Shown piece after piece: positions 1 through 64,000 of a DNA stretch of 64,000 bases. The notes beneath the pieces were generated by a model, which worked only from the letters and a program-made list of their open reading frames with translations, searched no databases and had not been told where the DNA came from. The stretch's first letter is position 1, and the number at the start of each line of letters is the position of its first letter. Position numbers and translations under genes: made by a program. Where the stretch lies: positions 97,550 through 161,549 of the forward strand of contig CAZWEM010000003.1 of the NCBI GenBank assembly GCA_964632315.1. Direction: 5' to 3'. Source of the DNA: an uncultured archaeon (lineage in GTDB: Archaea; Asgardarchaeota; Lokiarchaeia; Sigyniarchaeales; SOKP01).

Positions 1-9094: not shown

Positions 9095-9976
9095 TTATGA
9101 GATTTGAATTTCAAATACCCGATCAAGAAATCCCTTTATTTGCCTACTAGATTTGGGATCGCTATTAAATGTAGTATAAAGATAATTTGCCAAAAATATC
9201 TTAATTTCAGCCTGTAAATCACTTAATCGAATAAATTCATAGCCATTCTCTAATTGATGTTCGTTTACTAAAGGCTTTATGTGAGAGTTGATTAGGAAGA
9301 ATACAAATTTTACCAAAATTCCATTAATCATATCTTCTTCTTCAAGGGATAATTCATAATCACCTTGGACTATCTGGTTTTTAATGTTATTAAGCTGTAA
9401 CAATATTAATTCTACCTCTTTAGGAAGATTCAACTTCCTGATCTTATTTGGCATGTCATAAACTTTTGTGAGATTTAATGTCTTATTGCAGTAGTTATCT
9501 AAATTAGTGAAAAACCTCACTAGGAATTTAAAATTATCCTTAATCGCATATAAATTTTCCCAGTTATCCATATTAATATCATTTAACGTTTCTTCGATTT
9601 CATTTGAAACTCTTTCTGTAATTTCTCGCAAGTATTGTGAATAATCACCGTATTCGAAACCAAAGTAGTAATTATTATACTTTTCAGCCAGTTCAATACT
9701 TTTCATATTGTGGGTCTGAACCTTTTCTTTTCTAACTATTTCTTTGACAAATTTCATAATATAATTACATTTTGGACAATAGGTGACCCAGGTTCCTAAA
9801 ATTACTTCTGGTGGTTTTATACTTCCCATAGCTAGATACCCATTGAATCCTGAGGAAAATTTTTTTTGATCTGGAGTTGAAAATATCGCATCTTCAGGAT
9901 AAAATGTTCGTGGAATAAATTGATTCTCGCATAGGGGGCATTTAATCATTGGTTTTTCATTTATAGTTGCAGTCAT
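9095..9976 (-). CDS. hypothetical protein with N-terminal Zn-binding motifs
   Basis: CPLC...CPKC followed by a helical domain. Confidence 0.65.
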   Translation of the reverse strand: MTATINEKPMIKCPLCENQFIPRTFYPEDAIFSTPDQKKFSSGFNGYLAMGSIKPPEVILGTWVTYCPKCNYIMKFVKEIVRKEKVQTHNMKSIELAEKYNNYYFGFEYGDYSQYLREITERVSNEIEETLNDINMDNWENLYAIKDNFKFLVRFFTNLDNYCNKTLNLTKVYDMPNKIRKLNLPKEVELILLQLNNIKNQIVQGDYELSLEEEDMINGILVKFVFFLINSHIKPLVNEHQLENGYEFIRLSDLQAEIKIFLANYLYTTFNSDPKSSRQIKGFLDRVFEIQIS

Positions 9977-10163
9977 AATTCCTAATTGAATGGTTTATAA
10001 TTAATTTAATAAAAAAATATATCGAACGAGAGTTCTTAACTAGATCAGCAAATTTCGAAATTTATATTCTTATAATAAGAAGATTTCAAAATCTTATTAT
10101 TTTCATGTGATATGAGGGTGTTATTATGGTATTATATTCTCGAAAGCAAGAAATTTTTTTTCT

Positions 10164-10826
10164 TTATAAGACAGTGGTTGGTATGGTTATAAAAGCACTG
10201 AACATCATATAAATCCCAAAAATGATCATGAACAATCCACATGCTAGTAAAACATACTGAAATATCTTAGGATTGAGTGATCTACCTCCTAAATGAATAA
10301 AAACAGAAACAGGCAAATACCACACGATATCGCCAAGCTCATGCCCTATAAAAAATAGCAGAAGGCCAAGGGGATTATAAAATCCAATATTTAAATTAAT
10401 CATTAATCCCACTCCTATTACTGCCCACCAAAGTTCCCAAAATGGATTTGAAATACTTACAACGATCCCTCCAACAAAACTATTTCCCTTGAACCCTTTC
10501 ATCTGGTTTTCTACCTCAAAGTTAATCTCAATTCTGTTTCGATGCACATTTTTGATGAGGAGAATTCCTAAAATCATTAAAAAAATTCCCCCCAACACGC
10601 CAACAACAATTAAAAACATAGCATTTTGGAAAATTACAGTAGCTCCAGCTAGAAGAATCAGTATTAATGTTAATTCTATTGTCGCATGACCAAGTAAAAT
10701 AAAAACCGTTGCTATATAGCCCTTCTTTTCTTTCAATGATTTATAGATGGTAAAGGTTAGTAGTGGTCCCGGGGAAAGCGCTCCCGTTAAAGCTACTAAA
10801 AACGAAAACAGAAGAATTTCTAGCAT
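10164..10826 (-). CDS. LysE family translocator
   Basis: GALSPGP, LGHA..E, SISNPFW..WW; about 6 TM. Confidence 0.85.
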   Translation of the reverse strand: MLEILLFSFLVALTGALSPGPLLTFTIYKSLKEKKGYIATVFILLGHATIELTLILILLAGATVIFQNAMFLIVVGVLGGIFLMILGILLIKNVHRNRIEINFEVENQMKGFKGNSFVGGIVVSISNPFWELWWAVIGVGLMINLNIGFYNPLGLLLFFIGHELGDIVWYLPVSVFIHLGGRSLNPKIFQYVLLACGLFMIIFGIYMMFSAFITIPTTVL

Positions 10827-10829
10827 AAT

Positions 10830-11444
10830 TTAACTAGGAAGCAACCTCATGATAAGCCAAACAATAACAAATATTACGATCAAAATAGGAATCATAAATA
10901 GCAGGAACATGTATGATCCTTTTATCATCTCCTTTTGCCACGTTTTTAACCCTTTCTCCCAGTCATGTTTCGTTTGTTCTCTCCACTCTCGAAAATCCTG
11001 GTTGATTTTTTGTTTTCGTGACTCCCACTGTTCAGCTGATTCCTTTTGTTTTTGTTGAATGTCTTGATTCCATTTTTTTAATTGGGCATCCCATTTTGCC
11101 TGGGAGTCTTGAAAAAAACTCGAAATTTTTTCTTTGTTTTTTTGCCATTCTTCTTGATTTTCACGCTGAAATTTCTCCATTTCAGTAGAAAAATTGTTCA
11201 AGTCCCTTTCCCACGATTCTCCAAGACCTTTAAAGAATTTATCAATGTTTTGCTTGTTATTTTCCCAGTTTTCTTGATTTTCTTTTGATCCTTCCTCTAT
11301 TGTTTGTTTTAAATTCACTAATCCCTCATTTATTTCTTTCACAAACCCATTCCAAGCTTGAAGAAATACATTTTTTGAAGATTCATCTTGTCGCTTTTCT
11401 ATTTTTTGTTCATTGTCATACGGTAAATTCTTTTCTGAACTCAT
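10830..11444 (-). CDS. tail-anchored protein with Trp-periodic amphipathic helical repeats
   Basis: About 40-aa repeats (ENQENWENNKQNIDKFF / ENQEEWQKNKEKISSFF / ESAEQWESRKQKINQDF) and a single C-terminal TM. Confidence 0.7.
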   Translation of the reverse strand: MSSEKNLPYDNEQKIEKRQDESSKNVFLQAWNGFVKEINEGLVNLKQTIEEGSKENQENWENNKQNIDKFFKGLGESWERDLNNFSTEMEKFQRENQEEWQKNKEKISSFFQDSQAKWDAQLKKWNQDIQQKQKESAEQWESRKQKINQDFREWREQTKHDWEKGLKTWQKEMIKGSYMFLLFMIPILIVIFVIVWLIMRLLPS

Positions 11445-11527
11445 AGGTTGTTATTAAGATTTTGATACTTAAATATTTATTTCATGTGTAATTCATACAA
11501 CAGATAATTAAATAAAGAGAAATATGT

Positions 11528-12907
11528 ATGGAATTCAACCTACTTCCTAAAACTCCCCTCTATAAAGCATTTTCAGATGTTGGAAAACGGATTTATTTAT
11601 CAGATGGAATTTTTTATTGGTCTGGAAGGGCTAAAAAGGAGGCTGAATATTCAGCGACTCTTGGAGCTGCTTATGGATATGAAAAAGATTTCATCCCCGG
11701 AGGATCATCTGAGTGGCTCCCTTGCTACTTAAATAGTGTTCATTCTCAATTTCAAGATTTTAACATTAATAATTTAGTTCCATATGCTCCAATACCCGGA
11801 GTGGCTAATTTAAGGTCTGTCTGGAAAGATATAATAGTGAAGAAATGTCCTTTCAATCATCCTAATGAAATTCAATTCTTAAAAGATTACACCACGCTTC
11901 CTATTATTACAAACGGAGTTACAAATGCTATCTTTTCATCTTTTATGATGTTTTTAGATCCTAATGAAAGCGTTATTATTCCAAACAAAAGATGGGGCAA
12001 TTATGACAATATTATTAAGTTGTTAGGAGGAAAAATTAAGTCATTCCAGTTTTTTCACGAGGGAAAATTGAATGTAAGTGGGTTAAAAGAAGTTTTAGAA
12101 GAAACAGCAAGACATCAGGAGAAACTGATTATCCTTCTCAATTTTCCTAATAATCCAACTGGATATGTTCCAACTTATGAAGAAAAAGATGCGATAGTAG
12201 AACTTTTAATTGAAATCAATAATGAGTTTAAGATCCCTATTGTTGTATTGGTTGATGATGCATATGAACCCTATGTTTTTAATAAGAATAGAGTAAAGCA
12301 TTCAATTTTTTATGATTTACAAAAATTGAATGAAAATATCATCCCAGTTAAACTTGATGGAGTCACTAAGGAATTATTACTATATGGAGCTCGTATAGGA
12401 TTTATTACAATAGGATTAAAATCAAAATGGGTAGAAGGCGTAGGAGATTTACAAATCTTAAAAAATGAGATAGATAATAAGCTTTCTGGGTTGATAAGGA
12501 GTACTATTTCTAATTGTAATCATTTATATCAAGTAATCATTCAAAAACTTTTGAATGAACAAGGTATTGAACAGTTATCATTAGAAAGAAAAAAAATTCA
12601 AGATCTACTTCAAACTCGTTACGAAACTATAAACAAGCAGATGGGTTTAATTAACATCCCTGGAATTTCAATTGACCCTAATGGTGGAGGATTTTTCATT
12701 TTCGTTAATATCGATCCCAACATAGTAAAAGCCAATATTTTTGCAGATTTTTTATTAAAGAAATATAAAGTTGGCATTATTCCAATAGAAAAGCCAGAAG
12801 AAAATATCAATGGAATTCGCATAGCTTATTGTTCAATCAACCTTGATCAAATACCCGAATTCATTCAACGCATTAAATCAGCTTTTCTAGATTTTATTGT
12901 TAAATAA
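11528..12907 (+). CDS. PLP-dependent aminotransferase class I/II
   Basis: NFPNNPTGY, DDAY, DGVTKE...YGARIG. Confidence 0.9.
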   Translation: MEFNLLPKTPLYKAFSDVGKRIYLSDGIFYWSGRAKKEAEYSATLGAAYGYEKDFIPGGSSEWLPCYLNSVHSQFQDFNINNLVPYAPIPGVANLRSVWKDIIVKKCPFNHPNEIQFLKDYTTLPIITNGVTNAIFSSFMMFLDPNESVIIPNKRWGNYDNIIKLLGGKIKSFQFFHEGKLNVSGLKEVLEETARHQEKLIILLNFPNNPTGYVPTYEEKDAIVELLIEINNEFKIPIVVLVDDAYEPYVFNKNRVKHSIFYDLQKLNENIIPVKLDGVTKELLLYGARIGFITIGLKSKWVEGVGDLQILKNEIDNKLSGLIRSTISNCNHLYQVIIQKLLNEQGIEQLSLERKKIQDLLQTRYETINKQMGLINIPGISIDPNGGGFFIFVNIDPNIVKANIFADFLLKKYKVGIIPIEKPEENINGIRIAYCSINLDQIPEFIQRIKSAFLDFIVK

Positions 12908-13001
12908 AACTTAGGTTTTTATTTCTAATTATTTAAAAATATTGAGTTTATTATGTAATGTAACTTCTTAAAAAAAAATCAACTTAATTAAGTGAAATAT
13001 A

Positions 13002-14009
13002 ATGAAATTATATTTGGTTAATCAAGGACAACTCCAAGAAATAAATAATCCGATCTTTTCCACTGGTGATGTATATTTAGTTGATGATGATAGGACGATC
13101 TATGTCTGGATTGGAAACAAATGTTCAGTTGATGAAAAAACTGCTGGAGCAGCCCAAGCACGTACTTTAGATCAGCAAAGAGGGGGAGCAGCAAAAATTA
13201 TTACTATTGATCAAAACCAAGAAACAGCTGAATTTCTCAAACTCATATCTTCAATGGGAGCGATGAAAGTGGTCGAGAAAAATGTCGCTCGAACCATGCT
13301 AAAGGATGTTGTTACAGGTGATTATGCTCAATTTAATGAGCACATTAATGTTTTATATAGAGTATCTTCTGAAGAGTTTGAAGGAATTGATGCAATGAAA
13401 ATGGTACAAGTACCTTACGTTAGAGAGAGTTTAGATACAGAAGATTGTTTTGTATTAGATTTAGGTAACAAAATATATGTTTGGCAGGGCAATGCTTGTA
13501 ATGTAAAAGAAAAAGTAAAATCGGGACAATGGGCTCGTCAAATTGATGCAGAGCGAGCAGGTTTGCAAAATGAAACGATTTTTGAAGAAGGTGACGACGT
13601 TGAGTTTATCAATGCTCTCCAAAAGGGAGAAAATTATAAAGAATCAGATGCATTTCAATTACGAGCAGAATCAGAATTAGAACCTGAAACCGAAGCAGAT
13701 AAAATGGCAGAATCCATCCAACCAGAGCATAAAGCTACAATCTCAGATGTCACGCCTGAACAGATAAAACAAGAGATAAAAGCAGTAAGTGCATCAAGTG
13801 CTGGTCCAGGAATTCCTGGTGCAGTTGACGATTCAATTCTCACTATTGAGAAAAGTGATGGTCGCCGAGTTTGTCCAAAATGCGGGAATGAAAATAAAAT
13901 GTCCATTCACGAATCAGTTGATAAAAGCAATATCATATTAGATTATCCGAGAGTATACGGTAAAAAGTACCGCTGTGGTGAATGTGGAATCGAATGGCGG
14001 GAAAAATAG
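13002..14009 (+). CDS. two-domain gelsolin-family actin regulator with C-terminal Zn ribbon
   Basis: FSTGDVYLVD...IYVWIG..CS.DEK and SLDTEDCFVLDLGNKIYVWQG...N.KEK gelsolin repeats; RRVCPKCG...KKYRCGECG. Confidence 0.85.
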   Translation: MKLYLVNQGQLQEINNPIFSTGDVYLVDDDRTIYVWIGNKCSVDEKTAGAAQARTLDQQRGGAAKIITIDQNQETAEFLKLISSMGAMKVVEKNVARTMLKDVVTGDYAQFNEHINVLYRVSSEEFEGIDAMKMVQVPYVRESLDTEDCFVLDLGNKIYVWQGNACNVKEKVKSGQWARQIDAERAGLQNETIFEEGDDVEFINALQKGENYKESDAFQLRAESELEPETEADKMAESIQPEHKATISDVTPEQIKQEIKAVSASSAGPGIPGAVDDSILTIEKSDGRRVCPKCGNENKMSIHESVDKSNIILDYPRVYGKKYRCGECGIEWREK

Positions 14010-14061
14010 CTAGATAATTTTATTTCTTTTCTATTTTTATCAATTTGAATATAAAATCATT

Positions 14062-15285
14062 TCAACTTTTTTGTAAATCTCGTCTAAGCATCTTGATTTT
14101 TTTCTTTAAATCAACAATCTCAATATCCTTATTCTCAAGTTGAGATTCCATTTTTAAATTTTTATCCTTAACTGTCTGGATTTCTGTTAAAAGTCTATCT
14201 TCGATCTGTTCTGCTTCATATAATTTGTTTTCTAACCTGGTTTTATTGCCTGCCAATTCTCGAATTTCAACGTCTTTATCATCTATAATGCTTCTTAAAT
14301 TTGAGAGTTCTAATTCGAATTTGCCTGTAATATTTCCAGATTTTTCTTGGCTTTCTTCTAATTTTTGTTGTAACCTTCCAATAAATTCTTCATTCGTGAT
14401 ATTTTTTTGGTTTAATTTTTCAACTTCTAAGACCAATTCATTTATCCTTTCTTCTTTCTTTTCCACATCTTTCTTTACTAAACTAAATGTTTCGAGTTGT
14501 TGCTGTAATTCCTGTAATTTTTGATTTTGAGATTGAAAAGTATTTTGCATTTCAAAAATCTCTTTCTCCTTTTCAGTGATCAATTCATCCTTGACTTGTA
14601 ATTCATTTCTAATTTTTTCGTACTTAGATTTATTGATCGTATCTTCTTCTAAATATTGTAATTGTTCCTTCAACTCTATAATCTGCTTATCTTTTTCTTC
14701 TAGTGAATGAGTTAAATCTTCTGTAGATTTAAATTTGGTTTGATTTTCTTCTAATTCATCTGTTAAAGATTGGATTTTTTGACTTTGATCATCTATGATA
14801 CGATTGGATTTATCAATTTCTTTATTTAAATTTTCAATTGTCTTGTTCTTCTCATCTACAATAAATTTTAATTCTTCTAATTGAGATTCATTTTCTCTAA
14901 TTTTAAGCTTCAATTGTTCTTCTTGTGAAGCGTCGGATGCCTCTTGAACCTGCCTTTCTAAATTTTTTATCTTTTCATCTTTTTCTGTAATACTCTGTAA
15001 TAGATTTTCAATTGTATCATTATTTTTAATAACTATTTGTTGAGATGTCTCTTTTTCACGTATGAGCTCAGAAAGTTCTTGCATTAAATTTTCTGTTTCT
15101 GTTTGACTTTTTTCAATCTCAGTCTTTAATTTATCATTTTCTTCTTTAAGAAAACGTAATTGTTCTTCTAATTCTTGTTCATCTTTCTGAATTCCCTCAT
15201 CTTCTGGTTCTTTTTCTTCAACCCAACCAAGAGAGCTTAAGGCATCGACGATTGATTTATCTTCGTCTTCGTGATCTTCGGGCAT
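14062..15285 (-). CDS. long coiled-coil protein
   Basis: Continuous E/K/Q/L heptads over about 370 aa. Confidence 0.75.
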   Translation of the reverse strand: MPEDHEDEDKSIVDALSSLGWVEEKEPEDEGIQKDEQELEEQLRFLKEENDKLKTEIEKSQTETENLMQELSELIREKETSQQIVIKNNDTIENLLQSITEKDEKIKNLERQVQEASDASQEEQLKLKIRENESQLEELKFIVDEKNKTIENLNKEIDKSNRIIDDQSQKIQSLTDELEENQTKFKSTEDLTHSLEEKDKQIIELKEQLQYLEEDTINKSKYEKIRNELQVKDELITEKEKEIFEMQNTFQSQNQKLQELQQQLETFSLVKKDVEKKEERINELVLEVEKLNQKNITNEEFIGRLQQKLEESQEKSGNITGKFELELSNLRSIIDDKDVEIRELAGNKTRLENKLYEAEQIEDRLLTEIQTVKDKNLKMESQLENKDIEIVDLKKKIKMLRRDLQKS

Positions 15286-15414
15286 ATTATAAAAAACGCG
15301 TTTTGATCTATTAAATTTTATGTTAATTAATATCGAATTTAAACTTAATATATCTTATCAAATTAATCCAAAGGATGCATAAATCGCCTTAGAAAGGAGG
15401 ACTACAAAAGAAAA

Positions 15415-15906
15415 TCACAATTCTTCTATAATAATATTATTTTGAAACACATATGTTCTATCTAAAAAGAATTTGGTCAAATATCCTATTGGAAGTGCGA
15501 TAAAAACACTTAAATCTAAGGGTAAATTGAAGAAATTTTCTAATATAAATTGAATTCCAAGATTTTCAAGCGTTGTTAAAATAGCGAACATGAAATATTT
15601 TACGAATTCTTTTGAAGTTTGTTTCAATTTTTTACTCATTGCCTTAAAAACAAGGAATTTATCAAGAAAAAATTTTATTAGGTAGGTAATTCCTACAGCT
15701 AAAACGGATCCAATAAAATGTGACATTTTAGGTTCTTGAGTACAATAGAGAACTTGAAACCAATCAATCCCTGCAAAACTTGAGCATAGGGTTGGAGCAA
15801 TAAATTGATTTAACTTTTGAATACCATAGTTCAATCCAATCATTAAAGCTGCAAATGTAAAATAGAGTAACATTTGTCTTTTTATATCATTATTTTTACG
15901 TTCCAT
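15415..15906 (-). CDS. GtrA family membrane protein
   Basis: Two repeats ending KFFLDK/R..VF; 4 TM. Confidence 0.75.
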   Translation of the reverse strand: MERKNNDIKRQMLLYFTFAALMIGLNYGIQKLNQFIAPTLCSSFAGIDWFQVLYCTQEPKMSHFIGSVLAVGITYLIKFFLDKFLVFKAMSKKLKQTSKEFVKYFMFAILTTLENLGIQFILENFFNLPLDLSVFIALPIGYLTKFFLDRTYVFQNNIIIEEL

Positions 15907-15933
15907 ATTAACTCTACACTCAAAATGAGTAGT

Positions 15934-16275
15934 TTACTTTACTAATTTCTTTCCACAATTTGGACAATATCTAAGATTTTCTTCTTCTATAAGAAAATGA
16001 CATTTTGAACACCTCTTTCCCTTATCATCATATGACTCTACATCCAAATCTACAAACGGAGCAGTTTCTCCAGGTGCTCGTGTCTCCTCATCTTGTGTAT
16101 AGTCTTCATTTGACTGTTCCTCATGATTTTCAACCCGTAATCGAGATCTACTAAAACAATAAGGTACGATGATTAGGATTGGAGTTAACCAGAATTCTCC
16201 AAATAAGAAAAATAGCACTAAACTTGCTGCAGTTATAATTAGACCAATAATCATCAAAATTTTATTTAATCTCAT
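15934..16275 (-). CDS. membrane protein with C-terminal zinc ribbon
   Basis: 2 TM, then CSKC...YCPNCG. Confidence 0.7.
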   Translation of the reverse strand: MRLNKILMIIGLIITAASLVLFFLFGEFWLTPILIIVPYCFSRSRLRVENHEEQSNEDYTQDEETRAPGETAPFVDLDVESYDDKGKRCSKCHFLIEEENLRYCPNCGKKLVK

Positions 16276-16342
16276 TTTTCAAGGTTTTTAAATGTGATAT
16301 CCAAAATTTTTAAGTTTATTCTCGATCTTAATAGTCAAATTA

Positions 16343-16939
16343 TTAATTTTTAATTCTTTCTTTCCAAGAGTCACTACGAGCTCCATTTGTGCCTAAATTC
16401 TCTTCGTGGGAATCGATCTGGAAAATTTCTTGAGGTTCGGCAGAGTTTCTTGAGAGAATGTTTCTTACCTCAGTTACATCGCTTTTGGGAGCATTTTCTT
16501 TTCCCGTAATTTTTCTATAACCCCACCTTGTTAAGTAGATCACTAAAGTAAGTCCAAAGGAAAAGAGAAAGTATACAGCAATCCATCCATCACCAAAGAA
16601 AAGAAGTGGAAAAGGAAGTAAAGCTCCATAAGGATTATAAAAAATTCCAATGATCGCGAATATTATCCAAAAAACGATACATCTCGCGCATGAGGGTAAA
16701 ATCTGTTTTTTCATCATTTCTTTAGTTAACTGCATTGATTCCTGTTGTAAACTATAGAATTGTTGCGTATCAGAAGTTAATTGCGCATTTTTCATTCTCT
16801 CCTGAAGATTTTTTGTTTTCTCTCTAAATTCTTTAGAACTTTTAGGACTAATCCCCATTATTTTATTTAATAGCAAGCTAAAGACAACCATACCTAGCGT
16901 TATAAAAAAGATTTGGAGGATAATAAACTCATTTGCCAT
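16343..16939 (-). CDS. EMC3/TMCO1 (DUF106, Oxa1 superfamily) membrane insertase-like protein
   Basis: TM, coiled coil (QQESMQLTKEMMKKQ), TM, LPFPL...GWIAVYFL TM. Confidence 0.7.
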   Translation of the reverse strand: MANEFIILQIFFITLGMVVFSLLLNKIMGISPKSSKEFREKTKNLQERMKNAQLTSDTQQFYSLQQESMQLTKEMMKKQILPSCARCIVFWIIFAIIGIFYNPYGALLPFPLLFFGDGWIAVYFLFSFGLTLVIYLTRWGYRKITGKENAPKSDVTEVRNILSRNSAEPQEIFQIDSHEENLGTNGARSDSWKERIKN

Positions 16940-17028
16940 TAATTCATCACTAAGTTATGAAATATGCTAATTTAATTAAGTTTTATCATATAAGGCTTTA
17001 AATTAAACGGTTAAACACTCATAAATTT

Positions 17029-18141
17029 TTATTTAAGATTACCTCTTAAATATCCCATAATAAATTTGGATGCTAGAGTTTTCCAACGAGCAGGCATCGA
17101 AGATGCAATAGCACATCCAAGTCTGCATTCTTTACAAAATTCAAAATCGTCGTGCTTATTCATAATTTCTCTTGCTTCTAATGAATTATAGATTTTTGAA
17201 ATAGGAATCTTCAAGGCATTGAAACTTTTTATGGGATGAATTTTGCACGGAAAATCTATAAAACCATCATATCTGACAAATAAATATGCTTCTGCCACAT
17301 GACATCTTAGTAATTCTTGATTATATTTGGGATTTCCTCCAAATCCTCCTCTTTGGACAACAGCAACGCTTATCGGGTCGGTTAGAATATTATTGAAATC
17401 CTTTCTTAAATTATCAATAGTATTCGCCCACAATGATAAGTCAGGAATTAAATTTTCAATATTTTTCACAATATAACGATTATTTGGAAAGTCTCTAATA
17501 ATATTTTCACAGGGAAATATTTCTATCGAGCAATTCAGACTTTCAGCTAATTCACAGATTTCTCGAAGGTATTTAAAATTTTGTTTCATAACTACAGTAC
17601 TTAAAATGACTTTTATGTCACGCTGGTTCGCAAGATTTATTGTTTCTATAACTCTATCAAAAACATTTATCCCTCGTATTTTATCATGTTGTTCTTTAAA
17701 GGGATAATCTAAAGATATTAGTAAGTAGTCTAAGCCACTTAATTTGCCATTTTGTTTAAATAATTTAGGCATTAGGTAACCATTGGTTGCGACACCAATC
17801 ATTAAATCATGTTCAACCCCAGCATGATAAATTAATTCGGGAAGATCATTTCTTAACGTAGGTTCTCCTCCAGTGAAAGATAAAGAATTCACCCCTAAAC
17901 TAGAAATTTGATCAATAAGACATTTTACTTGCTTTGTAGACATCTCTTTTGAAATGTCATTTTCTTCCATCATAGGGAATGAACAAAACGGACAAGAGGC
18001 ATTACATCGTAATGTTAATTCAATTTGAGCAGAATAGGGTATTTTCTTTGAGGTAAATTTATTCAAGGTGAAATTTTTCATATATCTTAACCAATTCTTA
18101 CCTCTCATTGGCGGAATTAAGTTCACCCTAAAAGATGTCAA
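17029..18141 (-). CDS. radical SAM protein with SPASM-like C-terminal domain
   Basis: LTLRCNASCPFC, FTGGEP, TNG, and C-terminal C...PC...CKECRLGC. Confidence 0.9.
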   Translation of the reverse strand: MTSFRVNLIPPMRGKNWLRYMKNFTLNKFTSKKIPYSAQIELTLRCNASCPFCSFPMMEENDISKEMSTKQVKCLIDQISSLGVNSLSFTGGEPTLRNDLPELIYHAGVEHDLMIGVATNGYLMPKLFKQNGKLSGLDYLLISLDYPFKEQHDKIRGINVFDRVIETINLANQRDIKVILSTVVMKQNFKYLREICELAESLNCSIEIFPCENIIRDFPNNRYIVKNIENLIPDLSLWANTIDNLRKDFNNILTDPISVAVVQRGGFGGNPKYNQELLRCHVAEAYLFVRYDGFIDFPCKIHPIKSFNALKIPISKIYNSLEAREIMNKHDDFEFCKECRLGCAIASSMPARWKTLASKFIMGYLRGNLK

Positions 18142-18353
18142 ATAAATTGATTAAAAGATAATAAATGTTCGAATAAATTAATAAATTCAATCATGATTAA
18201 AAACCTAACTCATATCAATATTAGCACCTTAAATTGAAAAAATAATTGAACCAAAGTGACTTAGAATAGTATCGAGAATGAAAAACATTTTTAAATAGAA
18301 AAATGGATGTCATTACTTCATTTTAAAAAATGAGGAAAAAAAGAGAATAAAAT

Positions 18354-18686
18354 TTAGACTTCAGTTCCACAAGACTTACAAATATATTTCTTTGCATAAA
18401 TCTTCATTCCGCCTTGTTGAAAAAGCACCTGTGACTGATCTTCAACCGTATTAAATGAAGTTCCCCCACATTTTGGGCAAACTCTCCTACCTTCTATAGG
18501 AGGATTTTCCTTAGTTTTTTCCTCTTCCTCCTGCTTTTCAACTACCGAGGAGGGTTTTACAATACCACTTGCTTCTGGCATGGAATGAGAAACTGTTCTT
18601 GTTTGCGATTTGTTTTCCAGAAGGGAATCAAGTTTTTTATTGATCACTTCTAGTAATGAAATTACTTTCTGTTCAAAATCAGACAT
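18354..18686 (-). CDS. small protein: short N-terminal coiled coil plus Zn ribbon
   Basis: Likely start MSDFEQK at 18686 (the ORF-track extension overlaps the upstream gene); GRRVCPKCGG...YAKKYICKSCG. Confidence 0.7.
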   Translation of the reverse strand: MSDFEQKVISLLEVINKKLDSLLENKSQTRTVSHSMPEASGIVKPSSVVEKQEEEEKTKENPPIEGRRVCPKCGGTSFNTVEDQSQVLFQQGGMKIYAKKYICKSCGTEV

Positions 18687-18795
18687 AAAAGATACTCCAA
18701 TTTTTTTATGATTATAAATCGATTTTAATAAATTATCTAAAATTTTCATTAAAAATTTATGCTTAGTGAAAATTTGAACCTGAGGATCTGTTTGC

Positions 18796-21117
18796 CTATC
18801 TTTTTTCTTTTGAAGGAGCAAAAATCTTGAAAAAATCTCTTTTTAATTTAACTTGAGCTTGAAATTTGATTATCACTTTATTTCCTGTTAATGTGACCCC
18901 ATGCAATTGGGTAAAACCACTTCCAAATCCAGTAAAAGCTATTATGTCCCCATTACTAAGATTCGAATCTAATTTTGATGCATCTTTTATACGGAGATAA
19001 ATCCCTCGATATAAATCCTCTAATTTATTCATATTATGAATACTGGAGAAAACGGAACTTCCACTATAATTTTCTATAATATAATCATATAGTTGATTAA
19101 GTGGTTTTTTATCAATTTTAATTATTTCACCTTTGAGCCCTCGCTTTGCAATTAATAATGCCGCAATTGCGTGGTCCACGAATCCTTTCGCCTTAACTTC
19201 ATTTACCAATTCTCCTTTTTGAAGGTGAAATAATGCTTCCTTTGTAGTTTTAAACTCATCAATTAAAAAAATATCAGGTTTTCTAATTCTAGACCCTTCT
19301 GTAGGGGTTTCTGAATTTAATTCATTGGGATTAATTGCAAAATAATCTAAAAGAAATTCTAATATGAATTGTGAACCAGATCCCGAACCAATATAAATTT
19401 TTGTGATTAACTCCTTTTCATTTTCTAAAAATGTATTTAGTTCATACTCAAGTTGTTTTCGAGCTACATTATGAGACTTTCGATCCTCAATACTTCTTTT
19501 CAAATTAACATACCATAAAGAAGGCAACTGTCCCCTCTCAATCACACAGAAACCAAAATGTCTAGTTCCCGGATCCACTGAAAGAATTTTTTCCTCAAGA
19601 TCAAATTTGAGCAAGCTTAAATGAGCTTGACCTTCAGAGACTTTCATTAGGGAATTAAAGAATTTTTCAAATTCTTCATTCTTAATTTGGAGGAAAATTT
19701 TGTTGTTTGAAGACTTAAATAAGACTTCAACCTTATACTTCTCAATTAAAGGATTGAGGTCATAAAAATTTTCTACTTGAACGATAACATCTTGATAAGG
19801 TATTAATTTAATTATTTTGACTTTTTCAATCGCTTTTGTAATTGCTTGAGCAATATGTTCTTCCTTTTTACCCGAATAAATTTCAACGTGTAGACCATCT
19901 AAATGAAAGGCATCATAAGCAACCGCTGCGCCAAGAATATCGCATTGTCTTGTAGCTCGAAGCCCATTTCGTTGAATTGTGAGTTTATCTCTTATTCTAG
20001 GAATTATTTTTACTGATGCAGTTTCATATTTTGCCTTACTACTTCTATTAATCGTTATAATTCCCTTAATCTTAGAACCGATAACTTCAAAATCAATCAA
20101 GTTTTCAAGCATTTCTTGAAAATATTCAAATTGTAAGTCTCCTTGCGTTAGAATTGTGATTTTTCTTCCCTCATAATAATAATCCAAATTAGGAAAGATT
20201 TTCTTAATTTTTTCTAAAACTTCTAGAGCAACATGGAATTTTGAAGGATCTTGAATTGCTATATAATGCTCTTTTCTCGGTTTGATTTCGGATAAAATTC
20301 CTACAAGTTTAGGAGAAATAAATTTTCCATTTTTATACTTTGAGCCAAGTTCAAAATTAGGAACTACATTAAATAATAATTGAACAATCTCGCCCTCACA
20401 AGCCCGTTTTTCAGGTTTACCAGATAAGGAGTAGATAAACTTTATTTTAATCTTTTCATTTATCCATTGATTTTCTCTTATCTCACCTGAAATAATTCCA
20501 ATGTTTACAAGTTCTCCTAATCCTTTTTTAGTCTCGAATCCAAGTATGATGAATGATAAAATTTCTTCCATCTCTACTCGAATCTTTGCTTGTAGTGTGA
20601 TCTTTTCAATTAACTTATCAATGCCAATCCTTAATTTTGAGGAAGTCTCTATGATCGAAAGAATTTTTAAACTTTCTATACTATTTAATTCCTTTTTTAT
20701 TTTTTCAACATTGATCCCCGATAAATCCATTTTAGTAATGATAATCATAACTGGAATGTTTTTTTCAATAGCTTTATCAACTAACCAATAGGTTCTTGCT
20801 TGAAATCCTTCTGATCCTGAAACTACTAATCCTAGAATATCTGCAAATTCCAGACCAAGTGCGATACCTCCTTGAAAATCAGAATGGCCTGGGCTATCAA
20901 GAAAATTTATAAAAGTGTTTTTCTGTGATAAAAAGAATTGAATCACTTTTAAAGAAACAGTTGTACCATGATTTAATTCGAAATTTAAATTATCGGGAAA
21001 TTCCCCTACAATTGCTTCAATTAGAGAGCTTTTACCATGTTGAGAATGTCCGCAAATTAAAATGTTGAGAATTTTAGGAGTTTCTTTCATTCTATACCAA
21101 ACTGATTCAGTCTTCAA
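18796..21117 (-). CDS. EF-G/EF-2-like translational GTPase fused to a YqgF/RNase H-fold domain
   Basis: G1 GHSQHGKS, G3 DSPGH, G4 TKMD, domain III-like QGDLQFEYF.E.L; then ILSVDPGTRHFGFCV, IDEFKTTKEA, VDHAIAALLI. Alternative ATG at 21090. Confidence 0.75.
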   Translation of the reverse strand: MKTESVWYRMKETPKILNILICGHSQHGKSSLIEAIVGEFPDNLNFELNHGTTVSLKVIQFFLSQKNTFINFLDSPGHSDFQGGIALGLEFADILGLVVSGSEGFQARTYWLVDKAIEKNIPVMIIITKMDLSGINVEKIKKELNSIESLKILSIIETSSKLRIGIDKLIEKITLQAKIRVEMEEILSFIILGFETKKGLGELVNIGIISGEIRENQWINEKIKIKFIYSLSGKPEKRACEGEIVQLLFNVVPNFELGSKYKNGKFISPKLVGILSEIKPRKEHYIAIQDPSKFHVALEVLEKIKKIFPNLDYYYEGRKITILTQGDLQFEYFQEMLENLIDFEVIGSKIKGIITINRSSKAKYETASVKIIPRIRDKLTIQRNGLRATRQCDILGAAVAYDAFHLDGLHVEIYSGKKEEHIAQAITKAIEKVKIIKLIPYQDVIVQVENFYDLNPLIEKYKVEVLFKSSNNKIFLQIKNEEFEKFFNSLMKVSEGQAHLSLLKFDLEEKILSVDPGTRHFGFCVIERGQLPSLWYVNLKRSIEDRKSHNVARKQLEYELNTFLENEKELITKIYIGSGSGSQFILEFLLDYFAINPNELNSETPTEGSRIRKPDIFLIDEFKTTKEALFHLQKGELVNEVKAKGFVDHAIAALLIAKRGLKGEIIKIDKKPLNQLYDYIIENYSGSSVFSSIHNMNKLEDLYRGIYLRIKDASKLDSNLSNGDIIAFTGFGSGFTQLHGVTLTGNKVIIKFQAQVKLKRDFFKIFAPSKEKR

Positions 21118-21157
21118 ATTATCTATTATTTAGGATAGTTAAATCTCGTTTTAGAAT

Positions 21158-21613
21158 TTACTTTTCTCTACGATAACCTTCAACTGATTCAAAATAATCA
21201 AGTATTGACATTTTAATTTCAATAGAAGGATAAATGAGTCTTTTTTTTTGAATGTATTTAAGAGCTTGGTTCCATGTCCATTTAGGATTCTCTTTCATAA
21301 ACCAAGCTACAAGGATTCCTCCACTTCTAGATATACCCATAGCACAATGGACCAAGACCTTCCCATCTTTTACATTTTTATCTATAAAAACTAATATATC
21401 TTGAATGTATTCATGAGGTGGATACCAATCATCGGGAAATCCTCGATAGAGATAATTGAATCCATAAGGAGTAGGATCATAAAGGTTATCTTCCATTAAA
21501 TTAACAATCGCAGTTATTCCAATTTCTCTAAATTTCTCAAAATTTAATCTCGGCCAATATGCTCCTAAATATATTTGATCGTCAATCTCGTAAATTTGAT
21601 CCAGTTCATTCAT
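21158..21613 (-). CDS. dual-specificity protein phosphatase
   Basis: VLVHCAMGISRS (HCx5R) active site. Confidence 0.9.
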   Translation of the reverse strand: MNELDQIYEIDDQIYLGAYWPRLNFEKFREIGITAIVNLMEDNLYDPTPYGFNYLYRGFPDDWYPPHEYIQDILVFIDKNVKDGKVLVHCAMGISRSGGILVAWFMKENPKWTWNQALKYIQKKRLIYPSIEIKMSILDYFESVEGYRREK

Positions 21614-21625
21614 AATTCTGTATGC

Positions 21626-22003
21626 TCATACTCTCCCTAAATCTCTACTTGCAATGACATTAGCATCAGTATTAAGAACATTTTTTATAAGAATTTGTCC
21701 CATTTTTACTGGAGCCTTTATCTTCTTTTCAGCTATTACTTTCATTGCTTCATTTAATTTATCTCTAAGAATAGGTTTATCAGTTCTAATTGGTACAAGC
21801 GGAAGAAATCCATTTTCTACTCTCATTGTGGTCGTGAGTATTCTTTTTGGTTCATAAAATTCTTGTTGGGCATATTCTAAACCTCTTTTGCACGTATATC
21901 CTTCAAACGTGATTTGTTGATCTTTATCTTGCAAAACTTTGATTTCACATCCAGTTGGACATACAATGCATCGAATTATCCTAACGGTACTTAATTCTGA
22001 AAT
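21626..22003 (-). CDS. DUF1667 family (CxxCPxGC) small subunit of the G3P dehydrogenase cluster; non-canonical ATT start
   Basis: Frame is open upstream of the TTG at 21934 through RCIVCPTGCEI; GAGGTG SD 7 nt before ATT at 22003; GYTCKRG..YA..E...PKR.LTTT. Confidence 0.8.
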   Translation of the reverse strand: MSELSTVRIIRCIVCPTGCEIKVLQDKDQQITFEGYTCKRGLEYAQQEFYEPKRILTTTMRVENGFLPLVPIRTDKPILRDKLNEAMKVIAEKKIKAPVKMGQILIKNVLNTDANVIASRDLGRV

Positions 22004-22019
22004 TATAGTTCACCTCTTA

Positions 22020-23315
22020 TCAATCCTCTTCTATTAAAACCTCCGGACGAGGTATTATTTCTATTTCGATTGTCTTTAAAGAATCTAAAGGTAAATCTTT
22101 GGGTTCTAGTTCTATTTCAACCATTTCACTTGGAATTACATATACTTTCTTCTTCTTATAAATTACGTTATTATTTTGATCCTTAAGTTGGACTAGTATT
22201 CTTCTATCGGGATATCTTGCTCGTAATGTAAAGATAATTTTTTCAGATAAATTTTGCATATTTATTCGATCTGGCTTGATATAATTAACATTCTCTCCAG
22301 GTGCACATTTTACATATTCAGGTTCTTTTAATTCTCTACCATGCCTATTTTGGATATAATCTATAGCGTTTTTACCGGCTCTTTTCGCTTCAGCAGTGAC
22401 CATATCAACCAAATCATGAACTTGGAGAACATTTCCACAAGCAAAAATCCCTTCTATAGTTGTTTCAAGATTATTATCCACTAAAGGTCCACCATTATTA
22501 GAGAGTTCTGCTCCTGCTTGATACGTGAGTTCATTCTCTGGAATTAAACCCACGGATAAGAGTAAAGTATCACACTCAATAAATTTCTCAGAGCCTATAA
22601 TTCTATCAAAATTTCTGTCTACTTTTGAAATGGTGACGCCAACAATGCGATCTCGTCCATGAATTTTAGTGACAGTATAATTTGTAATCAGGGGAATGTC
22701 ATAATCTTCAAGGCATTGAACCTGGTTTCTTAATAATCCACTTACATATGGTAAGATCTCTACTACTGCTTTAACTTTACAACCTTCCCAAGTTAACCGA
22801 CGTGCCATTATCATCCCAATATCACCACTGCCTAAGATCACGTAAGTGTTTCCGGGCATATATCCCTCAATATTAACAAAACGTTGTGCTTGCCCTGCAG
22901 TAAATATGCCTGCTGGTCGAAATCCAGGAATGTTTATAGCACCCCTAGTTCTTTCTCTGCATCCCATTGCAAGAATTATTGCTTTAGAATTTATCTCTAT
23001 TAAGCCTTGTTCTTTATTTACGGCATATATTCGTTTACTTTTTGTGATTTCAATAACCATAGTGTTTAAAAGAAAGGGAATTTTTAGTTCATGAACTTGA
23101 TTAATGAATCTTTGAACGTATTCAGGTCCGGTGAGTTCTTCTTCAAATTCTTTTAAACCAAAACCATTATGAATACATTGAAGTGTTATTCCACCCAATT
23201 CCTTATCTCTTTCCAATATCAAAACATCAAGATTTGCCTTTTTTACTTCTACTGCAGCAGCCAGTCCCGCTGACCCCGCACCAATGATAATAACATCCAC
23301 GCTAAATGACTTCAT
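22020..23315 (-). CDS. FAD/NAD(P)-dependent oxidoreductase (partner of GlpA-like subunit)
   Basis: GAGSAG, QCIHNGFG, MGCRER, GSGDIG, ACGNVL.VHDLVD. Confidence 0.9.
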   Translation of the reverse strand: MKSFSVDVIIIGAGSAGLAAAVEVKKANLDVLILERDKELGGITLQCIHNGFGLKEFEEELTGPEYVQRFINQVHELKIPFLLNTMVIEITKSKRIYAVNKEQGLIEINSKAIILAMGCRERTRGAINIPGFRPAGIFTAGQAQRFVNIEGYMPGNTYVILGSGDIGMIMARRLTWEGCKVKAVVEILPYVSGLLRNQVQCLEDYDIPLITNYTVTKIHGRDRIVGVTISKVDRNFDRIIGSEKFIECDTLLLSVGLIPENELTYQAGAELSNNGGPLVDNNLETTIEGIFACGNVLQVHDLVDMVTAEAKRAGKNAIDYIQNRHGRELKEPEYVKCAPGENVNYIKPDRINMQNLSEKIIFTLRARYPDRRILVQLKDQNNNVIYKKKKVYVIPSEMVEIELEPKDLPLDSLKTIEIEIIPRPEVLIEED

Positions 23316-24778
23316 TCTTCTTCTACCTCCTCTTGATTTAGAAGAATTTCCTTCGTCTTTCCTGATAAAATACGGGTATATTCTCCTTTTTTAGTAATTT
23401 TTTCATAAGGAATATTCAACTCTCTTGATAAAATCTCCATAACTCTAGGGCGACAAAAACCTCCTTGGCAGCGTCCCATCCCTGGACGGCACCTGAATTT
23501 AACTCCATCAACATTCGTTGCGCCTACAGGAGAATGAATAGCATTTAAAATTTCTTTTTCAGGAATAGTTTCACATCTGCAGATTATATTTCCCCAAGTG
23601 GGATCTTCTTGTATTTTTTTATCTAGTTCTTCTTTTGAAAAATCCTTGAAACGTTCAGGCTTAGGTCTTATTGGGTTATAATCATCTTTAATTTTCAACT
23701 CCAAGCCTAAGAGTTCAAGAAATCCAACGACTTTTTCAGCGATAGCAAAACAAGATGTTAAACCTGGAGATAATATTCCCGCTACATTGATAAATCCATA
23801 TACATCCGTATTATCTATTATAAAATCGTAGCTATCTGGAACAGCCCTCAAACCAGCAAAATTCCTTATAGAAGCCCTTACAGGTAAATTTGGTACGAGT
23901 TTTCTTGCGCCTTCTATAATCTCTTTTAAACCCGCTTCTGTTGTGGAGGTGTCTTTTTTATCAGTTATATTTTGAGCATTAGGACCTACAAAGGTGTTCC
24001 CGTGAAGAGTTGGACAAACTAATATACCCTTGGATATTTTTGTGGGAATAGGGAATAATATTTTATTCAAATGCATTGAATTACGATCAAACAAGATATA
24101 TTCTCCTTTCCGAGGCATAATATCAAAATAATCCATTCCTACCATTTTTGATATTTTAGCAGCATAGAGTCCAGCAGCGTTAATTACATTATTTGCACGA
24201 AATTCCTTATCTTTTGTTTTTATTATAAACACGTAATTTTGATGCTTTATTCTTTTAACTTTTTGACTTCGATAAAATTTAACACCATTCATTGCCGCAT
24301 TTTCCGCAAGAGCAAAAGTCATCTCATAAGGACTGACAAGTCCTGCTGAAGGAGCATGAAGTACTCCAACTACTTCATCAGTTATGTTAGGCTCCATGTA
24401 TTTAATTTTTTCTTTATCTAAAATAAGATCTAGTCCAAGAACACCATCTTGTGTTCCCTCTTTACGTTGTCTTTCTAAATCCTTAATTTGATCATCTTCT
24501 AAAGCAACTACAAAGGATCCTATTCTCTGAAAAGGGAAATTTAATTCTTCTACAGCTTGTGTATACATTTTGTTTCCTTTTATGCACAAATCACGTTTAA
24601 TATATTCCCTTTCTGCTGCGTATCCTGCGTGCACAACTCCAGAATTAGCTTTTGTAGTGCCAGAAGCTACATCTGCCTCTTTTTCTAAGAGAGCTATATT
24701 AAGATCATATTTAGAGAGTGTGCGTGCAATGGTGCAACCGGTTACTCCGCCTCCAATTATGATGACATCATAAATCAT
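23312..24778 (-). CDS. glpA: FAD-dependent glycerol-3-phosphate dehydrogenase-like (GlpA/LhgO) protein with C-terminal BFD-like [2Fe-2S] domain
   Basis: GGGVTG, TTKANSGVVHAG, SPGLT, ICRCE...RPGMGRCQGGFC. Confidence 0.8.
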   Translation of the reverse strand: MIYDVIIIGGGVTGCTIARTLSKYDLNIALLEKEADVASGTTKANSGVVHAGYAAEREYIKRDLCIKGNKMYTQAVEELNFPFQRIGSFVVALEDDQIKDLERQRKEGTQDGVLGLDLILDKEKIKYMEPNITDEVVGVLHAPSAGLVSPYEMTFALAENAAMNGVKFYRSQKVKRIKHQNYVFIIKTKDKEFRANNVINAAGLYAAKISKMVGMDYFDIMPRKGEYILFDRNSMHLNKILFPIPTKISKGILVCPTLHGNTFVGPNAQNITDKKDTSTTEAGLKEIIEGARKLVPNLPVRASIRNFAGLRAVPDSYDFIIDNTDVYGFINVAGILSPGLTSCFAIAEKVVGFLELLGLELKIKDDYNPIRPKPERFKDFSKEELDKKIQEDPTWGNIICRCETIPEKEILNAIHSPVGATNVDGVKFRCRPGMGRCQGGFCRPRVMEILSRELNIPYEKITKKGEYTRILSGKTKEILLNQEEVEEE

Positions 24779-24895
24779 GTATGCTTACACCTTATTAGTT
24801 AAGAAATTAATCGTGTAGCTTAAGAAGAATAACACAATACTTCTTTAAAACTTATAGGATTAAAAATAAACAACGTAGTTATTTTTAAATCAAAT

Positions 24896-25246
24896 TTAAA
24901 ATAATAAGGTAAATAACCAAAAAAGATTGAATACCAAGGCTATAATGATAAGTACGATCGTTAACGGATTGAATAAGATGCTTTTTAGGGATTTAGTATA
25001 TTTTAATTCGGATGATCCTTTAAATATATTTTCTATAGATTTAAATCCTTGATTAATGGGATTTTTTAGATGATAAGAGCCGATAAATTGGGGCATGGAT
25101 AATTTTTTTAACATTACATTTGGGTCACTTGCATTCAATCTGCCGAGATTACCACTATTAATAATATCTTCATAATCTGATAAAAGTTGAGCTTCTTTTT
25201 CAGATCCATTGATTTCATTTCTTGAATCTTCTTGCTTCATTTTCAA
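24896..25246 (-). CDS. small tail-anchored hypothetical protein
   Basis: Hydrophilic N-terminus and one C-terminal TM. Confidence 0.6.
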   Translation of the reverse strand: MKMKQEDSRNEINGSEKEAQLLSDYEDIINSGNLGRLNASDPNVMLKKLSMPQFIGSYHLKNPINQGFKSIENIFKGSSELKYTKSLKSILFNPLTIVLIIIALVFNLFWLFTLLF

Positions 25247-25380
25247 CCAATTCTATATATTTACAATAAAAAAAATACAACTAATCTTAAATTTTTTGTG
25301 ACTATGAAACATAAAATAGAATTAATGCGATTCATATTTTTAAAAAATACATCTCGATCATTAAGACCATATCTATTGGA

Positions 25381-26319
25381 TTAGGGATCTTTCACGGCTC
25401 GAAAACTCAAGTATGGATAATCATCATGGTTATTCCTACTGTACACGCTTCCACTGTAAGTAATATAATACGATTCACCTTCTGAAATTTCCGTGCTTGT
25501 CCAATAATAAATCACCTTTGAATGGACTCTCCAAAGGGGTGTTTCTTTGTCTGGTATTTTATTATAAGTTGCAGTTTTAGTATCATTATGCCATACCCCT
25601 CCAACTTGAACACCGTGTAAGCATTGGGATCGAACTATCTCATCAACGCCAGGGACTCGCCAGATATTTTGAGGTATATCCATCAGCATTGTTCCATTTT
25701 CTGCTAAATATAGGGTTCTGTTCTGAGCTTCATACCAAGAAATTCCACCGTCAGGCCATCCAGGCCCACTAGGCGCCCAAACTAAGGTTATACCATTTCC
25801 CTCTACAATTCTTGTTCCATAATCTCCATCATCGATTCTTTGGGATACCCGCCATGCACCTGGTATCCCTGCTATTATACTTACTAAAAGTGGTATAATA
25901 ATGATAGCAATCCTTGCTCGCTTTAGGGATCTAGGTGGCAATTTGCCGAAAAAGAAGAGTAAACCAAGTCCTAAGAATGGAATTACAATCATGAGACCGA
26001 CTACTGCAAAATTTCCGAATGAAAAGAATATTGCTAAAAATATTGCGACTAATGAAAATGTTGCAAGGCCAATCCTTCTCCAATGAAGAGCAACTAACCC
26101 TAAGACAACAAACCCAATAGAAAGACTCATATATTGAATGAACATCATTAAAAGATTTTCCCATATAGAAGTAGAATACCATCCCTCATGAAAATTTTCA
26201 ACAATCCCCCAGAATGCCCAAATAGATGACATAAAAATTGATATCCCTACAGCGAACCAACCAAAAAATTTATTTCTTTTCGTATGGTCTTTAATCTTTT
26301 TAGGTTTTCTAACATCCAT
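25381..26319 (-). CDS. membrane protein with C-terminal DUF1566 (Lcl-C)-like domain
   Basis: About 5 TM, then LVWA...ISWYEA...WRVP..DE...YYWTSTE...FRAVK. Confidence 0.7.
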   Translation of the reverse strand: MDVRKPKKIKDHTKRNKFFGWFAVGISIFMSSIWAFWGIVENFHEGWYSTSIWENLLMMFIQYMSLSIGFVVLGLVALHWRRIGLATFSLVAIFLAIFFSFGNFAVVGLMIVIPFLGLGLLFFFGKLPPRSLKRARIAIIIIPLLVSIIAGIPGAWRVSQRIDDGDYGTRIVEGNGITLVWAPSGPGWPDGGISWYEAQNRTLYLAENGTMLMDIPQNIWRVPGVDEIVRSQCLHGVQVGGVWHNDTKTATYNKIPDKETPLWRVHSKVIYYWTSTEISEGESYYITYSGSVYSRNNHDDYPYLSFRAVKDP

Positions 26320-26610
26320 ATAGCACCCTCTCTATTTCTTATAATAACGCATTTACTTATATAATTTATATAATAAGAATGTGTTTATATAACACGAACC
26401 AAAAGCATATGTCACTAAAAGGCGTTTTTTAATATATGTCATAATTTCAAAAGAAAAATAAATTATCATTTTGAAATAGAATTTGGATCGGTTCATAATA
26501 TATTTCTTTAATTTCCTTTTGATTTTTAGACTTAAGATTTATGGGGTAATATGCATATATTTAAAGTTTTTTAGAGTAAAAAAATGTAATTTCAAAATCG
26601 GAAATTATAT

Positions 26611-27039
26611 TTACCAGAAGGCTTCTTTTAAGTTATCTTCAGGAGCTTTCTCCAAAGATTTCTTTATATGTGTTCCAAAATCTGCAAAAAGAGAGATATC
26701 ACTATTCCAATCTAATATAGTATCTTGTGGATACACTTCGAAAAATTTGTCTGAGATGACTTTTAATTCTTCGAGAGTCTTTTTTTCCTTTGTCTTATTC
26801 GCAGTACTTCCAATAAACAAGAATTCTCTTCTCCGTACTACCACAAATCTCAGGTTGCTTAATTCAAAATTAGAAATGCCTCCATCAGATAACTTTTCTG
26901 CAAAGGAGTTCAATGCGGACATTAAAGCACCGAAAAGTTGAGGATTTATTTTTTCATCAATAACTCTTGAATATAATACTACCCCAGTAGATGTTAAGAT
27001 CCACAGATCCTTCAGTATTTTTCCCAAAAGTATCTCCAA
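26611..27039 (-). CDS. stand-alone longin/roadblock-like domain protein (eukaryotic signature)
   Basis: LWIL...G..LYSR...QLFGALMSALNSFA...ISNFEL...F....FLFIG pattern. Confidence 0.7.
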   Translation of the reverse strand: MEILLGKILKDLWILTSTGVVLYSRVIDEKINPQLFGALMSALNSFAEKLSDGGISNFELSNLRFVVVRRREFLFIGSTANKTKEKKTLEELKVISDKFFEVYPQDTILDWNSDISLFADFGTHIKKSLEKAPEDNLKEAFW

Positions 27040-27108
27040 CTAATTCGAAAGTTTTTACAAAAATATTATAAATTACTTAAAAATAAATCTTGTTTTTCCG
27101 TAGATAGT

Positions 27109-27136
27109 GATTGATTTTAAGGTATAAAAATCAATC
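27109..27136. promoter_or_regulatory. perfect 10-bp inverted repeat (GATTGATTTT-N8-AAAATCAATC) in a divergent promoter
   Basis: Seen directly; function inferred. Confidence 0.4.
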
Positions 27137-27235
27137 TAAAATTCAATCAATAGTGAGTTATAGGAATAAACAAACAAAAATTTATAATTTAAACTGCTAA
27201 TTTAATTACGAACTTAAATTGTAGATAATTCTAAA

Positions 27236-28990
27236 ATGAGTGGGAATATAACACCTTCTTTAATTGAGCAATTTGAAGCTATAGTCGGGAAATCATATTG
27301 TTTTTCTGACTATGAAATTAGATGGACTTATGCGTTTGGGGGTTCTTTATTAGAAAGAGCCTGGATTCCCGATCTGATATTAATCCCTCAAAACTCCTCG
27401 CAGATTTCTGAAATTTTGAAACTAGCCAAAAAAAATAGTATACCAATAATTCCACGAGGTAGTGGTACTAGTTTATCTGCTGGGCATCTTTCTGCTCTAG
27501 GAGGTATTATTTTGGATTTGAATCAATTCAATAACATTATTAATATTGATATTGAAAATAATCTCGTCGAAGTTGAACCTGGAGTGATTTGTGATGAATT
27601 GAATAGAAAGCTCGCACCCCACGGTTATTTTTTCCCTCCCGATCCAGGGTCGAGTTCTGTTTGCACGATTGGAGGGATGTGCGCTACTAACGCGGGAGGG
27701 ATTCAAGCATTTAAATATGGAGTGACAAAGGATTATGTTCTTTATTTAGAAGTAGCATTAGCTAATGGTGATATTCTAAGATTTGGCACCGAAGTGCTTA
27801 AATCAACATCATCATATAATCTTAAGGATTTGTTCATTGGATCAGAGGGTACTTTGGGATTAATTACCAAAATTGGATTAAGAATAAAACCATTACCTCC
27901 TTTCAGAAAATTAGGGTTGTATATCTTTAAATCAATTGATAAATTAAATGAAGCAGTTATAGATTTGAGAAAGAAAGGAGTTGTCCCTGTAATGCTGGAA
28001 TTTTTAGATATGACCACTGCTGATGTCGTATTCAACTATTTAAAAGGTGAATTTATGGATTACCCACGTGGATATGTTTTGATCGCAGATATGGACGGTT
28101 TCTCTTTAAGTGAAGTAAATGAAAATTTTAAATATTTACATCAAGTGCTTACAAGCTATGATTTAGAATTTTATCAAATTGCTGAAACTGACAAGCAACG
28201 AGATAAACTTATAAATGCACGAAAATCTGCTTTACCAGCTTTAGCCAGAGCCGCACCCAGTTGTTGTCTAGAAGATTGCACTATAAAAATTTCAGATTTT
28301 TCTAAAATTATAAAAAAAATTGAGAATTTACCAAGAGATCTCGATCTTTCATATTTAAAAGTGGCTACTTTTGGTCATATGGACGGAAATTTACACCCAA
28401 CATTCTTATTTAACGAAAATTCTGAACAAGAAGTCCAAGAGTTTGATACAGCGATTAAGTCTTTATATAATGATATAATATTACCTGTTAAAGGTACCAT
28501 TACGGGAGAGCATGGTATTGGAAAGATTAAAACTCCTTTTTTAATAAAAGAACAGGGGAAAGAAGTGGTTGAGATAATGCATGAGATAAAGAAGTTATTT
28601 GATCCAAAATTAATTTTTAATCCAGGAATGGGCAAAGGAGATAATAAAAAACCCAGATTTCAAGATTCTCCAAGAAGATTAATTAATTTGCCAAATAGTT
28701 TGTTAAAGTTGAATTGCATTAGATGTGGTTTTTGTACAACGGATTGTCCTTCCAAAATTCATTATCTTAATGAAGCTTATAGTCCCCGTGGGAGATTAAG
28801 CATACTTAATGGCTTAGTTTATGGCGAACTTACCTTAGAGAATCAAGAATTATTAAATGAAATCTTTCATTCTTGCACGTTATGTGGATTATGTCTCTCT
28901 CAATGCCCAGCGGGAGTTTCAACTCAAGAAATATTTGAAAAAGCCAGATTTATAATACATGAGGATAAAAAACATGGAAATCAAAGTTGA
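27236..28990 (+). CDS. FAD-linked D-lactate/glycolate dehydrogenase (GlcD-like) fused to a 2x[4Fe-4S] domain
   Basis: PRGSGTSL, PDPGS, GSEGTLG, GH.DGNLH, TGEHGIG, NPG; CIRCGFCTTDCP and CTLCGLCLSQCP. Confidence 0.85.
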   Translation: MSGNITPSLIEQFEAIVGKSYCFSDYEIRWTYAFGGSLLERAWIPDLILIPQNSSQISEILKLAKKNSIPIIPRGSGTSLSAGHLSALGGIILDLNQFNNIINIDIENNLVEVEPGVICDELNRKLAPHGYFFPPDPGSSSVCTIGGMCATNAGGIQAFKYGVTKDYVLYLEVALANGDILRFGTEVLKSTSSYNLKDLFIGSEGTLGLITKIGLRIKPLPPFRKLGLYIFKSIDKLNEAVIDLRKKGVVPVMLEFLDMTTADVVFNYLKGEFMDYPRGYVLIADMDGFSLSEVNENFKYLHQVLTSYDLEFYQIAETDKQRDKLINARKSALPALARAAPSCCLEDCTIKISDFSKIIKKIENLPRDLDLSYLKVATFGHMDGNLHPTFLFNENSEQEVQEFDTAIKSLYNDIILPVKGTITGEHGIGKIKTPFLIKEQGKEVVEIMHEIKKLFDPKLIFNPGMGKGDNKKPRFQDSPRRLINLPNSLLKLNCIRCGFCTTDCPSKIHYLNEAYSPRGRLSILNGLVYGELTLENQELLNEIFHSCTLCGLCLSQCPAGVSTQEIFEKARFIIHEDKKHGNQS

Positions 28991-30254
28991 TTATGGTAAA
29001 AATGGACTAAATTTCATTCCAAATCCGGACTGGAATGTAGAGATCATAAGTCCAAAGACTCTAGAAGTGCTACCATCACCTGTTAAATCGATTGAAGAAG
29101 CAATTAACAATCCGGTTGGATGCCCTAATTTAAAGAGCATTATCAATAAAAAAAGAGGAATTGAGAATGTTTGCATTGTAGTTTCAGATGCAACTCGACC
29201 TGTCCCATCTCATTTAATTCTTGAAGCACTCCTCAATCAATTGAATAATTTAGGAGTCAAGGATGAGAATATAACGGTTTTAGTTGCGACGGGATTGCAT
29301 AGACAATCAACAAAGGAAGATCATCAAGTGATTTTGGGTCCATCATTATATAAGAGACTCAAAGTAATTGGCCATGATTCAAAAGACCGTAAATCATTAA
29401 AACAGATTGTTACATCAAACAATAACTTTCTGATTAATAAACAGTACTGTGAAAGTGATCTTAAAATTATAACAGGATACGTTGAACCTCATTTCTTCTT
29501 TGGATTTTCAGGAGGAAGAAAATCAATTCTACCAGGAATTGCAGGAGAAGATACAATACAAAAAAATCACTCTGCAGATATGATCCATTCTGAATATTCT
29601 CGATTTGGAATTTATCAAGAGAACATGATGCATAAACAAGCATTAATAGCAGCTAACGCAGTTGGTGTTGATTTCGCGGTAAATGTCTGCATTAATGAAA
29701 AACATCAAATCGTTAAAGTCGTTGCGGGGAATTTTGAAAAATTGCATAAAAAACTAGTAAAGTATCAATTAGAGAATGTTTTTCACCCAATTACTGATCC
29801 TTACGATATCGTAATATGTGGAAATGGAGGATATCCTTTAGACTTAAATTTATATCAAGCTGTAAAAAGCATGGCAATAGGAGAAATAGCAGTTAAACAC
29901 GGAGGGACGATTATTTCTGTAAATGAATGCATTGAAGGAGTGGGCATAAGACAAGATAGATTTAAAGAATTACTCTTTTCAGGCATAAATCCTAAAGATA
30001 TGTATAAACAAATAATGAATGGGCAAATAACCGCACCAGATCAGTGGGAAATTCAAGTACTAGCACGGGTTCTTCAGAAGGCAGATGTTTTCGTGGTATC
30101 CAAATTAAAAGATAATAAATTAGGCAACATTGGATTGAAGTATGCTTCATCAATAGAAGATGCACTCGAAAAATCTCTTCAGAAACAAGGTCATCAAGCT
30201 CGAATTTTGGTTTTACCTAATGGCCCTCAAGTACTTCCATTAATGAGAAAATAA
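28974..30254 (+). CDS. larA: nickel-pincer-dependent lactate racemase
   Basis: SDATRP, ATGLHR, EPHFFFGFSGGRKSILPG, LNLYQAVK, DQW..Q; ATG at 28974 with GAGGA SD. Confidence 0.85.
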   Translation: MEIKVDYGKNGLNFIPNPDWNVEIISPKTLEVLPSPVKSIEEAINNPVGCPNLKSIINKKRGIENVCIVVSDATRPVPSHLILEALLNQLNNLGVKDENITVLVATGLHRQSTKEDHQVILGPSLYKRLKVIGHDSKDRKSLKQIVTSNNNFLINKQYCESDLKIITGYVEPHFFFGFSGGRKSILPGIAGEDTIQKNHSADMIHSEYSRFGIYQENMMHKQALIAANAVGVDFAVNVCINEKHQIVKVVAGNFEKLHKKLVKYQLENVFHPITDPYDIVICGNGGYPLDLNLYQAVKSMAIGEIAVKHGGTIISVNECIEGVGIRQDRFKELLFSGINPKDMYKQIMNGQITAPDQWEIQVLARVLQKADVFVVSKLKDNKLGNIGLKYASSIEDALEKSLQKQGHQARILVLPNGPQVLPLMRK

Positions 30255-30410
30255 TATAAAATTAATTTCAACTTAGCACGCTTGTTTTTAATAATATTAA
30301 AAGCTTTGAAACTTCTCTTGATCTAATTATTGTTTTTTTAGAATACGTTTCTAATGAATAAACTTTTTAAAATTTAACATGATCTTACAGTTTAATAATA
30401 GTTAAAATAA

Positions 30411-31220
30411 GTGTTTAAAATGCCATATTTTGATAATAATCAATTTAAGATTCATTACGAAATTGAAGGCCAAGGTCCTGATTTGATAATGATACATGGA
30501 TTTGCTGCAAATATCGAAATAAATTGGCGACAACCCAACTGGATATCAACTTTAAAGGACGACAATAGATTGATTTTAGTCGATTGTCGTGGACATGGTA
30601 AAAGTGACAAACCATATGATCCTAAACAATATGGATTTCATATGAGAGAGGATATCATTAAACTCATGGACCACTTATCCATTTCTAAGGCAAATCTTTT
30701 TGGATACTCGATGGGAGGAAGTATCACGCTAAGTGTTTTGCTGTCGGAACCAAACCGCGTTAATAGCGCGATAATAGGTGGATTTGCACCAATGGTTATT
30801 AAACCAGAATTAGCAAAGCAATTTTACGAACCTGTTATTATAGGGCTCAAGACACAAAACAAAAAGGAGATTAAGAATCCAGTAGCACTAAATTTCCGTA
30901 ATTTTGCTGATTCTACGGGAGAAGATTTGAAAGCGCTAGTTGCTGTCATGGAGGGAAATTTTGTAATGGGAGATGAAAATCTTAAATTTAACTCCCTCAA
31001 TGATATAAAATCAGCGTTTAAAAAAGTAAAAATCCCAGTATTATCTGTAATGGGAAGTGATGATGTCTTGATTTCAAATAAAACCATTTTCGCAGAATCA
31101 ATGCCAGGAGCATGTCATTTTCAAATTCAGGGACGAGATCATTTAACTGTCGTACCAGATGAAAGATTTCATATAATTGTAAAAGCCTTTTTAAACTATA
31201 TAAATAAGAATAAACACTGA
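30411..31220 (+). CDS. alpha/beta hydrolase
   Basis: HGF, DCRGHGKS, GYSMGG nucleophile elbow, GSDD, GRDH. Confidence 0.9.
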   Translation: MFKMPYFDNNQFKIHYEIEGQGPDLIMIHGFAANIEINWRQPNWISTLKDDNRLILVDCRGHGKSDKPYDPKQYGFHMREDIIKLMDHLSISKANLFGYSMGGSITLSVLLSEPNRVNSAIIGGFAPMVIKPELAKQFYEPVIIGLKTQNKKEIKNPVALNFRNFADSTGEDLKALVAVMEGNFVMGDENLKFNSLNDIKSAFKKVKIPVLSVMGSDDVLISNKTIFAESMPGACHFQIQGRDHLTVVPDERFHIIVKAFLNYINKNKH

Positions 31221-31257
31221 ATTTTATTATAAAGAAATTCAAAACAAAAAAAAAGAA

Positions 31258-34200
31258 TTATTTTATGATTTTTTTTTTACGATATCTTAATAGAATTGAA
31301 GCAATCGGTATCAATAAAGCTATGAAGATCAATATTGGGGAATATGAAGGAACACTTGGTTTATTAACTACTGTATATTCGAAAGGGTTTCCATAAATAT
31401 CTTTTCTCTCTACCATATTGCCTTGATTGTCCACTGCTATTATATACCATTGTACCTTAGTGCCCTGTGTATGCGGTGGTATTTCACCCTCCCAGATTCC
31501 TGGACTAGTAATTATTTCATCAAGAGGAATTACACTCCAATTTAGTCCATTATCTATAGAATAGTTGATAAAAACAGTTTGTAAACCTCCCTCTTCAAAA
31601 ATATTCACTCTTACTAATGGTGAATCATCATTACCAGGTCCAATATTGTCCCCATTTGTATCAAAAGTTATTGTAGGAAAATCGATTTCAGGAGGTAAGT
31701 AATCATAAGTATTATGTTCAAGAGGATATGAAGTTTCACAGAAAAATTGATCACCTTCAAATATGTATGTCCCAAATTTCTCGTCAATTCCTATCCATTG
31801 AACGAGGCGATCAGTTGGATCATCGTCTTCTATATGATATGCTGCCTTATAAATATTACTTGTCTCGGATTCGGCATAATTTTTTAGGCTCAGTTCAATT
31901 GTGGCATGAGTTTCAAGTGGTCCAAATTTTTCTTCAAAATCTGCCCCTAGGTCAATTTGAAATGTTGTAGTTCGGGTAGTCGTAGTAGTTACTTCATTTT
32001 CAAACTCATATGGAGCACCGCCGCTTTCATAGAATGGAGTTATCCAACTGACGGGAATGCTGTCGTTGTAAATTGCATTTTGATTTTTCCATTCAATGGG
32101 AGCATGTTCATCACTTGCAAGTGTTTCTACGCCTCTAAGAATACCGTAATACAATTCTGGTTTCTCCCATCGTTCAGTTCCATTTGAGTAAATCCTATGA
32201 GTTCCATTTAAAACCCATTTATAAATCCATGATTCTCCCCAGTATCGATCCCCATATCCTGGTCCTATATAATCTGCATCATTGGTTACTTGAGCAGATG
32301 TTAAGCTTGTGGTGTCTTTTATTTCATATCGAAAATCATAATCTTCGGTTAACGTTTCTTTATATTCTAATAAAAATGATGCCCCAGCATCAACACCAAA
32401 CAATGAAAATTCAGCACCAACCTCTACAGATACTCCCATAGCATTGGTAATTTGAGAACCCACTCCAATTGATAAACTTGTGGACTCAGAGATACTTGAG
32501 AAGCTATTATCACCGTGTGGGTCATGAAGTATCAAGTAAAGCTGTTTTCCTATGACTTGTGTACTAGAATTTAAAATTTGAGTATATTCATGCGTGACTT
32601 TAACGAATTTGAAACTCCGAGTATCTGTATCAAGTATCATACTTCCATTTTTACCAATAAGGGTTGCAGATAAAAATCCGTCAATGTAAGCAGTATAGGG
32701 TGTTAACACTATTGAAGTCATATTCCATACACTTCCAAGATTAGTACCATTAATTTCAAGTTCAATATCCTCTACCAGCCTAGAGGTTTTTTGAAAAGTA
32801 AATAAGCCGTCGTTTTCATATGGTGCCTTAGAATATGGCAAAATGACAGTACTGCCATTTGCTGGATAAATCCATTCAACAGATGGGGCTATTTCTATTG
32901 TAAAAACTCTTAATTCTGATTCATAATAATCACCTAAATAATTCTCCCCAAAAAACTGTATCGAATGTTTTCCATCTTCTGGGACTGGAAGTGTTTTATT
33001 TCCTAATATCATTTGTCTTGGCTGACTATCTAATGAAAATTGTCTCCATGCAAAATCGTAGTTATAGTCATAATAGCTAAACAGGATGCCTTCTTTACGA
33101 TTATCACCAGCATAATAAGATGGATCCCATGAATATCCTATTGCATCTATGTAGCTTGAATAACCAGTACCAGCGCCTTCTGTATTAGCCCATACTTTTT
33201 CAATGTTATCAATATCTTGATAAAAATGTAAAGGGGCTTCATTTTTTTTAATTCCATCTAACCAATAAGACATTTCATGTGCATTACAGTCAAAGTCAAT
33301 CTGGACATGATGCCATTGATCATTGTATATAATATCCTCCAAATAGTTAAATCCCTGATATAAAAATTTGATGAGATTTGATTTAATTTCAACTTTAAAT
33401 GCAGTATGTTCTGTAGCATCCATAAAACTAATGTAAGTTCCTTGTCCTGCATTATCAGTTGCAATCCAAAACTCTATTGTACCTACAGATTGAGATAGTA
33501 TTATATTCTCCATTAAAGCTATATTTGAACTAGAGTGATCATATAGTTCTACTACTTTGTTATGACCATATATTTCATCTATAACTTCTACTTTACAACC
33601 TATTGCGGTTTGCATAGTCCATCCTTCTGGAACATCACCATCTTGGTCGTTCTCAAACCCATAAGTTCCGGGAAAATATCCACTCATTGGTGCGGTGTAA
33701 TTAATATTTTCAGGAGTTACAATTTCGACCGATTTATAATGTGCGGTAAAATGCCTCTTTTCTGAATAAAATATATCACCTAATGAGTCATTTCCAAAAA
33801 CTTGTATAGAATATGTACCATTTCTTGGCATTGGGATAACTTTATTTCCCTTAATGGTAATATTTGCTTGATTATCTAACGAGTACCCAACCCATTCAAG
33901 ATCCTTATTCGTTTTGTAGCTAATTAATAAACCTTCATGTTGATTTTCTCCTATGAAATAATTTTCATCCCATGAATATCCAAGTGCATCCAAAAAATAA
34001 TTATAGTTAGCATCTGAGTTATGAGTGATGATGTAAATTCTATCCATTGCTATAGGATTTCCATTAAACTCAAAACCATTGCCCCTATCAATACGAGTAT
34101 CATCAATCCAAAGATACCAGGCATCAGAACAGTTAAATTCAATTTTAATGTGATACCACTTATTCGCAATAAAGTTAGCTCCTGTATACACCCAACCTCC

Positions 34201-36141
34201 TCCTGTATAATAATATAAATACCCATCTATGAAACTAAAGGCAATCGAATCTGCCCATGTACCATCTCTTATGCTGAACTCATGATGTTTGTTTGTATGG
34301 CTAAATCTCACAAACACCTCAATCGTTCCCGATGTGTGATCAGAATCAAAAATATTATGAATTCCAGTGTAATCAGAGGCACTTGTATCGTATATTTGGA
34401 CAACATTTTTATGGCTTCCTATTGAATCTCTAACTTGTACAACTCCACCACCCTCCCAAACCATGAATCCTTCAGGATGGGTATTAATTTGATCATTTTC
34501 GAATCCGTAAGTCGCAGGATAATATCCATTTTCATCCCATAGATGACCATAGGCATCAATGTAAGCGTTAAATGAACTTGAATCCCCTGCATTTGAATCT
34601 ATTTGAAGAATTTCTATTTGATTGCATGCAGTTCCAAATGCTGCAGTCCTTTTAAACTCATCATCAATGAAATAGTCAACAGTATCAAGTGAACAATCAT
34701 ATACCATTTTAATATGATACCACTTATTAGGAATGGCTTGTCCTATATCAATCCATCCATTAGATCGAAATGACCCATGGTAACAATTAATATAAAAAGC
34801 ATGAACACCATCACCATAAAATCTCAAAGCCATTCCATTTGTACTGTCAACATTATCAATTGCATACCAAAATTCTATTATTCCTGATGATCTCGTTTGT
34901 GTAAAGTTATGAATTCCATACAGACTCGAGGTACCAGTGCCATCCACACATTTCAAGACCTTTTTGTGACCATTGAAATCTGGTATAATTTCAAAAAAAC
35001 TTTCAGAATCGCTTGAATTTGAATCGATAAAATTAATATCATCATTAATAGTTCCATCAATTTCATCGTCAAAATCGTAAGTCTCGAGATAGTATCCATC
35101 CATAGAGCCAGTATATGTTCTATTTTCTGGAGTAATCAAATTAATTGAATAATTGCTAGTAGTAAAATGCACAATATTTGATTGGTAAATGGTTCCAAGA
35201 GAATTATTACCAAAAACTTGAATTGAATGTCTTCCAAGAGTAGGAAATGGAAAAGCTATGTCCCCTAAAATAGACGTGTTTACTTGATTATCTAGAGAAT
35301 ATCCTATCCAATCAAGTTGTGTAGCATTTTCAAAACTTAAAAGCAATCCTTCAAAAAGATTATCTCCTATATCGTAATCTTGATCCCATGAAAAACTTAA
35401 AGCATCTAAGTACCAGTGGCCAGATAATGAACCTGTTTGATAAAACCATATGCTTGTTAATGAACCAATATCATAAAACATATCTTGTTCATTTACTTCT
35501 TTAGTTCCGTTAATATATATATCAAATTTCTTTGAAATGATATCGAAATCTATTCTTATATGAAACCATGTGTTGTCTAAATACTTTCCGGCTCCAAATT
35601 CGCCCGCGATTGAACCAGATGTACGCCACCAAAATTGACCATCATTTTGATAATCAATTCCTATTCTTAATGCATATCCATCTGTAGAATTTCGAAGAGA
35701 AATTTCAAAACCTTTGTTTCCCGAATTTTTGTAGACGTAATATTCTATTGATCCAGTTGTTTGAGGAGTTTTAAGATTTGTTTTAGTCTGTGCAAATTCG
35801 CCAGTTAAAGCACTACTATATGATAAGACTTTTTTATGTCCTGCTATTTCAGATGCTACAGATACTTCAGAAGAAGCTCCTGTTGATTCATCAATCCATC
35901 CTTTGGGAAAACCTCCATCAAATTCGTTTTCAAAACCATAAGTTGCAGGATAATATCCGCTCATAGGTTCATTATATGTTGTATTCATCGGAGAAACAAT
36001 TGTAATTTCTGGATCACTGGAATTCGGTATTATTGGATCTTTAACATTTAAACCTTTGTCAAAAAAGGTTGAAAAGCTAATTAAATAAAGTACCAGAACT
36101 ACCCCAAGAACTAAACATTTTTTTCTATTACTATTTTTCAT
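31258..36141 (-). CDS. giant secreted/surface protein: four ConA/LamG-like repeats with Ig-like linkers, a Thr/Ser-rich beta domain and a C-terminal sorting anchor
   Basis: Signal peptide; four GYYPATYGFEN-type repeats with W.HI.I.F.C motifs; W.GYSLD.Q.N...G.HSIQVFGN linkers; VPSYSP-TM-RYRKKK tail. Confidence 0.8.
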   Translation of the reverse strand: MKNSNRKKCLVLGVVLVLYLISFSTFFDKGLNVKDPIIPNSSDPEITIVSPMNTTYNEPMSGYYPATYGFENEFDGGFPKGWIDESTGASSEVSVASEIAGHKKVLSYSSALTGEFAQTKTNLKTPQTTGSIEYYVYKNSGNKGFEISLRNSTDGYALRIGIDYQNDGQFWWRTSGSIAGEFGAGKYLDNTWFHIRIDFDIISKKFDIYINGTKEVNEQDMFYDIGSLTSIWFYQTGSLSGHWYLDALSFSWDQDYDIGDNLFEGLLLSFENATQLDWIGYSLDNQVNTSILGDIAFPFPTLGRHSIQVFGNNSLGTIYQSNIVHFTTSNYSINLITPENRTYTGSMDGYYLETYDFDDEIDGTINDDINFIDSNSSDSESFFEIIPDFNGHKKVLKCVDGTGTSSLYGIHNFTQTRSSGIIEFWYAIDNVDSTNGMALRFYGDGVHAFYINCYHGSFRSNGWIDIGQAIPNKWYHIKMVYDCSLDTVDYFIDDEFKRTAAFGTACNQIEILQIDSNAGDSSSFNAYIDAYGHLWDENGYYPATYGFENDQINTHPEGFMVWEGGGVVQVRDSIGSHKNVVQIYDTSASDYTGIHNIFDSDHTSGTIEVFVRFSHTNKHHEFSIRDGTWADSIAFSFIDGYLYYYTGGGWVYTGANFIANKWYHIKIEFNCSDAWYLWIDDTRIDRGNGFEFNGNPIAMDRIYIITHNSDANYNYFLDALGYSWDENYFIGENQHEGLLISYKTNKDLEWVGYSLDNQANITIKGNKVIPMPRNGTYSIQVFGNDSLGDIFYSEKRHFTAHYKSVEIVTPENINYTAPMSGYFPGTYGFENDQDGDVPEGWTMQTAIGCKVEVIDEIYGHNKVVELYDHSSSNIALMENIILSQSVGTIEFWIATDNAGQGTYISFMDATEHTAFKVEIKSNLIKFLYQGFNYLEDIIYNDQWHHVQIDFDCNAHEMSYWLDGIKKNEAPLHFYQDIDNIEKVWANTEGAGTGYSSYIDAIGYSWDPSYYAGDNRKEGILFSYYDYNYDFAWRQFSLDSQPRQMILGNKTLPVPEDGKHSIQFFGENYLGDYYESELRVFTIEIAPSVEWIYPANGSTVILPYSKAPYENDGLFTFQKTSRLVEDIELEINGTNLGSVWNMTSIVLTPYTAYIDGFLSATLIGKNGSMILDTDTRSFKFVKVTHEYTQILNSSTQVIGKQLYLILHDPHGDNSFSSISESTSLSIGVGSQITNAMGVSVEVGAEFSLFGVDAGASFLLEYKETLTEDYDFRYEIKDTTSLTSAQVTNDADYIGPGYGDRYWGESWIYKWVLNGTHRIYSNGTERWEKPELYYGILRGVETLASDEHAPIEWKNQNAIYNDSIPVSWITPFYESGGAPYEFENEVTTTTTRTTTFQIDLGADFEEKFGPLETHATIELSLKNYAESETSNIYKAAYHIEDDDPTDRLVQWIGIDEKFGTYIFEGDQFFCETSYPLEHNTYDYLPPEIDFPTITFDTNGDNIGPGNDDSPLVRVNIFEEGGLQTVFINYSIDNGLNWSVIPLDEIITSPGIWEGEIPPHTQGTKVQWYIIAVDNQGNMVERKDIYGNPFEYTVVNKPSVPSYSPILIFIALLIPIASILLRYRKKKIIK

Positions 36142-36255
36142 ATTAAATCATTTAACCTAAATGTTTTAATTTGAGCTAAAATATTGAATTTCGCGCTCAG
36201 ATATTTTTTATTAAATATCTTTAATAATGGGAGTATAAGAGAGTATATAAAACAA

Positions 36256-36275
36256 TAAGGAATGAATCTTTACAT
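36256..36275. promoter_or_regulatory. operator-like motif copy 1 (TAAGGAATGAATCTTTACAT)
   Basis: 19/20 identical to 38465-38484; lies upstream of the giant surface protein gene. Confidence 0.6.
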
Positions 36276-36276
36276 T

Positions 36277-37572
36277 TTATGAATTCTTATTCTCAAGGAT
36301 TTTATCATCCTTGTAGGGTATCTTATCCTTGTTTTCCTCATAAAATTTTAAAAAATTCTCTATCATAGATTCTGGATATTTTAAAAACTCTTTTTTCATT
36401 GCTTCATATTCATTGTTATTAGAGAAGATTTTTTTTAATTCATTATCGAGTTCGGGAGGAATTTCCTTATACTTCATGGTTAAATAGAGGGGACTATCTT
36501 TGCTAGAAACCAATTTTGAAGGAAAGTTGGAGAAATATTTATCTATTAGCAAATAAGCCTCATCGTACTTATTAATTTCTCTACATTTAGTATTTAATAA
36601 TTTCATAAATTTAGTTTCAAATTCATCTGAAAAATTAATCAAAGATTTTCTTAACAATTTTGACGGTTTTGAAGCAACCAATCCTACAGAAATAAATTCC
36701 GATTCTCTTAATATTAAAATTCCGTCACTTAAAATGATATCTAATATACCTCCTTTATCTATGACTTCCTTACTCATTATCTGCACAGCACTGATGAATC
36801 CACTGAAGATGTTATCGCTAATATTAGATTCTGACCAGTCATGATCAAACAGTGGGAATCCTTCTCTATCTTTTACCAAAATCCTATTTAATTCAAATGG
36901 GAGTATATATAATAATTTGGGTTCAAAAATAATATTAATTGTAAATATTGAAATTCCTAAAGAAAAAACAATTGGATATATTATAAGGAAAATGGGAAAG
37001 AAAAAATTGAGAAAATAACAAAATAGAGTCGCTATCGACATAATGGTTGTTCCGATAAAGAAAATCTTTGCTTTTGTTTTGATAATTGGCGGGCAATATA
37101 GCAGAGTTTTTAAACCCCAATAAAATGCATTTAAAAGTATTAAAGCAGACAATAAATCTGAAAACAAAGAGAAATACCCAACAACTATAGTACTATAATA
37201 ACCATCCACTGTTATAAGCTTAACAACTGGAGATTGAAAAGCAGCATATACTAATAATGCGGATAATATTAGAGCAATTAGTAAATTAGTTGAAAATATT
37301 CTATCTTTCATTATATAATTAAGCCCGATGACAAAAAATAAAGCTACTCCAATTAGCATGAGGTTATATACAATTGTAATCATTTCGCTTAAAAATAGAA
37401 TTGAGAAAAAAACAAGGAAACTAAAGATCGAGGCAAATAAAAATGATAATGCGAGATACTTTACAGACAAAATTTTATTTGTTCTCGGAGAAATCTGAAG
37501 AATAATGACTAAAACGAATAAGAATGAACTTGATATAATGTTGACTATCCCTTCAGGAGTCCAATATACCAT
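36277..37572 (-). CDS. 7TM membrane protein with cytoplasmic longin/roadblock-like domain
   Basis: Seven hydrophobic helices, then ILV.D.EG.PLF..DW....IFSGFISAV..MS.EV...G.I..I. Confidence 0.7.
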   Translation of the reverse strand: MVYWTPEGIVNIISSSFLFVLVIILQISPRTNKILSVKYLALSFLFASIFSFLVFFSILFLSEMITIVYNLMLIGVALFFVIGLNYIMKDRIFSTNLLIALILSALLVYAAFQSPVVKLITVDGYYSTIVVGYFSLFSDLLSALILLNAFYWGLKTLLYCPPIIKTKAKIFFIGTTIMSIATLFCYFLNFFFPIFLIIYPIVFSLGISIFTINIIFEPKLLYILPFELNRILVKDREGFPLFDHDWSESNISDNIFSGFISAVQIMSKEVIDKGGILDIILSDGILILRESEFISVGLVASKPSKLLRKSLINFSDEFETKFMKLLNTKCREINKYDEAYLLIDKYFSNFPSKLVSSKDSPLYLTMKYKEIPPELDNELKKIFSNNNEYEAMKKEFLKYPESMIENFLKFYEENKDKIPYKDDKILENKNS

Positions 37573-38367
37573 TTATTTTATGACCTCATTTTCTATAAAT
37601 TTTTTTGCCCTCTTTTCTTCTTTAAGTTTTAATCTGATGGTTTTAGAGAAATTTGGATTAATTCTAATAATTCTTGCATCATTTATCAAGAGAATTTCAT
37701 ATTCTATTAACTTTTTAATATGGTAATACACTAATTCACGCGATTCGTTGAGGATTTTATAAACTTCTGATTGTTTAATTTGAGTTCTTATACATATCAA
37801 TTCTATTATACTCTTGTTTAATTCATCACGGAATAAAAAGCAGATTATTCCATATTCACTACTAATATTAGTTGGGATCAAAATTAGAAAATTACCTACA
37901 TTTACAGATTTAACACAACCAAATTTTAGAAGCATATCAATATGCCAAAGTAATTGTCCAACTCCTAAACTTAAACCTTCCTCTTGGATCAACTTCCTAA
38001 CTGCGGAAATATGAATTCCTGGATTATGAGAAATAATAGAATATACTTCCTTCCTAATTGGATTAGATATTACCGATTGACTTGTAAATCTCGATTGATC
38101 AACTAAAATCTTTTTATTAACTAGAAATTGAATTATGGTTTTTAATCCAGAACTTGGAATTTTTAAAATTCTTTTTGCTCGTTTGAAAAGTTTATCTAGG
38201 GTTAAGAGATGATTCTCAGAAATTATTTCCTCTGCAATTTCAATCACTCGCCTAACATTTGGATGTTTCAAATTTATTGGTGTCTTAATTATAGATTGGG
38301 TCATGTCAACATTTTTTAAAGGATCTAAGGTTAAACAGAGAAATATACAATCTTGTAAGTTATTCAT
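37573..38367 (-). CDS. multi-winged-helix transcriptional regulator
   Basis: NP.RK.VY..I..NPGIH.S..RK...L.WHI..L and SRELVYYHIKKL.E..IL HTH motifs; stop abuts the next ATG. Confidence 0.8.
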   Translation of the reverse strand: MNNLQDCIFLCLTLDPLKNVDMTQSIIKTPINLKHPNVRRVIEIAEEIISENHLLTLDKLFKRAKRILKIPSSGLKTIIQFLVNKKILVDQSRFTSQSVISNPIRKEVYSIISHNPGIHISAVRKLIQEEGLSLGVGQLLWHIDMLLKFGCVKSVNVGNFLILIPTNISSEYGIICFLFRDELNKSIIELICIRTQIKQSEVYKILNESRELVYYHIKKLIEYEILLINDARIIRINPNFSKTIRLKLKEEKRAKKFIENEVIK

Positions 38368-38464
38368 ACTAATAATTGTTCCTCTTATAAATTCTAACAG
38401 AATTTATATTAATAGAAATTAAATAAATTCTAATTAATAATTTCAGCATTTCCATTTAAATCAG

Positions 38465-38484
38465 TAAGGTATGAATCTTTACAT
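38465..38484. promoter_or_regulatory. operator-like motif copy 2 (TAAGGTATGAATCTTTACAT)
   Basis: Imperfect palindrome GTAAGG-N7-CTTTAC upstream of the wHTH gene. Confidence 0.6.
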
Positions 38485-38707
38485 GCTCAGATAAATGATA
38501 TTGAAAGCTTTTTTAGATGTAATAAATAAAAATTAAGAAATCTTTTCATATTCAATTGAAATTATAACTCAATAGTTAGCTAATTCTTCTGTCTTTAATA
38601 TAAAAAATGAGGGAAAAGTATTGGACTTAAAATAGTTGTTTTACGACAGTTATAATTGGTAATTAGCCAAAAATGGATAATTAAAGTATGTTAGGTGTAG
38701 TTTCAAA

Positions 38708-38863
38708 ATGCATTATAAATGCCCAATTTGTTCCAGCATGAAAAAACCAAAAATTACTAAATATTTCCCGCCAATAACCGTTAGATGTATCGATTGTGGT
38801 CACGAAGATTATGAAAAACATTTTATTTGTCAAGAAAGAACAAATTATCTTGTATTACAATAA
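38708..38863 (+). CDS. 51-aa zinc-ribbon microprotein (not in the ORF track)
   Basis: MHYKCPICSSMKKPKITKYFPPITVRCIDCGHEDYEKHFICQERTNYLVLQ*; AGGTG SD upstream; T-rich tract downstream. Confidence 0.7.
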   Translation: MHYKCPICSSMKKPKITKYFPPITVRCIDCGHEDYEKHFICQERTNYLVLQ

Positions 38864-39288
38864 AGATCAATTCTATAGTCATATTTTTTAATTTTTTACT
38901 TTATGTAATATTAAGTTCTTTATAGGACTTAAACTATAGAGCTAATATCAATATGCCATTAATCCCAAATTAAAGATTTCTTTAATTAAATAGCAACTTT
39001 TAAATTATAATGGAAAGCAATTCCCATCAGTTAGCGGGAGAGACGTGGGAATTAGAGTTCTTGTTCTTTGACGTATAACAAACCCAGACAAAAACATTTT
39101 TATATAGTGGGGTAACTTAATAATGTATTGCACTGGGATTAAATAATTATAATTATTAACGTAAAGAAATAAATACCCTAATAGAAACTAGTAATATGCA
39201 ACAAGTGATTATTGGTTTTTAACACGTATTTTACGAATAATGATGAATTATACCCGAACGAATAATCATTAAAAAAAAGTGAAGAAAT

Positions 39289-40227
39289 ATGACAAGTAAT
39301 TATAGAGATCGCTTGCGAGGGACAAGGCCCGAAGCAGAGGATATAAATAGCTGTAGTACACCTGAACAATGCTGCGATAATCCTTGTATCGAGTCAAGAG
39401 ATGGCGACAATGTATGCATGAACTGTGGAATGATCGTTTCCAGAAACCTTGTTGGTAATGAGCGCCGCGCGTATACCGTAGAAGAGGTGAACAAGCGCCG
39501 CAGGACAGAACCGCGCTGGAGGGAATTTGGGCCACGTACCATGCTTCCAAACACCAAAATTGACTCAAAAGGAAGGTTAATCAACGCAAAAGGGAAGACA
39601 TTGTTCTCAAGATTATCAAAGATACAGAATTCATTGATTTCGAGTATTGAGCGAAATTTCTGGGAAGCAAAGCCTAAATTGAAGATGCTCACTTCAAAAA
39701 TGAACATCCCGGAGTACATAAAGGAGACTGCGTGGAAAATCTATAGTGTTGTAGCAAAAAAGAAATTAACAATGGGTCGATCAATTGACGGGTTCATTGC
39801 TGCTTCTTTATATGCTGCGATTCGAGTACATGAATTTCCACGATTGTTAGAAGAAGTTTGCGATGCCTCCATGACTCCCAGAAGAACAGTTCACCGTTCT
39901 TTAGGCATGATTGTCAAAGAAGTTTTGCCTGAACTTGGACTTAGATACCGTCCGATAACTGCTGAACAACTTGTATTTCGATTTGGTAATGATTTAGGCC
40001 TACCAATGGAAGTACAAAAGAAAGCCATCAACATGTTAGCCGAAGCGTCTAAAAATGGATTACTCCGTACTGGAAAAGATCCAAAAGGGTTAGCAGCAAG
40101 TGTAATTTACATGGCTGCGAAAGCAAGCAACTGTCGAAAGACACAAGCAGAAGTGTCCGATGTTGCCAAGGTCACAGAGGTTACTCTTCGAAGCCGTTCC
40201 AAGCAAATTAAGAGTAAATTAGCGTAA
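39289..40227 (+). CDS. tfb: transcription initiation factor IIB (TFB)
   Basis: Zn ribbon ..VCMNCG, two cyclin repeats (GRSIDGFIAASLY; GKDPKGLAASVIY), TQAEVS..A.VTEVTLR. Confidence 0.95.
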   Translation: MTSNYRDRLRGTRPEAEDINSCSTPEQCCDNPCIESRDGDNVCMNCGMIVSRNLVGNERRAYTVEEVNKRRRTEPRWREFGPRTMLPNTKIDSKGRLINAKGKTLFSRLSKIQNSLISSIERNFWEAKPKLKMLTSKMNIPEYIKETAWKIYSVVAKKKLTMGRSIDGFIAASLYAAIRVHEFPRLLEEVCDASMTPRRTVHRSLGMIVKEVLPELGLRYRPITAEQLVFRFGNDLGLPMEVQKKAINMLAEASKNGLLRTGKDPKGLAASVIYMAAKASNCRKTQAEVSDVAKVTEVTLRSRSKQIKSKLA

Positions 40228-40391
40228 GATTGTTAATTTATTCAATGATCAATTTAGATTTAGTTTGATTTTTTATTTTTTACTTCTTTCTATTTTTATT
40301 TTATACCCTAAGTTAGAACACTTTATAATATTTAATTGGTTCATAACGAAAACTAATCTCAATGAAGTTAAGAATTTATTTGATTAACTTT

Positions 40392-40652
40392 TTATTCGAT
40401 TTCTCTGATAATCACGTGACTTCTTTTTAGCATGGAAAATCCATAAATTACTAACAAGACACCTATTCCTGCCAGTAATATTGTTATCGGACCATATAGC
40501 AAGAACCAACTAGTTGCATAATTCACGGGGTTTATTGGAACATCGAATCCAATTGGTTCCACATTAGTGAATATCATTGATAATATTGGATTTCCTACTA
40601 AAAGATATCCTCCAATAATAATCAAGATTATAGCTAATAATTTTTTATACAT
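40392..40652 (-). CDS. small two-TM membrane protein
   Basis: 86-aa ORF with two hydrophobic helices. Confidence 0.6.
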   Translation of the reverse strand: MYKKLLAIILIIIGGYLLVGNPILSMIFTNVEPIGFDVPINPVNYATSWFLLYGPITILLAGIGVLLVIYGFSMLKRSHVIIREIE

Positions 40653-40718
40653 GCAATTAATTTACCAAATTTGTCAACTGCCTAAAATCTTTTAAGGATT
40701 ATCACTTAATAAATATTT

Positions 40719-41104
40719 TCATCTGATTAATCTAATGGTCTTAGTTAATTGAATTGGTTGGTAAAAAGCTATCTTCTTCTTATCTTGAGCATCTTTCTCG
40801 AGTCTTTTCCATTTTATTTTGTGAAGGACATAATGACTAATTAAGTAGCAAATTAGAACTGCTGATGGAGATAAAATGCCAATTTTCATGATGGGATGCA
40901 ATCCTAATGAGGCTAAGCTAAGAGATAGAACCAAAAGGACTGGGGATGAAAACGGCATATATGAAAAGCGCTAAATCTTAGGTTCAGTAATAAATGTCCT
41001 TGCTTGTTAAATATTGCATAAAACAATTGAATCAAGATAAAAATTAAGCCCACGCATACAACATTATCGACCAATGACATGAGAAAAGTTTCAACATTTA
41101 TCAA
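40719..41104 (-). pseudogene. probably frameshifted small membrane-protein gene
   Basis: Two overlapping hydrophobic ORFs (41104-40913 and 40958-40719) in different frames; GGGAG SD only before the first. Confidence 0.45.
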
Positions 41105-41367
41105 AGTTATCTCCCTTCAATTTAAATGATTATGACAGTAGTGTAAGATGTGTAGTTAGTCAATACCTTATTAAATCTTTTCGTAAATTAGGTAGTATTA
41201 GTTAAACTAATAAGAAGTTTGATAAAATAACATATAACCTATTTTAGAGAGTTTGATTAACTTTATTACTAAAAAATCATATAAAATCGTGATTTTTTCC
41301 AATTCAATAAGCATTGCATTTAAAAAAGCAATTATCATTTTATTTAATGCGCGTAGAGTGATTTATC

Positions 41368-42573
41368 ATGGAAACGAGTCAGATTATATTGGCCATTATA
41401 TTTCCTGTTGTTGGGTATCTTGTAGGATCTATCAATCCGGGTTACTTGTTAGGTAAGATGAAAGGAATCGATATTCGAGAGGAGGGAACGAAAAATGCTG
41501 GAACCTCGAATACTTATCACTTGTTGGGACTGAAATATGCTGTTCCAACAGCATTTTATGATACATTTAAGGGATTATTAGTGATTTTCATCGCAACTAT
41601 TGTCGGGACCCCTCAATTCTTTGCCCTTTTATCTGGAATCTTGGCAATTGTAGGACATGTATTTCCTTTCTACATGAACTTTAAGGGAGGTCAAGGAGTT
41701 GCCACGGCCACGGGAATGATGCTATTCTACATAGTTGCATACCTCACTCTTAATATAAACTTGCTTTACTTTCTCATTTTTGAAATGATCTTAGTAGGAA
41801 TTTTTACTTACATCACCCGGAGGGGAACACTTTTAGCTTTGATTGTAATACCTCCATTTGGCTACTTTATCTGGGTAACATATCCAGGAAACCCGTTTAA
41901 CCTCTTTTTATGGATTATTCTTGCACAGATTATATCCATTAATGTTTACAACGTCATTACCATGAAGGTAATACAAATAACTGATGAAAATTTTACAGGA
42001 CATAAATGGCGTGTGATTACACGTCCCCTCTCAATACTATTTGTAGTTTTTTATGTCATCTATTCACAAATAATAGCTTTATTGATTATAGGATGTGTTG
42101 CAATTATATTCATTTTATTAGACATTATTAGATTTCTACATAAACAAACCAATGTTGTTCTTCATGAAAAAGCAAAAGCTCTATTTCGTAAAAATGAATT
42201 CCAGAGGTTTTCATCGATGTCTGTATTTTTAGTCGCATTTTTTGTAACAATCCTAGTATTTCCCAAAGAAATCGCTATCGCAGCAAGTACTTTCCTCATT
42301 TTTGGGGATACCTTTGGAAAAGTATTTGGTCTTGCTTTTGGAAAACATAAGATCTTGAATAAAACCGTGGAAGGAACCTTAGCATATTATGGTTGCATGA
42401 TGATTTGTGGGTATGTTTTATATACACTGCTAAACGTATCTCCCTGGATACTCATCTTCGGTGGACTCTCAGCACCTTTAATCGAATTGTTTTCCATGGG
42501 GATAAATGATAACATCACAGTTCCCCTATTCAGTGGAGCTATAATGTACGTTGCATTTCTTGGAGGATTGTAA
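41368..42573 (+). CDS. plsY: PlsY-like glycerol-3-phosphate acyltransferase fused to a CTP-dependent polyprenol/DAG kinase domain, paralog 1
   Basis: GSINPG...DIREEGTKNAGTSN, D.FKG, GHVFP...FKGGQGVAT; GDTFG..FG..FGKHKI.NKTVEG...NDNITVP. Confidence 0.85.
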   Translation: METSQIILAIIFPVVGYLVGSINPGYLLGKMKGIDIREEGTKNAGTSNTYHLLGLKYAVPTAFYDTFKGLLVIFIATIVGTPQFFALLSGILAIVGHVFPFYMNFKGGQGVATATGMMLFYIVAYLTLNINLLYFLIFEMILVGIFTYITRRGTLLALIVIPPFGYFIWVTYPGNPFNLFLWIILAQIISINVYNVITMKVIQITDENFTGHKWRVITRPLSILFVVFYVIYSQIIALLIIGCVAIIFILLDIIRFLHKQTNVVLHEKAKALFRKNEFQRFSSMSVFLVAFFVTILVFPKEIAIAASTFLIFGDTFGKVFGLAFGKHKILNKTVEGTLAYYGCMMICGYVLYTLLNVSPWILIFGGLSAPLIELFSMGINDNITVPLFSGAIMYVAFLGGL

Positions 42574-42646
42574 ACAATAAAATAATCATTGTAAAATTAA
42601 GGGAGTTCATAATAAAATATTAAATCACATGAATAGATGAATAAAA

Positions 42647-43885
42647 ATGGATCCACTCGAATTATTTCTATTTGTAATCTCTCTCATAGTAGGATATGTT
42701 TTAGGAAGTTTAAATCCCGGTTATCTAATCGGGCGGATGAAGGGGATAGATATTCGTGAAGTTGGAACGAAGAATCCTGGAACTTCCAATGTGTGGCATT
42801 CTCTTGGAAAAAAATATGGAATTTTGACTGCAGCGTATGATATCTTCAAGAGTTTAATATCATGTATTCTCGCAATTTATCTTCTACAATTAGACTACTT
42901 TTTGGCCCAATTTTCAGGAATAATGGCAATATTAGGACACGTTTTCCCCTTTTACTTGAAATTTCACGGTGGAAAGGGAGTTGCAGCTGCAATTGGCATG
43001 CTTCCTTATTACGTCGCCATGTATATGATGCCTTTAATTCCTTCAAATCCATATGATCTTACGATGATTTTTCTGGTTTTGTATTTGGTTCCGATTGCAT
43101 TATTATTCATCTGGATTACTAAGTTGCTTAGCATGCTTGCATGGATAATCTTTCCTATTTTAGGATACGCATCTTATTATTATTATCTTGGAAATGAGTT
43201 CAATATTTTTTTCCTATTACATCTAGCATTTCTGTTTGGATTCGTAACTTATAGCGCTGTTATCAATAAAAAATTTCCCTTTAAAGGTAAAATTTTTAAG
43301 AATGATTGGATACGAATGCTACTTAGGCTTTTAACACTATTTTTCCTTGTTTTTTATGATCTTTTTACGAAATCGGTCTCATTCGTGATAATACTAATTT
43401 TTATGGCATTATTCGTTTCACTCGATATAAGAAGGATGTTAAAACATAAAAGTGGAGAGAAGACAGGTAAAGAAGGATCATCTCTATATAGATCAAATGA
43501 AGCAAAAAGCTTCTCCTCTATAAGTATTTATTTAGTTGCCTTTTTCGTGACTGTTTTAGCATTTCCCAGGGAAATCGCGTTTAGCGCAATAGTTTTTTTG
43601 ATCTTTGGGGATATTTTTAGCAAAGTAATAGGTTTGGTATTTGGTCGCCATAAAATCTTGGATAAAACAATCGAGGGAACGCTTGCTTATGGGGGATGCA
43701 TGGCTTTGTGTGGATACATTCTTTTTACTGTTTTGAACATCTCTCCAATAATTCTTATCTTCGGTGGAATAGCGGCTCCTTTGACTGAATTATTATCGAT
43801 TAAGATGAATGATAATTTTACCGTGTCAATAATAAGTGGTACAGTGATGCTTTATGTGGGATTTTTACTTGGGATATACGTTTAA
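42647..43885 (+). CDS. plsY: PlsY-kinase fusion, paralog 2
   Basis: Same two-domain motif set. Confidence 0.85.
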   Translation: MDPLELFLFVISLIVGYVLGSLNPGYLIGRMKGIDIREVGTKNPGTSNVWHSLGKKYGILTAAYDIFKSLISCILAIYLLQLDYFLAQFSGIMAILGHVFPFYLKFHGGKGVAAAIGMLPYYVAMYMMPLIPSNPYDLTMIFLVLYLVPIALLFIWITKLLSMLAWIIFPILGYASYYYYLGNEFNIFFLLHLAFLFGFVTYSAVINKKFPFKGKIFKNDWIRMLLRLLTLFFLVFYDLFTKSVSFVIILIFMALFVSLDIRRMLKHKSGEKTGKEGSSLYRSNEAKSFSSISIYLVAFFVTVLAFPREIAFSAIVFLIFGDIFSKVIGLVFGRHKILDKTIEGTLAYGGCMALCGYILFTVLNISPIILIFGGIAAPLTELLSIKMNDNFTVSIISGTVMLYVGFLLGIYV

Positions 43886-43980
43886 TATTAAATATTGGTA
43901 ATAGGATTATTCTTCGGTACATGTTTATAAACTTGCGAGAAATAACAATTTACACACAATAAATAATATTAATTTTATAC

Positions 43981-45216
43981 GTGATCAATTTGAATCCAAT
44001 TGTATTGACATTATTTATAGTTAGTCTTGTCTTGGGCTACTTGATAGGGACTATTAATCCTGGCTATATCTTTGGCAGAATCGTGAAAAAGATTGATCTT
44101 CGGGAAGTTGAAGATAAAAATGCGGGTACTACAAATACATATAAGGTATTGGGAATAAAATATGCAGTTCCGACAGCATTATATGACATATTTAAAGCAG
44201 TTATAGCTGTTATAATAAGTCTACTGATGGGATTGGATCCCGTATGGGCTCAATTTAGTGGTTTTATGACAATAATTGGTCATATATTCCCGTTCTATCT
44301 GAATTTTCGTGGAGGAAAGGGCGTAGCATCGGCGATAGGGATGTGGTTGTTTTATGTCGGTTTATATTGTTTTTATGACCTAGGTTTCATATTCATGTTG
44401 ATTTATTTTATCTTGCTTGCTGCTATTTTCAGCTACATAACTCGGTTATTTAACCTTATTCCTCTCACATCATTTTCTTTAATGGTAGTGTTTGTGTTTT
44501 TACATTATCCAGGAGCATTCATCTTAAAGTTTAACATTTGGTTTACAATCATCGTGGCTCATATCATCATATTCACCATGATTAATTTCACTTCAGAAGC
44601 AGAGATTAAAATCGATGATGAAAGTTTTACTGGTCATAAATGGCGTATTTTTTTACGATTTGGTACTATTATCTTCTTGTTTTTCTATGCGTTTATATCA
44701 TTAACCGTAGCCTTATTTTCAATTAGTATTTTTGCTGCGATTTTTATAAGCCTCGATTTTATTCGTTTAAGTAAGGAGTTTGGTAGCAAAGAGAATGAGC
44801 AGAGCTCATCTAAAGTGGATGCTCTATATCGTAAAAAAGAAAAGAAGAAATTTTCGTCTATTACGGTGTATTTAGTTGCATATTTCATTACACTAGTAAT
44901 TTTCCCAAAAAATATTGCTATCATTGTATCTGTGTTTTTAATATTTGGTGATACTTTTGGAAAATTCTTTGGTTTAGCTTTTGGAAAGCATAAAATCTTA
45001 GATAAAACCCTCGAGGGTTCTCTCGCCTACTTGGGAGTTGTATTAATATCTGGTTATTTATTATATGAGTTCTTAGATATTTCTCCAATTGTCTTGATTT
45101 TGGGAGGAATTTCAGCACCAATTACAGAATTATTAACATTGGATATGAACGATAACTTCACCGTTCCCCTCGTAAGTGGTGCTGTAATGGTCGCAGCCAC
45201 TCTTGCGGGATTATAA
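43981..45216 (+). CDS. plsY: PlsY-kinase fusion, paralog 3
   Basis: Same two-domain motif set; motif 1 diverged (DLREVEDKNAGTTN). Confidence 0.85.
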   Translation: MINLNPIVLTLFIVSLVLGYLIGTINPGYIFGRIVKKIDLREVEDKNAGTTNTYKVLGIKYAVPTALYDIFKAVIAVIISLLMGLDPVWAQFSGFMTIIGHIFPFYLNFRGGKGVASAIGMWLFYVGLYCFYDLGFIFMLIYFILLAAIFSYITRLFNLIPLTSFSLMVVFVFLHYPGAFILKFNIWFTIIVAHIIIFTMINFTSEAEIKIDDESFTGHKWRIFLRFGTIIFLFFYAFISLTVALFSISIFAAIFISLDFIRLSKEFGSKENEQSSSKVDALYRKKEKKKFSSITVYLVAYFITLVIFPKNIAIIVSVFLIFGDTFGKFFGLAFGKHKILDKTLEGSLAYLGVVLISGYLLYEFLDISPIVLILGGISAPITELLTLDMNDNFTVPLVSGAVMVAATLAGL

Positions 45217-45279
45217 CAATAAAATTTTTTTGTTATTTTATTTTTATTCACTCACCAGAGAAAATAATGAGCCTTTATT

Positions 45280-46071
45280 ATGTCCTATATCGAGGAAAAA
45301 TACACGAAGAAGATATATGAAATTCTTGAAAACTTAGTAAGTACAGAGGAGGATATTAAAGAATTATTATCAGAAAAGAATATCAAAAATTCTGTAAAAA
45401 TTGCTAAGTTATGTGCTTCATGCAATAAAGAAATTAATCTGATTTTAAAAAAGTATTACCCTGAAGTTAAGAGTTTAGATTCGAAACTGGAAATCAAGTC
45501 TCGCATGAAATTTTACTACGATTTGATTGACAAGCTTACTGACTTTGTTCGAAATGTTGATGAATTTAGAAGACTTGACGAAAAATATTTTGACTCCCTG
45601 ATTGAATTTATTGAAAACAAGGCGGATTTGATTAAAGAGAAATATAGAAATATTTCGACGAATGAATTAACAGCATTTTATGATAAAAAATCTCGAGAGA
45701 ATTTAGAAAGGATATTGGAACAGAATCTAGCTCAGAGAGAGCATCAATTCTTTACAATGGGACCGTTAGAAGAGGAGATTAAAAAAATTGGGCGTATAGC
45801 TGGTGCTGATGATGTTCTTATTTTCTCTCGTGAAAGGTTTCACGTGAAAGATATGAAATTAATAGAGGAACCAAATTCATTAATTCAATATTCAATTTAT
45901 TCCATGGATGAAGATAAACTAAAAAAGATTGGCCATGAAATAAGAACTTTTTTAATCTCAAAAGGTTATGAAGCGTTAATACTTTTGGTTGAGTTAATTG
46001 ATCTTGACATGGATCGGGAAGGTTTAGTGGGTAATGTATTGACAAACGCTGAATTACTAACTGATTTTTAA
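45280..46071 (+). CDS. hypothetical protein
   Basis: 263-aa soluble ORF; no recognised motif. Confidence 0.65.
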   Translation: MSYIEEKYTKKIYEILENLVSTEEDIKELLSEKNIKNSVKIAKLCASCNKEINLILKKYYPEVKSLDSKLEIKSRMKFYYDLIDKLTDFVRNVDEFRRLDEKYFDSLIEFIENKADLIKEKYRNISTNELTAFYDKKSRENLERILEQNLAQREHQFFTMGPLEEEIKKIGRIAGADDVLIFSRERFHVKDMKLIEEPNSLIQYSIYSMDEDKLKKIGHEIRTFLISKGYEALILLVELIDLDMDREGLVGNVLTNAELLTDF

Positions 46072-46152
46072 TATTTATAAGATTTATTTTTTGGGGTAAG
46101 CTAATCTTAGTAAAATATTTAATCTTTATTACATTCTATTTGATGATTTAGC

Positions 46153-47628
46153 ATGGCAAGTAAGAAAGAAGATGCCCCTCTTACTGGCATTACAGTTTCT
46201 AAAGAAGAAGATTTCTCTGCTTGGTATACAGAATTGATAAATAAAGCAGAGTTAGCTGATATTAGATACAACGTAAAAGGTTTTGTTGTATATCGAGAAT
46301 GGGCAACCATCACTATAAAAAAGATGTATGCCAAGTATGAAAAATGCATGGAAGATCATGGCCATCTACCGCTGACGATGCCATCTTTGATACCTGAAAG
46401 TAATTTCCTTTTAGAAGCTGAACACGTAGAGGGTTTTACTCCAGAAGTATTTTGGGTTACTGAGGCAGGGAGTTCAGGAGAGTTAACTGAAAGGTTAGCA
46501 CTAAGACCTACTAGCGAGACTGCATTATATAAAATGTATTCCTTATGGATCAGAAGTTATAAAGATCTTCCGTATAAGAGGTATCAATCTTGTCAAATAT
46601 GGCGATATGAAGGAAAAATGACAAGGCCATTTTTTAGAGGGAGGGAATTTCATTGGATTGAAGGGCATGATGTATTTGCGACAATGGAAGATGCTGAAGC
46701 ACAAGTAAAAGAAGACATGGAAATGACGTACCAAATGGTTCAAGATGAATTTAGTATTCCTATAATCTTTTTTGAGAGACCTCAATGGGATAAGTTTCCA
46801 GGAGCAGTCGCAACTTTTGCTGCAGATGCATTAATGGGATCTGGAAAGGTGATGCAACTTCCTTCTACTCATTTATTAGGACAAAATTTTGCAAAACCAT
46901 TCGAGGTAAAATTTGTCGATACGGATGGAGAAGAAAAATATGGATTTCAAACTTGCTATGGTCCAGCAATAAGTAGAATCTATGGTGCAATGATCGCTTT
47001 CCTCGGTGATGATAAGGGACTTATATTACCTTTTGATTTAGCTCCTGTCCAAATTGTGATCATTCCCATTTTATTCAAGGAGAAAGAAGAAATCGTGTTA
47101 GAAAAAGCAAAAGAAATACGAGAAAAATTAAAAACAAAATATACGGTAAAAATTGACGATTCTGATGATTCTCCAGGAAGTAAATTTTATTATTGGGAAT
47201 TAAGAGGAGTACCAATTCGAATCGAAATTGGACCTAGAGATGTTCAGAAGAATCAAGTTGTTATAGTGAAACGACATGACGGTAAAAAGTTATTTGTCAA
47301 AGAATTAGATTTACTTAAAACCATCTATGATATTGCAGAGAATTATACCACGGAAATTAAAGAAAAGTCAATGATTGACTTTGAATCACAAATCGAATGC
47401 GTTTCTGAAAAACAACTAGCTATTGAAGCGATTAATGATGGTAAAATCGTGTGTTGTGGATTTTGTTCAATTGATCTTGAAGGAGAGACTTGCGCTGAAG
47501 TTGTAGAAAAAGAAATTGGCGCCTTTGTTCGCGGTTCACGCGTTGATGAAGAGAAAAATACATTTGAGAAATGTATAATCTGTGGAAAGCCTGCTGGTTG
47601 TACTGTTTATATCGCAAAAAGTTATTAA
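46153..47628 (+). CDS. proS: prolyl-tRNA synthetase (archaeal/eukaryotic type)
   Basis: DFSAWY, EHVEGFTPEVFWVT, LALRPTSET, REFHW.EGH, HLLGQNFAKPF, C-terminal AKSY. Confidence 0.97.
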   Translation: MASKKEDAPLTGITVSKEEDFSAWYTELINKAELADIRYNVKGFVVYREWATITIKKMYAKYEKCMEDHGHLPLTMPSLIPESNFLLEAEHVEGFTPEVFWVTEAGSSGELTERLALRPTSETALYKMYSLWIRSYKDLPYKRYQSCQIWRYEGKMTRPFFRGREFHWIEGHDVFATMEDAEAQVKEDMEMTYQMVQDEFSIPIIFFERPQWDKFPGAVATFAADALMGSGKVMQLPSTHLLGQNFAKPFEVKFVDTDGEEKYGFQTCYGPAISRIYGAMIAFLGDDKGLILPFDLAPVQIVIIPILFKEKEEIVLEKAKEIREKLKTKYTVKIDDSDDSPGSKFYYWELRGVPIRIEIGPRDVQKNQVVIVKRHDGKKLFVKELDLLKTIYDIAENYTTEIKEKSMIDFESQIECVSEKQLAIEAINDGKIVCCGFCSIDLEGETCAEVVEKEIGAFVRGSRVDEEKNTFEKCIICGKPAGCTVYIAKSY

Positions 47629-47637
47629 CTTAATAGT

Positions 47638-49629
47638 TTATTTTGATTTCTTTCTTTTATATTGACTAATCCGAGTATATTTGACTTGAAAAGAAGACAC
47701 AACTCCTTTTTTAAACTTAATTAGTCGATACCCTGCAACTTTACTGGGTTTTTTATATGATTTAAACCCTAACGCAGGAGTTTGAACTACAAACGGCCCA
47801 TTTTTTTTGATTTTATTTGAACTACGATAATTATCAGCAAAATCGTCATAAAACACCGCTATAGGATTCTCAGTTGTATTCATGGATTGGAGTCTATATT
47901 CGTTTAGGATGTGAGTATGACCAGAGAGGGTTAGAATGCAATCATTGAAACAAGTATTAAACACAAAATCCCAGTTTGAAGAGATTGTACCATATTGAAT
48001 GTTAAACTTATCATCAATTCGAGCCATTTGATAGTAATCATTCTGAGATTTGAAATTGGATTCTTTAAATTCTTCTATTCCAGTTCTTTTTTCTTTTCTA
48101 AAAATTTTTTCCAAACGAGTCAGAATTCCCCTTTTTAGCGGAGTATTAATAGGAGGACCGTGTAACGATAAAAAAACTTGCCCATTTTTTTCTGCTTGTG
48201 TATTAAGTACATTTTTCAAGTATGAGACTTGCCTTTCAGTTATTCCAGTTAAAGAAGGACTTCCAGTGACATAATCGCCCAATTGAATGTATGAATCTGC
48301 TCCACTGTTAAGAAAAATAAAGAGCAAGTTCCCTAATTTAAGATAATAGTCTAAAGAAGGATTTATTTCTAAAAAATATGCATCTAAAGCACTTTGACTT
48401 TTGAGTATTGCTCTAATTGGTGAAATAGAATATTCCTCCTTTAATGCTTCTGCTTCAATTTTCTTTAAACCTACTTTCTTGTACATTCCGAACCAGCTTA
48501 AATCGTATTGCCAAGGTTTATAATCGTGATTTCCGGGAATAGTAAAAATAGGGCACATTAATTCTTGAGGATTAAATACCTCTTGGGAAGGTGGTTCATA
48601 TATATTGAGAATTATCTCTTTAAAAATCTTCCAATTACTATCATCGTATTCAAAATTGTCTGATTGTTCCGTAGACTTAATGCTAGAAATTGTAAAGTCA
48701 ACCAGATCACCTGTAAGGAAGATCAGATCAAGCTTATTCTTAAGAACTTTTTGGTTCATCTCATTAATGAAACATCGCAACAGATCATTAGGATTAACGA
48801 TTCTTTTATGAAGGGTCTCTAAATTTTGTTGAATTTTTGTCTCACTTAATTCATGGGGATTCTTTTCATAAGCTTCTTTGATTTTTTTTAACATGTGATC
48901 ATTACGCTCAGCAACGTGTAAATCGGTTGCTTGTACGACATTAAAATTTTTCCAATCGTTTTTAGTAATTACGAGTGAATGGAAATTAATTTTTTTATTT
49001 TCTTGCTCATCTGCATAATGAATATCAAACATGAGATAATTGTAATCTTTCAAAAAATCAAGAATTTCTAATTTTATTTTCAGATCAAAAGAAACTTTAT
49101 AGAAATTCTTTAAGTTTTTAATTTTATTAACTCTGTTAAAGTATTTTAAGGGTGTGCAGTAAATATCTTGTAAATAGCTAATATTATCAATCGTAATAGG
49201 ATTTACGGATTTTACCTCAAAGTTCTTTGGAAATAATGGCTCGCTTCTAAATGGTCTTTGTTCTAATGAAGGTATATCTTTTTTAGATATTTTTTTTATT
49301 GTAGTACTTTCATTACCCCGTTTATCATATTCACGTATTTCAATTTCCTTCTCTTTGCTGGGTTTTTTGAATGTAAATAGCTTTCCAACTTTCTCCCAAA
49401 AATTCTTAATCCTCTTCCATAATGACCTTTCTCCAATTTCTCTCGACAATTTCCAGCTGTATTGGATGATCGGGAAAAATTGCATGCTATTTGATAAGAC
49501 TTGAGCTATTTCATTTTCGGTTTTATTTGAAACAAATAGAAAGTTTAGTTTGACTTCTTGATCAGAATTAAGATTTACTTTTTCTATGATTAATGGATGT
49601 CCGATCTGCGGATTAAGTAATAATGTCAT
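47638..49629 (-). CDS. calcineurin-like metallophosphoesterase
   Basis: TDLH, TGDLVD, PGNHD, LH, SGHTH motifs. Confidence 0.85.
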   Translation of the reverse strand: MTLLLNPQIGHPLIIEKVNLNSDQEVKLNFLFVSNKTENEIAQVLSNSMQFFPIIQYSWKLSREIGERSLWKRIKNFWEKVGKLFTFKKPSKEKEIEIREYDKRGNESTTIKKISKKDIPSLEQRPFRSEPLFPKNFEVKSVNPITIDNISYLQDIYCTPLKYFNRVNKIKNLKNFYKVSFDLKIKLEILDFLKDYNYLMFDIHYADEQENKKINFHSLVITKNDWKNFNVVQATDLHVAERNDHMLKKIKEAYEKNPHELSETKIQQNLETLHKRIVNPNDLLRCFINEMNQKVLKNKLDLIFLTGDLVDFTISSIKSTEQSDNFEYDDSNWKIFKEIILNIYEPPSQEVFNPQELMCPIFTIPGNHDYKPWQYDLSWFGMYKKVGLKKIEAEALKEEYSISPIRAILKSQSALDAYFLEINPSLDYYLKLGNLLFIFLNSGADSYIQLGDYVTGSPSLTGITERQVSYLKNVLNTQAEKNGQVFLSLHGPPINTPLKRGILTRLEKIFRKEKRTGIEEFKESNFKSQNDYYQMARIDDKFNIQYGTISSNWDFVFNTCFNDCILTLSGHTHILNEYRLQSMNTTENPIAVFYDDFADNYRSSNKIKKNGPFVVQTPALGFKSYKKPSKVAGYRLIKFKKGVVSSFQVKYTRISQYKRKKSK

Positions 49630-49813
49630 TGAGAATCCTTTTGAAATAGATATTTAGAAACTATATATTATGCGTATAGTTCCTTTTTAAGAAATATTTT
49701 TCTCATTTTTTATTTTTTACCAATAATTTTTTATGAGTCCGATTTAAATAAGGTTATAATTTTAAATATAGTATCGAAGAATTAAAGAATCATTATTTCT
49801 AAGTTGACTAAAC

Positions 49814-50269
49814 ATGAATCTAAAGCAATTTAATTGGAAAGGGAGCATTATAAAAAGTATTGTATACAGATTAATTACTTTAGCGCTTGGAACAATTACC
49901 GCATATATTTTTCTTGGAAGCATCGCATTAGCTACTGGAACTGCTCTTTTTATAGAAGCAGTCCAAGGAGTAAATTATTTTGTTTTTGAATTAATATGGA
50001 GTACATTTGAGCGGAGAAGGTTAGAGAAAAAATTTGAAGAAAAATATAAAGAGAGGAAAGTAAATCTTGAAATTGAATTTTCCTCAATAAAAGAGATTGC
50101 TTATGATTTGTCAAACGTTGACACTTTTGTTCCCAAAATATACCTTTCTACACTTAATTTCTTTAATCACCTTCTAAAGAATGATGAATTAGAAGAAATA
50201 CATGATGAAATCCAAGGATATAAGGAACATTTCGTTCAAGTCCATTCAGCACGAAAAATGTTTTTTTAA
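49814..50269 (+). CDS. DUF2061-like membrane protein with C-terminal extension
   Basis: SIIKSIVYR...YFVFE.IW pattern. Confidence 0.6.
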   Translation: MNLKQFNWKGSIIKSIVYRLITLALGTITAYIFLGSIALATGTALFIEAVQGVNYFVFELIWSTFERRRLEKKFEEKYKERKVNLEIEFSSIKEIAYDLSNVDTFVPKIYLSTLNFFNHLLKNDELEEIHDEIQGYKEHFVQVHSARKMFF

Positions 50270-50351
50270 AATACATCATATTCCCGAAAAATTGATAAGC
50301 GATTAGACTTTTCTCGAGTTAAATTCATTACTTATTGAGTTTAAATATCAA

Positions 50352-51251
50352 ATGGAAGAATACGTCCAAATTCTTTCCGAAGATTATCCTAAAATACTAT
50401 TTATTAAGGGAGAGCGGAATGCTCGGTATCCTTATTCAAATTCTATGTTGATTGACAATTATCTTATTGATACTGGCGCATCAACCAAGCGATTAAGAAA
50501 AGTTAAAAAGTCATTTCCTATTCAGAATGTGATTTTAAGCCATTGGCATGAGGATCACATCCATGGGAATCGTATTTTTAAAAATGGCCTATTTTTTAGT
50601 CACATGAATGATAAACCGATAATTGAGGATATTTCCAAAATGATCCCATATTATAATGTAGAAAACGATCATATGGGAAGCGAACTAAGAAAACTTTTAG
50701 ATTATCTCAGATGCGAGAATACTAAGATTAACACATTGATAAATGATAATGAGATTATCAAAATAGATGAAAACCTAGAATTAAAGGTATTATTCACACC
50801 TGGACATACTGCTGGACATTGTGCGTTTATAGAGACCAATAGTAAAATTGGCTTTTTTGGAGATATTGATCTCTCAAAATTACCCTATTATGGGAACATT
50901 GATGCTAATTTAATGCAGTTTGAGAAATCTATCGATAAGTTAGCCTCAATTGATTTTGAAAGTGCTGTCACTGGTCATAAAGGTCCTTTCTTTGGAAAAA
51001 GCGATATAAAAGAAGAACTAAGAAGATATAAAGATATCCTAATGAAAAGAGATGCAGAAATATTAACATACTTTAAAGAAAAGAAACAAATATTCATAGA
51101 GGATCTAAAGAGAAAACATATTATTTATAAGAAATACATGTTTGAGGAGTTTGAAATTATAGCTGAGCTACTCATGATTCAAAAGCATATTGAAAAATTC
51201 CTTCAAAAAGGCATGATCGCAACAAAAGAAAAGGGATTTATCTTAAAATAA
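50352..51251 (+). CDS. metallo-beta-lactamase-fold hydrolase
   Basis: LIDTG, SHWHEDHIHG, TPGHTAGH, GD, TGH. Confidence 0.9.
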   Translation: MEEYVQILSEDYPKILFIKGERNARYPYSNSMLIDNYLIDTGASTKRLRKVKKSFPIQNVILSHWHEDHIHGNRIFKNGLFFSHMNDKPIIEDISKMIPYYNVENDHMGSELRKLLDYLRCENTKINTLINDNEIIKIDENLELKVLFTPGHTAGHCAFIETNSKIGFFGDIDLSKLPYYGNIDANLMQFEKSIDKLASIDFESAVTGHKGPFFGKSDIKEELRRYKDILMKRDAEILTYFKEKKQIFIEDLKRKHIIYKKYMFEEFEIIAELLMIQKHIEKFLQKGMIATKEKGFILK

Positions 51252-51280
51252 AAAAGAAATAAAAATTATAGATTTTTAAC

Positions 51281-52741
51281 TCATTCTTCTTTTTCAGTTG
51301 CTAATCGTTCAATTTTGCTCGGGACTCCTTCCTCAATATCTACTGATTCGGGTACCTTTTTCATCAATGATTTATAATCTATTCCTTTTCTCTTGAGTTG
51401 AGATTTTCTAACTAGATATAGAATTGCACCCACAGCTGCGAATGGAAACACTACAAGAGAAATAATCAAACCTGCAGCATCTGCCAAGAGGAGTAACAAA
51501 AATACAAGTGAAGATATCGCACCAAGGATTCCCATTGTTTTTAGGCTCCCTGGAGATGGTTTAAACCCAGCATTTTCATGGAGATCGGGAAATTTTCTTC
51601 TAAAAGTTAGGGCAGCTATGCATAATGGAATTTGGATGATCAATACAACTACTGCAACTACTCCACTCATCAATGCTGCAGCATCGGTAATACCATAAAC
51701 TGGACCAAGTATTGGAATGAAGGTCACCAAAAAAATTAGTCCCACGATAAATAATAGTGTTAAAGCGGCTATAGGTGTTTTATGCTTTTTATGGAGTATT
51801 GATAACTTATTTGGAAATAAATGTTCCCTACTTATCATTAATATATCTCGAGAATAAGCCATATATGAGGGATGAATTGTTGAAGCAATAGCTACAGCTA
51901 TCAGAATTGCAATGAAAACAACAAAACCTTGAGGAAGCAATGCTCCAGTGAGGATCAATTGAATCACTGTTCCAACTGGAACATTCCATTGTTGAACTCC
52001 GGCAACCATTAAAGCTTGAATGGTGTATAGCACCGTGAGAGTTATAATACTTATCAGTAACGCTCTCGGAATGTTTTTTTTGGGATTTTTAACCTCACCA
52101 GCGACGTCTAAGATTAATGTAAATCCTATGTATGAGAAGAAGAAAATCAAAGCAGCGAAAAGAACAGGGCTGATGCCTAACGGAAATAAATCACTAAAAT
52201 TTGCAGGATTAAAAGCGGGAATCGCAGCGATAATGAAGATGATCATCACCATTATGTCCCCAAATATGGTGATGATTAACTCAATCAAACCAGATATTTG
52301 AATCTTGATCCAATTAAGGAAGTAAAATGCGACTAAAACAATAATCCCTACAATCATTACAAATAACATTTCAGATTCAGCAGGAATTAAAAATGCTTGC
52401 GCCAAGAAGACTCCTAAAGTTGCTGCCAAGTAGGCTAAGGTAGATCCAACTGCTAATATTATCAACCAAACTGCCATAAAACCTCCAAATGCTCCAGTTA
52501 TCCTTGAAGTTATCACGTAAGATCCACCTGCGACTGGAAATGCTGATCCCAGATACGCAGAGATGTAAGCTACGAAAATTGCGGGTATAACGGCGATTAT
52601 GTAAGCAATAAACATGCCCGGCCCAGCCTGGGAAAGCCACGTCGCGGGGTTAACCCATATTGAGCTTCCGATGACCATACCGATAATTATAAAGATTGCC
52701 ATCGGTAGATTGAGTCCCCGTTTAAGTTCTTTATCTTCCAT
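51281..52741 (-). CDS. APC family amino acid permease
   Basis: G.VIGSSI, FP.AGGSY, FFSYIGF....AGEVKNPKKNIPRA; 12 TM. Confidence 0.9.
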   Translation of the reverse strand: MEDKELKRGLNLPMAIFIIIGMVIGSSIWVNPATWLSQAGPGMFIAYIIAVIPAIFVAYISAYLGSAFPVAGGSYVITSRITGAFGGFMAVWLIILAVGSTLAYLAATLGVFLAQAFLIPAESEMLFVMIVGIIVLVAFYFLNWIKIQISGLIELIITIFGDIMVMIIFIIAAIPAFNPANFSDLFPLGISPVLFAALIFFFSYIGFTLILDVAGEVKNPKKNIPRALLISIITLTVLYTIQALMVAGVQQWNVPVGTVIQLILTGALLPQGFVVFIAILIAVAIASTIHPSYMAYSRDILMISREHLFPNKLSILHKKHKTPIAALTLLFIVGLIFLVTFIPILGPVYGITDAAALMSGVVAVVVLIIQIPLCIAALTFRRKFPDLHENAGFKPSPGSLKTMGILGAISSLVFLLLLLADAAGLIISLVVFPFAAVGAILYLVRKSQLKRKGIDYKSLMKKVPESVDIEEGVPSKIERLATEKEE

Positions 52742-52953
52742 AGAAATTCACTTTTTTGTAATTTACCTAATTAAATTTTTGATTAGTTTTATTTTGTTTA
52801 ACTTTTATTTAAATTTTTAAGATCTAGAAAATGAAGTTCAGAGTGTTAATTATATTTGGATTTACATGGTGATGTTTACTTTATAAAAAAATAGTGTAAT
52901 TCACACTCACGAGAATTTATTATTTATAAAAAATAAAAGTAAATGACTATAAG

Positions 52954-53721
52954 ATGAATTATTTTGAAATTGTCGCTCATAGAGGTATTCCTATTAAAGT
53001 TCCAGAAAATACAATTGAAGCATTTACAAATGCTATTAAACACGGAGTTGATGCTGTTGAATTTGATGTGCGCTTAACTGCTGATCAAATACCAATTGTT
53101 TATCATTACTATTATCTCGAAGAGTTGACTAATTTTTCTGGTCCAGTATTTAATTTTACATATAAACAATTACGAGATGCGAAATTCATCGGGAATTATG
53201 AAAAAGACACAAAAAATTATAAAATTCCAAGTCTTGAGACCGTCTTAGAGGTAATTAGCAGTAAAATTGGATTAGAAATTGAGATCAAGGGACCAGAACC
53301 CGAATCTGCAGACATCATAGTTAATATATTGAAAAAATTTAAGCATCTGCATAACAATTTGGAAATAACATCCTACGAACCATTCTTACTAAGAAAGGTG
53401 AAGAAACAACTTCCTAATCTTAAAATTGATTTATTGTTTCCATTGTATGATAAATGGATGAAATCAGATGTTATTAGCTATTTAGCAATCCAACATGCCC
53501 GAATTGCTAAAGCAAATTCAATTCATTTGCACCCCATTCAGTTAAATCAAAAGATAATCCAAGAAATAAAGAAAAAAGGATATCAAGTCCATACCTGGGA
53601 TGTTAATGATGAGGAAACAATCAAGAAAGTCGTTGAATTAAAGATAAATAGAATTTGTACAGATAATTGTTTAACATTAATGGAATTTCGCCAGAAATAT
53701 TTAAAACATAATAATGTATGA
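52954..53721 (+). CDS. glycerophosphodiester phosphodiesterase
   Basis: AHRG...PENT, VEFDV, IEIK, WDVN, ICTD. Confidence 0.9.
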   Translation: MNYFEIVAHRGIPIKVPENTIEAFTNAIKHGVDAVEFDVRLTADQIPIVYHYYYLEELTNFSGPVFNFTYKQLRDAKFIGNYEKDTKNYKIPSLETVLEVISSKIGLEIEIKGPEPESADIIVNILKKFKHLHNNLEITSYEPFLLRKVKKQLPNLKIDLLFPLYDKWMKSDVISYLAIQHARIAKANSIHLHPIQLNQKIIQEIKKKGYQVHTWDVNDEETIKKVVELKINRICTDNCLTLMEFRQKYLKHNNV

Positions 53722-53788
53722 ATTAAGCAACTTAAGTATTAAATGAGTTAAAAATTGAGGCGTAGTTATAATCCATTTTGAAAAAAAA

Positions 53789-54985
53789 CTAGTATCTTTT
53801 ATTCTGTTTTTCAAGAGAATTCTTTTTTCTTTTAATTTTTTTCTTTAATTCAGTGAGGGCATCATTTACAGCATAATCATACACGGATGTATTATTTTCC
53901 CTTGCTCCCTTGATTACTTCAAGTGTCTTTTCAGATAATTTGGTTTTGATATAATCAAATATTTCATCTGCATTCTTGGCGACCTTATTAACCAAAATAG
54001 CCAAAACCTCACCTGCATTAGACACAAAATCTGGAAAGGCGAGGATTTTTCGCTCATTTAATACATCAGTGATACCACGCTCATAAGGAATATTTGCAGC
54101 GGGAACGATTGCAATTCCATTAATATTATCCACGTTGTCTTTATTGATAACATCAGGTCTAGCTCCTGGAATCAAATATTCAATGGGTACTTCGGTCGAT
54201 AATTCGAAAAATTTTTCTTTTGCCACTTTAATTAGGTTCTTACTTTCATAGTGGTAAATAAGTTCATCTCCATAATCTTTTTTTAATTTTAATAGTTGCT
54301 CAATATCAAGACCTTCTTCATCAAAGATTGCTCCATTAATGGTGGAAATGCCATTTAATTGAAAGCCATGTTCGTGTAAGCTCATTGCCAGCGCTGTTCC
54401 AACCTTCCCAAAGCCCTCCAGTAAAACTCTTGGTTTTTTAATATTAATGTGCTTGCCAGTTATACTTGATATGTTTTTTGAAATCATATCTAAGCAATAG
54501 ACTACGCCATAGCCCGTAAAAAGCTCTTCTACAGGAACCCCAGATTTAACCATTCCTATCTTATTTGGGGCTAAATTAGGTGCCCCAATAACTTTAAATA
54601 CTTTCAGTAAATCATCATCATCGGTTCCCATATCTGGTCCTGGATAATAAAGATCATTCTTGATATAAGGCTCAATTTGACTTGCAAAGCCAGTTAATAA
54701 TAGATTTTTTTGTTTCTCATCAACTGGATTTCCCCATATTCCAGCTTTCGCTCCTCCTAATTTTAATCGATACGTACAGAATTTTAATGACATAGCACGT
54801 CCTAGTCTTATCATTTCATCAACTGATATATCGGGAGCCAGTCTAACGCCACCAGCGGGAATTCCATAGACTGAATTATCAATCACTAATATCGATTTTA
54901 ATCCAATTGAAGGATTATTCATACAAATGATTTTTTCAGGTCCTATCTCATCTATAAGAGAATTATCTGTAATATTAAATTCCAT
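53789..54985 (-). CDS. Glu/Leu/Phe/Val dehydrogenase family protein
   Basis: GGVR, MSLK, GGAKAG, PGPDMGT, TGYGV, EGFGKVG, PDFVSNAG. Confidence 0.9.
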   Translation of the reverse strand: MEFNITDNSLIDEIGPEKIICMNNPSIGLKSILVIDNSVYGIPAGGVRLAPDISVDEMIRLGRAMSLKFCTYRLKLGGAKAGIWGNPVDEKQKNLLLTGFASQIEPYIKNDLYYPGPDMGTDDDDLLKVFKVIGAPNLAPNKIGMVKSGVPVEELFTGYGVVYCLDMISKNISSITGKHINIKKPRVLLEGFGKVGTALAMSLHEHGFQLNGISTINGAIFDEEGLDIEQLLKLKKDYGDELIYHYESKNLIKVAKEKFFELSTEVPIEYLIPGARPDVINKDNVDNINGIAIVPAANIPYERGITDVLNERKILAFPDFVSNAGEVLAILVNKVAKNADEIFDYIKTKLSEKTLEVIKGARENNTSVYDYAVNDALTELKKKIKRKKNSLEKQNKRY

Positions 54986-55133
54986 AAATCAACAACTCTT
55001 CTATCGAAATCTAATTTCTTGTTAATATTTGTAATTAATGAAGATTAAAGAAAAATTTCAATTTCTCTTTGATATTTTTGTAAAATATCTGAAATATTAT
55101 AAGCTTTTTTTATCATCCTAAATTTTCAAGAGT

Positions 55134-56423
55134 ATGGAAATTAGGAAGCCATCATTGTTCGAATTTTTTCCAAATTTAGAAGGAAAAGTCCCTTGGATAT
55201 CAATTCTTACTGGAGCCCCAACTAAAGTAGAACAGCTTACTGAATTAGAAAAAGCTCTTGAGTTAAGAAATGTGAAAGTTTACATTAAAAGAGATGACAA
55301 AGATCACCATATTTATGGAGGGAATAAGTTAAGGAAATTCGAATTCATTTTTGGAGAAATCATGAAGAAAAAGAAGAAAGGAGTTATAACATACGGGGGC
55401 ATTGGAACGAACCATGGAGTGGCTTGCGCGATTATCGCAAAAGAATTAGGATTGAAATGTGAACTCTTTTTATCATTACAACCCCTTACTTGGCATGTTC
55501 AGAGATCTTTATTACTATATGATCATTTTGGAGCAAAGTTGCATTTCACGAAGATGTTTGAACTTGGATTGCTTAAAGGCTTAATTTTCAGATTGTTTCA
55601 TCCTAAATATTATCTTATGAGTATAGGAGGGTCTCCCTTGCTTGGAATTGGATCACCTCTTGGTTCAATAGGATTTGTTAATGCTATTTTTGAACTTAAA
55701 AAGCAAATAGACCAAGGGATATTAGAAGAACCAGACATTATTTTTGTTGCAGCAGGATCCACAGGGACTGCGGCGGGATTAACAGCGGGATGTAAAATTG
55801 TTGGTCTAAAGACAAAAATTTACTTTGTCAACGTTTCCAGAGACATAGTTGTGAGCCCTAAAGTTCTCATTTCAACAGCAAATAAGGCGATCAAATATCT
55901 CAGAAAAAGAGATAAAACAATTCCAAATGTTTCTGTAACTGAAGAAGATTTCAAGATGATAAAAGGATATTTAGGGTCTGAATATGGCATAAAGACAATT
56001 AGAAGTCAGGACGCTGTCGATTTAATTGAAGAAGTAGAAGGAAAGCATCGCGGTTTTAAATTAGAGACGACTTACACTGGAAAAACCGTAGCAGCTATGA
56101 TTGATTATTTAAAATCGAAGGATGCTCAGCAAAAAGTAGTATTATTTTGGGATACCTATAATTCAAATGATTTAGACTCGTATTTACGGGAAACGGAATT
56201 TAATTACAGAAAATTACCTAAAAAGTTTCATACCTTTTATGAACAAGAAACATTTCAATGTTGGCAAATTGCAAATTGTCCAGAAGAAGTACGTAAAGAG
56301 TGCCCAGCATACTTAAATCACGAGTATCGATTTTGGAAAGTCACAGAGTGCAAGTTAGGTGAAACCGAAAAGGAAAAGGCAAAAAAGTATTTAAAGAACG
56401 TTATCAAATTAGAAGATGCATGA
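55134..56423 (+). CDS. D-cysteine desulfhydrase/ACC deaminase family PLP enzyme with Cys-rich C-terminal extension
   Basis: IKRDD...GGNKLRK, TNH, GSTGTAAG, LETTYTGK; tail CWQIANC...CPAY...FW...C. Confidence 0.85.
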   Translation: MEIRKPSLFEFFPNLEGKVPWISILTGAPTKVEQLTELEKALELRNVKVYIKRDDKDHHIYGGNKLRKFEFIFGEIMKKKKKGVITYGGIGTNHGVACAIIAKELGLKCELFLSLQPLTWHVQRSLLLYDHFGAKLHFTKMFELGLLKGLIFRLFHPKYYLMSIGGSPLLGIGSPLGSIGFVNAIFELKKQIDQGILEEPDIIFVAAGSTGTAAGLTAGCKIVGLKTKIYFVNVSRDIVVSPKVLISTANKAIKYLRKRDKTIPNVSVTEEDFKMIKGYLGSEYGIKTIRSQDAVDLIEEVEGKHRGFKLETTYTGKTVAAMIDYLKSKDAQQKVVLFWDTYNSNDLDSYLRETEFNYRKLPKKFHTFYEQETFQCWQIANCPEEVRKECPAYLNHEYRFWKVTECKLGETEKEKAKKYLKNVIKLEDA

Positions 56424-56440
56424 TCTGTAAGTAAAATATC

Positions 56441-57208
56441 ATGATCGAAGCAGAAATAAAATCTTGGTTGAATTCTTTTGTAACTGATTACCAAAACAGA
56501 AAAGATGTGGTGACTGAGTGGAAAGAACCGTTAATTGCATTCGCAGATGCGAATGATCCATTGTTTCTCAAGCTTAAGGAAGCGGTTAGTGAAACTCACT
56601 CACTTCCTAATGAATTATTGGAAAATGCGAGGACGGTAATAACGTATTTCATTCCTTTTGAAGAAAGAATTGCAATATCAAACCGAGATCTTGAAATTAG
56701 TTCGAAAGAATGGGCTCATGCATATGTAGAAACTAACAATTTAATCGCTGAAGTGAATATTTTCTTAAGTAAAATATTAAAATCAAGCGGTCATGAGACT
56801 AAAATTATGCCAGCAACCCATAATTTTAATGAAAAAGAGTTACTGAGTGATTGGTCACATAAACACGTAGCTTATATCGCTGGTTTAGGGGATTTTGGGC
56901 TCCACAAAATGTTAATCACAGAAAGGGGATGTTGTGGAAGGCTAGGAAGTCTTATAACATCAGCAAAGATTGAACCTACTACACGAACCAACAATGAATA
57001 TTGCTTGTATTTCCATAACCAATCATGCATGAAATGTGTTGAGAAATGCGTATTTGATGCGTTATCCATCGAAAATTTCGATCGGCATAAATGCTATAAT
57101 AAATGCTTGGAAAATGCCAAAATTTACGCTCATCTCGGTTTAGTAGATGTTTGTGGAAAATGCGTAAGTGTTGTTCCTTGTTCTTTTAGAAACCCCGTAC
57201 CTTCTTAA
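56441..57208 (+). CDS. QueG-like (epoxyqueuosine reductase family) 4Fe-4S protein
   Basis: WSHKHVAYIAGLG.FG, GRLGSLIT, C..C...C and CGKC....PC. Confidence 0.75.
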   Translation: MIEAEIKSWLNSFVTDYQNRKDVVTEWKEPLIAFADANDPLFLKLKEAVSETHSLPNELLENARTVITYFIPFEERIAISNRDLEISSKEWAHAYVETNNLIAEVNIFLSKILKSSGHETKIMPATHNFNEKELLSDWSHKHVAYIAGLGDFGLHKMLITERGCCGRLGSLITSAKIEPTTRTNNEYCLYFHNQSCMKCVEKCVFDALSIENFDRHKCYNKCLENAKIYAHLGLVDVCGKCVSVVPCSFRNPVPS

Positions 57209-57364
57209 ATTGATTTTAATAAATTATGGTCTATTTACTAATTTTTTAAACCTCTGAAGTATTTACATCAAGGTAAAATTTATAAATACTAGTATTTCTT
57301 ATATAAAATTGGGATGGACAAAAATGAAAAAAAATTTAAAGAGATAAATAACAGTTAATAGACT

Positions 57365-57665
57365 ATGAAGCAGCGAGAACATGATAAATTGTTTGGAATT
57401 TACCTAACTAAAAAAAGAGCATATTTTCTTCTTGTTCTTGGTATAACTAGTCTCGGTTTTTTTATACTATTGTATTATTACTCATTGAAGCTTCTGCTAG
57501 AAGCCAGAGATATATGTTTTTGATGCCTCAATTTATTATAAAATTTTGCTGATAGGATTTTCAAATATTATCCTCAGTTTTGTTTTTATGGGAATTTGTA
57601 GCTATGCTCTTCAAAAAGTCAGGCAATTTCTATTTAGAAAATCTCCCAAATCGAAAAATTGTTAA
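57365..57665 (+). pseudogene. interrupted small membrane-protein gene (frameshift or 22-nt insert at 57489-57510)
   Basis: ORF MKQREH...YYYSL stops at 57523, while a +1 frame continues IYVFDASIYYKILLIGFSNIILSFVFMGICSY...KNC* to 57665. Confidence 0.45.
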
Positions 57666-57733
57666 TTTACTTTTTATAGTTAAATAAACATACAAAATTA
57701 TAGTTTATTAATAAATGAAAATTTGAACTACTC

Positions 57734-59338
57734 CTACTTCTCACTGTAATTATCTATCAATTGATTTAGAAGAGTCGGACGATCAATCTTAGCTAGCCGA
57801 GTTAGTGGAAGCTCTTTTAAGAATATTACTTTCTTTGGAACTTTAAAATCAGCTAATTGAGTCTTGCATAATTCAATGATTTCATTTTCATCAACTTCTA
57901 CACTTGCTTCAGGTACTATTGCTAACCAAACTACCTCATTATAGATTTTATCAGGAAACCCTACGGCAGCAGACATTGCAACTTTAGGATGCTCATTGAC
58001 AACACTTTCAACTTCTGAAGGAACAACAGTATAACTACCTACCCGTATGATGAATTTTTTCCTCCCTTTTATATAAATTCGCCCATCCTTGGTCATATAA
58101 CCTAAATCTCCAGATCTGCACCACCCATCTTCAGTAAATGTTGCTTTATTTTCTTGGGGCATTTTATAATATTCTGGAATGGTTAATGACCCTTTGAACA
58201 ACATTTCTCCAATTTCCCCTGGGATTACTTCATTTTCATCCTCATCTACAATTTTTATCTCTTGCTCGGGTAATAAATGTCCGATATATCCATTTGCTAA
58301 TTCTTCTAAAGGATCTCCAATATCTGTGAAAGTAACTTCAGGACCAGATTCAGTGCTTCCATAAGCATTTAATATATTAGGACATATTTGATCGCGCATT
58401 CCCGTTAATAACTCCATGTTAACCTTCTCTCCACTTAAAATGGCTAATACTAGGGAGGATAGATCAAATGTATCCAAATCGGGAAGACTCAACATAATCG
58501 CATACATTGTTGGTACTCCTCCTATCAATTGTAACTTCCACTTTTTAATTGCTCTAAGGACATTATACGGATTCCATTGTTCTTGTAGAATTATCTCACA
58601 ACCTGCAGCAATGACAGTTCCCATAATTTCTACAGAGCCTCCTACGTGGCTGGGAGGAAAGTTATTTATCATTTTAAACCGTGGCTTTAATCCTAAAGGC
58701 GTACCTTTTTCATTAATATAGCTTGCTTCCAAATAACTAGCATGAGCAATGTTTTTATGAGTTAGCATTGCTGCTTTGGGCACTCCCGTTGTTCCACCGG
58801 TGTAGATGATTAAAGCACCATCGTTAGGGTTTAATTCATTTCTTCTCAGCTTTAATTCCTCAGAAAGACCATAATCTGTTTCTAATAAAGTTTCAAAAGG
58901 AGTACCAAACTCATCTTTTCCAATCATAAAATATTTAATCTCAAGGTTTATTTCTGGCTGGAGTTCTTGAATTGTCATTGCGATATCATATCCTCTCGCT
59001 TTTCCAATTAAAAAAATTAATTTTGGATTTATATGAGGAATAAAGCGCCGATAATCAGCAGGTCTGAAGCGTACATCCATGGGGACACAGATAGCACCAA
59101 TAGAGTTAGCTGCTAAATATATTAGCGGGTATTCTAAAATCATAGGAAGGATCGTGATGATTGTGTCTCCTTTTTTAACACCTAAACTTAAAAATGCTTC
59201 TGCTAAGTGATCAATCGTGTCTGCAAGTTCAGTAGCATTTAATTTTTTCCATTTGAATTTTAGAAAAGGGAATTCTGGATCAATTGACGCCCAATAATGA
59301 ATATATTGCCATAAATAATCTAATTTTGGTATTTCCAT
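57734..59338 (-). CDS. AMP-forming acyl-CoA synthetase
   Basis: YTGGTTGVPK, YGSTE, SGDLG, GRKK, FKVPK. Confidence 0.9.
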   Translation of the reverse strand: MEIPKLDYLWQYIHYWASIDPEFPFLKFKWKKLNATELADTIDHLAEAFLSLGVKKGDTIITILPMILEYPLIYLAANSIGAICVPMDVRFRPADYRRFIPHINPKLIFLIGKARGYDIAMTIQELQPEINLEIKYFMIGKDEFGTPFETLLETDYGLSEELKLRRNELNPNDGALIIYTGGTTGVPKAAMLTHKNIAHASYLEASYINEKGTPLGLKPRFKMINNFPPSHVGGSVEIMGTVIAAGCEIILQEQWNPYNVLRAIKKWKLQLIGGVPTMYAIMLSLPDLDTFDLSSLVLAILSGEKVNMELLTGMRDQICPNILNAYGSTESGPEVTFTDIGDPLEELANGYIGHLLPEQEIKIVDEDENEVIPGEIGEMLFKGSLTIPEYYKMPQENKATFTEDGWCRSGDLGYMTKDGRIYIKGRKKFIIRVGSYTVVPSEVESVVNEHPKVAMSAAVGFPDKIYNEVVWLAIVPEASVEVDENEIIELCKTQLADFKVPKKVIFLKELPLTRLAKIDRPTLLNQLIDNYSEK

Positions 59339-59345
59339 TTGTTTA

Positions 59346-60854
59346 TCACATTGGCTTAAAATTCATCAGAATGCTTTTTAAGACATTATATATAATTTCA
59401 ACGTCAGAAATCTTTAACTTTTCGCTTGGAGAATGACCATTAACTACTGTTGGAGATATCGCAACCATTTCTAATCGTGGTATCTTTTGTCTAATTGTTG
59501 CCGTTTCCAAACCACCATGCGTAGGCTCCATTTTTACGGGTTTTCCAAGAATTTTCTCGTATTCATTTTTAACAAAAGCTAAAAATGGAGAATCTAAATC
59601 AGGATTCCATTCAGCAAGTATTGGGCGGAAATTAATTTCCCACCCAACTAACGATGCTAACTGTTCCATTGAACGACAAAACACAAGCAATTCATTTCGT
59701 AAGATACTCCTAGGATACATCTCAATCCAAATCCGGTCTTTATGAATATCAATTATCCCTAAATTAGTTGAACTTTCGACAAAATTAGGGTGGAATGATG
59801 ATTGTTTTAGAACTCCATTCGGTATTAGGTTTATAAAATCAATGATGTTTCTGCTTTCATCTTTAGAAAAAAAATCTGTCAAATTAATTCGTGAAAGGGA
59901 TATATTCATTTTTGGTTCGAAGGGTTCGATTGTTTTAGTTCCTTTTTTATAATAATCATACAATTGCGAAATTTCTCTTTCAACTGTTTTGTTAAACTCC
60001 TCAATTTCCTGGGATTTAACGCCAAACTCTATCGTCGCTTTTCTCGGTATTGCATTCGTTTTTGTTCCACCTTTCCAACTTGAGATAAACAGATCAAAAT
60101 TTAAGCTTATATTCGAAAGGATTCGAGATATCAACTTATTAGCATTAGCACGAGGCAAATGAATATCCCCACCTGAATGACCTCCTTTCAATCCGCTTAT
60201 TTCTAATCTATATGCAGTTAGATCCTCGAATTTTAGCATTTTCATCTCCCTTGTAAACTGAATACGACGGCCTCCTACAGATCCTATGGTGATTTCTCCA
60301 AGATCTCCACTGTCCAAATTGATCATAAAGACACTGTTGATCCTAAGCTTTTCTACATCTAAACCAGTTGCTCCTGTAAATCCGTCTTCCTCATTAACAG
60401 TAAATAAGACTTCAAGCGGACCGTGAGCAATTTTACTATCTTCATCTACAAGGATGGCTAAAGCCAATGCCATACCTATTCCATCGTCAGCTCCAAGAGT
60501 TGTGCCATCAGCATCAACCCATTCATTATTTTCCTGAATATGTATTGGAATTCCTTGATTCAAAAAGTCAAATCCATTTTTCCTATCCGTTTCACAAACC
60601 ATATCCATGTGAGCTTGAAGCAATAAAGAGGGAACTGTTTCCATCCCAGGGGAAGCGGGTTTTTTTATCAAGACATTTCCTACATCATCTTGGGCAAATT
60701 TAAGATGAAGTGATTTTTGATTATCTTGTTGCTTGAGCCAAGCTTTTAATTTTTCACGAATTAGTTCCTCATGTTTTGAAGGTCGAGGAGTAGATGAAAT
60801 TACATTCTCAAATATGTGCCATACAATTTTGGGTTCTAAGTTTTCTAAAACCAT
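59346..60854 (-). CDS. pepD: aminoacyl-histidine dipeptidase (M20C)
   Basis: PRPSKHE, QAHMDMV, GTTLGADDG, NEE, GGHSG.DIH, HGGLE, HSP.E. Confidence 0.9.
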   Translation of the reverse strand: MVLENLEPKIVWHIFENVISSTPRPSKHEELIREKLKAWLKQQDNQKSLHLKFAQDDVGNVLIKKPASPGMETVPSLLLQAHMDMVCETDRKNGFDFLNQGIPIHIQENNEWVDADGTTLGADDGIGMALALAILVDEDSKIAHGPLEVLFTVNEEDGFTGATGLDVEKLRINSVFMINLDSGDLGEITIGSVGGRRIQFTREMKMLKFEDLTAYRLEISGLKGGHSGGDIHLPRANANKLISRILSNISLNFDLFISSWKGGTKTNAIPRKATIEFGVKSQEIEEFNKTVEREISQLYDYYKKGTKTIEPFEPKMNISLSRINLTDFFSKDESRNIIDFINLIPNGVLKQSSFHPNFVESSTNLGIIDIHKDRIWIEMYPRSILRNELLVFCRSMEQLASLVGWEINFRPILAEWNPDLDSPFLAFVKNEYEKILGKPVKMEPTHGGLETATIRQKIPRLEMVAISPTVVNGHSPSEKLKISDVEIIYNVLKSILMNFKPM

Positions 60855-60979
60855 ATTCTATTATAGAATAGAGTTTTATTTGAAACTTTGCAATTAAGCA
60901 AATTCAACCCGATTTTTAATTAAGAATATTTTAATTTTTAACTTAATTCTTCTTTTTATTGAAAATTTTAAGATTTTAG

Positions 60980-61756
60980 GTGAAAACTGTGGATGATATT
61001 GTTTTATATGAGAAAGAGGGAGATATTGGAAAAATAACCCTTAATAAACCCGAACAGCGTAACACTATTGATATATCTGTGTTAAGGAGATTGATAGAAT
61101 GCTTTGAGTTGAGTGCGAAAAATGAAGATGTTTGTGTTATTTATTCTGCAAATGGAAAGCATTTCACGGTAGGAGCAGATCTAAAGTATAGCTTTGACTT
61201 AATTACAAATGAAGATAAACTAGCTGAAGGTGTACAATTTCTTGAATCATGGCAAATTTTAACACGAAAAATGATTGCTCACCCTGGTATTATAATTGTA
61301 GGGTATCATGGATGGGTTATCGGAGGTGGCTTTGAACATACTCTTGCTTGTGATGTAAGAATTGCTGCAACTGATACAAAAATCATGTTGCCCGAAGCAG
61401 GTGTGGGTCTCTTTTTTTCTAACGCATCAACGAAATTATTACCTCGAATTATTGGGGAAGGCCGCGCCAAGGATCTAATGATCTTTGGGAATGAGATTAC
61501 TGCAGAGGAAGCTCTTAATATAGGACTTGTTACTAAGATCTGTAAACCCGAAAGTCTAAACCGAATCCTCAAGAAAACAGCAAATACTATTACTCAGAAA
61601 GGACATTTAGCATTACGATATACTAAAGCTTATATCAACGAGAACCAAGATATTAATATTGAAGGAGTTCTTGGGAGAGAGTCAGTTGCGATGATAGAAA
61701 CGTCTCAATCGGAAGTATTAAGAGAGAGATTATCCAAATTTGTGAAAAAAGAATAA
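60980..61756 (+). CDS. enoyl-CoA hydratase/isomerase family protein
   Basis: LNKPE.RN, FTVGADL, GGGFE...ACD, PE..VG. Confidence 0.9.
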   Translation: MKTVDDIVLYEKEGDIGKITLNKPEQRNTIDISVLRRLIECFELSAKNEDVCVIYSANGKHFTVGADLKYSFDLITNEDKLAEGVQFLESWQILTRKMIAHPGIIIVGYHGWVIGGGFEHTLACDVRIAATDTKIMLPEAGVGLFFSNASTKLLPRIIGEGRAKDLMIFGNEITAEEALNIGLVTKICKPESLNRILKKTANTITQKGHLALRYTKAYINENQDINIEGVLGRESVAMIETSQSEVLRERLSKFVKKE

Positions 61757-61761
61757 AATTT

Positions 61762-62940
61762 ATGATGATAATGATGGTAAATAAACCAAAACCTATAAAA
61801 AATCCTCCTAGTAAACTTGAATTAGAAACTAGGCTAAAGAAGATTAGGGAGTTAATGAAAGCACAGAATTTAGACTATTATGTCTCTTTTGATCCGGTAA
61901 ACATATACTATTTAACAAATTTTGCAAATAATGTTCACGAGCGCCCTTTTATTCTGATTATAGAAAAAGAGGGAAATCCCAAGATGGTCGTTCCTCTGCT
62001 TGAAAAAAGTCATGTAGAGACGAGATCGGTTGCTGAATTGGAATACTCAAGCTATTATGAGTTTCCTGCACCTCAAGGTAAGAATTGGTATGACATTTAT
62101 CAAGAGCTTATTGAAGGAAATAAAAGAGTTGGCGTTGAATCTGCCATGCCAATGCAGATTTTCGAAAAAACGCCGGGTAAAAAAATAGTTACTGATCTTA
62201 TCGATGAAACCCGCATTGTCAAAACAGATTATGAGGTAGGAAGATCAGTTCACGCTTGTAAGGTAATCAATAAAGGTCATAAGGAAGTTTTAAAACTGTG
62301 TCGACCAGGCGTGAGAGAATTCGCTTTATATCAAAAAGTAACCGGAACTATGACCAATAAGATTATCCAAGATATTCCCGATGCTAACTTCATTGTATGC
62401 AAAACCACAGCAGCAGTCTGGCCGCCTTCATTTTCACACGATCCTCACATAATTCCAAAAATTTTTGCAGAGATGGAAAATGGAGGACCCCACGTTTCGA
62501 TTGTATATGCTCAAGTAGACGGATATGGAGTTGAAATTGAACGAACATTTTTCTTAGGTGAAGTCCCACCAAAAGCAAAGAAACCATTTGAAATAATGTT
62601 CCAAGCCAGAGAATTAGCTTATAACTTACTTAAACCTGGAGAAATCATGAGTAATATCGATAAAAAAGTTAGAAAATTCATTACTGATAATGGTTATGGG
62701 GATTATGTAATTCACAGGACTGGTCATGGTTTGGGAATAACAGGACATGAAGCTCCCTTTTTAGCAGAAGGTTATGATCGTCCATTAGAATCAAACATGC
62801 TGATCAGTGTGGAACCAGGAATCTACATTCCTGGGTTAGGAGGGTTCAGGCATTCTGATACCATACTAATTACTGAGGATGGATATATTAAATTATCAAA
62901 AGCACCAGAAAAATTAGAAGCCCTAGTTATTGCGAGTTAA
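61762..62940 (+). CDS. Xaa-Pro peptidase (M24) family protein
   Basis: ERTF, HRTGHGLG...HEAP, SVEPGIY..G.GGFRHSDT. Confidence 0.9.
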   Translation: MMIMMVNKPKPIKNPPSKLELETRLKKIRELMKAQNLDYYVSFDPVNIYYLTNFANNVHERPFILIIEKEGNPKMVVPLLEKSHVETRSVAELEYSSYYEFPAPQGKNWYDIYQELIEGNKRVGVESAMPMQIFEKTPGKKIVTDLIDETRIVKTDYEVGRSVHACKVINKGHKEVLKLCRPGVREFALYQKVTGTMTNKIIQDIPDANFIVCKTTAAVWPPSFSHDPHIIPKIFAEMENGGPHVSIVYAQVDGYGVEIERTFFLGEVPPKAKKPFEIMFQARELAYNLLKPGEIMSNIDKKVRKFITDNGYGDYVIHRTGHGLGITGHEAPFLAEGYDRPLESNMLISVEPGIYIPGLGGFRHSDTILITEDGYIKLSKAPEKLEALVIAS

Positions 62941-62942
62941 TT

Positions 62943-63446
62943 TTAAATCTCTTTTTTTATTTCTGCCATTGATTTACGCAAGCTTGGCTTTGGAATTGAG
63001 CCCTTAATGTAGCCAAAAGGTAGTATAGTAAGTAAATAATCATCCTCATTTAACTTAAGTATGTCTTTAGCTTTCTTTCTATCCATGGAACCGATCCAGC
63101 AAGTTCCAATTCCAAGGGCCCATGCAATGAGCATCATATTCATGGAAACCAGAGAGGTATCAATGATGTACCAGTTGGGACTTATGCTTTTCTTTCCCAC
63201 TATCGCAATTGCCAATGGTGCTCTTTTAACGAAATTACCATACATGGCACTGCTAGCTATCTCTTTTAATATCTCCTTATCCTTGATCACGATAAATTCC
63301 CATGGCTGCCTATTTGATGCGCTTGGAGCCCATCTTCCGGCTTCTAAAATCATTTCAATATCATCTTCTGTAATTTCGGATTTTTCAAACGCACGAATAC
63401 TTCTTCGTTGCTTAATAAAATCTAATAATTTATCGGGTTCTATCAT
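62943..63446 (-). CDS. nitroreductase family protein
   Basis: RRSIRAF, WAPSASNRQPWEF, GIGTCWI. Confidence 0.9.
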   Translation of the reverse strand: MIEPDKLLDFIKQRRSIRAFEKSEITEDDIEMILEAGRWAPSASNRQPWEFIVIKDKEILKEIASSAMYGNFVKRAPLAIAIVGKKSISPNWYIIDTSLVSMNMMLIAWALGIGTCWIGSMDRKKAKDILKLNEDDYLLTILPFGYIKGSIPKPSLRKSMAEIKKEI

Positions 63447-63545
63447 AATTTTATCTTAATTAGTATAAAATTAAAATTCTATGTGAATAAATTATTATAT
63501 AAATTTTGAATAAATATTTATTATTGCATAAACACTTTTTAACTA

Positions 63546-64000
63546 ATGGATTTAGCAGATCTGAAGAAAGATTATTCTAAAAAAGACATAAAGTTTACTA
63601 GAAATGATCAAAAGTTAGATCTGATGAAAAAGTATTACGATATTCATGGTCACGAACCTCACGAATCTTTCCTTTATGCTTTTCTATGCCTTATATATGA
63701 TGGTCATAACAGTTTAGACTTAATTAAAAAGAATTTACGCCTCATTTTTATTTCTTCTACTAAACAAGCCGTCATAGAAGATGAAGACATAGAAGAATAC
63801 TATCAACAAGCAAAAAGGAAGGGATTGATTTCTATAAATGAGAATAAAATCACGCTTACGAAGACTGGGAAAGAACTTGTCGAAGCCAGTTATTATTGGA
63901 ACTTGCACACCTCACATTGGATGGGAATATTCTTCTCAAAATATACCGTAATGATTGCTACTGCGATATTTCTAATCATATTAGCTATTCTTAAAATTAT
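63546..64000 (+). CDS. partial CDS running off the window end: winged-helix-like N-terminus followed by a TM helix (possibly a CDF-type transporter)
   Basis: Open frame from ATG 63546: ...KRKGLI...KITLTKTGKELV... then TAIFLIILAILKI. Confidence 0.6.
   Translation, partial: MDLADLKKDYSKKDIKFTRNDQKLDLMKKYYDIHGHEPHESFLYAFLCLIYDGHNSLDLIKKNLRLIFISSTKQAVIEDEDIEEYYQQAKRKGLISINENKITLTKTGKELVEASYYWNLHTSHWMGIFFSKYTVMIATAIFLIILAILKI

Follow-up and report, generated by a model that had tools for sequence, protein, structure and literature searches.

An EF-G/EF-2-like GTPase joined to an apparently intact YqgF/RuvX-type domain in Lokiarchaeia and other archaea

A gene on the reverse strand of the window (the whole 64,000-nucleotide stretch of lokiarchaeal DNA that was analysed) encodes an EF-G/EF-2-like GTPase joined to an apparently intact YqgF/RuvX-type domain and a small basic β-barrel. 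Within the EF-G/aEF-2 family of translational GTPases the product counts as an accessory paralogue. Its best reading, to which we give about an even chance (roughly 0.5), is a GTP-gated nuclease that would dock at the ribosomal factor site, with ribosome binding, an RNA substrate and gating by GTP all proposed by analogy.

The open frame spans positions 18796–21117 and is listed with a TTG start at 21117, giving 773 residues (P0001). The start was placed instead at the ATG at 21090, a position shared by the database twin P0002 and all homologues, so that the gene occupies 18796–21090 and encodes 764 residues plus the stop codon. Residue numbers refer to the 764-residue P0002 and are obtained from those of P0001 by subtracting 9. 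An earlier note on this DNA had proposed an EF-G-like GTPase fused to a YqgF-type RNase H-fold domain and a further C-terminal domain, and structure and profile comparisons confirm this architecture.

The GTPase body

The G domain (20575–21090, residues 1–172) is of EF-Tu type and is matched by Pfam GTP_EFTU with an E-value of 3.5e-24 (residues 15–174 of P0001, 85.9 bits against a cut-off of 26.5). Judged from the Pfam match and the AF2 model, it ends near residue 172 and has no G' insertion. G-domain motifs, mentioned in general terms in the earlier note, are all present, namely G1 (GHSQHGKS), the switch I threonine (T44), G3 (DSPGH), G4 (TKMD) and G5 (SSK), and their residues G14, K20, S21, T44, D65, G68, K120, D122 and S150 do not vary across 81 sequences. 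The catalytic residue His 69 of DSPGH (20884–20886) is invariant in the 81 homologues and in distant relatives as well. A histidine directly after DxxG (PGH) is the residue placed by the sarcin-ricin loop. With every G motif and this histidine unchanged, the GTPase looks competent.

The remainder of the body retains the G-II-III-IV-V domain order of the EF-G/aEF-2 family. Foldseek matched the model to LepA, aEF-2 and EF-G with E-values of 8e-27 to 1e-25, and VIA superimposed model residues 1 to about 500–658 on EF-G and aEF-2 with Z-scores of 32–33 over 333–434 residues, the longest alignment being that with aEF-2 6u43 (434 residues); the matches that support the domain order have Z-scores of 32.8–32.9. 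Alignment of residues 262–500 with an Asgard aEF-2 by hhalign is collinear through domains III, IV and V (E 4.7e-6, 216 columns), and profile A6 picks up domains II–III of genuine aEF-2 proteins from other Asgard genomes.

Domain II (20305–20565, residues 176–262) is a β-barrel, all-β from residue 179 to 258 in the AF2 model, and relatives match Pfam EF-G_D2 (1.7e-7 and 30.7 bits). Domain III (20065–20283, residues 270–342) has the order β-α-β-β-α-β, as judged from hhalign and the modelled secondary structure, and aligns with aEF-2 residues 392–467, labelled EFG_III by Pfam. Its QGDLQFE..E.L segment, correctly read before as domain III-like, falls on the GLGELHLDI helix in domain III of a bona fide Asgard aEF-2. 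Domain V (19606–19815, residues 426–495) contains the IPYQD...KVSEGQA segment and aligns by hhalign with aEF-2 residues 626–695, labelled EFG_C by Pfam, in agreement with its earlier description as domain V-like; matches of relatives to EFG_C and SBDS_C in this region are weak. Between domains III and V lies a shortened domain IV (19816–20064, residues 343–425), on which the earlier note was silent. It has a β3-α-β-α topology in the model and is collinear with aEF-2 residues 468–625.

The protein thus shares with aEF-2 and EF-G an EF-Tu-type G domain bearing the catalytic histidine, followed by domains II, III, IV and V in the same order, with a Z-score of about 33. Unlike them it lacks the G' insertion, carries about 270 extra C-terminal residues, is encoded by a dispensable gene, and has a domain IV of only some 80 residues in which hhalign places two long deletions and a truncated tip loop; because of this truncation, the contacts made by a translocase are not expected. 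Its scores against the NCBIfam equivalog models lie far under the cut-offs, at 58.6 bits for EF-G (cut-off 583) and 23.5 for aEF-2 (738). LepA (EF4) and BipA/TypA resemble the fusion in that their G domain is compact, with no G', and that a further domain directly follows domain V; the Foldseek search ranked LepA first (E 8e-27, TM by target 0.50–0.51). These two are bacterial or organellar factors without a domain IV and with non-nuclease C-terminal domains, whereas the fusion has a short domain IV. The equivalog scores of 66.4 bits for LepA (cut-off 533.9) and 49.4 for TypA (757) place it outside both families, and Pfam showed neither LepA_C nor a BipA-specific match in it.

A third comparison is with the spliceosome, in which an EF-2-like GTPase, Snu114, likewise works with an RNase H-fold domain, that of Prp8. 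In VIA, Snu114 is as good a match for the model as EF-G (Z 31–32). In the spliceosome, unlike here, GTPase and RNase H-fold domain belong to two different proteins, and that of Prp8 is not a YqgF-type domain; nothing in the sequences ties the fusion family specifically to Snu114 or Prp8, and the likeness is one of resemblance only. Snu114 does illustrate that an EF-G-type body can function off the ribosome, which counts against the ribosomal reading.

The YqgF/RuvX-type domain and the C-terminal barrel

A link of about seven residues separates domain V from the RNase H-fold domain (19123–19599, residues 498–656), which is assigned to the YqgF/RuvX type from Pfam RuvX matches in relatives, hhalign, fold matches and invariant residues. 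Pfam RuvX (PF03652) matches 11 of 12 family members, at best with 2.5e-8. The window protein itself scores 14.3 bits, under the gathering cut-off of 29.2, and its membership therefore rests on relatives and on profile comparison. The full-length diverged relatives P0119, P0120 and P0121 score 30.7, 31.1 and 29.2 bits against the same cut-off, over profile positions 2–128 of 134, and align end to end with the window protein. Aligned by hhalign, E. coli YqgF runs collinear with the domain along its whole length, with DPG, DE..TT.EA and VD..A falling on the YqgF motifs; the SVDPG, IDEFKTT and VDHAIAA motifs picked out earlier are all found in this part of the protein.

Three carboxylates occupy the YqgF-specific positions: D506 (19573–19575) in strand 1, E612 (19255–19257) at the end of strand 5, and D639 (19174–19176) in the C-terminal helix. 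D506, E612 and the pair D639-H640 are invariant in the 81 homologues and in relatives at 31–35% identity, and the three carboxylates are unchanged from Lokiarchaeia to Methanopyrus. The second of them follows strand 5, whereas strand 4 leads into an invariant Gly-rich loop that has no acidic residue; a second carboxylate after strand 5 rather than strand 4 is a hallmark of YqgF (PMC3985635, PMC9601230). In D. radiodurans YqgF the equivalent residues D22, E106 and D122 are required for RNase activity (PMC9601230). Further likenesses to YqgF/RuvX are the DE..(S/T)T.EA and VD..A motifs. The domain differs in being archaeal and fused to a GTPase and a barrel, as against the standalone protein of about 140 residues in bacteria, and in a 20–45 residue insertion before strand 5. 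On these sequence features it is apparently an intact YqgF/RuvX-type putative nuclease.

The RNase H fold of this domain, on which the earlier proposal depended, is borne out by fold comparison and by the ESM Atlas, in which the closest models are Tex_YqgF, RuvX and RuvC. In the wide VIA search the fold matches of the nuclease domain were middling (Z 6.8–9.3, model residues 1–127) and mixed, comprising ASKHA kinases and actin-like proteins, RuvC, MOC1, Tex, YqgF and Pelota, and both models are of low confidence in the half of the domain that holds E612 and D639. The ASKHA kinase or actin-like proteins that head the VIA matches (Z 9.3) were rejected as a reading, since there is just one RNase H-like unit in the domain and its sequence matches RuvX. 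Membership of the RuvC family (PF02075) was likewise rejected: RuvC has its catalytic Glu at the end of strand 4 and two acidic residues on the last helix, whereas here no acid comes after strand 4, the last helix carries only one Asp, with His next in line, and Pfam RuvC matches only 2 of the 12 members (E 0.037). A homodimer prediction for the C-terminal 270 residues scored 0.00 and gave no verdict, which is not evidence either way.

The domain had been called YqgF/Tex-type; the YqgF half of the name is upheld, and RuvX-type is a more apt term than Tex-type, because the third carboxylate, invariant here, is lacking in Tex (PMC3985635). The same residue bears on the possibility that the domain does not cut and, like those of Tex, Spt6 or Prp8, only binds RNA, making the protein a GTPase with an unusual RNA-binding tail. 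The fold matches do include Tex and Spt6 (Z 7.0–7.5), and no nuclease activity has been demonstrated for their YqgF-like domains (PMC3985635). Against this, all three YqgF carboxylates are kept across the family and the nuclease domain is conserved as well as the G domain, and we consider a non-cutting role improbable. Between clades, identity is 43% in the G domain and 40% in the nuclease domain, compared with 20–29% for domains II–V; as the best conserved parts, these two domains appear to be where selection in the family chiefly acts.

The further C-terminal part foreseen in the earlier note consists in the models of a helical linker (19006–19122, residues 657–695), with pLDDT below 50 in both, and a small β-barrel (18799–19005, residues 696–764), with pLDDT of 79–88. 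The barrel, which has no assigned family, is strongly basic, its pI being 9.9–11.0 in each of the eight sequences that represent the clades, even that of Methanopyrus, which is acidic elsewhere; it probably binds nucleic acid. Its sole fold match is the integron cassette protein 3g1j_B (Z 6.8), which is uninformative. A protein-atlas feature search with tail residues 655–764 returned no usable match, and the C-terminal profile found among PDB sequences only a chance match to a kinase (E 0.19).

Distribution and gene neighbourhood

The family is tiny, with 14 matches among 1.84 billion cluster representatives, and is found in Lokiarchaeia, in Ca. Asgardarchaeum and its relatives, and in Methanopyri, where the cultured Methanopyrus kandleri AV19 carries the fusion (Q8TV36 / AAM02777.1). 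It recurs in many genomes of these three lineages and so is not peculiar to one assembly, the outcome that had been named as fatal to the earlier proposal. Database names for its members are only "GTP-binding protein" or "IF-2 GTPase", and literature searches combining Asgard or Lokiarchaeota with YqgF, GTPase and nuclease, Methanopyrus with YqgF, or using Q8TV36, found no paper on the fusion.

The gene is accessory and dispensable. It is present in 10 of 41 congeneric genomes and in 35 of 134 genomes of the family, and a second query likewise failed to find it in five genomes of 99–100% completeness. In three of these congeners the synteny of the locus is intact and a gap of 520–756 bp stands in place of the gene. 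No gene remnants were found in these gaps, so that these loci do not distinguish loss from gain. The gene tree and that of a neighbouring gene have all shallow clades in common and conflict at depth; the shared clades suggest, and do not prove, vertical descent with losses. The present genome also has its own aEF-2 and other factors.

This pattern bears on two other explanations. In the first, the protein would be a dedicated rRNA-maturation factor, an archaeal counterpart of bacterial YqgF whose task would be to trim pre-rRNA when subunits are almost complete, the GTPase serving as an assembly checkpoint. EFL1 and BipA, EF-G-like GTPases that act in subunit maturation, lend this some support, as does the finding of no standalone Pfam-type RuvX gene in this genome. 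E. coli YqgF moreover cleaves the 5' end of pre-16S rRNA only inside 70S ribosomes (PMC9601230), a fact that also favours the ribosome-docking reading set out below. A general maturation step would not be dispensable, however, and the gene is missing from 31 of the 41 congeneric genomes, several of them 100% complete, with the locus otherwise intact; nor are rRNA or ribosome-biogenesis genes linked to the fusion in any lineage. We regard this explanation as unlikely. In the second, the protein would be part of a conflict or dormancy system, shutting down the ribosomes of its own cell when, for instance, a virus infects it. The patchy, accessory distribution even inside one genus would fit such a system, as would a frameshifted, truncated copy of the gene in one species genome. 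On the other side, a PADLOC search gave no match, the gene sits at one fixed locus amid housekeeping-type genes rather than in a variable island, the agreement of its shallow clades with the neighbouring gene's tree fits vertical descent and losses, and no candidate immunity partner is conserved across lineages. Of the explanations weighed, this is the one we credit least.

The neighbourhoods in the three lineages have nothing translation-linked in common. Regulation by the adjacent dual-specificity phosphatase, suggested in the earlier note, is not sustained: the phosphatase lies 1.5–3.4 kb from the gene in several Lokiarchaeal genomes, keeps its place in congeners without the gene, and is absent from the Asgardarchaeum and Methanopyrus loci, so its adjacency reflects Lokiarchaeal synteny. 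A downstream Zn-ribbon protein was similarly rejected as an obligate partner, being retained in congeners that lack the gene. RsmB/F methyltransferases occur 4–6 kb away in the Methanopyrus and Asgardarchaeum loci, with none near the gene here, and are probably there by chance.

Some of the genomic context could instead point to DNA. The nearest relative of the nuclease domain is an Asgard-specific standalone family (hhalign 96%, E 1.7e-9) that Pfam does not recognise, and in two genomes, including this one, such a standalone paralogue divergently adjoins a gene for a RadB/Rad51-like ATPase. In Asgardarchaeum a DUF87/HerA-like gene lies 1.5 kb upstream of the fusion, and some YqgF proteins cut DNA junctions, those of M. 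tuberculosis and H. pylori resolving Holliday junctions (PMC9601230). The protein might accordingly be a junction or flap nuclease for recombination or repair, its EF-G-like body re-used off the ribosome as a GTP switch in the manner of Snu114. We think this unlikely as well, since the hallmarks of a ribosome-dependent GTPase (the PGH histidine and the order of domains II–V) are invariant, and RadB or repair genes lie next to the fusion itself in no lineage.

A possible GTP-gated ribosomal nuclease

A ribosome-docking nuclease, as the earlier note had it, is still the most economical reading, although ribosome binding and RNA cleavage are argued by analogy only. In the GTP form the EF-G-like body would dock at the factor-binding site of the ribosome, where the sarcin-ricin loop would activate the conserved catalytic histidine. 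Attached directly to domain V, the nuclease may be kept close to the stalk base and to the A-site side of the subunit interface, a region that houses the C-terminal domains of LepA and BipA. There it would cut RNA, which may be mRNA, tRNA or rRNA, and hydrolysis of GTP would then free the factor from the ribosome. Because close relatives manage without the gene, its role would be conditional; it is not one in core translation or obligatory rRNA maturation, and quality control, rescue or inactivation of particular ribosomes are the candidates.

Translational GTPases deliver tRNAs, move the ribosome, or recruit separate effectors such as Pelota and release factors, and to our knowledge the ribosome-dependent nucleases RelE, Cue2/SmrB and Rae1 have no built-in GTPase for their delivery. 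The fusion might therefore represent a new class, in which a YqgF endonuclease, carried to the factor-binding site and A-site by the GTPase to which it is covalently joined, cuts mRNA, tRNA or rRNA in a GTP-gated manner; this we put forward tentatively, with somewhat less assurance than the reading above.

The family is small, sharply defined and uncharacterised, and its members come both from Methanopyrus and from the archaeal lineage to which eukaryotes are most closely related. The cultured hyperthermophile M. kandleri AV19 makes a stable protein and matching ribosomes available, and natural congeners with and without the gene provide a ready comparison. If the proposed function is true, a nuclease-bearing factor of this kind would be a new coupling of GTP-dependent ribosome recognition to RNA cleavage, and would bear on how archaeal ribosomes are quality-controlled, rescued or shut down.

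The EF-G-like body

The open frame at 18796–21117 on the minus strand was confirmed as the earlier note gave it, and the start of the gene was placed at the ATG at 21090, where a database twin (P0002, whose residue numbering is used here) and all homologues begin, so that the product comprises 764 residues. The window has a G+C content of ~30% and carries the Asgard hallmarks of gelsolin-repeat, longin-domain and EMC3/TMCO1-like proteins, and every homologue with a source name in the homologue search is from Promethearchaeota/Lokiarchaeia. Two eukaryote-type genes lie near this one, encoding a Fuz/MON1/HPS1-type longin protein (26611–27039, minus strand) and an EMC3/TMCO1-like membrane protein (16343–16939, minus strand).

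In the N-terminal body, Pfam recognised an EF-Tu-type G domain alone (85.9 bits), and by NCBIfam this domain is about equidistant from IF-2, LepA, Tet(M), EF-G and SelB, with every score far under the equivalog cut-off. Conservation and an AlphaFold2 model were derived from an alignment of 81 full-length homologues (53–89% identity), in which all G motifs are invariant, including the PGH histidine that is positioned by the sarcin-ricin loop in ribosome-dependent GTPases. The model (mean pLDDT 78.9, pTM 0.70) matched LepA, aEF-2 and EF-G in Foldseek (E 8e-27 to 1e-25), and VIA-align placed it on EF-G, aEF-2 and Snu114 with Z of 32–33 over 333–434 residues. Its secondary structure features a G domain without a G' insertion (residues 1–172), barrel II (176–262), a β-α-β-β-α-β domain III (270–342), a β3-α-β-α unit (343–425) and a second β-α-β-β-α-β unit (426–495). 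A profile of residues 262–500 is collinear across domains III, IV and V with a genuine Asgard aEF-2, the domains of which were mapped with Pfam (E 4.7e-6, 216 columns); relative to it, domain IV has two long deletions and its tip loop is shortened. The non-G profile, built without the G domain, also matches domains II–III of true members of the EF-2 family encoded by other Asgard genomes. Because of this alignment and these matches, the domain III-like and V-like segments of the earlier note are real, with a short domain IV between them.

Elsewhere in what is apparently the window's own genome (G000), contig C25 contains a second EF-2-like frame (28897–29514, minus strand; 772 aa) that is interrupted by a single in-frame TAA and may represent a paralogue, a pseudogene or an instance of recoding; another EF-Tu-family GTPase gene, of 609 aa, lies ~3 kb from it.

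The nuclease domain and the basic barrel

The window's own protein matches Pfam RuvX weakly (E 0.053), but the profile is matched by 11 of the 12 representatives of the family (best 2.5e-8), and in three diverged relatives of full length the match is at or above the gathering score (29.2–31.1 bits, profile positions 2–128 of 134). One partial relative carries the NCBI name "Holliday junction resolvase RuvX". When the family profile was compared with E. coli YqgF by hhalign, all 138 residues of YqgF were aligned with motifs matching motifs (DPGT with DFGT, VDE.kTTkEA with HDERLSTVEA, and VDHaIAAL with VDSASAVI). YqgF is distinguished from RuvC by a second carboxylate that follows strand 5, not strand 4 (PMC3985635; PMC9601230), and the layout found here is the YqgF arrangement, not that of RuvC. 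A separate model of residues 495–764 is confident for strands 1–5 and the first helices and poor for 612–685. An exhaustive VIA search with it returned RNase H-like matches (Z 6.8–9.3), a mixture of ASKHA subdomains, MOC1 (a chloroplast RuvC), RuvC, YqgF, Tex/Spt6 and Pelota; Foldseek matched RuvC, RuvX, YqgF and Tex, and the closest ESM Atlas models were Tex_YqgF, RuvX and RuvC.

The G domain (43% identity) and the nuclease domain (40%) are the best conserved between clades, with domains II–V at 20–29%. The three carboxylates (D506, E612, D639) do not vary from Lokiarchaeia through Methanopyrus, which weakens the idea of an RNA-binding module that does not cut; in D. radiodurans YqgF, mutation of the equivalent residues impairs or abolishes RNase activity (PMC9601230). 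The final 70 residues form a small barrel that matches no assigned family. Its pI is 9.9–11.0 in every clade, which points to putative nucleic-acid binding; this includes the Methanopyrus protein, in which the G domain and domains II–V are, unlike the barrel, at pI 4.7–5.0.

The nuclease domain also has a paralogue of 285 aa that stands alone, encoded in G000 (contig C35, 38870–39727; plus strand of locus L050, 1483–2340) and in a further locus (L040, 1191–2048). It aligns with the fused domain by hhalign (96%, E 1.7e-9), retains the DPG and DE.(S/T)SK motifs with KHE in place of DHA, and has no Pfam match. Its 295 homologue clusters, where the source is named, come from Promethearchaeota/Lokiarchaeota, Hodarchaeota and Thorarchaeota. 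The paralogue is possibly a resolvase-like nuclease of Asgard archaea that has escaped recognition. A RadB/Rad51-like ATPase gene adjoins it divergently in both genomes examined. For the fusion protein, action as a DNA junction or flap nuclease remains an alternative, favoured by this RadB-like neighbour of the paralogue and by the resolution of junctions by some RuvX proteins.

Distribution, neighbourhood and descent

Scoring of the non-G profile against all 1.84 billion cluster representatives found only 14 proteins, comprising a single cluster from Lokiarchaeia, five clusters that are full-length but diverged (735–744 aa), and fragments. The diverged clusters originate from Ca. Asgardarchaeum/Asgardarchaeia and Methanopyri, the latter including the M. 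kandleri isolates AV19 (AAM02777.1, UniProt Q8TV36, labelled "Translation initiation factor 2, GTPase"), KOL6 and SNP6. With each GTDB species represented by a single genome, a pattern scan gave 34 Promethearchaeota loci plus Ca. Asgardarchaeum abyssi. When 400 genomes of the phylum were searched, the window's family had full-length matches in 35 of its 134 genomes, and such matches also occurred in two further families; the other matches were ordinary EF-2 proteins (domains II–III) or the standalone paralogue. The database label of the fusion is GTP-binding protein, and literature searches found no paper on it.

In Lokiarchaeia a phosphatase lies upstream and a Zn-ribbon protein downstream, each in 26 of 35 loci. 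The suggestion in the earlier note that the adjacent dual-specificity phosphatase may regulate the protein is without support, because both neighbours are absent from the Asgardarchaeum and Methanopyrus loci; the phosphatase is also often separated from the gene by insertions of 1.5–3.4 kb in Lokiarchaeal loci. The Asgardarchaeum and Methanopyrus loci have nothing meaningful in common. A reading of the protein as a conflict system finds little support. The small Zn-ribbon protein (18354–18686, minus strand) shares its C-terminal Zn-ribbon module with the C-terminus of a two-domain gelsolin (13002–14009, plus strand), with tblastn cross-matches of 35–45% identity, and is retained in congeners without the GTPase-nuclease gene. 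A GlpA-like FAD dehydrogenase/pyridine nucleotide-disulphide oxidoreductase/DUF1667 trio (21626–24778, minus strand) is syntenic across Lokiarchaeia at 72–82% identity. The stop codon of the Methanopyrus GTPase-nuclease gene lies in a 4-base overlap with a 227-aa gene that belongs to no known family (locus L037, 10229–10912, plus strand), an arrangement suggestive of translational coupling; the Asgard loci showed no counterpart of this second gene.

The gene is accessory: of 41 congeneric species genomes, only 10 carry it. Whole-protein searches of five congeners that are 99–100% complete gave weak G-domain matches to other GTPases and nothing more. In three of these the neighbourhood is intact, with the GlpA-like, oxidoreductase, DUF1667 and phosphatase genes on one flank and the Zn-ribbon, radical SAM and EMC3 genes, onward to gelsolin, on the other; an AT-rich gap of 520–756 bp occupies the expected position, and no remnant of the gene was found in it. 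One species genome contains an orthologue frameshifted over two frames (G164, contig C29, 600–4400; L051) that lacks ~50 middle residues and the last ~70; the cause is decay of the copy or, since the genome is a MAG, an assembly error. The gene tree and that of a neighbouring gene agree in shallow clades and conflict at deeper nodes. Vertical descent with repeated loss is the simplest reading. That the gene is dispensable weakens a dedicated role in rRNA maturation.

Predicted mode of action

The conserved features are a GTPase of ribosome type that is intact, domains in the order of EF-G, a nuclease attached to domain V through a short linker, and a basic tail. From these together, the protein is most simply read as a putative GTP-gated nuclease that would dock on the ribosome at the factor site. 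If the domains appended here are placed like the C-terminal domains of LepA and BipA, they would extend to the interface on its A-site side. In E. coli, YqgF acts on rRNA only within 70S particles (PMC9601230), and YqgF-type nucleases are thus able to work in a ribosomal context. We class these proteins as translational GTPases of a new subfamily, in which a predicted nuclease is built in.
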